Assembly: GCF_006345805.1 (NCBI RefSeq)
Contig: NC_043013.1
Location: 30,938,001 to 31,002,000, forward strand
DNA length: 64,000 nt
DNA from: Octopus sinensis
Taxonomy: Eukaryota
Direction of reading: 5' to 3'
Positions 1-64,000 of the stretch are shown one piece after another. Under the pieces are notes generated by a model. The model searched no databases. It was given only the letters and a program-made list of their open reading frames with translations, and was not told the DNA's origin. The first letter of the stretch is position 1, and every line of letters begins with the position of its first letter. The position numbers and the translations under genes are program-made.

Positions 1-170
1 GACAGGTGTATGAACAACAATGAGGTGCATTATTTTGTCGTTTAGCAAAAATCAAAAAAACGTCTCTTATATTTCGAGCGTATGCTCTTCAACAGAAAGT
101 AATAAGAGGAAATAAAGAAAGACAGAAGGAAAAAAGGCAATTGTCTTCTACCACAGCGCCGAGTGGATCA
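1..170 (-). mobile_element. Short non-autonomous Penelope-type (pLTR-like) element, family H1, with hammerhead-like motif; truncated by window start
   Basis: Minus strand 64-98 reads TTT-CTGTTGA-A-GAGC-ATAC-GCTC-GAAA-TATA. Flanks resemble the copies at 29.2k, 31.9k and 42.6k. Confidence 0.6.
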
Positions 171-179
171 TGGCCTTTT

Positions 180-300
180 GTGTGGATTTAGTAGATGGAA
201 ACTGGGAAAATGGAAGAAGAAATATATATATTTCTGTGTGTGTGTTTGTGTTTATCCCCCTGCCGTCGCTTTGCAACCGATGCTGGTTTGTTTATATCCT
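180..300 (+). mobile_element. Internal fragment of tRNA-derived SINE family A
   Basis: gtggatttagtagatggaaactg...gcaaccgatgctggtttgtttatatcc matches the full copy at 32838-33250. Confidence 0.65.
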
Positions 301-860
301 CATATATATATATACATACATATTTATGCATAAACGCATACACAAACACGCGCGCACATATATATTGCCTACATTAACTTCTGTGCATTTTGCTTCTTTT
401 TTATTATTCAATATAATTTACCACGTGGGTTAAATGATTTTACTGGAACTTTCCATTATACGGATAAATAATGAATATGTATGTATGTATGTATATCATA
501 GACATATGAATATACACCGATATCTACTATCGCATACATTCATACAAACACACACACACACACACACATACACACACACGGACAAACACACTCACACTCG
601 TACATACACACAAAAATATCGGTGGTATCGAGTCCGTCATTGGAAAATTGTCAAACTTTTTTTCCCTCAGCAACAAAAACCTCTTAAAGCACTGATGGTG
701 TACTATGACAGACTATAGATATTTCATATACTGAATGAACAATAAATCATGGACACGAAAGTAAGATAAGCAATATTACGCAGGCTGCAAAATAAAAAGC
801 ACACACACACACACACGCATACATACTTTAATATATATATATATATATAATATGCATATA

Positions 861-901
<41 letters not shown>

Positions 902-1659
902 TAAAGACATATATGCACAGAGTATCCTATGATTGGATTAAAGCCAAATGAAAGTTCCTTCAAATGCAACTTTACAGTGTTTACACTTCGGCATTTATAT
1001 CGTCTAACAGACAAGATGTTATGACGTGTTGAGTGAAATAAAGTAGATTAAAATTATCTTTTTTCTTCTAGATCATCCACCAGGCCAGCACCCAATGTTG
1101 TTTCCATATAGTAATACTCGATTTATATGGATGCTTCTTTTTTTTTTCTTTTGCTTGTATGTTGCTGGTTTATTGATATAGAGATATAGGGTGAGAATGA
1201 CTAAAACACATAAAACTGAAGATATAACGAAAAAGGTGCCTGACGAGTGTTCGTCCTAGACTAGGTGACAGGCAATGAGTAAAGAACGCTGCAAACACAT
1301 AGAGTGAAGTGGGAAAAAAATCATAGAGACAGGGAAAGAGGAGGGGAATTGAGAGAGAGTTTTCAGACGTGAGATTTGGTTTAATTAGATATTATTTTAA
1401 TAATGTTTTAGTTTCGAAATCTTTATCCATTTCATGATTTTTTATGAGCACGAATAAAATTAATAAAAGTTAATTTATACTTCTTACCATTTCTAGTATA
1501 ATTCTTGATATTACGCACGGTTTCAAATGTATACTTCTAAAGTTAGCCGACACATGATGGATAACACTGGTATCAGAAAGAACACGTAAGATAAGCAATC
1601 TCAGTAGATTATATTATACACACACACGCACACACACATATATATATAGAGAGAGAGAA

Positions 1660-1690
<31 letters not shown>

Positions 1691-2858
1691 CATACACACA
1701 CACGTACGTACATTCAGGAGTGTAATAATGAAATAAACAAACGTGTTTCAAGAGGAAACAGCTGGCATTTAAACCTACCTACCTATTTCGCTATCTATGT
1801 ACCTATATCTGCATGTTGTTAATCATGGAACGAATTAAGAAGAAAGAAAAGAAAAAAAGTGTCTTGTCTTCTCTTATTTTATAGTTAATCCAGCCTGGTA
1901 CACACATGTGCGCGTATATATGTATATATAAATAAATATACACAGGTTTCTATTTATGCAAACAATCACGCACAGACTTACATAATCTTACACACACACA
2001 CACACTAACGCACACACATATGCGAGTGGGCATGCAGACGGACGCACACTCACGTACACATATATCTGTATGTATATATATATATATATTGTGCATATCA
2101 TATAATTATATATCAATAACTAAAGGGAAATGAGTACGCCTGTGTGTTCTAGAGTGTGTCTGTGAGGTGGATAGAAGTATGGATGCATATATTAATAGAA
2201 CGGATTGTATCCTGTGTAATATGGATATTTTCCTATGATAACCGGGATGAATTTGATACCAGTGTTCAAGTATAAGCGTAGTAGTGATGGTGGCGATGTT
2301 GATAGCGGTGGTTGTTGTGATTGTTGTGATTGCCACGGTTGTAATGGTGGCGATTATTTTCGTGTTAGTGTCGGTAACAAATTTCACACAATCAAGATGA
2401 GACCGACGATGGGGATGTTGAGAACAATATATTTCCCTGACGATGCTTGTAATGTTAGAGACGACGACGATCACAACGATGATGATGTGATGATGATAAT
2501 GATAATGGTGGTGGTGGTCGTCGTCGTCGTAGAGGTGGTGGCACTGGTGGTGATGCTGGTTTTGTTGGGGATTGTGTTAGTGGTTATTGCATAATGATAA
2601 AAAATCATCATAGTAATTAAATGGTGACAGAGTGCTTTTAAACGGAAGGGTTTAAGACGTTTTATTGAGAGTCATGAAATTCAGAAAGTACGCTATTTTG
2701 TCATTTTTAATATTTTTGAGCTATTTATTGTATTTTATAAATAATTCAAAACAAACGTCTCATGTATTTGCTTTACGTGCAATTTTCATCTTGTAATGAG
2801 GCAAAAGTTGCAAATCTTAAAATTGTGAGTGTCTTGTCGTTTTCATTATTATCATATA

Positions 2859-3077
<219 letters not shown>

Positions 3078-6005
3078 TTCCTTCTTCAACTTTTCTTCCA
3101 TTTCTCGCCGTTTGTTTTCCGTACACCTTGGGCAGAGAAGCTGATTGCATGCATTCCAAGATTACACACGCACATTTTGTAAAATATGTATTTAAAAAGA
3201 TTAATAAATAAATAAATTCATGAATAGAAGTTGTTTTCACAGCGATAATGATCTTCTCAATACATGAGTAGTTCCAGTTAACACGATTTTTTGCACTTCC
3301 TGTAGGGATAGTAAGCTTGGTATAATTTTCAAATAGGTTCAGTACCTTCTTTTTTATTATTCCTAGAGATCCTACAATCACTGGTGCTGTAGTCGCCTTG
3401 AGATACCACATTTTTTTCAATTTCTATTAGCAAGTCTTTATATTTACTGATCTTGTCAAATTCTTTCGCCGTTATATTATGATCGCAAGGAATACGCATG
3501 TCGATTAATAAACACACCTTTTCTGTCTGATCTTTTGTAATAATATCCGCTTAGCTTTTATAGTTTGTCGGTATGTACGGGAAATTCCCAGAGAATCGAC
3601 ACATTTTCTCCTTTAGTCACAGCTTCAGGATGGTGTTTATACCACTTGTCGGCGGTTTTGATTTTATAATGCCGAAATATTGTCCAGTGTAAATACAGAT
3701 CGACTCTGTCATGTCTTGTTTTATATTCTACAGGTGCGAAGACTCTACACCCTGATATTAGGTGGTCTATAGGTTTAATGTCATCGTTACAGAATCGGCA
3801 TTTTGGGTCAGCTCCATTTTTTATCACATTGGCTTGGTAGTTCCGGGTCTTGAGCAGCTAATATGAAACCTTCACTATCTGCTTTTAGTCCTGAGCTTCC
3901 TAACCACTGATGCGTATGTTTCCTGTCGACATCAGCTTGTTTGCTACTAGCCACATACTTGCTATGCAGAAGTTTCTGTTCCCATCTGCTAGATAATTTG
4001 TTACGTACTTTTGTCTTTGTAATTAATTTTGTTTTCTTTGTAGCAGAGTTGGCGGCATTTCCTTCAAACTGATCAATCTGGTGCGTATCTAAGAGATCAG
4101 TAGCGGATTGTTTGCTCTCTTTCAGAAAAGAGTAAAATCTTTTTTCGGTCTCTCATGTTTCTCAAACAGGTTTAGCATCCAGTCGTTGTTTCTTTCAAGG
4201 TATTTGGCCAGTCCCATTGTGGTGGGTTTGTACGTACGTTCAAGCTGGATCAAGCGTCGACCTCCCTGAGCTCTGGGAAGGTATAGAGAATCCACGTCTG
4301 CCTTTGGATGGTGCATATTATTACAAGTTAGTAGCTTGCGGATTTTTCTATCATTTTTTTTATTTCACTGGTATTCCAGTTAAGCACATTGATGCTATAG
4401 AGAACGACTGGGACTGCTAAGGGATTTATGGCTAACACCTTATTATATGCATTCAGCTCAGGCTTCAGGACTGCTCGAACTCTTCTATAACATTCCTTCC
4501 TAACCTTCTCTTTCATGCATACATGCTGGATACCAGAGCCTTCATTTATTCCTAGGTATTTATAGGTTTGTTCCTGCTGAAGTTCCTTTATTACTGTTTA
4601 GACATCTAATTAGATTGAACTTGACTTTACCAATTTCCCTTTCTTAAAAGTGGCTGTGGCATATTTTTCAAGGCCAAACTTCATCCCGATATTTTCACTG
4701 AATACTTTCACACTCTGTATTATATCCTTCAAGTTCTTCATTATCTTTGCTATATAGTTTTAAATCATCCATATAAAATAGATGGCTTATTTTCCTGTTG
4801 TCAATTTTGTAGCCATACCCTGTTCTATTCAGTTCACTTGAGAGTAGTATTAGTGCTATGAAGAATATTATTGGTGAATGTAAGTCACCTTGGAAAATGC
4901 CACAGTTTATGCTAATATTGTTTGAGTGCAATACCCCATTAGAATGATATAATTGGAGTGTTATGTTCCAATAGTGACATATTATACTTTTAAAAAAATC
5001 TTAAATCACTGGAGAAATTTTGAAAATGTACAGCGATTTCAGAATCCACGAATGTGGTATGCTGTCAAAGGCTTTTTTTATAATCAGTCCATGAAGAGCT
5101 GCGATTTCTGCGCTTATTGTGGCAATTCTCAGGGATTTACGATTAATTAGGAGCTGTTCTTTGCATCCGTATGAGCCTTGTTTTCATCCTCTTTGTTCAG
5201 TGGAAAAGAGGTTATTCTCTTCCATAAACATATATGTCTTCTCCACTAGAATATATGTCAAAATCTTATAGGTAGTAGACAAACATGTTATAGGCCGGTA
5301 GTTTTTTTGGGGGGGTCTTTGGCTTCGTTATTTTTGGGGAGGAGGTAAGTAATACCATTTGCCATGCAATGGGGAGTTTTTTCCGTGTCTTTCATAATAC
5401 TATCAAATAGTATTACTAACATTTTGTGTGCCGACAATAGTGATGACAGCCAGAAATTTGGTATTCTATCAATACCAGGTGATTTCCACGTATGAACCTT
5501 CGTTAGTGCCCTCTTTAGGTCGACGATTGAGATGTTCTTGTAGATTTTCGTAGGCATCTTGGGAGCGTTTAATCCAGTCTGCATTTTCATTGTATGGTTT
5601 CTCATCACTCTAGATCCCTTTCCAAAAAGTTTCAACTTCTTCCATTAGGGGTGGATTTTCAATGGTTATTTTTTTCTTTCCCCATTTCCTTATAAAATGA
5701 TTTGGCATTGGATTTCAACATCTTAATTTGCTTGAAGTATTTGATTCTTTTCTCAAATTTGTGTATTCTCTGAGCTTTTGCTTGAATGTTTTGTTTAAGT
5801 GTTTCTGTCGCTGACAATAGTTCTTCTCATATTGAGAGTCCATATTTCCTCACAATCTTTCTGCCTTTTCTTGATCTTACACCATTTCCAGAGATTAGCC
5901 CGGTTAATACGAGTTAATATTGATATCTCCCTTCGCAATGATTCAAACTCAGTTTCGATTCTACTCCTCCAGTTTGGTTTTCTTTACGAAACCTTGCCAA
6001 CCTTA
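3078..6005 (-). mobile_element. Degenerate, 5'-truncated RLE-type non-LTR retrotransposon (R4/Dong-like): RT plus CCHC finger plus restriction-like endonuclease
   Basis: Minus-strand fragments KSPGIDRIPNFWL, GITYLLPK, GIFQGD..SP, SHLFYMDDLKLY, HPKADVDSLYLPRAQGGR, CRFC..IDHLISGC..RHDRV, CLLIDMRIP.D.NI..KE..KISKYKDL. Many frameshifts; 3' end abuts (TAA)n. Confidence 0.88.
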
Positions 6006-6499
6006 GTTATTGGCGCAAAATAGATAGTCACGTGATATTAACGCACGGACCGAGTGGGAAACCTATAAAAATTTCTGAGATTACTACTAATTGCGTTATC
6101 TTGCTATATTTCATTCGACAAATAAACTTCAGACAGGTTTGATGCTAGACATCGTCACTAGACATGTTCACTCAAGCGTTACAATTTTAACTAACGGCGC
6201 CAAAGATATTGCGACATAATACTAAATGATGGACGTAGCACGGAACTTATAAAAGTTTCCAAACCTGATCACGTAATCATCCTAGACCCATTAAAATGAA
6301 TGCAAAACAGGTACTAATTTTAGCCATGTTCTGTATAAAAACAGGGAAAATTTTGAACTCCATTCAGGAGCAATCAGTTGCAGCAAATCTCCACGTCTAT
6401 CGCATATTTGAATATCAGGGAAATCTTCGAAACGAATCCCAGTGCATTTTCAAATTCTTTTTCTACATATCTGCTCTTGTAGAATAGAATGACTTCGTT

Positions 6500-6583
6500 T
6501 TATATATATATATATATATATGGGGGGGGGGGTTATGTATATATATATATATAATATATACATGTGTATCTGTGCGTGTATGT

Positions 6584-6680
<97 letters not shown>

Positions 6681-6683
6681 AAC

Positions 6684-6743
<60 letters not shown>

Positions 6744-6805
6744 GTATATATATGTATACGTATATATATATATGTATATATGTATATATAAATATTTATG
6801 TATAT
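6500..6805. repeat. (TA)n-derived microsatellite
   Basis: Direct reading. Confidence 0.9.
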
Positions 6806-7379
6806 ATGAAAGTTTATGGAATGCCAAATGCATTCAATTTTCTTTAGTAATAGAAAAACAATAAGTCACAGTTTTTTCCTTTCAACTCAGTAAAACAAAA
6901 AAAAAATGATTTGTCAACCTGGTAAGTGTCACAAGATGTGAACGGTGCTGCACCGGATAAGGCTTTCTAAAAACCAATTTCTACTTGAAAAAATATAAGA
7001 ATATACATGTGTATAGGCTGCGAAAGACAGTGAACGAGATAGAGCAGAGTAGGTGCTGATGTAGCGGCGAAATCAAGATCTCGTGCCTATAAAAGACAAT
7101 ATACACACACACACACACACACACATTTATGAAGAAAGAAACAGAAAAGAGTATATCTTATTAACCTACATTTACTACCAAACTCAGCACTCCACACCAA
7201 ATATAAATTGTTCTGATTGAAGTATTTCACGGTTGCTCTAAATTCTAGGACCTCAATGCAACCGAGAGTCTATCATGGCGAGAGATAACGTTAATATAAC
7301 ATTGCAAGTTTTGTCAAATCAATCAGCCAGAACTTCTTAAACCCTAAAAACTTGCTGATACTCAAAAGAAATTAAAAGT

Positions 7380-7530
7380 GATTTACAGTGGTGTACTGCA
7401 CCAACATCTGAGACAGCTATGCATCTGCACACATAAACAATCTTGATTGCATACACAGAAAATCCACCTGGCCAGACTTAAACTACTTGTCCGAATCTTA
7501 AACTCTTGGCTGTGATGTGGTCTGTTCTTT
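7380..7530 (+). mobile_element. Possible highly decayed Tc1/mariner catalytic-domain remnant
   Basis: CPNLKLLAVMWSVL resembles SPDLNPL..IW..L; only one motif seen. Confidence 0.3.
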
Positions 7531-9342
7531 ATCGTTACAATAGTAGCTTCTATGCTTTGCTACTGACTGGTCTTCATCGCTAAAATAAGAGATTCTGTGC
7601 TTTGGAGAAGTCTGGTCTCATACTAGCACTTCTCCATGACCATAAGTATCAAGTCTCTCTAACTTTTATTACTTGCATTATATGATATGACTAACTTTTT
7701 TCAGAATAATTGAAGATCTAGAATCTTTTCGCTGTTGTTAATCTGCAGCAGTTTTAACAGAGAATTTATGCCCTCGAGTTCACTGCTTTCGGACGGGGCT
7801 GGTGTAACAGGCACTGCTTATTTCACAAGAATCAGCAAGTAAATAAACATCCAGTTGTTGGTGAAGTTGGAAACATGAAAGTAGGTTAATACGGATTGTA
7901 AGAGAATAAAGATTCCTAGGTTGAAAATAAGTCGATGCTTTCTAATTGACTGTGTCTCTAATGCTTTTATGTTGCATCCACCATTATAATTCATGTAATA
8001 ATGCATTATGCATAAGCTGTTGCGTTTACCGAATAAGGGACAATTGTTCTTTGCGTTAGAATTTTTATAACTTTCTAAGGAAAACTTGAGATCGTTTCTT
8101 TCATTGTGCTAATTTTTCACAAGATGCTACTTCTGCATAATGCTTCATTTGACATGCGAAGGTATGTATATGTATGTAAAAGCATGAATTAACCTACAAG
8201 AATATTCCCATAAGCTAGAGATTGTGATAGAGTCTTCTGCGCTAGATTTGAAAGCAGAAATAGCTATAAATTGTATACTATGATTTTCTGATCACAAACA
8301 CGTTAATAATTGGATCGTATTAGCATGCGAACGCTTTAATATTTTAATAACATCAACGTTCTCTCTAAACGCCGTTATAACCCATTTTATAACCAAATAA
8401 TTCAATGCAACCGAAGGTATATGCACAATCCTTTCAAAGATTTGGAAATCTCTTATCCTATCCCATTCTGTGATTTCTGTTTTTCTCTTATCTAAACCTT
8501 TTCCATTCAGTTTATTCATGCCGATTCCGATAGGCGTGCAACTAGATAAAAAGTGTTTCGTTATGCATCAGTTTTCTATAAAGTTATGATTATGGACATT
8601 TGGAATTCTTCGCTGCATGTTGCGTGATTCGTTTGAAATGGTCTTTTAATCTGACATTTTCTTCCACTTCAAAATCAGTTTAATACAATGTATCTTCATA
8701 TATTTTATAAAGTTTGTACGTAACATACTTCTCATGAGTATAAATCTAAATTTGGTGCAAAATAAATTTTGTCTTGTGATATCTCAAATCACATAAGTTT
8801 GCAAAAAAGCGAAAGAACAGAATTTTGTTCGACTGCAATTTCATCAGGTCACTTATAGGGAGTGACTGGTATATTATAATGACAGAACTTAATGCGACGT
8901 AACAGGGATAAATACTGATATTTCGATTGTTAAAAACATATTTTTCTTTCTTGACGCTGCAAACTCTAAATGTATGAAGAAGACTTGTATGTGTAGGTCT
9001 TTTCGTTCTGCTATAAATTTATTGAAAGGTTTACCAGGTATAAACTGAAGAAACATTGGTCACATTTATGTAGTGAATAAATTTCATTTTACAATGAAAA
9101 TTACTACAGTAACATCGAAGTTTTGATGTTGTCTAGATTCGTTCCCGAATGTGATACGTAGTGTTTGGTACTGGTTATATGCTTTTGACAGATTTATGGA
9201 TGGGGTTATATTCAGTGCCATGTGAGTATGGGTTAAAACGGGGTGGCGTTGTCCTAACTACATAAGCGGTTAGAGTAGAAATTAAACCTGATATATTGTT
9301 TGGATAGATAAAAAAGGAAATGCTGAAAAGTATTGTTATGTA

Positions 9343-9480
9343 GAAGAAGAAGAAGAAGAAGAAGAAGAAGAAGAAGAAGAAGAAGAAGAAGAAGAAGAAG
9401 AAGAAGAAGAAGAAGAAGAAGAAGAAGAAGAAGAAGAAGAAGAAGAAGAAGAAGAAGAAGAAGAAGAAGAAGAAGAAGAA
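9343..9480 (+). repeat. Pure (GAA)n microsatellite
   Basis: Uninterrupted GAA run. Confidence 0.97.
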
Positions 9481-9786
9481 CTGATGATAAGGGGAAAACA
9501 AGTAGAGATATTTAAGATTTAGACGAATGATATATGGATGCGCTTAAGAAATATAGAAATTTAGACAAACTTTTAATTAAAGTTCATACTTTGCCATAGT
9601 TTTTATGCATTTTCGTCACTTTAATAGACGCAGACGTGAGTTTAGTGAAATTAAATTTCGTACGAGTTCAAGATTTATAAGTTACAAGTTTAAAGAAGAA
9701 AAAGTGCGTATCACAATACACAAAAAAATACTAATGAATGATTTATAAGAACATTATATATATGTATATATATATATATTATATAT

Positions 9787-9853
<67 letters not shown>

Positions 9854-9869
9854 CAGAGTGAACACATAT

Positions 9870-10087
9870 ATACATAAATGCGAAACAAGGTGGAAAAATA
9901 GTACTCGAATACCAGAGGTAGTGTAATATGCTTTATTAAAAAGCAGCAAAAAATATCACAAAGACTGTTACTCAGAATTTCATGTTCCCGTTCGTCGAAC
10001 AGATGTGTTTAAACAAAACTGTCCAACAACGGGAAGGTAAAACTCTGAGTAATGGTTTTTGTGATATTTCTCCTTTCTGTTTATAAA

Positions 10088-10090
<3 letters not shown>
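9870..10090 (-). mobile_element. Fold-back Penelope-type terminal remnant with degenerate hammerhead motif in both arms
   Basis: Inverted arms 9951-10002 and 10019-10069. Arm consensus CTGT-CCGACGA-ACG-GGAA-CGT-GAAA-CTCTGAG-TA-ACAG. Flanked by TA/TG repeats. Confidence 0.65.
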
Positions 10091-10149
<59 letters not shown>

Positions 10150-10151
<2 letters not shown>

Positions 10152-10205
10152 CAGCAATCCCTCGACTATCACGGATTTTACATTCCAACCCCGCCCCCAC
10201 GATAG
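10150..10205 (+). mobile_element. Possible pogo/Tigger-like transposon end
   Basis: TA-CAGCAATCCCTCGACTATCACGG resembles Tigger-type TIR starts; partner end not found. Confidence 0.3.
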
Positions 10206-11049
10206 GTAAACATTAGTATTGTAGTGCTGCTTTTTTTTAGTTATTTTGATAATTTGTATATATATTTATCTTATTATAAATGGAAACAACACCACGTAAA
10301 CTTAAATAAAAAACTGCAATATGAACCAATATATGGCGGGAGATTACTGCATCTCTAATATGTATATATATGTATGTATGTATGTAGTATGTATGTATGT
10401 ATGTATGTATGTATGTATGTATGTATGTATGTATGTATGTATGTATGTATATACTAAAATAGAAATCAGCAAGCGGCACTAGGGTTACAAGTTCATGCAA
10501 TGCAGTATAGTAACAAAGCCAACAAAATTAATGAAATATATGTTCTGGAAACCAAAGAGAATTTGGGGTGTTGCAGAATTATATTTCGTGTACTGAACAT
10601 CTCATTTACCAGAAATCGTATTGTTAATCAATTTCAAATAACGTTGTTAATCTGACTGGAATTCTTTTAAAAAATATCTAAGTAGTTTGGTTGATCACCC
10701 TCAGATAACGTTATAAATTGCAGGTCTGTGATCAAATTTATTCATGTTTTTACATTTTCATATTTATTCTAACATTATGAACTCCGGACAAAACTATACA
10801 AATGCCCATTTGTAAACACGGTTGGTTTTGAATCTAAAACAAATGAATATAATTTCCAATAGGGTTCAGTGATCATATAGATATTGTTGACACTGAACTA
10901 TTTTCAATAGTTTTCAGTCGCTGAAGCTAATACAACCTTACTGTTAGGAGATAAATGGAATTCCAAAGCTAGCGAAATGTCACCAGGAAACGTTAAACAT
11001 AGAGCCATGTATAGACGGTTTCAAGATTTTCGTACCGCGCTCAGTATTC

Positions 11050-11335
<286 letters not shown>

Positions 11336-11973
11336 CGTCTCCTTTTCTTCAACTCCTGCGTTTTTATTTATTTACACTTCTATCTTATTAATCACTTGTA
11401 ATATGAATACGAATGTTGTACTCAATATTCCGCTAAAGAAAACATGTCATTGTTACTTTCACTCAGCCTGTCTCGATTCATTCGGCTTTGTGCATGATGA
11501 AGGAGCTTGTGTAATTGTTATGGGAGAAGAAGACTGCAGAACAACAGCGTAGTAATAAGTAATGGCTACGATGTGGATTTCTATACTTACTTTCATGCTA
11601 TACTTGATAGATTTTCACTGACTTCACCAGTTATAAAGAAACTTCAAGACGAATAGTCTGAAAGTTTTTGTTCATTTTCGGCAGCCAATGATCTTCGACT
11701 TACAGAAAGTTGAAAACTTTAATTGAAGTATATATCAACTACAATACTTTACTGGCATTCTTCTTTTACCGAAATTGAAATAAATGAAACCAAATTCAGT
11801 TTTAGATATATTACGAGTCAGGAACTTAAAATGTGTAGCAAAATAACTCTAGACAGTTTGTCCGGTTGGCAATATAACACTATTGATCACTTACATGTAC
11901 ATAATGTTTCATGCATGTGTGTGTATGCATGTGTGTATGTGTGTGTATGTGGATATTTCTGTATATACATATG

Positions 11974-12036
<63 letters not shown>

Positions 12037-12039
12037 ATA

Positions 12040-12084
<45 letters not shown>

Positions 12085-12090
12085 TTATCC

Positions 12091-12153
12091 GGATAACTGA
12101 AGAGTTGGTGGTGTGGATTTCCACTTCGGCATCTGAAACTCAGAGTTTTATCT
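12091..12153 (+). ncRNA. Type I hammerhead-like ribozyme motif (family H2) in a pLTR-like remnant (~12082-12255)
   Basis: Stem I GGATAA/TTATCT, core CTGAAGA, extended stem II, T-GAAA, stem III CTC-A-GAG, site GTT. Homologous to 58113-58175 (-). Confidence 0.7.
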
Positions 12154-12384
12154 TGACTATCGAGTAATGTAACATATTATTGTATAGATAAATTTCCTTT
12201 ATTTACATAATATTGATGTCTCTTTTTTTCTTTTGTTATCTTACGGTTTTACCAATATATATATATACGAGAAAGAAGCAACAAGAATGGATTAGTTTTT
12301 AGTACAATTGTTTCATACAAAGACAGGCTTTATTAAAAGTTGCAAATATTGCAGCAGATAAAGTTGCAAATATTGCAGCAGATA

Positions 12385-13853
12385 AAAGATAAGGCAGGAT
12401 ACAACCAAAAGATTACATTTATTGATAAGGAGAACTTAGATATTCCTAATAAAGAAGTTACCAGTAATCACGTAAGCAGCAATATAGACCGGGCCCGAAA
12501 TAGAAGTAGAAGTAGATTCACGGTAACCACAAATCTAGCGTACAAGCCCAATAATACAAATAGAAGCATAGACCAAAGCATAGGTAACTCGGATAAAATC
12601 AAATTAGATAAATCAAAGATGCATACAAATAATGGTAATAAATACAATGACTCTGGTGATAAGAATAGTAATAATTCAACGAATCCTGATTTTAATTCAA
12701 GGAAATTTAATAAGAAAGATATAATATGGCTGAATATTCCTTTCAACTGGCCGATTCAATCGGATATACAGAGCAAATTCAAAGTAATTCTAGAAACAAA
12801 TTTCCCAATCTCTCATAGATATCATAGAATTATTTCTAAAAAAACAGTTAGGATTTCTTATTCAACCCTCCCAAATATGTCCACTTTAATAGCTAAGATT
12901 AATAATAACAACATTAAGCTAGCCAGGACAGATAAAAATAAAAATAATAATACCAACATGAATACCAATAACAATTATAATAATACTACCAACAATAAAC
13001 GCAACAATAGTAACTATCAAAACATGGGTGGAATCAGTAACCACATAATGACTAATAATAATATTAATATTAATAGGAGTAATAATAATATTGATATTAA
13101 TAGAAGTAATAATGTTAATAATAGAAGTAAGGCTAATAGAGAAAATACAGAGAGTGAAAATATCAGTGATATCTATAACAACAATATACATGCAGATAAA
13201 AATACTAGCAATAATAGTAACAGTACCAATAATGTAAATAATCATGTTGGACTTTAGACCTAAAGGATGGAGCAGAAGGATCAATAAATAATAACAATGC
13301 TTTAGATAACAGCACCAACTATAAAAATAATAATAATAATAAAGATAATTATACTCATGATAATCAAAATAACAGGAACATAAGACGTCTATCCATGAAT
13401 AATCCAACATCTGAAGTTGTTCCTCCTGCGTGTAAGTGTAAAATTAAGTCAAAATGCCCGGCACCTGGTCTATGCGGGGTAAACAACGTAATCTATAAAT
13501 GTACCATATCTACTGAGAATAACAATTTTTTTTACATTGGTTGTACGATAAATTTTAGAGATAGAGTTAGAAACCACGTCTCATCTTTTAAATTACGTCA
13601 TAAAGCTGGTACCACCACACTTTCAAATAAGATCTGGGAACTCAAAAATAATAATAGGAATTATAACCTTAAGTGGGAAATAGTTAGAAGAGCAATGCCG
13701 TATAAAAATAACAGGGTAGGTTGCCAACTCTGCTCCATGGAGACGTTTGAAATTCTAAAGCATAGAAAAAATAAGGGCTTGTTAAATAACCATATTGAAT
13801 TAGGTCAAGTTTGTGTCCACGCAAAATTGAAGACTCTAAAATATGTTACATGA
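12385..13853 (+). pseudogene. Penelope-like ORF remnant: RT-thumb end, Asn-rich linkers, GIY-YIG endonuclease; one frameshift near 13242-13257
   Basis: CKC..KCP..GLC..NVIYKC..FYIGCT.NFRDR..NH..SF..TTLS.KIW..LKWEIV..CQLC..E..LLN..EL..CVH. The endonuclease frame is open from 13242, overlapping the end of the upstream ORF. Confidence 0.85.
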
Positions 13854-14639
13854 ATAATCGTATAGAATAATCGTATAGAATAATCGTATCAAGATAGATA
13901 GATAGATAGATATAACTTGTTTTTTACTAGTATAGCATAACTTTAATTTTTTAAGTAGATAACTGCGAGCTCTCATACTACAGTTATCTCTTTCTTTATA
14001 ACTGCACCTGATTTTGAGCACAAGAAAACAAATAGTACTTGTACGTTGCTTAAATGAAGTTTTATTTAATTTTAAATTTTAATTTTTAATTTTTAACTTT
14101 TAATTTAATCTAATTTAGGTAACACAACTTTGATAAAATAAGTTACCAAGGCTTCATAATTCTATTACAAAATTGAATAAGTAATGCTTCCCCCTTGAAA
14201 GTAGTATGGGAAGTTTCAATATAATAGGCAGTTCCCTCACACCTTGTGAACTAACTTCTAAGTATTGACCTGTAGTCTGTCAATGTATTGATAGTAACGG
14301 CAACAATTTAAGACAGTAACAGTAATAAATAAATAAATAAATTTAAATGACCTCTTGTTAGGATTGCACTTATTTTTTTCTCTTAATGTATTTCCTTTTG
14401 ATGATAGCCTTTGACCCCTCTATCCCTGACCTTGTTATCTCTTTAGATTCTCATATCTGCTTTCAGCTACGTCAGGTTGGCAATAAATAGCTGTTTACTG
14501 GTCAAAAATAATATTCTCCTTGTAGTTCTTAGACTCCTGCAAATTCGAAGCCAGCCAGGCCGTCTACAAATTCTTCTGTGTAGTGGGTCACCTGCGACCC
14601 CTTTCCCTCTCAGTTGTCACAGTATACTCTATGTGGGCG

Positions 14640-14815
14640 TTTTTTCTTTTCTCCCTTCTTCCCCTTTTCTCTTTTTTTTCTTTTTCTTTTTTTCTTTTTC
14701 TTTTTTCTTTTCTTCTCCCCTTTTTCCTTTTTTCTTTTCCTTTTTCTTTTTTCTTTTTCTTTTTTTCCTTTTCCTTGTCTCTTTTCTTCTCTTTTCCTTT
14801 CTTTTCTTTTTTTTG
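14640..14815. repeat. Polypyrimidine (T/C) low-complexity tract in the PLE 3' region
   Basis: Direct reading. Confidence 0.85.
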
Positions 14816-15192
14816 CTCCACAAAAATTCCTTCAGCCTTTAGAAGTCATAACATAGCAGTCTTGTGAAGAGAACAGTAATGTGACAAATACCTTATCATA
14901 TAGCATGAAATTATAACCACCTCATTGTGGATTAACCATGGATAAATTCATCGTCTGTGAGTATGAAATTCCTCCTCATATCTCTGGAATTTTACATCTA
15001 CACTACGGATTAATTCACCTTCTCTGTGAAGCTAATAAGCTTTTAAAAAAAAAATCTGTGATAAGACTGTGCATCATCATTAAAGAACTTCGGAAGTCTG
15101 TTTACACCCTAAATCTGCTTTTAATGAAATTATCCCCAATACTTCATGAGTGTAGCCTCACCCACTAAGATGTTTTGGAGAACTCATATGTG

Positions 15193-15283
15193 TTTTAGCT
15201 GATGAGTACGTGACACTTTTATCTGCTGCAATATTTGCAACTTTTAATAAAGCCTGTCTTTGTATGAAACAATTGTACTAAAA
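15193..15283 (+). ncRNA. Type I hammerhead ribozyme in the pLTR of the Penelope-like element
   Basis: Stem I TTTTAG (15193-98)/CTAAAA (15278-83); CTGATGA (15199-205); stem II GTACG/TGTAT with long loop; GAAA (15266-69); palindromic stem III ACAATTGT; predicted cleavage after GTA (15277). Confidence 0.82.
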
Positions 15284-15449
15284 ACTAATCCATTCTTGTT
15301 GCTTCTTTCTCGTTTATAATTACCCCACATTACTGTATGGTTAACACCATATAGTTTTCTGGTGCATCTAAGTTAAGTACCGCATTCAAGTAAATTCATT
15401 AGAATTGACTTGAATCTTAATTGCTTTTATTGAATATATATTTATATAT

Positions 15450-16117
15450 AGAACAAGAGAGAAGGAGACACTGATGGTCCTATGGAAAACATTCGTCCTC
15501 AGCCGCTTGGACTACTGCTCCCAAATGTGGTCACCACACAATATAAAACTAACAGCAGAACTCGAAGCAATTCAGAGAAGCTACAGAAAGAAGAACATCT
15601 CAATGCAAAATATCAGCTACTGGGAAAGACTGAAGGTATTAAACCTCTTCTCCCTAGAGCGGAGGCGGGAGAGATATGCGGTGATATACATCTGGAAAAT
15701 CCTGGAGGGTCTTGTCCCAAACTTTGGCATTCAAAGTTACCCGAACCGTAGAACGGGGCGCCACTGCATGGTGCCAAGGATTCCAACATCACCATCAAAA
15801 TACAGGTCCAGGTACTGCAACAGCCTGGGTTTCAGAGGAACACAGCTCTTTAACATCCTCCCTAAATGCCTGAGAGACCTACATGGTGTGGATGTGGGTT
15901 TCTTTAAAACTAAACTGGATCTCTTCTTGTCGGGAGTCCCAGATGAACCTACCTCACGACAGGAGACGCGGATGCGGGAAGCAGCATCGAACTCCCTTGT
16001 TGATCAACTGCCACGTACCAGAGGTGGATTAACAAATTAGCGTAGCTCATTCAGCGGTGGTGCCGCAGCATGGCCGCGGTCTTCGGGCTAAAACATTTTT
16101 AAGGATTTAAGGATTTA
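15450..16117 (+). mobile_element. 3' fragment of a CR1-group LINE (ORF2 C-terminus plus tail)
   Basis: ORF 15474-16040 WKTFVLSRLDYCSQMWSP..SYWERLK.L.L.SLERRRER; (AAGGATTT) tail; close match to 62116-62783 (-). Confidence 0.9.
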
Positions 16118-16134
16118 TATATACACATATATAT

Positions 16135-16346
16135 TCTTTTATTTTATTCTTTTGCTTCTTTCACTTATAACTGCAGCCATGCTGGAGTACCGCCTTAAAG
16201 GGTTTTAATCGACGAAATTGACCCCATGACTTATTCTTTGTTAGCCTGGAACTTATACTATCAGACGCTTTGCCGAACCGTTAAAATACGGAGACGTAAA
16301 CACACCAGCGTCGATTGTCAAACGGTGGAAGGGGGGCAAACACAGA

Positions 16347-16350
<4 letters not shown>
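16135..16350 (-). mobile_element. SINE family A, 3' half
   Basis: Reverse complement of aaggcggtactccagcatggctgcagtt..gaaagaagc tail; adjoins (CA)n at 16351-16435. Confidence 0.75.
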
Positions 16351-16441
<91 letters not shown>

Positions 16442-16536
16442 TGCTATATTCCTTAATATGCTGGAGTGATATAACACCCACCCCGGTATACGTAAACTAG
16501 TAGAGACACGCCTAACTCTGAACGCTTCCTACGTAC

Positions 16537-16720
16537 TTATTCTTTTTATTGTCCACAAGGGTCCAACAAAGAGCGAACGATACAGGACATTACGGTTGGA
16601 GCCGAAAAAAGAAAAATTTCGAAGAAGCAGATGTATGATTAATAAAGGAAAAGATTAAATGATGGTCACTCGTGCTCCATGACTCAAACAACATCATTGA
16701 ACATATTTTTTAAAAACTAA
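16537..16720 (-). mobile_element. Probable Tx1/L1-type LINE 3' UTR remnant
   Basis: Minus strand ends ggacccttgtggacaataaaaagaat, similar to the end of the coding Tx1 fragment at 25.2k. Confidence 0.4.
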
Positions 16721-16899
16721 CATAAATTATCAGTTTTTCTTTTCCACTTTGCTTGGTGAAATCACCTGTTTTTTTGTGTCTTTTAAAATTCTTTTCGTTT
16801 GTTTCTGTTACATGTTCATGTGTGTTCTTATTTATTAAGTCTTTATAATTTATGGATTTTTTAGTTTGAGGGAGGGGGTGAACGAGTAATATTCTTTTT

Positions 16900-18225
16900 T
16901 CTCTTGCTCCCAGCCAGCTGCCATTCACCGTCGCTTACCTGTGTAGAAGTTGTCAACGGCGCCAATCCTTCCGTCGTGACTGTCTCTCCTTTCATCGTCT
17001 CCTCCTACATTTTAACACTTTTATTTTAACCTTAACGAATTTCATCGTCGGTATATTACTAATTTCTTCCGATAACATATTATTTATGCTTTTTCCTTTT
17101 TTCTGACGTTTTCGCATCTTCGTTCTACAGTACATCTTTATATGTCCTATATTTCCATAACGAAAGCAATCTGCTTTTTTAAATGGACAATTTTTCCTCA
17201 AGTGTATACTTCCACAGGCAAATCATGGGTATTTTTCCTGATTTTTGTCGAGTTTTCTGGAAAATACTTTATCTTTATTCTGATTATTTCGCATTTGCTT
17301 TACTTGGAAATAATCCTTACGTACAAATTTCTGTGTGTTGTGTCTTGATTTGACTATCTTTTCACATTCTTCTGACACATCCCGCTATTAATCAAGCTTT
17401 ACGACAATTCTATTTCTAATTTCTGCGTCCTTTTCGGCCGTAAGTCCCCGTGTAAAAATCAGGCATTTAACATATGTCGCGTTAATTCGTCCATCTTAAA
17501 CTGCTCGCATTCCCTGTTAACTCTACCAGCATTGGCGTTGTAGTCTTCGTCATGCTTTTTCTCTATATTCAGACACTTCCAACGTATGTTGAACAATGAG
17601 CATTTTTCACTGAAAATTTTACACAATATACCTATTGTGCCATCAAAGTTTATATCTGAAGTTTTTTTCTCGGGAGTACATAATTACTGTATCGTTCATG
17701 TTCTGTTGCTGCCTGTTTTCTCAAGATTAAGCATGTTTTCATCTCATTGTCCCAACCTTTAGATTCTGTTTCGAAGATTTGCTCAAATCTTTGAGGTATG
17801 CTTCAAAGTTAACTCCTTTGTCAGGTTCGTATTTGAACTCTGTTATTGAGTTCGCAACATTAGCGTATCGAAATTCTTTTTTCTCACTCTCCTGACGACT
17901 TCCGTAATTTAAGCATTCGTTACAGCAATATTATTTGTCGTTGTTGTTGTTTCTGTTGTTGCTCTTGCATTTGTAGCTGCTGTTGTTGTTGTTCTCTTAG
18001 TTGCTGTTGTTGCTGTTTGACAACTCGAGCAAACCAGTAAATTGACCATAATTTTACGATTTTTCTTCGTAAAATTCACACAACAAAAACTTTTGTGAGT
18101 TTGTTAACTCCTCGTGAGTCGTTTAAATACTCGTCGCCACAGTTAGGATCCTTTATATATGTCGGATTGATATAATGCGCACTTCAGTATACAGTCTAAT
18201 TTGTAAACCAGGAAATATACATATA
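16900..18225 (-). mobile_element. Ty3/Gypsy LTR retrotransposon remnant: PBS and decayed gag with CCHC knuckles
   Basis: PBS-like TGGCGACGAG (minus, ~18130-18139); Gln-rich N-terminus; FSEKCSLFNIRWKCL; RKNCPFKKADCFRYGNIGHIKMYC. Confidence 0.75.
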
Positions 18226-18227
18226 TA

Positions 18228-18398
18228 TATATTAAGGTTATTACTATACATAAATGCCTCAAGCTAGGAGGGACTCCTAAAATCAAAACTACCATAATAA
18301 ACACATCGTACCGAAGGCTAGGGAATGCAAAAAGCGAGCCTTTTAAAACAAGTTTAAGAGTCACTCCTAGCGTGAGGTATTTATATATAGTAAGCCCG

Positions 18399-18405
<7 letters not shown>
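18228..18405. repeat. Small fold-back element in TA context
   Basis: Core inverted arms 18241-18276 and 18358-18393 (4 mismatches). Confidence 0.7.
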
Positions 18406-18457
<52 letters not shown>

Positions 18458-19534
18458 TATAAATAGTTAAAGTGAATAATTAAATTTTTCCCTTATGATG
18501 TTTTTTCACGCTAACTACTTGATACATTCTTATAAAGATGTTATCCTATTTTTAAATTATATATATATATGCATGTATGGATGTATGTATGTTTATGTTC
18601 GGGTTAGATTTGGCAGTTTGCATACAAAAAAGGTAAATCCAATATTGCATCCAAAAATCTTTAAAAAATATAACATATAAACAAAACTATGCCTAGGAAG
18701 TAACAGTTTCCGCATAGCGGCTATCCTCGGCTTCAACCACGGCCTCAAATGAGACTCCGGTACCTGGCGCATGCGTATTTCAGTGTTTCCTTGCGAGGAT
18801 CTTCGAACATCTTGACATTGTCCACTAGCTCGATCCTAGTTTTGTAAGCAGAGGGGTTGGTTCTATTTCTTACCAGTGGCGTAGACATATTAATCCCTGA
18901 GATTATAATCGGGAAAATCAGGAGGCCAGAATCTGTCGAAAATGACATTGTAAAAATTCTTCGACAACTATTTTTACTTTTTGTCTGGAGTTACGTCTGG
19001 GAGACGAACATTGCTGCTACACGGCAGCAACTTTCGCTAGGTGTGGGGCTGTATGACCTCACCCTCAATATCGACACACAAAAACACTATTACATTTGGG
19101 GCTTTTATGATGTCCAGATCACGCCTTACAGCCTTTACTCTGTACACAATGCATTAAGTTGCAGTCAAGATGATGGCTACGTGATCCTTGGAATTAACGA
19201 TTATGACGCAGATAACATTTTCCCAATATTCAAATGAACTCCTGTCTTCCATGTCAGCTACTATTATCTTAGCAAAAACATTTGTATTTATACCCTCTAA
19301 TGCTGTTGGATTTTAAAAAATACTTCCAGTTTTCACTTGGAAGAAAACGAGCTAGTCATGTAAAAGATCGTTTCTCTCACCAAGCTGCAGATGATGTCCA
19401 AGAACTGCAATTGATAATACAGCTTGGCTACAGCATTATTGGTGCAAAGAAACTCAGAAAACGTTACTATACTTTTGTCCGACGCTATAACTTAACGATC
19501 AATCCAGTGCTGTTGTTCGACATTGCAATTAAGA

Positions 19535-19945
19535 AAGGCGCCGAGCTGACAGAAACGTTAGCACGCCGGGTGATATGCTTAGCGGTATTTCGTCTGCCGG
19601 TACATTCTGAGTTCAAATTCTGCCGAGGTCGACTTTGCCTTTCATCATTTCGGGGTCGATTAAATAAGTACCAGTTACAAACTGGGGTCGATGTAATCGA
19701 CTTAATCCGTTTCTCTGTCCTTGATTTTTGTCCTCTCTGTGTATAACCCCTTGTGGGTAGGAATGAAATAGGTATTTCGTCTGTTGTTATGTTCCGAGTT
19801 CAAATTTAGCCGAGGTCGACTTTACCTTTCATCCTTTCGCGGTCGATAAAATAAGTGCCAGTTACGCACTGGGGTCGATGCGATCGACTTAATCCCTTTG
19901 TTTGTCCCCTCTGTGTTTAGCCCCTTGTGGGCAATAGAGAAATAA
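19535..19945 (+). mobile_element. SINE family B with internal tandem duplication
   Basis: aggcgccgagctgacagaaacgttagcacgccggg..gttcaaattc.gccgaggtcgactttgcctttcatc..aataagtaccag..ggggtcgat; body occurs twice. Confidence 0.85.
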
Positions 19946-20489
19946 ATTAATAGTACAAGAATGACATCCGTGATGTTTAAACCTATAAAATTCAAACGTT
20001 GGAACGAGTATACATATGGCATTTTGTCTGAAACAATACCTTTTCATTAATTACAATTTTAAATTACAACTTACTGCATGTATTGTATATTGCAGAATAT
20101 CCAGCTATGGGTTGGATGTGCTTAAAATAGACGATCATTTACTGTGTCCCAAATTCTGATGCGTAAAACCTCTCGTGTAAAGACAGTTAAAACTTAACGC
20201 AGCAACGAAGCATTTCATCCTTTGATGGATTCTGCGAATAATGACAATTACTGCCCCATTCAAATATGAAAGTACATGCCCTCATCTATTAAACCTCTGC
20301 ACATATTATTGATCCTACATCATTCTTCTCACACCATCTGATTAGCCTTTATTCATTCCCAGTGCGCAAGCAAGGAAGTCTTTTGTACTCGGTTACAATC
20401 CATCATTCAGACTGTACAAATGGAAGCTTTCTCCACCCCTTCCTACTCCCAGCCATTTGCACCCGCACTCCCTCCCTCTCTCTTTCTCG

Positions 20490-20524
<35 letters not shown>

Positions 20525-21094
20525 AATTGCAAATGCTTCCAAATATTTGTACGCAATCAAGCAGACATACATACCAACATGTATATGTCTATTTCACACT
20601 ATTTCAAATATATCTATATTTATAATACATGTATAATAGATATATGCACAAGAGCATTTTCGAGGTACATACTTCGTGTGTGCAGATATATGTTTTTGTG
20701 TGATGGAACAATACAACGTATAGCACAAGGGAATATGTAAATAATAAGTATTATATGTAATGCTATTTTATCAATTTCGTGACCTTTGGTGATCAATCGA
20801 ATTATCAATATACAATCAGTCACACTGACGACCGAGGATTGTAAATTGAAATTACGAAGTTCGCTTCATTCCCCAAAGTATTACTATGCTAAAACAAATT
20901 TCTATGATCAGATTCGATCGTTGGATCGACGGATGCTCTGATGTGCGTGTACTTAACTATATATTAGTATGTGTACGTAGGATAATTACACAAACTTGCA
21001 TAAAATCCTGTACAAATCAGCTCAGGCACACACACACAAATACACTCCCCTCACAAAAATATATACATTATTTTATTTTTCGACTTCGTTCAGA

Positions 21095-21290
21095 CTTTTG
21101 CCTGCGGCCAACCTAGAGGATCGCCTTCAAGGGTTTCAGTCAAACAAATTGTCCACGGAGACCTTTTTTGCTTAGTACTTATTCTATCGGTTTCTTTATC
21201 GAACAGCTAAGTTACGGGGACGTAAACAGTCTAGCAGCGGTTGTTAAGCGGACTGAACCTGAAACCATGTGGTAGGGAAGCAAGTTATAC

Positions 21291-21328
<38 letters not shown>

Positions 21329-21502
21329 ATGTTTGTGTGTCTGTGTTGGTATGTTTATGTCCCCGTAACTTAGCGGTTCGGCATAAGAGACCGATAGAAT
21401 AAGCACTAGACTTACACAGAATAAGTCCTGGCCTCGATTTGCTCGACTAAAAGGCGGTGCTCTAGCATGGACACAGTCAAATGAGGGAAACAAGTAAAAT
21501 AG

Positions 21503-21505
<3 letters not shown>
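21095..21505. mobile_element. Mosaic of SINE family A fragments in opposite orientations
   Basis: Minus-strand tail ~21095-21285; plus-strand tail ~21340-21505. Confidence 0.65.
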
Positions 21506-21536
<31 letters not shown>

Positions 21537-22246
21537 AAATAAATTATATATATATATATACGCGCTTCACTAAACTTGGAAGTGAATATGTTTATCGTTA
21601 TTGGATTTCGTTTCTGAAGGGGAACAAACTTTCCATACAGTGATTTCTCAGATTCACTTACGTTTCTGGAAGACAGGTACAGACCATACATATAATGTAA
21701 TGGGAAAATTAGATACGAGAACGAAAACCATGTCTGCGTTCAAGTTTGATGACACGTGTGAGGGGAAATTATAACTATCATTGCTTTGGCTCACACACTT
21801 TGGCTGCTCTCTATAATTGAATACCTGATTGGTAGGCCCTGCTGTGAATCAGCAACTGAATTTTATTGCACAGAAGCAATTATTCATGCTTGGAGTTGCA
21901 GTACCCAGCGATATCTGCGAATGAAGACGAACAGTCACGCTGAAATGGCAACGGTTCATAGTCTTCTATATTACAGAATCACGCGCATTGGGCATACACA
22001 TAATGTACAGGAAAATGTTCCGCAACGATGAAATCCATCAGTGACATATTATACTTACCTTCAAGCGGAACATGTTAAGATTGAATGTATACAGCACTGT
22101 AATGATTTTCTCTCGTCTTTTTTGCGTGTTCACAACGGTTGCACATGCATGCATGCATGTATGTATGTATGTATGTATGTATGTATGTATGTATGTATGT
22201 ATGTATGTACGTATGTATGTATGTATGTATGTATGTATGTATGTGT

Positions 22247-22553
22247 GGAGGCGCAATGGCCCAGTGGTTAGGGCAGCGGACTCGTGGTCGGAGGATCGAG
22301 GTTTCGATTCCCAGTCCGGGTGTTGTGTGTGTTTATTGAGCAAAAACACCTAAACACTCCACGAGGCCCCGGCAGGGGCTGGTGGTGACCCCTGTTGTAC
22401 TATTTTGCCACAACTTTCTCTCACTCCCTCTTCCTGTTTCTTAAGTAACGCTGCAATGGACTGGCGTCCTGTCCAGCTGGGGAAAACACAAACGTCACAG
22501 AAACCTAGAAACCGGACCCATGAGCCTATCTAGGCTTGAAAAGGGCGAAAAAA
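22247..22553 (+). mobile_element. tRNA-derived SINE family C
   Basis: A box TGGCCCAGTGG, B box GGTTTCGATTCC; siblings at 39856 and 55983; sits in (TATG)n. Confidence 0.88.
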
Positions 22554-22889
22554 AACGTATGTATGTATCTATGTACGTATACACACACACATATGTGTTT
22601 GTGTATGTACATAATTATATAATATATATTACTGAATATTTCTAGGATTCGTTTCAGTCAAGTTATTTTAACATTCAGGACACTAAACGAGGATCAAGAT
22701 CTCCACGTCCGTGGATATATCATATATAACTATATCCGTATATACACATTCATGCACAGGCATAGCCATACTCTCCCCCTTACATATACATGCACACGCA
22801 AATATACACATTCATAAACGTATACACGTGCATACACCTACATATAACTGCACATACATATATTGATATACGTGTACATACATACATTC

Positions 22890-23140
22890 TGGCACTCTGT
22901 TAATTACGGCGAGGGTTCCAGTTAATCCAATCATCGAAACAGATTGCTCGTGAAATTAACGTGACTGTGACTGAGCACTCCACAGACACGTGTACCCTTA
23001 ACATAGTTCTCAGGGCGATTCAGCGTGACATAGAGTGTGACAAGTTACTGCTCCATGTTAGCAGCTAAGTGGACTAGAGCACCGTGAAATAAAGTTTCTT
23101 GCTCAAGGTCGCAACACATCGCCGGGAATCGAACCCAGTT
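22890..23140 (-). mobile_element. SINE family E (shares its central domain with family D)
   Basis: Minus strand gggttcgattcccgg..ccttgagcaagaaactttatttcacggtgctctagtccacttagctg. Confidence 0.65.
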
Positions 23141-23154
23141 CATCTATGCATTTA

Positions 23155-23745
23155 ATTAAACGTTGGTGTTACAAGGAATTTTGTTAACATCTCGCTGAAT
23201 TGTACCCCATACGTAATAATCAAGCAGGTTGCAGCCTGTTGAGTTAGATGACGAGATGCTAGGGGTGAAGTGGCCACAGAAATTATCTGATAGGCGTGAC
23301 TGGGTCCTCCTGGTTGTGTGGCATGTTGCAGAGTCCTGTTGCCATTTTCTCAACACAGTGCAGCGCTCCATCCTCCAGGCACTTGATGTAGGCCTTCGTG
23401 TTGAGTCTGAGGCCGCGTGGGAAGATGAATGGAAGCATGACATCAGCATCTCTAGTGGACACTCAAAACACCATGATATTGACTGGATGATTGATTTTTA
23501 ACACTCTCAGTACGTGTTAGACGTTCTGAAATGTTCGTATTAGAGCTTCCGGCGCAAATGCCAAGCTGTACGGCATGTCATTTTCCAAATTTCTGGCAGA
23601 GTAAATTGCGTCATGGTGCTGTATTTTTCTCATAGACAATGCCCGACTGACTGTACCGTGCTGCATAGTCGGCAAAATCAAAAATAAACAATGCGCATGC
23701 GCGAAATTTAAAATATCAAAAGCCGAAAATTTACCTATCGCAGTC
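23155..23745 (-). mobile_element. Internally deleted Tc1/mariner (maT/DD37D-like) transposon
   Basis: WQQDSATCHT..SSNSTGCNLLDYYVWG (equivalent to WPPNSPDCNPLDY); N-terminus MTQFTLPEIWK near 23615. Confidence 0.75.
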
Positions 23746-23845
23746 TATATATATTTGCATATATGCATATTAGTATATGTACACACACGTGCATTTAAAC
23801 ACACACCTACAAACAAACATACATTCTTCCTTTCTCTCTCCCTCT

Positions 23846-23891
<46 letters not shown>

Positions 23892-24286
23892 AGTATGTAT
23901 GTATGTATGTATGTATGTATATGTGTATGTGTGTATGTGTGTGTGTATATGTGTGTCTGTATATATATATATTTATGAACTGGAAATGTAGCTACTGTAT
24001 CTCCCACAAAGACTTGTTACGTTATAAACATTTTGACGAATATTTATACACCGGTATGTTATTCAAGAAATAACTTGTATACCCATAAGCATAGGGTGCA
24101 GACAATATCTTCGTTTTGTGTCTGATGTAGTTCTTTATGTAGTTTATGTATTCACTTTCGTTTACGCATAAGCATGTTTGCTTGTAATATGAATGCTTGT
24201 TTATTGTTTGCAATATAATGTAATGATATTTTTAAACAATTTGCACTCAGCTAGATCTACTATAATTTAATATTATGAAGTTTATA

Positions 24287-24688
24287 AGGCGGCGAGCTGG
24301 CAGATTCGTTAGCACACCGGGCGAAATGCTTAGCGGTATTTCGTCTGTCTTTTCGTTCTGAGTTCATAACCCGCCGAGGTCGACTTTGCCTTTCATCATT
24401 TAGGTGTCGATAAATTAAGTACCAGTTACGCACTGCGGTCGATATAATCGACTTGATCCGTTTGTCTGTCCTTGCTTGTCCTCTCTGTGTTTAGCCCCTT
24501 GTGGGAAGTAAAGAAATAGGTATTTCGTCTGTCTTTACATTCCGAGTTGAAATTCCTCCGAGGTCGACTTTGCAATTCATCCTTCTGGGGTGGATAAATT
24601 AAGTACCAGTTGTGTACTAGGGTCGATTTAATCGATTGGCTCCCCCCACCCCACCAACATTTCGGGACTTGTGCCTAGAGTAGAAAAG
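24287..24688 (+). mobile_element. SINE family B, dimeric, with 15-bp TSD
   Basis: TSD AATATTATGAAGTTT at 24269-24283 and 24689-24703. Confidence 0.9.
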
Positions 24689-24774
24689 AATATTATGAAG
24701 TTTTTCTTTCATTGAAGATGTTTAGTTAGTTTATGCCAATGTCATTGTAGCTATTATTACTAATCTTTTCTACG

Positions 24775-24963
24775 AAGGCGCAGGGCCTAAAACTTTGGGA
24801 GAAGTTATTAGTCGATTACATCAACTCCTGTGCTCAACAGGTATGTATTTCATCGACGCCGCAAGAGTGAAATTAAAGTCGACCTTGGAAGAAAGTAAAG
24901 ACGGACGAAATGCCGCTAAATATTTCGTCCGGCGTGCTAACGATTCTGCCAGCTCGCCGCCTT
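24775..24963 (-). mobile_element. SINE family B, inverted relative to its neighbour
   Basis: cggcgtgctaacgattctgccagctcgccgcctt is the reverse complement of the family head. Confidence 0.8.
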
Positions 24964-25161
24964 GATGCAATAGTTGTACATGGGAAAAATAGGGGTGCAA
25001 TAAGGGTGGAGCACTTGCAGAAAATAGCACAGCTTGGAACCGCTCGAATACTCCGGAAGGGGTGTTACCTTAGTTCAATGGTAGCGAACAGCTGACACTG
25101 ATGTACATCTCCAGCGTTAGAAGCTGTGCAAGGACAATAATAATAATAATAATAATAATAA

Positions 25162-25202
<41 letters not shown>

Positions 25203-25211
25203 TAGTAATAA

Positions 25212-25550
25212 TATTTTATTCTTTTATTAGCCAAAAGGGCTCACATAAAATAACATTAAAAGATAAGTAACAACATAAAAGACAAAAAGGACGATACAAA
25301 AGGTTGACAATTAAAAATGAAACAAATTAAAATTCCCATTACGGAAGGTGCTTTAAGGCTCACGTGGAAAAACCCACAAAAGCCACGTTTGCCTGAACAA
25401 CAGGGCAAGAGCCCTTCTCCTTTGATTCCCCTTTTGCAGGTGCGATCACAGGATTGGTCGCTTTACACTGGCCAGTCTTCCAACATTCACCCACCTTTCA
25501 ACAAACTTGCCACAAGGCAACACTTCTCTCTCCAACCTCAACTTCCTTTC
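25212..25550 (-). mobile_element. Tx1/L1-type LINE 3' end (ORF2 C-terminus plus 3' UTR) inside (TAA)n
   Basis: Minus strand RKLRLEREVLPCGKFVERWVNVGRL then a UTR ending aataaaagaataaaa; flanked by (AAT)n on both sides. Confidence 0.6.
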
Positions 25551-25552
25551 CA

Positions 25553-25593
<41 letters not shown>

Positions 25594-25631
25594 AATAATA
25601 TTAATAATAATAATAATGATAATAAAAATAG

Positions 25632-25668
<37 letters not shown>

Positions 25669-25720
25669 TAATAATAATATTATTAATAATATGATAAGGA
25701 TAATGATAATGATAATAATG

Positions 25721-25793
<73 letters not shown>

Positions 25794-25810
25794 GAAGAAG
25801 AAGAAGAAAA
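25551..25810. repeat. (AAT)n/(GAT)n microsatellite
   Basis: Direct reading. Confidence 0.9.
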
Positions 25811-26218
25811 TGAATAAGAAGGAGAAGAAGAGGAGGAGTAAAATGAATTACGAATGTGTATTTAAATAGACCATATAGAGGGGAGTAAAAATTCATTGCA
25901 TTCATGCAGAAGCAATAACCAGCAATGATGGAAATTCTCATATATATATACTCACGTAAATAAAGTGGGATAAGCTAATAAAAGCGGTTATGCAAATCAT
26001 GATTGTTTCGATTTTCGTTTGTACTTACGTTCATATACATACTAAATGCATATATTTATATTTATTTACATGTAAACATAAACATAAAGGGATACATACC
26101 TACACGTACATACGTACGTATGCACACACTCCAGCACACACGAAGATATGCATATATATATATATATTTGTGTGTGTGTGTTTGTTTATAAACATATATG
26201 TATATATATGTATATATA

Positions 26219-26296
<78 letters not shown>

Positions 26297-26446
26297 ATAT
26301 ATATATATATATGTATATATATATGTATATATATATATACATATATATATATATTTATTTGCTACTATTATTATTATGATTATTATTATCATCATCATCA
26401 TCATTATTATTATTGTTATTATTATTATTATTATTATTACTATTAA

Positions 26447-26479
<33 letters not shown>

Positions 26480-26716
26480 ACAGTAATCTGTGCAAGTTGC
26501 ATTTGGAGTTGTATAACTTCTCATTAGCGTTACCTTCTAATTTTGATAGAGGATGAAGTGTGTATGATGCATTGATTATTAAATTTTTATCGATCAGTTG
26601 CCTTTTCCTTTGTGTTTTGTATACAGAATTGTTTACGCTAGAGGGTAATCAATTGTCTTACCACAACTGATTCGCATTCAATATACTTACACACACACAC
26701 GTACACACACACACAC

Positions 26717-26769
<53 letters not shown>

Positions 26770-28029
26770 TATGTATATATATACAGATAGATAGATGTGT
26801 GTATATGTGTATATATACATGTATGTATGTATATTCTGAGGTGCTGAGCTCTGTTCAAAAATTCATTTGTATGTATATTTTTCCAGTATGTGTTATATGC
26901 TTGTTAACACAATACGCAATTTTGGTGCAACTTCCTTAATTACTTTGCTCCATCAAGATCCAGCTCTATAGAGTTTAATTTGCACAGTAATCCATATCAG
27001 TATTGTATCTCATTAGTCTCCATACCGTACGATTCCACATTATACCTGTATTCCAAACGTTTACCGTAACACTTCCGTTTAACAAATGATTTGTTTTATA
27101 GGGACATATTGCAATTAATTATCCGCCCAAGAACTCGTAGTGTTTAGGTGACAAGCATACGTTGTTCTAAGATGGATGCATTATCAAATGACATTAATGA
27201 CACAACAGAATCAATTTACATGGCATAATCCATCCGCTGCAAATTACCTGATATACGTTTCATAATATTAAACAGTTGGAAGCTCGGGTCCTATTAGGCA
27301 ACACACAAATACACAGTTGTGTAGTTTCGACAAGTCTTTAATGAGTTTACCAAATAAAGGTTTCAGCCTTACTTAGATTTTATGAATTACGACCTTTGTA
27401 TCTGTTCAGCATTTCATGCAACCCTAAGCATAATTCAGGCCAAAATACATGTAAAATACTTTATGATAAATAAACTGTGTGAAATCATGATGCTGATGAG
27501 CGCAACTGAGCGAATGAAGATCTTCGTTGCAATGAAATAACTTACCTATTTAAATCATGGTATTTTGAGAAATATAATCGCACCCATTCTCTAAAATACC
27601 ATCAATAAATAAGGCAAAATGAAAATGGAAATCATGACAGTACGTAGTGGTTTATAGCTGCAAACTAATGTCTAGTAAGCGCTGTACTAGGATGCAAGAA
27701 TAGATGTATGGCTGAACGATTCGCTTCGAAACCAAACTGCGGAATGCAATCAATTTATTCCTAATTTACGGCGTCGGATGACTAATGATTTGCGATGAAA
27801 ACTTCTACATGGATTCTATATATGGGAAACAACGTTATACAAACACACACATAAAAACACATGCACAGATACACACACAATACATACGCACAATCATATA
27901 CGCTTGCAATGTACGTATACATATATATGATATCATATATAGACCTGGAATATATTTCAATCTATACTAGCAATTGCATATCACCTCTTTATATAGGCTC
28001 TATTTAGCTGATATATATATAAATAAGTT

Positions 28030-28640
28030 ACATAGACTCTCGTGTACAGAATAGCGATAAATGTTTGGGTTTCGCGTATATGTTTGTTGGAGCAGTTTGA
28101 CAGTTCATAGATTTTGCTTTATAGTTGGCAGATTTGTAGTGGAGCTGTGAGTTATAGTGTCAGATTGAGGGATGAGCATGGAGTGATTCTTCAATACTTG
28201 GAGTAGTAGTGGTGGTGGAAATGTTAGCAACAGTAGAATAAGACAATAATGATGATGGATCTCTTGTGTTGTTCGGGGAAAGTGAGGAATTTGAATAGCT
28301 CTCCTGTGGAGTAGGGCTAGGGACTGTGGAGTTTAATAGATCATCAACTGTGCTAATGTTGAGGAGTGGTTGTGGGTTCTTACCTTGTTCTTGTTGCTGT
28401 TTAGTCTTGATAGTAGTATCAGAACATGCTCAGGGAGAAAGGATAGTTATTCACAGAAGTTGTAGATATAAAAGTATTTAAAGATGAGCCAGAGAAATCT
28501 GTAGATATGTGTCTAAGCTTATATTGATAGAAAATTTAAATACTCACAGGATATGGTAGATATTCCAGTCTTTTGAAAATTACTTTTCAGTTGTTCCACT
28601 TGGTTGTATTAGTGTTTCTGTGTCTTCGGTTGGTGACTGG
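28030..28640 (-). mobile_element. Possible decayed Penelope-like RT-thumb/linker fragment
   Basis: NQVEQLKSNFQKTG (compare EL..LK..F..NGYP), a low-complexity linker, then TFIAILYTR (compare YISIPY). Confidence 0.35.
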
Positions 28641-28950
28641 TCAGAGCAGTGAAGAACACGTCCGGCCGCTTTCTGTTCGAACTTAATGCATAAATTTGTA
28701 ATTTACGTAATGAGCACAAATGGAAGCAGCCGTAGAAAGAAATGATTATCAATTTATTAATAAATAAGTATTAACATTTAACTCTCCATTTTCTTCTCTT
28801 AAATCAATACAGATTATATGCTTAATATATATTTTAGGGACATTTTATTATCCAAAGACTTAAGGTCTAGAACCAATGTTTTCTTGGGTGTAACATTCCC
28901 TTTAAGAGGTTAATATATCTTCTGATTAAATTATACATATATATATATAT

Positions 28951-29038
<88 letters not shown>

Positions 29039-29144
29039 AATATATATAATATATATATATATATATATAACACACATAATATATATATATATATATAACA
29101 TATATATATATATAATATATATATATATATAACATATATATTCA

Positions 29145-29330
29145 AATCTAGTAAACGAGCATTAGAAATAACGATAACAAATAACAAGACGACGTGCACA
29201 TAGAATATATTAGTTTGACGCCCAGTACGAAGAGAGGGATTTTGACGTTTCGAGCATAGGTCTTCGTCGGAAATGAAAACGGAAGAGTCCGAAGAGTGAA
29301 AAAATTCACCACCGACATGTGTGTAGTTAC
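29145..29330 (-). mobile_element. Family H1 short element with minimal hammerhead variant (29240-29273)
   Basis: Minus strand TTT-CCGACGA-A-GACC-TAT-GCTC-GAAAC-GTC-AAA; abuts (TA)n. Confidence 0.68.
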
Positions 29331-30650
29331 TTCACTGAAGTAACGTTCCTTCACAAATGTTAAACCAGCTCATAGAGATTATATGGAAATCATTCCTTTA
29401 GTTGCTACACCTTTGCACCATTTTCACAAACCTTCATTGATAAAAACTGTGAATGCATTTCATTGAAATAGGTCCCCGTTCACAAAACCACAATAAACAC
29501 AACCTTAAAAATGTTATAAATAAATGAAAATTACTCAGAAAAATTGCTGGGAATATAATTTAAATGGAAATCAGGAATAAACGGCATCTGTAATAGTCTA
29601 TTTCAAAAATATATTAGATAGCCCAAGGTAAAGAGATTCAAACGTTTCGTGCTCCAGCAAGAAAACAAGAAGTCACATCCAGCAAATAAATGTTCGTTAT
29701 GCAGTTATAATAATTTGTGATCTATCAAATATTCGACCGACTTGACTGTCAGATTAGCTAACATACGGTGAATTCGCTGCTTCATTCATCAACCAAACGT
29801 GTCATGAACCATAATAAATTTGTGAATCGAAATGGAGGTACTTATCATCAGTTTCCTCGTGTATATATGATATATATGTGCTTGTGTGTGTATGTATATG
29901 TGATTGTAATTATTTGAGTGTGTGTGGGTATGTGTGTGTTTGTGTGTGTATTTGAGTGTGTGTGTGTGTGTGTGCGTGTGTGTGTGTGTGTTATTGCATG
30001 TTTATTGATGTCTTTACTACGTGTGAAATTGCAATCAGAATTAAGGTTAAATTTTCACCTCTTCTAAAACCCCCATTGTCACATAATGCAATATATGAAG
30101 CCTCATTAATACGGACTCTGGCGATAACGCAATAACGAATGTCAAATATAACCGATATCAAATTGAGAAAAAGTTATTGTTATTTCACATACTTCATTAC
30201 ATACGTTTCAATGATTAATAATCACTGGTATAACCTTGGATTATTTCATCAGAAAGCGGGTACCGAAATTATACAAAGCGATTGTAACACTGTCCACATA
30301 TACTTATACGAAAAATGATTTACACAGCAGTTAACTCGTGGACCAAACAGTCATCAAAAACACAGAAACATTGAATGGAGAATAAAAAAGCGTAAGAAAT
30401 TCAAAATATATTAGTGAAATTGAAAGAGTATGTAAAATATAAAAATAAAGATGAAAAAAAAACAACAAAAAAATACAAAGAACAAAAGAATGAAAGGATG
30501 AAGATAATTTGATAAATGAGGATTTAGAAAGCGAAGCATAAAAGAGAAATAAAGATAGATTAATAAGATAGCAAATAAAAGAGTTACAGACTATGAACTG
30601 CAAATAAGAATAAAGTTAACACAAAAGCGAAAATAAAGGAAACTGAACAC

Positions 30651-30705
30651 AAGGCGGTGCCCCAGCATGGCCACAGTCTAATGATTGAAACGAGTGAAAG
30701 ATAAA
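30651..30705 (+). mobile_element. Isolated SINE A/CR1-type 3' tail
   Basis: aaggcggtgccccagcatggccacagtctaatgattgaaac. Confidence 0.65.
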
Positions 30706-30974
30706 TAATGTAAATAAAACTTGGTGTATATATGTAAGTGAAGTCACGTGGCTTAGTGATTATGGCCGCTTTCATCAACTTAAACAAGGAGGCTGTCCAG
30801 ATGAGGCCATAGTTGAAGCCGATGGTGATTTTATTCAATAAATATACTCTTTAGTATTTCAAGATATCTTTAGGCAATTTTGGTAAATATATGTTAAAAT
30901 AAGATGTCAGTCACAATTCCATTTTACCGTAATTTAGACGACAATTCATTCACCGCACCTTGTATATATGTATA

Positions 30975-31021
<47 letters not shown>

Positions 31022-31069
31022 ATATCTATCTATCTATCTATCTATCAATTCATCTATCTATCCATCTAT

Positions 31070-31118
<49 letters not shown>

Positions 31119-31253
31119 AATTTATCTATCTATCCATCTATTTATCTATTTATTTATCTATCTATCTATCTATTAATTTATCTATCTATCAATCTATCTA
31201 TCTATCTATATATCTATATATCTATCTATCAATTTATCTATCTATCCATCTAT

Positions 31254-31350
<97 letters not shown>

Positions 31351-31560
31351 AATTTATCTAACTATCCATCTATTTATCTACCTATCAATCTATCTATCTA
31401 TCTATTTATCTATCTATCAATCTATCTATTTATCTATCTATCTATCTATCTATCTATTTATCTATTTACCTATATATCTATCTATCTATCTATCTATGTA
31501 TCTACCAATCAATCAATATATCTGTCTATCTATCTATATATATATATATCTATCAATCTA
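30975..31560. repeat. Long degenerate (TATC)n/(GATA)n microsatellite
   Basis: Direct reading; source of the SIYL ORFs. Confidence 0.95.
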
Positions 31561-31735
31561 TCACACTGCTACATATGGGTGTCCTCTTAAAAAGAATCAA
31601 GCAATATAACGGCCTATTTTCTCTTAATTCAATACTGCTTGAAAGTATGTGTATTGCGATTCTCAGCAAAAATGTTACAAATTACTATAATCTTTTTGTT
31701 GGGAAGAATATGCATGCAAGTAATTACTGTTAATT

Positions 31736-31821
<86 letters not shown>

Positions 31822-31828
<7 letters not shown>

Positions 31829-32030
31829 TACCTCCTGCGTACCGTTGGCGATTTTTTCCCTCTGTCTTCCCTTCTCTGGATCTTTCCTTCTCCTATGTTT
31901 CCGACGAAGAGCTCCGCTCGAAACGCTAAACCCTCTATCTTTCCTTCTTTCCTGATCGTCCAATAATACTATATTTCTTCCACGTCCTCGCGTTTTTGTG
32001 TTTTTTTGTGCTTTCCTGTTTGGATTAACT
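31822..32030 (+). mobile_element. Family H1 short element with minimal hammerhead variant (31897-31931)
   Basis: GTTT-CCGACGA-A-GAGC-TCC-GCTC-GAAAC-GCT-AAAC; (TA)n on both sides. Confidence 0.72.
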
Positions 32031-32134
32031 ATATATATATATATATTTGATTTTTTTTTTGATTTTCCAGTTTCAGCTAATGAGCTGTGGCCATGCTGGG
32101 GCACCGCCATTGAACTTATATATAAGTTCAGCAA

Positions 32135-32286
32135 AAATTTAGATTCAAATGAATATGGTATTTAATTTAGACGCCCAGAATTCTGTATGGTGTTACCCAT
32201 AAAAATCCTTGGGGTGATTATAATCAAAATATGCAACAAGAATGACGTACCAAATTACCGAAGTCATTCTTGTTGCTTATTTTGAG
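32135..32286 (-). mobile_element. Fold-back 3'-terminal remnant related to the pLTR of the 12.3-15.4k element
   Basis: 32150-32244 aligns to the reverse complement of ~15291-15390; hairpin arms 32224-32246 and 32263-32285 (1 mismatch). Confidence 0.72.
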
Positions 32287-32320
<34 letters not shown>

Positions 32321-32380
32321 TTATATATACGTATATATATATATATATACGTATAATATATATATATACGTATATATATA

Positions 32381-32412
<32 letters not shown>

Positions 32413-32837
32413 GCATGTATGTATGTACCTATATATATATATAGGCATTCGTATATACAAATATATATCTATATATATAGCTGAGGTGTGTTCTGTTAAG
32501 AACGCATAAGTGTACAAATAGAGCTCGTTCACTCTTAGAATTTCCAAATAGCCAGTAGTATTTTTCTGTTGTAGCATTGAAATCTAGATTTACTGATGGA
32601 GACAGCAACTGAGTATCGCCTGAGGATATACATATACATATAGATCTTCTTATACAGGTAAATGATTACATAATTTAATTTAAACTTAACTTTAAATCCT
32701 GTATATACGATGATCTGTATGTAGCGATTGTAGTGATTAGAAAGCTGCCTAACCGTACTTACTCTTCCTTTTGACTCTTTTATTTTTTTTATTTTTTACT
32801 TTATGTATAAGAAATATATACATATAGGCATACATAT

Positions 32838-33250
32838 AGGCGCAGGAGTGGCTGTGTGGTAAGTAACTTGCTAACCAACCATATAGTTCCGGGTTCAGTC
32901 CCACTGCGTGGCACCTTGGGCAAGTGTCTTCTGCAATAGCCCCGGGCCGACCAATGCCTTGTGAGTGGATTTGGTAGACGGAAACTGAAAGAAGCCTGTC
33001 GTATATGTGTATATATATATATAAGTGTGTGTGTATATGTTTGTGTGTCTGTGTTTGTCCCCCTATCATTGCTTGACAACCGATGCTGATGTGTTTACGT
33101 CCCCGTCACTTAGCGGTTCGGCAAAAGAGACCGATAGAATAAGTACTGGGCTTACAAAGAATACGTCCCGGGGTCGATTTGCTCGACTAAAGGTGGTGCT
33201 CCAGCATGGACGCAGTCAAATGACTGAAACAAGTAAAAGAGTAAAAGAGA
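32838..33250 (+). mobile_element. Full-length tRNA-derived SINE family A (CORE-like domain, CR1-like tail)
   Basis: A box TGGCTGTGTGG, B box GGTTCAGTCC, CORE-like ACCTTGGGCAAGT, tail ggtgctccagcatggacgcagtcaaatgactgaaac. Confidence 0.9.
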
Positions 33251-33529
33251 GAAAGAGTAATACGCTTATATATATATATATAAATATGTATATGTATGTA
33301 TCTTTATGTGTGTATGTATATATATATTTATATACATACATGCTTATATATATATATATATATATATGCATTCCTTTATATATATGCACATATATATATA
33401 CTTATAAACTTACCTGAATATACATATATACACACACATGAACGCACACGCACCCACACACATATGCAGTTAGATATATATATATATATTGATAGGTAGA
33501 TAGATAGATAGATACAGAAAGAGAACAGA

Positions 33530-34800
33530 GGAAACAATCAGAGATTTCTTTTACAGGATTAAGGAGTTCATTACAGTCATAATATTAAAGACATACAATT
33601 TTGTTCTTTCAGCATAATTCAAGTAAGAACCGGTTTCACATTGCTCGTGAAGCTAAGGGTTGAAAATAGACATATCATGAGGAGGAGGACATATTACAGG
33701 GGGAGATAATTATTTACTCATTATTTTACTGTAAAGGGGAGGTGAATCTGTAATTTTTATTTTGTGTCTGTATTTTATTTGGCTAATATCTTTAAGAAGA
33801 AGGGGCTAGTCTTTCATTTTTAATATGAGTTCATATTTAATTCTGATTTATAATTTTGGATAAATAAGGTTTCTTTGTTCAGTCTTACTTGTGCTGAAAT
33901 CCAGAGCATGTTGATAAAATGGGAAAATTACGAGTTGTGGTTGTAATCATTCTGTACATTCGTCAATGTTTTGCCTGAGACATATTTGGCGATATGGTAG
34001 GGTGATATTTTGGGGTGAGTATTTTGGAGTATGTTTACAATATATTTTAGGCGCAACACATACAGCTGTCAATTGATATTTTTGTAAGTTTTAAGACAAT
34101 CAATAAAAATATACAGACGTAGTTTCTTGGTGATAATCATGTCGTATTTGCTGCCCCATCCCCTATATTTTCTGGACTTAACTACGATATCCCAGTTTAA
34201 ACGGTGTTATCCATGTACTTCGATAAATATGTCTTTTATTCTTGCCTCTGAAAGGAGTCAGGTATGGTATCTCTCCTTGAATGTGTTGTCTGCAATTCCT
34301 ATGCGAGATTTATGTTCTGTTCAAGCTGATCATGTACACCAGCTCTTCATACAGACAGACATTTTTGAATGGTTGTTTATCGAAGAATCTACAAATACAA
34401 AAGCTATGGCATCAAGTTCCTATTGTTGTAATTCTTATTACAATACAAAATAAACAAAGTATATTGAGGTGGCGTATTTCTATTTAATATTTCGTGATAT
34501 CAATTTGAAAGTGGCAAGTGAATATCTATGAGGTTCGGAAATTCTCTCGCTGAATGTGCAGCCACATTCATGTCGTATGGAGGATTAAACCATAATATTT
34601 CCTTTTCTCTTGGCCAAGCTAAAATTATTTCAATATATGTAATACTAATTCTTAAATTCTTTTGTGACGTTATATCTTGTACTTGCCTTTTTGTTAGTTA
34701 TTTTATCAAATGATGAGTTGAAAACATGAAGGCTAAAGTTGTTAAATGATTTTTAATTATTAACAGTGGATTGTTTGTAACTTTGTCAAGATAGAAGTTG
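33530..34800 (-). mobile_element. Decayed Naiad-type Penelope-like element (thumb plus GIY-YIG region, apparently duplicated)
   Basis: Minus strand FYLDKVTNNPLLIIKN, EILWFNPPYDMNV..REFPNLIDIHLP..YHEILNRNT, LVY..IGIADNTFKERYH, LNWDIVVKSRKY, and downstream NELLNPVKEISDC. Confidence 0.78.
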
Positions 34801-34911
34801 TCCGCATTAGACATATAAGCCAAACCCTCCATGGAACAACGCTTCTAAAGATCATGTCCAACCATCAACAAAACGCATGAGGGCCCATATGTATACATGT
34901 ATATGGGTGTC

Positions 34912-34950
<39 letters not shown>

Positions 34951-34993
34951 ATGTGCATACATTACATATACATTACACATACACACATATATA

Positions 34994-35046
<53 letters not shown>

Positions 35047-35058
35047 ATATATATATAA

Positions 35059-35404
35059 AGGGTAAAGACCCCCTTCGGTCATGAGTGACCATGGGTTTGC
35101 ACCTAGAGAGTTACCCTCTGAGGCACAAGTCCGGGCAAGGTTTTTATATGGAAGACCAGTAGTCGCCCATGCATACCGGCCTCCCCTCTCCACGCCACCA
35201 GTGTTATCCAAGGGAAAGACAAAGGTCGATACAGCTTGGCACCCGTGACGTCGCAACTCATTTCTACAGCTGAGTGAACTGGAGCAACGTGAAATAAAGT
35301 GTCTTGCTCAAGAACACAACCACGCAGCCCGGTCCGGGATTCGAGCTCACAACCTCACGATCGTAAGCTCGACGCTCTAACCACTGAGCTATGCGCCTTC
35401 ACCT
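35059..35404 (-). mobile_element. tRNA-derived SINE family D
   Basis: Minus head ggcgcaTAGCTCAGTGGttagagcg..gagcTCGAATCCcgg, then gtgttcttgagcaagacactt; embedded in (TA)n. Confidence 0.85.
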
Positions 35405-35429
35405 GAGCCATGTATATATATATATATAT

Positions 35430-36248
35430 ACTAGCAGTATTGCCCGGTTCGTGCGCTCGTGCGTTCTATGCACGCGCGAATTAAGCTAAACTTGGATGAA
35501 GTTCAATCAAAATTCAATTATTTTGGTTTCAAAATCAAGCGCTTAATGCCCTCTATTTTTGCGCTCATGTTTTCCATTTCCTCAAGAGGAAGTACGTAGG
35601 AGCGTTTCACAAATTTTTGTTGATCAAATAATTGCATTGTTGAATTATTCTTTTAGATTAGTATTTCTCAACGGGGATTTCAGGGGAGAGTTTCAGTGAG
35701 TCGCTGGCGATATATCGTGATGATCAAAAATCCGGCCAGCTAAAATTTGGTTAAAGTGATTCAAACTGCAGACTCAACGCAAAATGGTCACATTTAATTC
35801 AAAGCGTTAAAAATGTTATCAAAACAATTGGTATGTATGTGTTCACAAAGTCCAAACGATTAATACGAAAAAAACCCTCCAGGCTACATCCCGAAAATTC
35901 ATTTCTTTGCCGAACTTCTACAATGTTTACGGCAATTCGTTTTTATATCTTGATTTTTTTTATATTTTTCATGCAATTTACGCATGCTTGCACGCGTGGT
36001 GAACACAGTTCACGTCAAACAGCGGACTGAGTAAAGTTCACTATTCAATGCATGGGATAAGGCCTAAACAAATACATTATCGATTTTTACACTTGCGAGA
36101 TTAATTTCGGAACAGAAATAGCGCAGTTCAATTTTCGTTCGCCTAAACTTTAAGTGAGCCATTTTTGGTGGTTCTACGATTTGTTGGCTAGGAGGAGATG
36201 TGCCGGGAATTTAAGCACAGACACACACACAGATACACACAAGTTGAG

Positions 36249-36260
<12 letters not shown>
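35430..36260 (+). mobile_element. Helentron-associated (HINE/DINE-1-like) non-autonomous element
   Basis: Starts ACTAGCAGTATTGCCCGG; ends with an ACAG/AC microsatellite then gagttatatata; TA flanks. Confidence 0.5.
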
Positions 36261-36282
<22 letters not shown>

Positions 36283-37232
36283 CATACAAAAACGTCCATC
36301 GAAAATTTGACTTGCAATTAAATGCGAGTCTATTTAATTAACTTTAGACTCGTTTATCAAAATTTCGATACTACACTCTCCGCTGGCACGAATTTCGACC
36401 TTGCCTACGTTCTAATATACACGTCCTTTATATGAAGCTGACAAATATCAATAAGCAATAATTGAACGCTTAAATTTCGATATGAGCAGATTGATATATC
36501 AAGAAATTATACCACAATTTCAGACCAATAAGGATACTAATTTCTGGATTTGTTCAATTAACAAAGAAGCACATCACGAAACAGTGTTCGTATGGAAATG
36601 AACAATGAAAATAAAGATTTTGTTGCTAAAAATATCCCGGGACTACATGATAAATATGAGATCCGAAGAACATAGAAATTACAGATATTGAAGCATAATA
36701 AAGAATGACAGCTAAGATGTTTTCAGACGCTAAGAACAAGACAAATTAAATCTCTCTTTTCGGGGAGGGGATAACAATTACCAAAAGATAACATGAATAA
36801 TAGAAGCACACACCAATACACATGAACACATACCGTATATGCTGAAATTTACAGAGCTACATATGGATCCACACACACTCACACACACACACACTCAAAT
36901 ATATATATATATTGGAGTATATATATATATATATGCGTGCGTGTGTGTCTGTATCAATATATACATATATATGTACATGTGTTTTTACCTACATATACAT
37001 ACTTATACGTAAATACTTATGTAAATATGTATACATACATATACAAATATATATATATGATGTAGATAGATAAATAGATATACACTTCCATGCATAGTTA
37101 TATATATACGTGCGTAAGTGGTTAGTGACTCGTGCAGGCAAAAATATATTTTTCCAGGTATATACAATCATGATTTTTCTTGACATACACAAACTGTCCA
37201 GAAACTAGTATATTCATAATCTGTTTTCATTA

Positions 37233-37234
37233 GA

Positions 37235-37298
<64 letters not shown>

Positions 37299-37451
37299 CA
37301 TATATATATACATATATATACATATATATATATACATACACACATATATATATGTATATATATATACGCATATATACATATAAATATATGTATATATATA
37401 TATATACGCATATATATATATATACGTATATATATATATATACATATATAT

Positions 37452-37485
<34 letters not shown>

Positions 37486-37529
37486 CATATACGCATATAT
37501 ATACACTTATATATACATATAAACACATG

Positions 37530-37567
<38 letters not shown>

Positions 37568-37570
37568 CAC
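37233..37570. repeat. (TA)n-derived microsatellite
   Basis: Direct reading. Confidence 0.9.
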
Positions 37571-37864
37571 ACTTACCTGCATACAGAACTAAACGCTCGT
37601 ACAAAACATACACACGGATTTATATATGTGTGTATAATCAAAGTACTAACCTTCGAGTTCATTGTCTCAGTAAGGTACAACGAATTACTGTTTAACACAT
37701 TTACTCTCTCTGAAGCATCATGTATTACAAGAGCATAGGGCTTTCTAAGCACCCTAAATTAGGGACGCAACTATCGTGGACTGATAAAGTGAGCTCTGGA
37801 TCAATACGATCGAATCAAATTCATTTTAATGTGATGGCGCAAGGAAATTCTAAACATGAATATT

Positions 37865-38081
37865 CTTGTCTACTCTCGGCCCAAGGCCCGGATTTTGGAT
37901 ATTGGGGCCAGTCGATTAGATCGATTCCTGTATGCAACCGGTACTTAATTTATCAACCCCGAAAGTATGAATGACTAAGTCGACCACGGCGGAATTTGTA
38001 CTCAGAAGGCCAAGAGATTCGAAATACTGCTAAGCAATTCGCCCGGCGTGTTAACATTTGTGCCATCTCGATGCCTTAGTT
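37865..38081 (-). mobile_element. SINE family B with 14-bp TSD
   Basis: TSD TAAACATGAATATT at 37851-37864 and 38082-38095. Confidence 0.82.
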
Positions 38082-38474
38082 TAAACATGAATATTATAAA
38101 GATTCAGATATCAGTGTAAGAAGTAAATTGGATAGATCAATCGAATAACAATCTGATCTGAAACGCAATTTTATAATCAAGCTAAAGGTGTCAAGAAAGT
38201 GTTAAATATGTAAATTAAAACACAGATTAATTTAGCAGCAAAAATGAAGATTTTATAAGTAGTTTGTGAAGAAGCAAGTAAACTGCACAGCTGCTGGCGC
38301 CAGCGAATCTTCAGATGTGAAATGAGTGCCATAGAAAGCGCAAATTTTACGGCTAAAATTTTAAAGTTATATTCCATTGTAAATTTTAGAAATGAAAGAA
38401 ATTACTGTTAACGCACAAATAATTTTATATATGTGTGTGAGTGTGTGTGTCTGTGTATGAGGTGTGTGTGCATG

Positions 38475-38515
<41 letters not shown>

Positions 38516-39081
38516 GCATTTCTTTTATAGAAATGTATTTCTACATAGGCATATTTATACACACATACACAAACACACACACTTTCACATACACACACAC
38601 ATCTCTCTCTACAGTCAAATATATGTGCGTGTTTATAGTTTGGGAAGTCAAAAACTATGTGCATTCTTGCCAAAACCTCTTTTAGGTTGACTGCACTTAT
38701 TCCGGCGTTTGCCTGATGAAAGGTAGCTCTCTTGTTACACAGACTAGGTTTGACTTTCGCTGCTTCAGTTTCCTTACAGAGTAAACGTGGCCGCTCCCCA
38801 AGCAGCGTGAACCAAAGAAGAAAGCGGTTCAGTGATTCGATTTCTCTGTTCTAAAACTGTGTCATAAACTGAAATTGATCGCAGTTTCTCATTTCAATGT
38901 CGGTTCAGTGCTCTACCATTTATTTTTATGTGTGAATCAAGAAATCTTAAAATGGCCGTACAAGCATGAAGCACGAGGAGGAAGCAGGATTTCCATTAAT
39001 CTCCACCGCTGCATCAGGCTCACAGATGATTCTGGCGGAAAGGGGAGGGGCCAGTTATGAGAAGGCATATTCTCTGCAAAT

Positions 39082-39128
<47 letters not shown>

Positions 39129-39489
39129 GGTAGATATATGCATATTCTCTGCAAATTAGCTACGGTCCGGTAAAGTAAGTGCGTGATGTTGCCAAGATAG
39201 ATTAGCTAAGATCATAAACGGAAACGTGTGGAGATCTGTCAAAGCTAACTCGACCACTACAAGAATCAAATAAAGCTGTTTTGAAGAGAATACCCGCAGG
39301 ATTTAAGGCCTGGATTTATCTCTTTGAGCCAGAATCCAAAGTGTATGGTGTGATGTTACTTAGTGAAAAATAATTCAAGACACTTCTGCAAAAAATAGAT
39401 GTTAATCGTTTTGGAGGATGCACAAGGGCATATACTGGAAGATTATCTGAAATCTTGGGTTCAGTGATCAGTGTAAGCTTCTGTGAAAT

Positions 39490-40206
39490 GATGGCCAACA
39501 AAATGAATACAGCAATTAGCAACAAACGACAATCTTCAAAGCAAGTGTTACTGTTTCACGACAGCGCATACCTACTTACATATATCCACACCATTGAAGC
39601 CATTGAAAAATATGCCTTCTAGTTGCTATAACACGCTGTATATAGTTTCAAATCTCGCCCCTTTTGACTATCCTACATTTGAGCGTTTACACATCCTTCA
39701 GGAGGTGGTCAATTTGCTGCGAATGAAGAAACGCACGAAGAAGTACACAAAAGACTGTGCGACCAAAGAAAAGCTCATCAGATGGAGTGAGCAATCTTAT
39801 GGACCGTTTGTAGAAGTGCATCAAAAAATGTAGAAATGTTATGTTATCGTTCTGAGGAGGCGCAATGGTTCACTGGTTAGGGCAGCTGACTCACGGTCGG
39901 AGGATCGCGGTTTCGATTCCCAGACAGGGCGTTGTGTGTGTTTATTGAGCGAAGACACCTAAAAGCTCCACGAGGCTCCGCCACAACTTTCTCTCACTCT
40001 CTCTTCCTGCTTCTTGAGTAACGCTGCGAAGGACTGGCTTCCCCTCCAGCTGGGGGGAACACGTAGGCCACAGAAACCGGGAAACCGAGCCCATGGGCCT
40101 GTCTAGGCTTAAAAGGGCGTCGTTTATCGCTATCGTTCTACCTCTGCTTGTGTTTTAATAAATTACAAAAACAATAGTACATATAACCTTTGACTTAGCC
40201 TCCTAC
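39490..40206 (+). mobile_element. Decayed mariner (DD34D-like) 3' half, interrupted by SINE C
   Basis: VLLFHDSA (compare HDNA), NLAPFDYPTF (compare DLAPSDY.LF); TIR-like end aacctttgacttagcctccta. Confidence 0.6.
39854..40130 (+). mobile_element. SINE family C with TSD
   Basis: TATCGTTCT at 39845-39853 and 40131-40139. Confidence 0.85.
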
Positions 40207-42335
40207 ACATTCGAAGTAATAGAAATAGCAGTCAAATCTCTCTTAACTCAAATTTACTGATGCTAGTGAAGCCGATTCTAAGATCTTAGTATCTTGAAAA
40301 AGAATGGTTACTTACAATTTAGACACGCTTAGTGATACTTCTACCAGAAGAAGTGTGCCGCAGGTCTACTATCAGTAACAACTTATGAAGTTTTTGTTTT
40401 TTAATTCTATTTATTTTCTGAAATGCAATGATATCCCCATTATGATTTATCATAAGTTATTGCCAGGTCGCTTCAAGCTATCAGTTTTCTCTCTTCCATG
40501 TCAAAGCCTGTGTAATTCCACTTTGATAATTTTTCTCTTTCATTTCAATAAAAAATTGTGTATAAAGTTCTATATTACTTAATGTTCCCGTTAGAAAATT
40601 GTTTTGGAGTGTGACCTTGATTCAGTTCAGTCATTATTTATTGTGCTATATGACTATTTCCGACATTTTTTACAATCCTAGTATTCCCTTGTTCACAGTG
40701 GTCTGTTAAGGTCGAGTACATCATATTTGGTGAAACAACAATTCCGGGTACTTTAATGTTATTCACAAATCTACCAGGCTGTAAATGCAATCTCATAGCT
40801 TTAGACTTGTTGAAATAGTTCTGTTTCACTGCGTACATGCATGGGGTGTTGTGTGCTGTATCAACCGTCTTTTGACTGTCTATATGAAGTTGTTTGAGTT
40901 ACCTGCTTCTTTACGCGTTGTTACTCGAGCATTTCACAGATACTCATACTCTTAACAAGTTAATGAGTTGTGTGACATATCTGGGCTGTACCTATTAATT
41001 TACGATTACAGTCGACTCGACCGACTACTATGCAGTTTCCTAAGACTCACTTTTGTAAAGACAAAAGTCTATAAAAGTTCCATTTCCCCACATTGTCACG
41101 CGCTTGTATTGAAATCGGGAACATAGGACACGAAGCGAACTTCATAATCTTTCGGCAATAACTCATTTGCACACACACACACACAAAAAAAAACACACGC
41201 ACACACATAAATACACATATATTCATTGATAAATATATGTGTGTGCGTGTGACTGCGTATGTATGTAAGTGTGTGTAACGTATGCAAACTCAATAGTAAA
41301 TGTATGCAAATTAATTGCCGTATCATCATGAAACAGAGCATAAAGGATCGATATTCGCAGCAATTTTCAAAACGAAGTGCGTTCTCACTTGACCAGAGTT
41401 GATTAATATTAATTCTTTAGGATCTGCTTGCCCCATTTTCCCTGAAAATGTCATTTTAATTAAAAATAGTCGTATGCTTATTTAATTATGCGCGTTAGCA
41501 CTGAACAATTTTGTTGCATGTGGATGTTTTACGGAAGCAATTTTCCTCTGTGATTATGAATTCAAAATGCTTCTTTCAGTTATTTATATCTCTATAGAAA
41601 TGAAAACATCTGATGCTAACCTTACAACAAATTCATCAATAAATCTAGATTTTAATTAATCATGAGAAGATCCGCGGCTATTTAATCCCACAGCTGAAAT
41701 TTTAATTTGATCACAGCTGCTCCCCTTCCTTTGGAATATTTAGAGCACTTGCTGATTCCATGACAAGCTATTACGTGTCAGCATTGACGGTTTAGACAAG
41801 CTATGTGTTAGAACAATTCAGTCGCTAAATGAATTACATATTCACAAAGCATTTCCCCCAAAAAGTAGACGCACACGCGCACATAAAACTTGACGAACAT
41901 ACACACACCGTCTGTAGCTGAGTATTTGTAAATGACAAATGCTGTAGTAGACAGAGTCATTACAGTGTTGACGGAAATACCTTTCTGTGTGTGTGGGGGG
42001 TGTGCGTGTTCTGGCGTTCTAACTTGTAATTTCAAATTTATCATGGACTTTGGTTTCCATCCTTCTCATATCTATAAAATAAGGCACTAATGAAAGATAG
42101 AACTCCGTTTAAGACAAGTCAAGCTCTGCCAAAATAGAGTCGTCATTGTACAACGGAAACCGAATCTACGCTCAGTTGTGAAGATGTAATATAATATGAA
42201 GCAACACGCGGATTGGGTTATATTAACTTATAAATTACCTGTCTGTATCAACCAATATGACTGCTAACACACAGAGGAAGAGTTGCACACAATGCACATA
42301 CACACAAACACGATTTCCTTCTCTCTGTCTCTGTA

Positions 42336-42369
<34 letters not shown>

Positions 42370-42500
42370 ACACACATACAGACAAATAGACACACTATTT
42401 CATACACACATATACACAAACATGCAGGAACTGACGTTAAAACATGCAAATATATTTAAAAAGTTCAGCATCATAACGTACAACTTAAAAGAATAAAAGT

Positions 42501-42539
<39 letters not shown>

Positions 42540-42540
<1 letters not shown>

Positions 42541-42711
42541 TTCTCACGTTATTTTCTCTCCTTGTTTCTTTCTGTGTTCATTTCTGTGGAAGCGCGTAGG
42601 TTCGAAACGTTAAAAACTTTTTCACTTGCCGAGCGTTATACTAATACATCTGTTTGTTGTCTATACCACATGTCTTCGTCTTTTGTTGTTTTTTTTTGTG
42701 AATTCTCCCCC

Positions 42712-42712
<1 letters not shown>
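42540..42712 (+). mobile_element. Family H1 short element with degenerate hammerhead motif (42581-42614)
   Basis: TTT-CTGTGGA-A-GCGC-GTAG-GTTC-GAAAC-GTT-AAA; (TA)n on both sides. Confidence 0.65.
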
Positions 42713-42742
<30 letters not shown>

Positions 42743-43042
42743 TATATATATATCCAGAAAGATAGATAGAGAGAGACCTGGACAGATTGTTTGATAGATA
42801 GATGCATATATATGTATATCATTGTAATTACAGAGATTACAGAGATGTAACGTACTGTCATATTTTGAAGTCAATATGATGGATAAAATAGAAATATATG
42901 TTTCTTATACAGTTCACAGAGAATCCCAACCAAAACATCTAAACAGATCTTCTGTTCTGTACATCGTATGGCTTCGACTATTTCGCAGTTTCACTCTTAG
43001 GTGTAGGTGCAAGTTAATGAGTTTTTAATGGTTATAGTTATA

Positions 43043-44649
43043 CAGTGGCTGCCAAAATGTTCAGAACGGCATTGTTTTCGTCAGAAAAGTAGATATAAGT
43101 TTTTATCAAAGTTGTTCTATATTCTATAACTTTCACAGACAATAAATACGATAGTAATTATTATTGCCTGAGATTTTGGTGTAATTTGAGAGGATAATAC
43201 AAAAATTATGGATGATTTAGGGATTTACTGCAAAACCCATGGCGGCCAAAATGATCATAACGGTTGCTTTTACTCCGTGTTTTAGTATATTTAACCGGCG
43301 AATTCTAATGTTTTGAATTTGTTTACGTGACGGTTCGTTTACTAAACATTAGTAAGAATATTTGCAGTGTACTTTGTTAATATAATGCCACTTACTCCGT
43401 TACCAATTCGTCAGCAGATTATTAAGCTTCGAAGGAAGAATAATTTAAGTATTGGATCTATTGCAAAGATTGTTAACAAGTCAAAAGGTGTTGTACTTGG
43501 TATTCTTAAGGTCTACGATGATTGTGGTTCGTGTGAAGCAAGAAAGTTTACAGGTAGGCCAAGAAAAACGACCAAGAGAGAAGATCGTGCTATGGTAAAG
43601 TTGGTTAAAAAGGACAGATTTAAAACTGCTGCTGCTGTTTATCGGAAAATGAGCATTGTATTGAAGAAAACTTTATCTCGAAAAACTGTGTCTCGTCGTT
43701 TAGTTGAACATGACCTACAAGCAAGAGCACCTGCAGTGAAGCCACTGATCAGCTCCAAGAATAAAAGTGTCGTCTTACCTTTGCAACCAAACATGTGTTG
43801 TGGTCTCAAGAAAAATGACAAACGGTGCATTTCAGTGATGAATCTAAGTTTATGTTATTTGGCTCAGATGGGAAAAGGTACGTTCGTAGAAAAGTAGGTG
43901 AAAAATTGTCGCCTAAATGCCTTAAGACTAGTGTTAAATTCGGTGGAGGAAGTGTCATTGTTTGGGGAATGATATCTGGAAATGGTGTGGGCCCTTTGGT
44001 GCGATTACATAGAAAGGTAAATACAGGAGTTTATAAACAACTTGTAAAAGATCATATCTTGCCGGTGCTGAGAATTTCAACTAAGCGACCACCCATATTC
44101 ATGCAGGACAATGCCCATGTCACAAGGCTAAGGTGGTCATGAACTTCCTTAAGGCTGAAAAGGTTATTGTTATGGATTGGCCTGCTCAAAGCCCAGATCT
44201 CAATCTTATTGAAAATGTATGGCATATGCTAGGAGAACGTTCGAAAGCCAGAAATCCTAACACAACTGAGCAATTATGGAATGCCCTTCAGGAAGAATGG
44301 ATAAGATCACCCAGTAAGAAATTGAAAATTTAGTTTCCTCATGCAGTCAAAGATGTCAGTGTGATTGAAGCTAAAGGGCTTCACACTAAATATTAAATAA
44401 TTCCAGTCATTTTTGATTATTTTGTTATTTTTTTCAACCGTTCTGATCATTTTGGCCGCTATGGGTTTTGCAGTAAATCATCCATAACTTTTGTATTATC
44501 CTCTCAAATTACACCAAAATCTCAGACAATAACAACTAATATTGTGTTTATTGTCTGTGAAAATTATAGTATATAAAACTACTTGATAAAAATTTATTCT
44601 TACCTTCCTGACGAAAACAATGTCGTTCTGAACATTTTGGCCGCCACTG
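43043..44649 (+). mobile_element. Full-length Tc1 (DD34E) transposon, IR/DR-type long TIRs, TA target duplication
   Basis: TA|CAGTGGCTGCCAAAATGTTCAGAACG...CGTTCTGAACATTTTGGCCGCCACTG|TA; TIRs ~43043-43266 and ~44435-44649. Confidence 0.95.
43385..44396 (+). pseudogene. Frameshifted Tc1 transposase
   Basis: GRPRKTT, HFSDESKF, KFGGGSVIVWG, FMQDNA, DWPAQSPDLNLIENVW split across frames. Confidence 0.92.
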
Positions 44650-44689
44650 TACAGCACAGATGTGAATGATTTACTATTTTACTATTTTA

Positions 44690-44880
44690 TTCTTTTATTC
44701 ACAGCGACCAAGCTGGGGCACCGCCTTTAGTCAAATAAATTGACCTCATGACTTATTCTTTGTAAGCCTAGTACTTATTTTATAGGTGTCGTTTGCCGAC
44801 CCGCTAGGTTACGAGGACGTTAACACCCCAACATCGGTTGTCAAGCGATAGTATGGGGACAAACACAGACACACATATAC
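44690..44880 (-). mobile_element. SINE family A, 3' half
   Basis: gctggggcaccgcctttagtc..gtaagcctagtacttatt. Confidence 0.75.
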
Positions 44881-44971
44881 ATATATCAGGTTGAGTAAAA
44901 TGTAGGCAACGTTTTGAATCATGAAGAATTTGTAACGGATTTTGAATTGTTTTTAAACATTTTTTTGCAAT

Positions 44972-45009
44972 AGGCGTAGGAGTGGCTGTGTGGTAAGTAG
45001 CTTGCTTAC
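44972..45009 (+). mobile_element. SINE family A head interrupted by an insertion; SINE tail resumes at ~46790-46945
   Basis: aggcgtaggagtggctgtgtggtaagtagcttgcttac. Confidence 0.8.
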
Positions 45010-46732
45010 CCAGAATGCAACACTAGTTGGTCCGGACTGTTACAGTGAGCAGATGTGAGTTTCAGCTCCGCGAATAGAAAAAAAGAACAACAAGAAAAAT
45101 TGTTAATTGTGGCTCGCTATAGTGAGCGAAATACTGGGTTCTCATCACGGTAACGGTGAATTGAGAAAATTGAGGATTTTTACTTGAGAATTCTTTTTGT
45201 GAATTCTAGTGGGCGTATCTCGCCAGAAAAATAAGAATAAGCCATTGGATTACCCTTTTGGATTACCTTTTTGGAGTATTATACAAAGGATTCCCTGTCT
45301 GTGCTATTTGTGAGGTTTTTCTTCTACTATTCCCTTCTTCTATTTTTCTTTCTTTCTAAATTTTGGTCCATTCTTTTCATTACTTTAATTTCAGTTTCCT
45401 CCCCTCCTCTTTTATTTTGTTTTATTTTTATTCGATTAAATTTTTTGGCAGACTGTCTTTTGAACTACTTTTGAACTGTTTTTTGACATGGCAGAAAAGG
45501 AACTCAAAAAGAAAAACTCTGTCTTAGAGTGGGAAATTAACCCGCCTAAGCCGTGGTTAAAAGATATGGAGGAGAAGACGATGGTACTTAGAACGTATTC
45601 TACAGTTCTTAATTCCATCACCGTCTTCCCAAAACGAGTCATAAAAAATGAACTTAAAGAACATTTGTCCTCTGTAAAATATATATCCCGTGGTGTCAAA
45701 CATGCAACCGTATGTCGATTGCCGGCCGTCGATTGGGAAGGGTCAAAAGCGATTTTGACCCTATGGACCCCATCGGCGGCAACACAACTGGTTTTTCCAG
45801 ATTTCTTGAAAATGGCTGGCTGCAGGTATCCGGTGATACTTGAGGGACGTCCCCCAAAGTGTCACTCGTGCCTCCTCAACTCAAAAAGGATTAAAAAGGA
45901 AGAAGGCGGGCAACAATAGGTGCCCGCCGAAGGAACCTAAGGCTTCGGGAGGCGGGGGATAGTCTCCGGACAAAGCGTAAGAGCTCCACTCTCCCGAAGC
46001 CGGGAAGAAAAGAAAAAAAAGAAGGAAGAAGAACGGGTCATCTCAGCGGGGAGATGATGTGCCGACTGCATGTCCCGAAGTTGTGCAACCCACGGTGGAA
46101 GAAACCACCCCCACCCTTAAAGATGATCAATTCATCATCTTTTTCTACAAGGGCGGGGAGGTGGGAAAATAGTGGAAGAACATAAAGAAACAGTAGATAT
46201 GCCCTTCACACGGGATCCCGAATGGCCTCCGCAGATAGCTGTGGAGGTCATAAGGTTTCCCTTGTGGGAAAGGCTTAAATGATTTGTGGAGGAATGTCGC
46301 ATATGGCCGGCTGGCCCTTACACGACTTACATGTCCTACATGAGTGAGACATGGGAAATGGCGGGATACAGGAACTCAAGCGGCATTGAAGATAATGATG
46401 AATATATCGATGGATATATCGAAGAGTAGGAGGTGAAAGAGCCTCGTTACAGGATTTGAAACCTCACCTTATTGGATTATTTTGTAGTGGTTTATAACCT
46501 CAAAAGAAAGAAAATAAATAAATACGTTAAGTAAAATATTTTAGTGCCTCCTTCTTGTAAGAGGTTTGAAACATTATATTGATTTTTTTTAAAAATGTTT
46601 TCGAGAAAAATCCAATTGGCGGTTGTTGGGTTTCGTCTCTCATTTATTCATTATATTTCATCTTCATTCATTCATGTGTTTGTCCAGCCCGCAAAGCTCT
46701 TTGTACTGTCTATATGACAAATTTATGAAATA
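45010..46732 (+). mobile_element. ORF1-only (HAL1-like) Tx1/L1-type non-autonomous retroelement with 15-bp TSD
   Basis: TSD AAGTAGCTTGCTTAC (44995-45009) / AAGTAGCTCGCTTAC (46733-46747). ORF 45488-45919 ends VILEGRPPKCHSC; disrupted basic/acidic continuation to ~46430; A-rich end; no RT or EN. Confidence 0.72.
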
Positions 46733-49700
46733 AAGTAGCTCGCTTACAGACGGACGTCTTTTTTCGGCTGCTTGATGTCGTGAAATATTGTAGCTTAGTA
46801 GTTCGCCAAAAGAGGCCGATAGAATAAGTACTATGTTTACAAAAAGTAAGTCCTACAGTGGATTTCTTTGACTACCAATATTCAAGGAGGTCCGTCATGG
46901 CCGCAGTCAAGTGAGTGAAACAAGTAAAAGAATGAAAGAATAAACGAGGATATGTGTGTCTAGATATAGATGGATGGATGGATGGATGGATGCGCGCATG
47001 CACGTGTGTATGTATGTGTACTACTTGGACAAATCGTCATTGTTCTATCCTGCTGATACTATACACTTATCGTCTCGCACCCTCATCCATTCGTGATATT
47101 CTGCTGAAGATATCAGTTACTGTTTTTCTGTCAGTGCCAATTACATGCTTTCTCAGCAGCCTGCATGTTGTTCTTGTTCTCGGTGAAGTTCAACTTGTAC
47201 CATGACCTCTAACACGGTTTATCTTCATCAAATATATCTTGCAACAATTTAAGAATTATTTCACGAATATTTGAAATCTCATTAACCGATATCTTCAGTG
47301 TTAAATATATTTCTTTGTGCATGTTTATTTGTTTGTTTGTTGTATTTTAATCTATTTTTTCATAAAGAGAAATCTTACGTTAGTATCTAATAAATATTTA
47401 ATTGTTGATGATTGAATTAGCTATTTTTAAAGTGGTTTATTGTATTTTCTCAAACTGCATGTAATTACATTTCTTTTATCTTCATCTAAACAAGCTTGTT
47501 TGGCTGTCTCATTGACAAATGTATATTGCTAAAACATGTGCATATATTTGTCGACATCAAAAAAACTTGTTTTTCATTAAATAATTAACGCCAGATAAAA
47601 TATTAAAATTTCGTTTATGCAGTAATATTTTACCTCAAGAATGATTATATAACGAAAGATATTTTCATATTTAAATACATTCGTTCGGTAATATTATAGA
47701 TCGAATGCCTGGAACCCTTTTGAAACCCGTTATTGGTTTGAAATCGTCATATCGTATTCCATAACGAGACTGCTTGTAGCTACTAATATTTGCGATAAAA
47801 TATTATTATACATATTTCTTTCCTATGGCTCTAATTGCGGGTCTCTTAAGTACCGTTATCAGTTTCAACCTGGTTAAAACCACTTTTCATCAACATGCAA
47901 GGCACGTGGCTCACAAACCAAATTTAAAATACAGGAAAAAAAAAAATAACGTCAACACTACTACGAACTTATTCAGCAATGGAGGTTGTAAGACACTAAA
48001 CTAGCAATATCCAACTTTTAAATATTTTTTTCCAATTTGCGTTTGAAAATCAGCATGTTAGTTTAATGAAACAAAAATTCCTAAAAGAAAAACTCCAAGT
48101 GCATTTCCAGAATTTATCGATGTGGGTTTGTGTTTATATATATGTGTTTATGCTTGCTTGCAGGTTATGTATCTAAGTTTATATATTATCATACATATAT
48201 TTATGCATGTGTATGCGTATATATGTACGTTTTATCACTGTTAATGGATACCAAAATCACAGGTAACTTCTGTGTAGATAATTATGTTTAAGAATGACTG
48301 TCTTAATAGCATTACCATATTTTTTCCAATTAGAAGTTTCCTTAAAAATTTGATATTTGAAATCTGTAGACGCAGTTTTATAACTTAAATCTCTTTTAGG
48401 TGGTCCTAAACTTTCGAACCCGATAAAAAGTATATACCGTTAAAATTTAGAAATGTAAAATGAACAAATATATTTGAACGCGATTTCGCTACCCATGGAA
48501 TTGTCGCCAATATTAAATTCTATTTGCAATCTGCATCTTCCTAGGGATGCTCCATTTGTGCTTAATGATGTTCCTTTCTGCAAAATATGATGTTCCACCC
48601 GCTCCGGAAATCAATACTGCGCCCTTGTGATCATGAACTCAGATCCCCAACCACAAGCTTTGAAACGCACAGCTCTCTGCATTTATATATGTTTGTTCTG
48701 CATTTACGCATGTGCGTATACGCTCATGTAATTATCTGTGCGTGCTTCTATAATTTAATGGAAGCCGAAATTTTCCCAGGTCACTGCACAGGGTTTGTAG
48801 TTATTGATCCATGGAAGATATTGAATAATAGAACTTTCGGAAAGTATTTAAACTCAAATTCAAAAAGTATTTGAAATCAACGAGATTAATGATTGGATGA
48901 AATTCCTTAGCTAAACTTAAAAGATCGTGATGAGTGGTTCATATGATCGCTACAAGGCATGTAAATTTAAACACGCATAAATACATTTATTATAAACATG
49001 ATCAAATCCATGTAATTTATATATGATAACTTTACAAATGCATAACATAGAAAGCGAAGGGAAGAAAACTAAATGAAGGAACACGATTATGGTAAGAGGA
49101 AGGTGATAAAGTAGAGATGGGAAGAAACGGACAAAATAACAAAAAAGTGAATTTATAACATACTTGATATGTACACATTTTATTTTATGTCCGTTTTCTT
49201 TCCTCTTTCAGCTGTTTCTCATCTTCTTGATTTTCATATGTAAGTTATCTCTCAACCACACTTCATTTTCCGGTATTTCCTCTCTTTTGCTATCGGTTTC
49301 TCCAATATATTTCTCCGTATACCACTTTTTCATTTCGTTTCGACCCTTGTAGCTTCTTTCTTTTTTTTGCTTTTACTTTCATTTATTAAAATTGTTACAT
49401 TTACAACTTTCTTCTAACACCGATATTTTTTATCCATCAAAATTGAAGTTTTGTGAGAAAATTTCGACCAATTTCTATTAACTTCGACTTTAAGTAATCT
49501 CGCTTGTTTGAATTTAAATACGTTGAAAAATACTATTTTATAGTTTTGGAAAACAAGTCAGAAACGATAAACTCAGGTTACGTATCTGCGTTTGAGCTTC
49601 CAATAAAATATTTTCCATTTACATGGAATTTAGGACTAAATAATATTTTCTTCTCTTCATTAAATATTTCGCGTTTGCATGTTTCTTTTTGGTAAATATT

Positions 49701-49792
49701 TGCAAACGCAAATTATTTAATAAACAGAAGTAAATATTCTTTAGTCTTAAATTTTGAAGTTATTGACATACATATATGTATGTATGCATACT

Positions 49793-50217
49793 CTTTTACT
49801 TGTTTCAGTCATTTAACTGCGACCAAACTCGAGCACCACCTTTAGTCGAGCAAATCGATTCCAGAGCTTATTTTTTGTAAGCCTAGTACTTATTCTATCG
49901 GTCTCTTTTGCCGAGCTGCTAAGTTACAGGGACGGAAACACACCAGCATCGGTTGTCAAGCGATGTTGATGAGACAAACACAGACACACAAACATACACA
50001 CGCACACACACACACACAAATATATATATATATATATATTTATATACGACGAGCTTCTTCCAGTTTCCGTCTACCAAATCCACAGATCCACTCACAAGGC
50101 TTAGGTCGGGCCGAGTCTATAGTAGAAGACACTCCTCCAAGGTGCCACAAAGTGGGACTGAACCCGGGACCATGTGGTTGGTAATCAAGCTACTTACCAC
50201 ACAGCCACTTCTGCACC
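49793..50217 (-). mobile_element. Full-length SINE family A
   Basis: Reverse complement of the 32838-33250 architecture. Confidence 0.88.
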
Positions 50218-50857
50218 TATGTATGTATATATGTATGTATATATGTATGTATGTATATATGTATGTATCTATGTATATATGTATGCATGTACGAGAGTTA
50301 GTATGCGTGTTTCCATGTAAATGCCTACAAATATTACTTATGTACTTATATCTTGGAATACATTGGAATTGCTAACAAGTTGAATTCCAAACACCATGTT
50401 ATTTTACGTAGAAGTTACACCTCACTTCCTGCCTCTTTTAAATCCAGTCTTTCTAAAGTGAACATTTACGACATAGTAAATACATTTCTGAATGAAGACG
50501 AATCACTTTTATACAAAACCCCACGAGTCTTAATGTGTGTGAATTTCTCTTCATGAATTTTCAGACATTCGCACCAGTCAAATATATATCTGCCTTCATT
50601 GATACGTAGAAAACCTTACCGATGAATCTATCGTACATAAGTTCATTTCGCATTAACCGCAGTAAATTTTCATTGCATTTATAATATGTCCATTTTCAAA
50701 CAATTTACATATCATAATCTGAGATTATCTATTATTACATAGATATATTTTGGTTGAAAAGATTACAAATAAAACTGAGTACTTCATTATTTTGTGAGTC
50801 TATTCACGGAAGTATATTCCTGCCTTAAGTCATTCTGTGATATTTATGCAAATGTAT

Positions 50858-51070
50858 AAGGCGGCGAGCTAGCAGAATAGTTAGCACGTTGGGTGAAATG
50901 CTTAGCGGCATTTCGTCCGTCTTCTTGTTCTGAGTTCAAATGCCACCGATATAGACTTTGCCTTTCATCCTTCCGGAGTCGATAAAATAAGCACTGAGTT
51001 GGACACTGAGGTCGATGTAATCGACTTAACTCCTTCCCCAAAGTTGCTGGCATTGTGCTAAAATCTGAAG
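50858..51070 (+). mobile_element. SINE family B
   Basis: aaggcggcgagctagcagaatagttagcacg..gactttgcctttcatcc. Confidence 0.82.
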
Positions 51071-51218
51071 CACATATTAATGCAGATATGTAATTTGTCA
51101 ACTACATAACACATTTGAGAATGTTATAATTACACTCAGATTGTGAATATATTTTAAGCCACAGCGAATCCTCATTGCTAATTGAAATTTTACGTTATTT
51201 ACGCAGCACTTATGCATG

Positions 51219-51250
<32 letters not shown>

Positions 51251-52092
51251 CATACATTCATACATACATATATACATACATACATGCATACATACATGCA
51301 TAGATGCATATGTATACACGCGGGGGATCCGCGTGAATGTGTGTACATATGCGAACTTGTGTTTGGAAGGAAGATTTATGCCGTAGAATATATATCTCAA
51401 TTTCTGACACGCTACATCTTTAACACCATTTTATTCCTTCCCGTGAATGTCACATATAAATGACTTCCGGTTACATGTAAATCTAGAGTTTGCAATTATA
51501 ATGTTTCTATCTTTCAATTTATTGTCGAATCTTCCACCAGTTTCAGTAATGGAATAGCAGTAATGGGTCTAAAATACTGGAAAATTGAATGCCACGTAAA
51601 TATAATTTACGAATCAGCGTTTAAGAATAGGACCTTCACAAATGTAAGAAATTGATATAGATTCGTAATATTCTGAAATTTATTGAGTTATAAATAACCC
51701 TAAAATTTGATCTATGTATTTTGAATGGAAATCTACACTGCCCTCAAAATGTTAATATAGTAGGTCAACTAAAATATTTCCCACATTAGCTGAATAAAGA
51801 ACCGTTTACATGTGACCAAATCCATGAGATTCACACCAATTGCCGTGCTAAATAAAAGATGCTTTTCTTCCATATTTTGCATGGCCATTATTGTGAGGTT
51901 TGGTAGGTAGTAATGGCGTCTACCTTTAGCAAATATAGTAATTTTCTTTCATTTTTGCCGGACCATGTATTTTCGTTGAAATAACTTTGAAACCAAAATA
52001 ATAACAGGATCCAGAGCATTTCAGCACTAAATCATAGAAATGTGAGATGCTGCTACATTTGCTTAACTCTAGATTATCTGTAAAGAAAATTC

Positions 52093-52518
52093 GGATCTTT
52101 TCGGTGTGAACGGCAGTTTATCTAGCGGTGTCATATGAAATTGTCACCCATAATTATGACCCTAGTATCGATCTATTGCATTTCAATCTGTTTTAGGGTT
52201 AGGGTTAGTTAGGGTTAGGGGTGGGGGAAGGATATCATTTTTTTCTTCAGAAATGTAAATAAACACAATCTGTTTCTTAAACGAGGGACATATTCATACG
52301 GCACAGAATGTTTTCACCTCAATAGACGTCGGTGATTTCTTGAAATTGCAGAAATTGAAGAAAAAACAGCAACAAATATCTTATAAACTATAGAATTTTC
52401 TCAATAATGCCAAGAGAAAAAGAGGTTTTATAAACACCTTCTACCAGTATACGAAGATTCAAAGTGTTTGGTTACGTGGAAATTATTTTAAAAAACTGCC
52501 GTTCAAACCAAAAGGTCT
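52093..52518. mobile_element. MITE-like element with ~25-bp TIRs and internal TTAGGG repeats
   Basis: gatcttttcggtgtgaacggcagttt ... aaactgccgttcaaaccaaaaggtc; TTAGGG units at ~52193-52220. Confidence 0.7.
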
Positions 52519-53745
52519 TACAGACCTGCGAATCTTCACATTTTTGTCGGTAAAATATTCCCAGAATCGCATTGTTCAATGTGATTATGTCTAAGAATGC
52601 TGGACGTTATACGATGGAGATGTACAGTTGTTTCTAGAAGATCTTGTGATCAAGTATGGCATTCAGTTTGGGTTATATTTCCTACTGAGACTTAAAATGG
52701 GGGAAACAAACATATCGCTAAATGACGAAGCCGTTACGACGTCAAACTGCCAAGCAAATTATCTTCGTTCTTGATCCGGAAACAGATAATACTGTTCTCA
52801 AATCATTGAACTCGTAGACAAAACTATAATATGTTATATATAATATATCTCAGGATTTTGTTTGCTAGCATGCAGTGTTTCGGATACATTTAATGCAAAT
52901 AAACATCGCGCATCTTTCTAAATCTAATAAATTATGAGGTTACATGTTACATGACTCTGTGACCAAAAGATTGTTTTGTTTCTTTGTAATGACTCAAATA
53001 ACAAGACGACGACTGCAAATATCGTTGCGCACTGATTCACACAGACACATACACACAGACGCAAACACACACACAAACAAACACAAGCACACACGCACAC
53101 ACATATACCCGCGCACACAGAAGCACACAAACTGACATAAAAATACCCATTGCTTTATTATCGAATAATTTACTAGGACCTGATCTATGAGGTATTAAGC
53201 TGTGTGTACTCATAAATTGTTAATAGTTTCTTTAAGGTCAGATGCTCTGACTGCCGACAAATTTAGGACTGTGAAGATAGTTTAGCATATGTGATACGTC
53301 TGCCATTACACCATACCAAAAAAGCAAGTATCACTCCGTATATGCTAATGAAGATGCAGTTTATGAATATATTACGTGTATACTTCAATCTACGAATATT
53401 ATTTTTATCTACTCGTATATATCATTTATGAACATCAACTGTGTATGTTCAGTCAGCATATATGGATTCTGCTTTACCAACATCCGATTCGCACAACGTG
53501 AATCCGCCGTTGCAAAAGAAGTAAATCTATGCTTGATTATTTGCTCTCCATATAATCCCCTGCCGTAAAGTTTATGCCATGTGAATATTTTGGTGTCCGA
53601 TATAGATAAATAGCAATTCTTGGAATCATGTTCTATGAATTGGTTTATTTCTCACTTACCATTTCATATTCTCTTTGCATCAGAAAAGTTCTAACATTAC
53701 ACGACACCAATTCCCATCAACTCTATAATATATATATATATGTGT

Positions 53746-53789
<44 letters not shown>

Positions 53790-54514
53790 ATAGATACATT
53801 CCTGTATATATACTCATACTGGCATGCATACATACATACATACATATACACACTGACACATATATATATATGTGTGTGTGTATGTACATAAACGATATCG
53901 CTTTTAAATTGAAGCAAATATTTCTGTTGATTTTAGCAATGTGTCCATCTATATTTCTGGCCATCAACTTTATTCAATGTTTTGTTCACTTCCATTTATT
54001 CGCTTTAAGTCCTGTGATATTACTTACCTTTTAACAACTACGTTGCATCTCGTTGATTATCGGTCTTGGCTTACGATACAAATAAAGCAGATAATGTTGT
54101 ATTGATTTTGTCACATTGGCTGCATATTGATGGCAAGCGTACCAGAGTATATATAATTGGAAACGGAAACAATATCGATTTTCATTGGCTATTTACATAT
54201 TTCATTTAATACCAAAAGTAACTCCTGTAGTTATTACACAGTAAGAAAGTCTATAAGAATTACATATCGGTAAACCACGTATATATTTCAACATATTTAA
54301 ATCTACATCTTACATTCATATTTTCAAATTGTTTTACAGATATTTAAAATAAATGCAATTAGTTATTAGTAATTAATATTGGCAGAAGGTATTCCTAAAT
54401 ACAACAATCGCAATTTAGAGACGAAAATTCGTTCAACAAATTCTGGTGGAGAGGAGGTGTCACCATTCTCGAAGTGACAGCTTTGCAAACATTAATTTCA
54501 TATTTTTAGCAACA

Positions 54515-54700
54515 GGGGAAGCGGGTAAGTCAGTTACATCGATCCCAGCGTTTCAATGGTACTTATTTTAATCGAAGATGGAAGAATGTAAGGCTTAGTC
54601 GATCATGGAGGAATTCGAAATCAGAACCTAAAGACGGACGAAATGCAGCTAAGCATTTTGTCCGGGTCTCCAAAGGTTCTGTCAGCTCACAGTCTTAAGC
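54515..54700 (-). mobile_element. Diverged SINE family B
   Basis: gacggacgaaatgcagctaagcattttgtccgg; ggtacttattt. Confidence 0.65.
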
Positions 54701-54873
54701 TAAACAAAAATACTGTTTCTTCTTGACAATGAGATTTCTCATCAGTCTTTCAGATGGAGGATCAGGAACGAGGTTTGTGCGTGTAAAAATTTTCCACTAA
54801 TTAAACACGAAAAGCCTGTCATATACTTTAACCTTTCTAATTGGTAGTCGCTCGACTATAATTATCCAGTCGC

Positions 54874-54957
<84 letters not shown>

Positions 54958-55982
54958 GGATAGTTAGATACATACGAATATTATATTACTCTTTTGTATC
55001 ATTAGGCCAAGATGTATTCACTCAATAATCAAGAAACCCTATTGTTTTAGATTATTCGTTTCATAATATACCTAGCTTAAAGTGCTGATCATGCCATTGT
55101 TCAAACTTGATAGGGCACCTCACTTATTACTGAACCCTATTGAAACTGTTCTTCTTTCTTCGGTATTGAGGCTAATGAAAATTGCCATTTGTATATATTC
55201 ACAATGTAGATGGGGAGATTGATCTATCTATAATTAAGTATTTCAGTAGAAGAGAAAATCAGTGCTGATTGTTGAATACAAACCATTGTCGTAATGGCTG
55301 TGAAGCTAAGCCATATTATCTCTGAACAATAGTTTTGTTTATTTTAATAAAAGTTGTTTTATATCCAATTATTTCCCCCGGTTATATATTAATTACTAGC
55401 GATGCCACGGTGTTTCGTTTTGCAATCATAATATACTACGAAATATATCACAGCTTTACAAGTCAATATTCTATGATATTATGTATTAGCGGTGTGGCAT
55501 TTTGACTTATTATTTTATTTCTACTACAGATTTTATGTGGAATTCAGAGCGAGCATTGCAACGTAAGACATATCGTAAACAAATACCTCTATGGAAACAA
55601 TGCAATCAAAGAGTGGTCTATCCAACTGTATTACACCTTTGTAGGTATTTAAGCCACGTGTTTGTGGATAGTTGATGGGTTGGATGTGGAGCTGAAGAAT
55701 GGTCAATAATCTTTGAAATATGCATGTACATCCATTGCCTATTTATTCTATCTTCATCGCATTTTCCACAAGGTATTTGTTTATAAGACGACGTAACTTG
55801 TAGTAGTAGCTGTTGACTAACTAGAAAATCTATAAAAATAAGCTTAAACCGAAGTGGAAATATCGCTCTGATAACGCATGGTAAGTGAGTATCGACATGT
55901 ATACCTCTAATATACATTGTAGTACATTATGGTTACGAAACGAAATGCAGACTCATTTAACCAATTGTACTACACTGCTAGT

Positions 55983-56152
55983 GGAGGCGCAATGGCCCAG
56001 TGGTTAGTGCAGCGGACTCGCGGTCGGAGGATCGCGGTTTCGATAACCAGACCGTGCGTTGTGTGTGTTTATTGAGCGAAAACACCTAAAAGCCCCACGA
56101 GGCTCCGACAGGGAGTGATGGCGACCCCTGTTGTACTCTTTTACCACAACGT

Positions 56153-56212
<60 letters not shown>

Positions 56213-56332
56213 GTTTCTTGAGTAACGCTGCGATGGACTGTCGTCCCGTCCAGCTGGGGGGAGCACATACGCCACAGAAACTGGGAAACCGGGCCTATGA
56301 GCCTGGCTAGGCTTGAAAAGGGCGACGTTTAT
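55983..56332 (+). mobile_element. SINE family C with internal (CT)n expansion
   Basis: ggaggcgcaatggcccagtggttag..ggcttgaaaagggcg. Confidence 0.88.
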
Positions 56333-57115
56333 CAGGTATCATACTGCTAAATTTAGTGGATATTTAAAAGTAATGTGTTTGTGGATAGCTGTTGGGTTAT
56401 ATGCGATGCTGATGAAAGAGCAATAACCATCTAAATGTACGGATACGCCGATTACATATATTTTCTATATTTGCCAACGTTGTTTCCATATGTGTATTTC
56501 ATTACAAACTGTAGTATGATGCAGTGGTGGCTCTGAATTCTGTAGGACGCAAATAAATTTTAAAATTTATCTTATTATTGCAAAGTGGCTGTCGGTGTTG
56601 TGACAAATTTAGAAGCTAAAAACATAAGCATCGTACATTAGAGTTTTAACATATACTTCATTCTAGAGAATATAAGTTAAGTACCATACTCATATTCTCT
56701 TGAAATTCAGAGAATTATTGATTGAATTAGAAAAAGCCAATTCATTTTATTTGTGTTTGACGAGTAATTATACTATCAGGCACAACAAAAGCTGCACAGC
56801 GTAAGTAGAAAATGTTCTGGTTGCATTTGTTTACGTTAATCTGTTATTTTTAATTTCTTTGCATTTGAATTTTGTGTAAATTATTTATATTTTTTACAAA
56901 CAATCTGTATATGAATGTTCAATTACCGTATTTTCTTCTTTTAGAAGTACTTGCGGGTATCTATCTATCTCTCTATCTATCTATCATTCTGGGAAACTCT
57001 ATACATATAGAGAGTAAAACTTTATTCTTCTTCTACAAGAATGTTGCTGAGAGTGACTTTTAAGTACTAAATCTGATGCATGGCAGCCCGGTGAGGGCTT
57101 AATTATCTGAATTTA

Positions 57116-57166
<51 letters not shown>

Positions 57167-57360
57167 GAGTGTATTTTAACCTTGTTAACAATTAACACGG
57201 AAAAAATAAATATATAGTCACCAGGGTAGCAAAAATCACACAAGTAAAGATCTTGTAACTCCTTGTTTATAAAGGTAGAAACTTCGTGTTTACGTTGAAT
57301 ATTTTGAATAATATATGAATAAATTAATGGAGTTTAACGCAGGTGTAATCAAATATTTTT

Positions 57361-57446
57361 ACTTTCGACACATGTTTCGAAAATTCCACTGATACTATTC
57401 AAAAGAATAAATGGTATAAACAATGCAATCTTCTCCCCAGGAAAGT
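57361..57446 (-). ncRNA. Type I hammerhead ribozyme, left-arm copy (A6G core mutation)
   Basis: ACTTTC-CTGGGGA-GAAGATTGCATTG..CAGTGGAATTTTC-GAAA-CATGT-GTC-GAAAGT. Confidence 0.75.
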
Positions 57447-57628
57447 GAAAAAAGCGAAACTTGTCAATAAGACATTTTAGCAAAAAATTATGGATTTGTA
57501 TAGCGATAGACAGAACGCTATTAATATTGTTTAAAAAAACGTTATATGATATAACGTCATAAGTAGCTAACAAAAAGAGTAGGAATACCAATAGTGAATG
57601 TTAAATACATAGGAAATTAAAGTTTAAA

Positions 57629-57768
57629 TTATATATAATTTAAACTTTAATTTCCTTTATATATAATTTAAACTTTAATTTCCTGTATATATAATTTAAA
57701 CTTTAATTTCCTTTATATATAATTTAAACTTTAATTTCCTGTATATATAATTTAAACTTTAATTTCCT
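57629..57768 (+). repeat. Five tandem 28-bp units (T/G)TATATATAATTTAAACTTTAATTTCCT
   Basis: Units start at 57629, 57657, 57685, 57713 and 57741; first base T,T,G,T,G. Confidence 0.93.
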
Positions 57769-57932
57769 TTATATTTAACATTCACTATTGGTATTCCTAT
57801 TTTTTTTGTTAGCTACTTATGACGTTATATCATATAACGTTTTTTTAAACAATATTAAAAGCGTTCTGTCTACCGCTATACAAATCCATCATTTTTTGCT
57901 AAAATGTCTTATTGACAAGTTTCGCTTTTTTC

Positions 57933-58018
57933 ACTTTCTTGAGGAGAAGATTCCATTGTTTATACCATTTATACTTTTGAATAGTATCAGTGGAATATTC
58001 GAAACATGTGTCGAAAGT
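57933..58018 (+). ncRNA. Type I hammerhead ribozyme, right-arm copy (C3U core mutation)
   Basis: ACTTTC-TTGAGGA-GAAGATTCCATTG..CAGTGGAATATTC-GAAA-CATGT-GTC-GAAAGT. Confidence 0.75.
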
Positions 58019-58112
58019 AAAAATATTTGATTACACCTGCGTTAAACTCCATTAATTTATTCATATATATATATATATATTAATGTAATATGTGACAATT
58101 ATTCAGCAGTCA

Positions 58113-58175
58113 AGATAAAACTCCGAGTTTCAGATGCCGAGGTGGAAATCCACGCCAACATCTCTTCAGCTATCT
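58113..58175 (-). ncRNA. Type I hammerhead-like motif (family H2) in a pLTR-like remnant (~58082-58290)
   Basis: AGATAG-CTGAAGA-GATGTTG-gc-GTGG-attt-CCAC-ct-CGGCATC-T-GAAA-CTC-G-GA-GTT-TTATCT. Confidence 0.75.
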
Positions 58176-58517
58176 GGCCATCGAAAAAAGTTATGAAAAG
58201 TGACCGTTATACAAAGGGAAATTACTGTGGTATTGACCGCTATTTAGACAAAAGAGCTATTCGAATGACCGCTAATTAAGGTACAGGTGTAAGACGTTCA
58301 TAGTATTCGAGTAAGCGCGCCTGTTCATACATGCACACATGTGGGCCCGCACACCCACGTGCGTAAGCATATATTCATCACACTCACTAGAAAAACGTAC
58401 GCATCTTAACTCGCATTGTTCTTCAAATGTATATGGATATACATAAAAAAAAACACACACACACGCGCACCGAAAAAGTACATACATACGTCTACATACG
58501 GGCAAGCACAAGGAAAA

Positions 58518-58830
58518 CTTTGTAAGTCTAGTACTTATTTAATCGGTTTCTTGTGCTGTAACGCTAAGTTAGGGGACGTAAACACACAAGCATCGGCTGT
58601 CAAGCGATGTAAAGATGAGAAACACAAACACACGCATATGCAAAAACAAATATATAGGTACATAAAAATGACGGGCTTCTTTCAGTTTCCATCTACCAAA
58701 TGCACTCACAAGGCTTTGGTCGGCCCGAGACTATACTAGAAGACACTTGCCCAAGGTGCCACACAGTGGGACTGAACCCAGAACCGTGTACTTGGTAAGC
58801 AAGCTACTTACGACACAGTCACTCCTGTGC
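58518..58830 (-). mobile_element. SINE family A (tail truncated)
   Basis: gaagacacttgcccaaggtgccac..agtgggactgaaccc. Confidence 0.82.
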
Positions 58831-58831
58831 A

Positions 58832-60100
<1,269 letters not shown>

Positions 60101-60107
60101 TGATATA

Positions 60108-60465
60108 GTCATTTGTACTGCATATATGCGGATACCGTATAATCGAGTAACTCGACCCCGGTTATATATATTGTAAGCCATATATTATCTATCGGTATCT
60201 TTTGCCGAATATATAAGTAATATATAATATATATATCGTTGTCAATAATGTATGGGGACAAATGACATATCATATCATACATATATATATATATATATCT
60301 ACTATATAGATCGATAGCTTTATCAGTTCCGTCTACCAATCCCTCCAAGGCATTTGGTATGGGTGGCTATAGCATATATACTTGCCCATATGGATGCATT
60401 AGGATGGAATATAACCATGTGGTATGTTAGCAAGCTATTTATGTATATAGCCACTCCTGCGCCTG
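60108..60465 (-). mobile_element. Heavily TA-eroded SINE family A
   Basis: Residual tcagttccgtctaccaat, cttgccca, gccactcctgcgcct. Confidence 0.6.
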
Positions 60466-60673
60466 TATATATATGTATGTATATATATATATAGGTATAT
60501 ATATATATGTGTAATATATATATATGTGTATATATATATATGTATATATGTATATATATATATGCATATATATATGTATGTATATATGTATATATATATA
60601 TATGTATATATATACGTGTATATATATATATGTATATATATATGTAAATATGTATGTATATATATATATACAA

Positions 60674-61339
60674 TAAAAATGGTAAATAATTTTCCTGTGG
60701 TTTTTCATGTAACCAACAATTATTTACCGGTAAATTTCGGTATGTAAATACGACAAAATAATTGTCAAGACCTTTGTAAGGTTCAGTATATAGTAAAGAA
60801 AAATAAGTTGGCTAGCAGCAAGCTGTTTCGCCTCATACCGAAGGAATTAGAAATGGCAGTCAAAGACCGTTTTTTTCCATTTCTATAAGTGGAGGTTCCA
60901 AAAACGAAGGCCCTTGCGGCTCACATACACAAAACCGGAGTGGCAAATACACGAATTCAGTCACTTACCGTTAATAGCGAACACGGTGTTTTGGTTTTAA
61001 CATCTGCGCACTTCCCCCCACTATCTGATGTCGCTGGGTCAGAAGTGAGGGCTGGTGGCATTTCATAAAGCTAACGAATATAGCGCTGATGAAGGAATTC
61101 AAACTCACCCTTTTTTTTATATGTTTGTGATCCAGAAACACCGTGTTCGCTATTAACGGTAAGTGACTGAATTCGTGTATTTGCCACTCCGGTTTTGTGT
61201 ATGTGAGCCGCAAGGGCCTTCGTTTTTGGAACCTCCACTTATAGAAATGGAAAAAACGGTCTTTGACTGCCATTTGTAATTCCTTCGGTATGAGGCGAAA
61301 CAGCTTGCTTCTAGCCAACTTATTTTTCTTTACTATATA
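60674..61339. mobile_element. Young fold-back element: ~204-bp inverted arms, 144-bp spacer, one-sided extension
   Basis: Arms 60787-60991 and 61136-61339 differ by 2 substitutions and 1 indel by eye; TA flanks. Confidence 0.85.
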
Positions 61340-62115
61340 TATATATATGTATATATTATGTATACATATATTATATATATATATGTATAATATATGTATA
61401 TATATATGTATATATATAATATATGCATATATATATATATAATGTATATATATATATATATAATATATATATATATCTGTATATATATATGTATATATAT
61501 ATATATTATATGTATATATATGTATATGTATATATATGTATATATATGTATATATATGTATATGTATGTATATGTATATATATATGTATGTATATGTATA
61601 TATATGTATATATATATATAATATGTATTATATATTTTATATATATATATATATATGTTATTATATATGTATATAATGTATATATATATATGTATATATA
61701 TGTATATATATATATATAGTGTATATATATGTATATATGTGTATATGTATATATATGTATATATATGTGTATATGTATATATATGTATATATATTATATA
61801 TATATATATATATATGTATATATTTGTATAAATATATATGTAATATTTTGTATATATAATAATGTATATATTGTATATATATATGTATATATTGTATATA
61901 TATATATATTTATTTGTATATATCTATATGTATATATTTGTATATATATATTGTATATATAGTATATGTTATATTTGTATATATATATAATGATATATAT
62001 GTATATATATATATGCATAATATATATATGTAATATAATATATATATATATATATGTATATATCTATGTATAGATATATATATATGTATATATATGTATA
62101 TATATATATGTATAT
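61340..62115. repeat. Degenerate (TA)n tract
   Basis: Direct reading. Confidence 0.9.
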
Positions 62116-64000
62116 AAATCCTTAAAAATCCTTAAAAATGTTTTAGCCCGAAGGCCGCCGCGCCATGCTGGGGCACCACCGCTGAATGAGCTACACTAGT
62201 TTGTGAATCCACCTCTGATACGTGGCACTTGATCAACAAGGGAGTTCGATGCTGCTGCCCGCATCCGTGTCTCCTGTCGTGAGGTAGGTTCATCTGGGAC
62301 TCCCAACAAGAAGAGATCCAGTTTAGTTTTAAAGAAACCCACCCCACACCATGTAAGTCTCTCAGGCATTTAGGGAGGATTTTAAAGAGCTGTGGTCCTC
62401 TGAAACCCAAGCTGTTGCAGTATCTGGACCTGTATTTTGATGGTGATGTTGGAATCCTTGGCACCACGCAGCGGCGCCCGTTCTGCGGTTGGAGTAACTT
62501 TGAATGCCAAAGTTTGGGACAAGACCCTCCAGGATTTTCCAGATGTATATCACTGCATATCTCTCCCGCCTCCGCTCCAGGGAGAAGAGGTTTAATACCT
62601 TCAGTCTTTCCCAGTAGCTGACATTTTGCATTGAGACGATTTTCTTTGTGTAGCATCTCTGAGTTGCTTCGAGTTCTGCTGTTTGTTTTATATTGTGTGT
62701 GACCAAGTTGGGAGCAGTAGTCCAAGCGGCTGAGGACAAATGTTTTCCATAGGACCATCAGTGTCTCCTTCTCTCTTGTTCTGAAAGTTCGGAGAATCAA
62801 TCCAGCTAGCCGTCTGCATTTTATCACCAGATTAGCAATATGCATTTGGAGATGCATCATTGCTCATGTCAATGCCCAGGTCACGCACTGATTTTGACTC
62901 AGGGATTGCAATTCTTCCTGGGCCAGTGTATCCAGTCTTCACGTCATTTACCTTTGTGTGCCAGTAGCGCAGGGCCTGGAACTTACCTGCATTAAACTGC
63001 ATGTTGTTGTCCTCAGCCCACCTGTATATTGTGTCCAGCTCATGTTGCAGATGCGCAATATTTTCAGGGTTTTGTATTGCGTGGGAGACTTTTGTGTCAT
63101 CTGCATAGCTAGCAAGGGTGGTCATCGTAGCAACTGAAGGCATGTCTGAAAGGGCCACTATGAACATCAGTGGCCCAAGACAGTGCCCTGTGGGACACCG
63201 CTTGTTATTTGCGTTTCCCTGGAGGTGGCTCCATTGCTCACAACTGCCTGTTTTCTGTCTTTTAGGAAGTTGTGCAGCCACTCTCCAAGTTTCCCGCCTA
63301 TGCCGAGACCACGCAGTTTGTGACAGATCATACCATGGTCGACTTTATCAAAGGCTTTTGCAAAGTCAAGATATATTACATCCACATTTGAGCCATTTAG
63401 TAGCTGTTTCAACACCCAGTCATAGTGTTGCAGGAGCTGTGTTAGGCAGCCTCTACCTGGTCGAAATCCATGCTGGGTGTCAGACAGTAAGTCATTTTCT
63501 TCAAGGAACATGATTAGTTTCTTACGGACTATTCGTTCCATGACTTTGCTGATGTGTGAGGTCAGAGAGATAGGCCTATAATTTTTAGCATCTGCTCTGC
63601 TACCTCCCTTATGGATAGGGCATATTACCCCCTCTTTCAGTTTGACTGGGACCTTACCACTTGCAAGAAAGCTCTGAAAAAGAAGCTGTAGCGGTTTTGC
63701 AACGGCTCGTTTGCACGATTTGAGAAGGATCGCTGGGAATCCATCAGGTCCAGCAGCTGAGTTTGTGTCAATCTCATCAATGGCTAGTGTGATATCATCT
63801 TCTTCGATGTTGATGTTCTCAATTTTTGTCTCTTTGGCCGCTGGTAAAGTGGCAAAGAATTCTTCTGGGTTGTTTACTTGCCTGTGTCCTAGAGGTGTAG
63901 TGAACACACTTTGGAACTGTTCGTTCAGTATTTCACTTATCCTCGTGGGATTTCCTGTGAGAGAGCCATCTTTTTGGAAGAGAGGTCCTATTCTCTGGTG
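62116..64000 (-). mobile_element. CR1-group LINE, RT domain to 3' tail, frameshifted; continues beyond the window
   Basis: AAGPDGFP, NYRPISLTS, QHGFRPGR, YLDFAKAFDKVDH, SGVPQGTVLG, YADDTK, SLERRRER; AAGGATTT tail. Confidence 0.93.

What the first reader, a model, noticed from the sequence alone, without database searches (positions are those of the whole stretch)
57311..58068. Giant hairpin with twin hammerheads carrying complementary core mutations
Seen: both ~320-bp arms contain a full type I hammerhead with a perfect 6-bp stem I (ACTTTC/GAAAGT), a ~13-bp stem II, GAAA, short stem III and a GTC site. The left core is CTGGGGA and the right is TTGAGGA, so the inferred ancestor is canonical CTGAGGA. 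The stem II mismatches are also complementary between arms. Either strand's transcript would contain one ribozyme and its antisense. Whether loss of both cores reflects selection or drift cannot be judged from one locus.
Basis: partly seen in the sequence, partly recalled or inferred. Interest (0 to 1): 0.75.

Follow-up and report, generated by a model that had tools for sequence, protein, structure and literature searches.

The report
Head-to-head Penelope ends with decaying hammerheads
This palindrome is two cut-short ends of a common Penelope-type jumping gene joined back to back, and the single base changes in their predicted self-cutting RNA motifs are likely ordinary random decay, since across the family these motifs mutate no faster than the DNA around them.

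Summary
The palindrome and both type I hammerhead motifs are real: 327-bp arms, 12 mismatches, cores CTGGGGA and TTGAGGA. They are two 5'-truncated pseudo-LTRs of a Hydra-like Penelope retrotransposon, joined head to head in (TA)n, a layout already described for these elements. The rest fails. The stem II mismatches are not complementary, because the G·G mismatch is the family state. Core positions mutate at the flank rate (14 observed, 14.0 expected). None of 23 unbiased other pairs has both cores hit, and one or two double hits are expected genome-wide by chance. The antisense arm would bury even an intact ribozyme. Side results: 370 of 716 copies carry a derived U4C core (CCGAAGA), including the youngest lineage, and 54 of 56 classifiable pairs join one tailed and one tailless arm, which favours priming from both target strands. 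This scan has already noted two-armed insertions and variant cores on other DNA.

The parts
57117..57155 (.). (TA)n target microsatellite, left side
   Evidence: sequence; 35 of 50 tail ends in the family are followed by (TA)3+
57156..57310 (-). 3' tail of the left arm (150-155 nt beyond the pLTR end); corresponds to L031:6445-6594
   Evidence: blastn to full-length copy L031
57311..57637 (-). Left arm: tailed 5'-truncated pLTR of the Penelope-like element
   Evidence: 95% to L031:6116-6594
57361..57446 (-). Type I hammerhead motif, core CTGGGGA (A6G at 57437, private); stems in the family state
57623..57646 (.). Inversion junction centred on the element-internal palindrome ATTATATATAAT
   Evidence: the same palindrome context stands in 61 full-context matches among fetched loci (overlapping loci not removed)
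57631..57770 (+). Five 28-bp tandem units (T,G,T,G,T variants) of the pLTR 5' end; unique to this locus
   Evidence: a genome-wide pattern finds 4 matches, all in this window
57742..58068 (+). Right arm: tailless 5'-truncated pLTR, ending at the fixed pLTR end (L031:6444)
   Evidence: 95% to L031:6118-6444
57933..58018 (+). Type I hammerhead motif, core TTGAGGA (C3U at 57939, private); private stem II changes at 57953, 57973 and 57997; predicted cut after 58012
58069..58080 (.). (TA)n target microsatellite, right side
   Evidence: sequence; 55 of 65 tailless ends in the family are followed by (TA)3+

Best explanation
The palindrome is one insertion of a Penelope-like retrotransposon, two 5'-truncated terminal repeats joined head to head in a (TA)n run, likely made by reverse transcription primed from both strands of the cut target, and its two hammerhead cores were likely damaged afterwards by neutral point mutation. 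[quoted passage not shown] Inferred: the endonuclease nicks both strands of (TA)n, each 3'-OH starts cDNA at one of two fixed RNA sites 150 nt apart, both cDNAs stop early, and they join at a short self-complementary stretch. The 28-bp units probably arose later by slippage. A read-through transcript of either strand is predicted to fold into a ~320-bp hairpin that buries the sense hammerhead, so killing the cores would bring no benefit.
For: Full-length copy L031:3260-6594 with direct pLTRs 2864 bp apart and RT/EN reading frames. Motifs DKT, FDI, PMG...D, YRDD, FYIG, CxxC, CxH. Nearest Atlas clusters score 0.94-0.97, several carrying RVT_1 (40-49% of members) or GIY-YIG (21-47%). Architecture: 54 of 77 inverted junctions join one tailless and one tailed arm, 2 tailed-tailed, 0 tailless-tailless, 21 unclassifiable; 54 of 56 classifiable against 28 expected, p=2e-14. 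The tailless arm reaches further 5' in 35 of 54 and the arms do not overlap in 19 of 54, which copying one arm from the other cannot give. Drift: private substitutions 14/1712 at 11 core positions against 297/37182 in flanks, Fisher p=0.89, base-matched expectation 14.0 (166 copies); 11/1178 against 217/24924, p=0.75, in the 114 copies from loci found with the 5' core left free. Pairs with both cores: 28 with none hit, 3 with one, 1 with both (the window) of 32. The window's arms differ at 12 of 319 sites, the highest count among same-subfamily pairs. In the 758-nt fold 82 of 86 hammerhead bases pair with the other arm, and forcing the hammerhead costs about 105 kcal/mol. The layout matches PMC3846280, PMC8557442 and PMC11167929.
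Against: Given its own 4+8 private changes, a hit in both cores has a prior chance of only 1-3% at this one locus; it is ordinary only as one of an estimated ~130 such pairs, an extrapolation from 18 pairs per 100 listed matches. Selection acting on this locus alone cannot be excluded by family statistics. The test has 14 core events, so a shift under about twofold would be missed. This junction lies on a palindrome and by itself fits fold-back self-priming equally well. No intact ORF was found in the three full-length copies checked. Stem covariation is weak (35-57 of 500 shuffles reach the observed values for pairing and two-sided changes). Pfam and PDB sequence searches gave no RT or GIY-YIG hit.
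Confidence: 0.88

Rival explanations
1. Both cores were inactivated under selection, for example because self-cleavage would cut a host transcript running through the locus.
For: Two different core lesions in one insertion have a 1-3% chance given the arms' mutation counts; this is the only double hit among 32 pairs.
Against: The window pair was picked for this feature. Core rate equals flank rate, and 0 of 23 unbiased other pairs are doubly hit. The antisense arm is transcribed first and is predicted to sequester the ribozyme. Metazoan PLE hammerheads cleave poorly alone (PMC4209133), and the Anolis one needs its protein (PMC11167929).
Confidence: 0.05
2. Same element and same drift, but the inverted arm was made by fold-back self-priming at the internal palindrome rather than by a second primer.
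For: The junction sits exactly on ATTATATATAAT. The arms are sister tips and share variants. Self-priming at junction palindromes was proposed in PMC3846280.
Against: Family-wide, a copy of the tailed arm cannot reach further 5' than its template (35 of 54 do), a copy of the tailless arm cannot gain the tail, and 19 of 54 pairs do not overlap.
Confidence: 0.2
3. A functional host non-coding RNA or autonomous ribozyme replicon (retrozyme- or viroid-like hairpin) with paired sense and antisense ribozymes.
For: A long near-perfect hairpin with a ribozyme motif in each arm.
Against: Every part maps onto the end of a protein-coding PLE. The hammerheads are inverted, not in tandem. The arms decay at or above the family rate.
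Confidence: 0.02
4. The A6G change is a fossil of A-to-I editing of the element's double-stranded RNA before reverse transcription.
For: A6G is A>G on the sense strand; earlier notes of this scan report such cases in other genomes (unchecked).
Against: The change is in one arm only. Only 2 of the 4 private left-arm changes are A>G, and none of the 8 on the right. The family spectrum shows no strand bias: 34 A>G at 89 A sites against 46 T>C at 130 T sites.
Confidence: 0.03

Closest known systems
Hydra clade of C-terminal EN+ Penelope-like elements, incl. Hydra-1_Obim (PMC8557442; passages, section 11 and supplementary rows read)
   Same: Unit under 3 kb, C-terminal GIY-YIG domain, DKT motif, CxxC and CxH near the C end, no CCHH seen, (TA)n target, hammerhead in the pLTR; Penelope-13_HM is listed with an inverted 5'-truncated copy at its 5' end. 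RT motifs line up by eye with Hydra-1_Obim.
   Different: No CxCX5C linker; RWL instead of RWK; the hammerhead differs from that of Hydra-1_Obim and has a 13-bp stem II with a distal hairpin (about 55 nt against 10-25 nt in the listed Hydra motifs); the tail is 150 nt rather than the usual 30-40; half of the copies carry U4C.
Inverted pLTR structures of Adineta vaga Penelope elements (PMC3846280; passages read)
   Same: Head-to-head inverted pLTRs, a tail on only one of them, palindromes at the inverted junction.
   Different: Interpreted there as self-priming; the arm statistics here favour two primers. No target-site duplication can be read in (TA)n.
PAc Poseidon element of Anolis (PMC11167929; parts 1-2 of 4 read)
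   Same: Two fixed RT start sites bounding the tail, nicking and extension of both strands of AT-rich DNA, hammerhead dispensable for insertion in vitro.
   Different: Other clade; its hammerhead overlaps the ORF start and its two start sites are adjacent rather than 150 nt apart.
Metazoan PLE type I hammerheads (PMC4209133; parts 1-2 of 4 read)
   Same: Type I, short stem III with a (near-)palindromic loop suited to dimer cleavage, long stem II, motif pairs 100-700 bp apart on opposite strands, high sequence variability.
   Different: Longer stem II; no U4C-dominated family in the parts read.

Membership tests
EN+ Penelope-like element | Single ORF with PLE-type RT | tested here: met
   DKT, FDI, PMGSSDSAQ, YRDD in L092/L128 frames; Atlas neighbours with RVT_1; Pfam itself gave no hit; no uninterrupted full ORF seen
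EN+ Penelope-like element | GIY-YIG endonuclease domain | tested here: met
   SIY...FYIG...R...H at the C end; Atlas neighbours with PF01541 in 21-47% of members; below Pfam detection
EN+ Penelope-like element | Direct pLTRs flanking the ORF | tested here: met
   L031, L032, L129, L130
EN+ Penelope-like element | Inverted 5'-truncated copy and tail at one end | tested here: met
   54 of 77 junctions; the window itself
EN+ Penelope-like element | Hammerhead motif in the pLTR | tested here: met
Hydra clade of PLEs | Length under 3 kb, C-terminal EN, (TA)n target | tested here: met
   2864-bp period; TA flanks
Hydra clade of PLEs | DKT motif; CxxC and CxH around the EN end; CCHH absent | tested here: met
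   QSDKTGNLY, CLLC, CKH; absence of CCHH judged by eye
Hydra clade of PLEs | RWK motif | tested here: inconclusive
   RWL at the matching place
Hydra clade of PLEs | CxCX5C linker upstream of the EN | tested here: not met
   no match in L128 or L092 frames; so filed as Hydra-like, not as a member
Hydra clade of PLEs | Placement in the RT phylogeny | not tested
   reference proteins were not available as stored sequences
Type I hammerhead ribozyme (window copies) | Stems I, II, III in type I order | tested here: met
   91.5% of cells paired, against at most 50% for slid controls; covariation not beyond shuffles
Type I hammerhead ribozyme (window copies) | Intact core CUGANGA...GAAA...UH | tested here: not met
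   A6G left; C3U without A8 compensation right; the subfamily majority is intact
Type I hammerhead ribozyme (window copies) | Self-cleavage after the NUH site | not testable with these tools
   no raw RNA reads were offered
Non-LTR retrozyme | Non-coding tandem direct monomers each with a hammerhead | tested here: not met
   inverted arms that continue into a coding ORF in longer copies

The most novel reading that the evidence does not exclude
The family is a natural experiment on whether Penelope elements need their ribozyme. A master lineage acquired U4C in the catalytic core, then mostly C11.1U and partly a broken end of stem I, and went on to produce the most numerous and youngest copies. 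Self-cleavage would then be dispensable, or even a brake, for transposition in vivo, while two fixed priming sites 150 nt apart, one per target strand, build the inverted insertions.
Probability: 0.35. Interest if true: 0.5.

Novelty: new member of a known kind. Interest (0 to 1): 0.2.

Why it matters
The locus itself is ordinary retrotransposon debris, and the question it raised (selection or drift on both cores) is answered in favour of drift. The family matters modestly more. The role of the PLE hammerhead is open (PMC8557442; dispensable in vitro in PMC11167929), and here canonical and U4C subfamilies of one element sit side by side, with the variant one younger, so cleavage rate can be set against amplification success. 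The one-tailed, one-tailless rule (54 of 56) is a genome-scale footprint of two-strand priming.

Tried and rejected
Rfam: no hammerhead hit. My loose hammerhead scan of the window was not exhaustive and missed even the two motifs in question, so it says nothing about absence. Pfam on 4 ORF pieces and PDB on 1: no RT or GIY-YIG hit. Single-arm RNA folds gave z of -1.6 to -2.6, and only the left arm's centroid showed stems I and II together. Covariation on 27 distinct rows did not exceed shuffles. Expression: no RNA holder listed; four guessed-RNA contig sets hold family pieces but cannot show ends or cleavage. ADAR signature: none. Telomerase-like reiteration as the source of the 28-bp tandem: rejected as a family trait, since it occurs only at this locus and its T/G alternation suggests a later 56-bp duplication. 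Two-template (mixed-subfamily) pairs: 2 of 32 were scored as mixed; one pair are sister tips (probable CpG reversion) and the other is not a joined junction, so they are not used as evidence. Literature searches for Penelope+twin priming+inverted, Penelope-like+hammerhead+octopus, hammerhead+U4C+catalytic core and hammerhead with C3U or A6G listed no paper on this family; I found no measured rate for C3U or A6G, and their harm is taken from general knowledge of the core. A sequence look-up in earlier findings returned nothing.

Full report
Observation. The sequence shows a long inverted repeat: 57311-57637 read on the minus strand aligns with 57742-58068 with 12 mismatches and no indel. Each arm holds a type I hammerhead layout: stem I ACTTTC/GAAAGT, a 7-nt core, a 13-bp stem II closed by a further hairpin, GAAA, a 2-bp stem III around ATGT, and GTC ending at 58012 in the right arm. 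Rfam does not report the motif.

What it belongs to. A search of the window's genome (G000, 2.72 Gb) with the right arm gave 2381 candidates; 40 were scored and yielded 45 matches, the near-full-length ones 94-96% identical apart from the query itself. [quoted passage not shown] Motifs DKT, FDI, PMGSSDSAQ, YRDD, FYIG, CxxC and CxH are present. The nearest Atlas clusters score 0.94-0.97, several with RVT_1 or GIY-YIG in 21-49% of members; Pfam and PDB sequence searches were blank. So the arms are pseudo-LTRs of an endonuclease-bearing Penelope-like element. It has most Hydra-clade marks listed in PMC8557442 (section 11) but lacks the CxCX5C linker, and its hammerhead differs from that of Hydra-1_Obim. 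I call it Hydra-like. None of three full-length copies checked has an intact ORF.

Anatomy of the insertion. The right arm stops at 58068 (L031:6444). Both ends run into (TA)n. The two ends are fixed in the family: 55 of 65 ends at 6444 and 35 of 50 ends at 6594 are followed by TA repeats. Of 77 inverted junctions in the fetched loci (79 found, 2 scaffold duplicates dropped), 54 join one tailless and one tailed arm, 2 join two tailed arms, none joins two tailless arms, and 21 have an arm cut by a locus edge, deletion or truncation. That is 54 of 56 against 28 expected (p=2e-14). The tailless arm reaches further 5' in 35 of 54, the tailed arm in 16, with 3 ties, and in 19 the arms do not overlap. 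Junction overlaps or gaps are mostly 0-5 nt (68 junctions). Copying one arm from the other cannot give this pattern; two separately primed cDNAs can. This agrees with the two RT start sites and two-strand extension shown for the Anolis element (PMC11167929, parts 1-2 of 4). The head-to-head layout with a tail on one arm and a junction palindrome is described in PMC3846280 (passages), which reads it as self-priming. At this locus the junction lies on the element's own ATTATATATAAT, so this one case fits either route. The five 28-bp units after the junction occur nowhere else in G000.

Are the lesions complementary, and are they selected? Among the nearest copies C3 is in 29 of 32 and A6 in 32 of 32, so CTGAGGA is ancestral for both arms; the arms are sister tips (93/83) in the CTGAGGA group. 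But G at 57953, which makes a G·G mismatch in stem II, is in 31 of 32 copies, and T at 57997 in 30 of 32. The left stem II is therefore the family state, and the right arm carries both changes. Against the nearest copies the right arm has 8 private changes and the left 4. For the rate test 175 copies were collected, 7 assembly duplicates dropped and the 2 window arms set aside; pattern-fixed positions and 4 nt at each alignment end were excluded; 'private' means a letter seen in at most 2 of 118 insertion clusters. Core positions show 14 changes in 1712 sites, flanks 297 in 37182 (p=0.89), and the base-matched expectation is 14.0. In the 114 copies from loci found with the 5' core left free the result is the same (11/1178 against 217/24924, p=0.75), and 12 of 103 complete cores carry a lesion. 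Of 32 minus/plus pairs with both cores, 28 have none hit, 3 one, and only the window both. Leaving out the window and 8 pairs chosen for intact 5' cores, the count is 20, 3 and 0 of 23. At 12 in 103 per arm a double hit is expected in about 1.4% of pairs. Eighteen pairs lie among the first 100 of 716 matches, which extrapolates to about 130 pairs and one or two double hits genome-wide (my arithmetic). Against this, the single-locus chance is 1-3% and the test rests on 14 events. Selection would also lack a target: in the predicted fold of either strand 82 of 86 hammerhead bases pair with the other arm, forcing the ribozyme costs about 105 kcal/mol, and the antisense arm is transcribed first. 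No A>G strand bias was seen.

Family-level side result. With the flanks fixed and the 7-nt core free, G000 has 716 matches: 370 CCGAAGA (U4C), 280 CTGA[AG]GA and 66 others. Sister families (one 73% identical) give 600 matches to a pattern with position 4 free, and all 100 listed have U4, so U4C is derived. A tree of 101 rows covering at least 290 nt, rooted at the midpoint next to the sister-family row and with the bootstrap not fully settled, nests most U4C copies inside the canonical ones. Subfamily C (U4C, GUA site, fully palindromic loop III) is one clade at 100/97. Its copies are the closest to each other: median nearest-neighbour distance 0.0083 (n=39) against 0.0157 for A (n=35) and 0.0146 for B (n=19), p<=1e-4. 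In C, 34 of 47 also have C11.1U and 20 of 47 a broken last pair of stem I. Variable columns are as dense in the hammerhead (7 in 86 nt) as outside (18 in 241). Against loss of function: U4C lowers activity in vitro yet supports viroid infectivity (PMC3088659, passages); GUA is a valid site; and the loop III change should help dimer pairing. Stem pairing is kept across families (91.5% of cells, against at most 50% when slid), but covariation does not exceed shuffles. Expression and cleavage could not be examined.

Comparison and verdict. Opposite-strand hammerhead pairs 100-700 bp apart from truncated PLEs, low activity and high variability are reported in PMC4209133 (parts 1-2 of 4). The bioRxiv preprint 10.64898/2026.07.22.740005 (passages only; its supplements were not seen and may list related pLTRs) links animal retrozymes to pLTRs. 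Five literature searches listed no paper on this family or on a U4C PLE lineage; the library is incomplete. Unchecked notes of this scan describe one-arm-per-fixed-end insertions and variant cores in other families and genomes. The finding is a new member of a known kind; the 'complementary mutations' are most likely coincidence. Hammerhead numbering and the expected harm of C3U and A6G are from general knowledge, not from a call.

Noticed in passing
G000-wide; e.g. L047:1439-1527 (-), L063:1440-1527 (-), full-length L129:991-4174 (-): The U4C core (CCGAAGA) is the commonest form of this family (370 of 716) and marks its youngest clade; the change creates a CpG, and some copies appear to have reverted (CTGAAGA) or decayed (CCAAAGA) by deamination.
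   Followed up: yes
window 60787-61339: A second inverted pair (arms 98-100% complementary) in a TA-rich tract. One arm has an intact-looking type I hammerhead at 61080-61153 (+): ATAGCG, CTGATGA, GAAAC-ACCGTGT-T, CGCTAT. Probably a young insertion of another Penelope family.
   Followed up: partly
window 12337-13853 (+): Broken frames of another Penelope-like element: 26-37% identical to the family protein, weak GIY-YIG hit E=9e-4, below the Pfam cut-off.
   Followed up: partly
L139-L158, L163-L172: Sister Penelope families (about 73% pLTR and 55-76% EN identity for the nearest; 3944 candidates) keep CTGATGA and the long stem II fold, and also form inverted pairs.
   Followed up: partly
window 43346-43897 (+): Tc1/Tc3-type transposase fragment (PF01498, E=4e-12).
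   Followed up: no
window 41559-41645 (-): Loose hammerhead-like match (TTGATGA...GAAA) from a permissive scan; may be chance.
   Followed up: no
L094, L131: Whole two-armed insertions duplicated in tandem about 0.9-1.1 kb apart; local duplication or assembly artefact.
   Followed up: no
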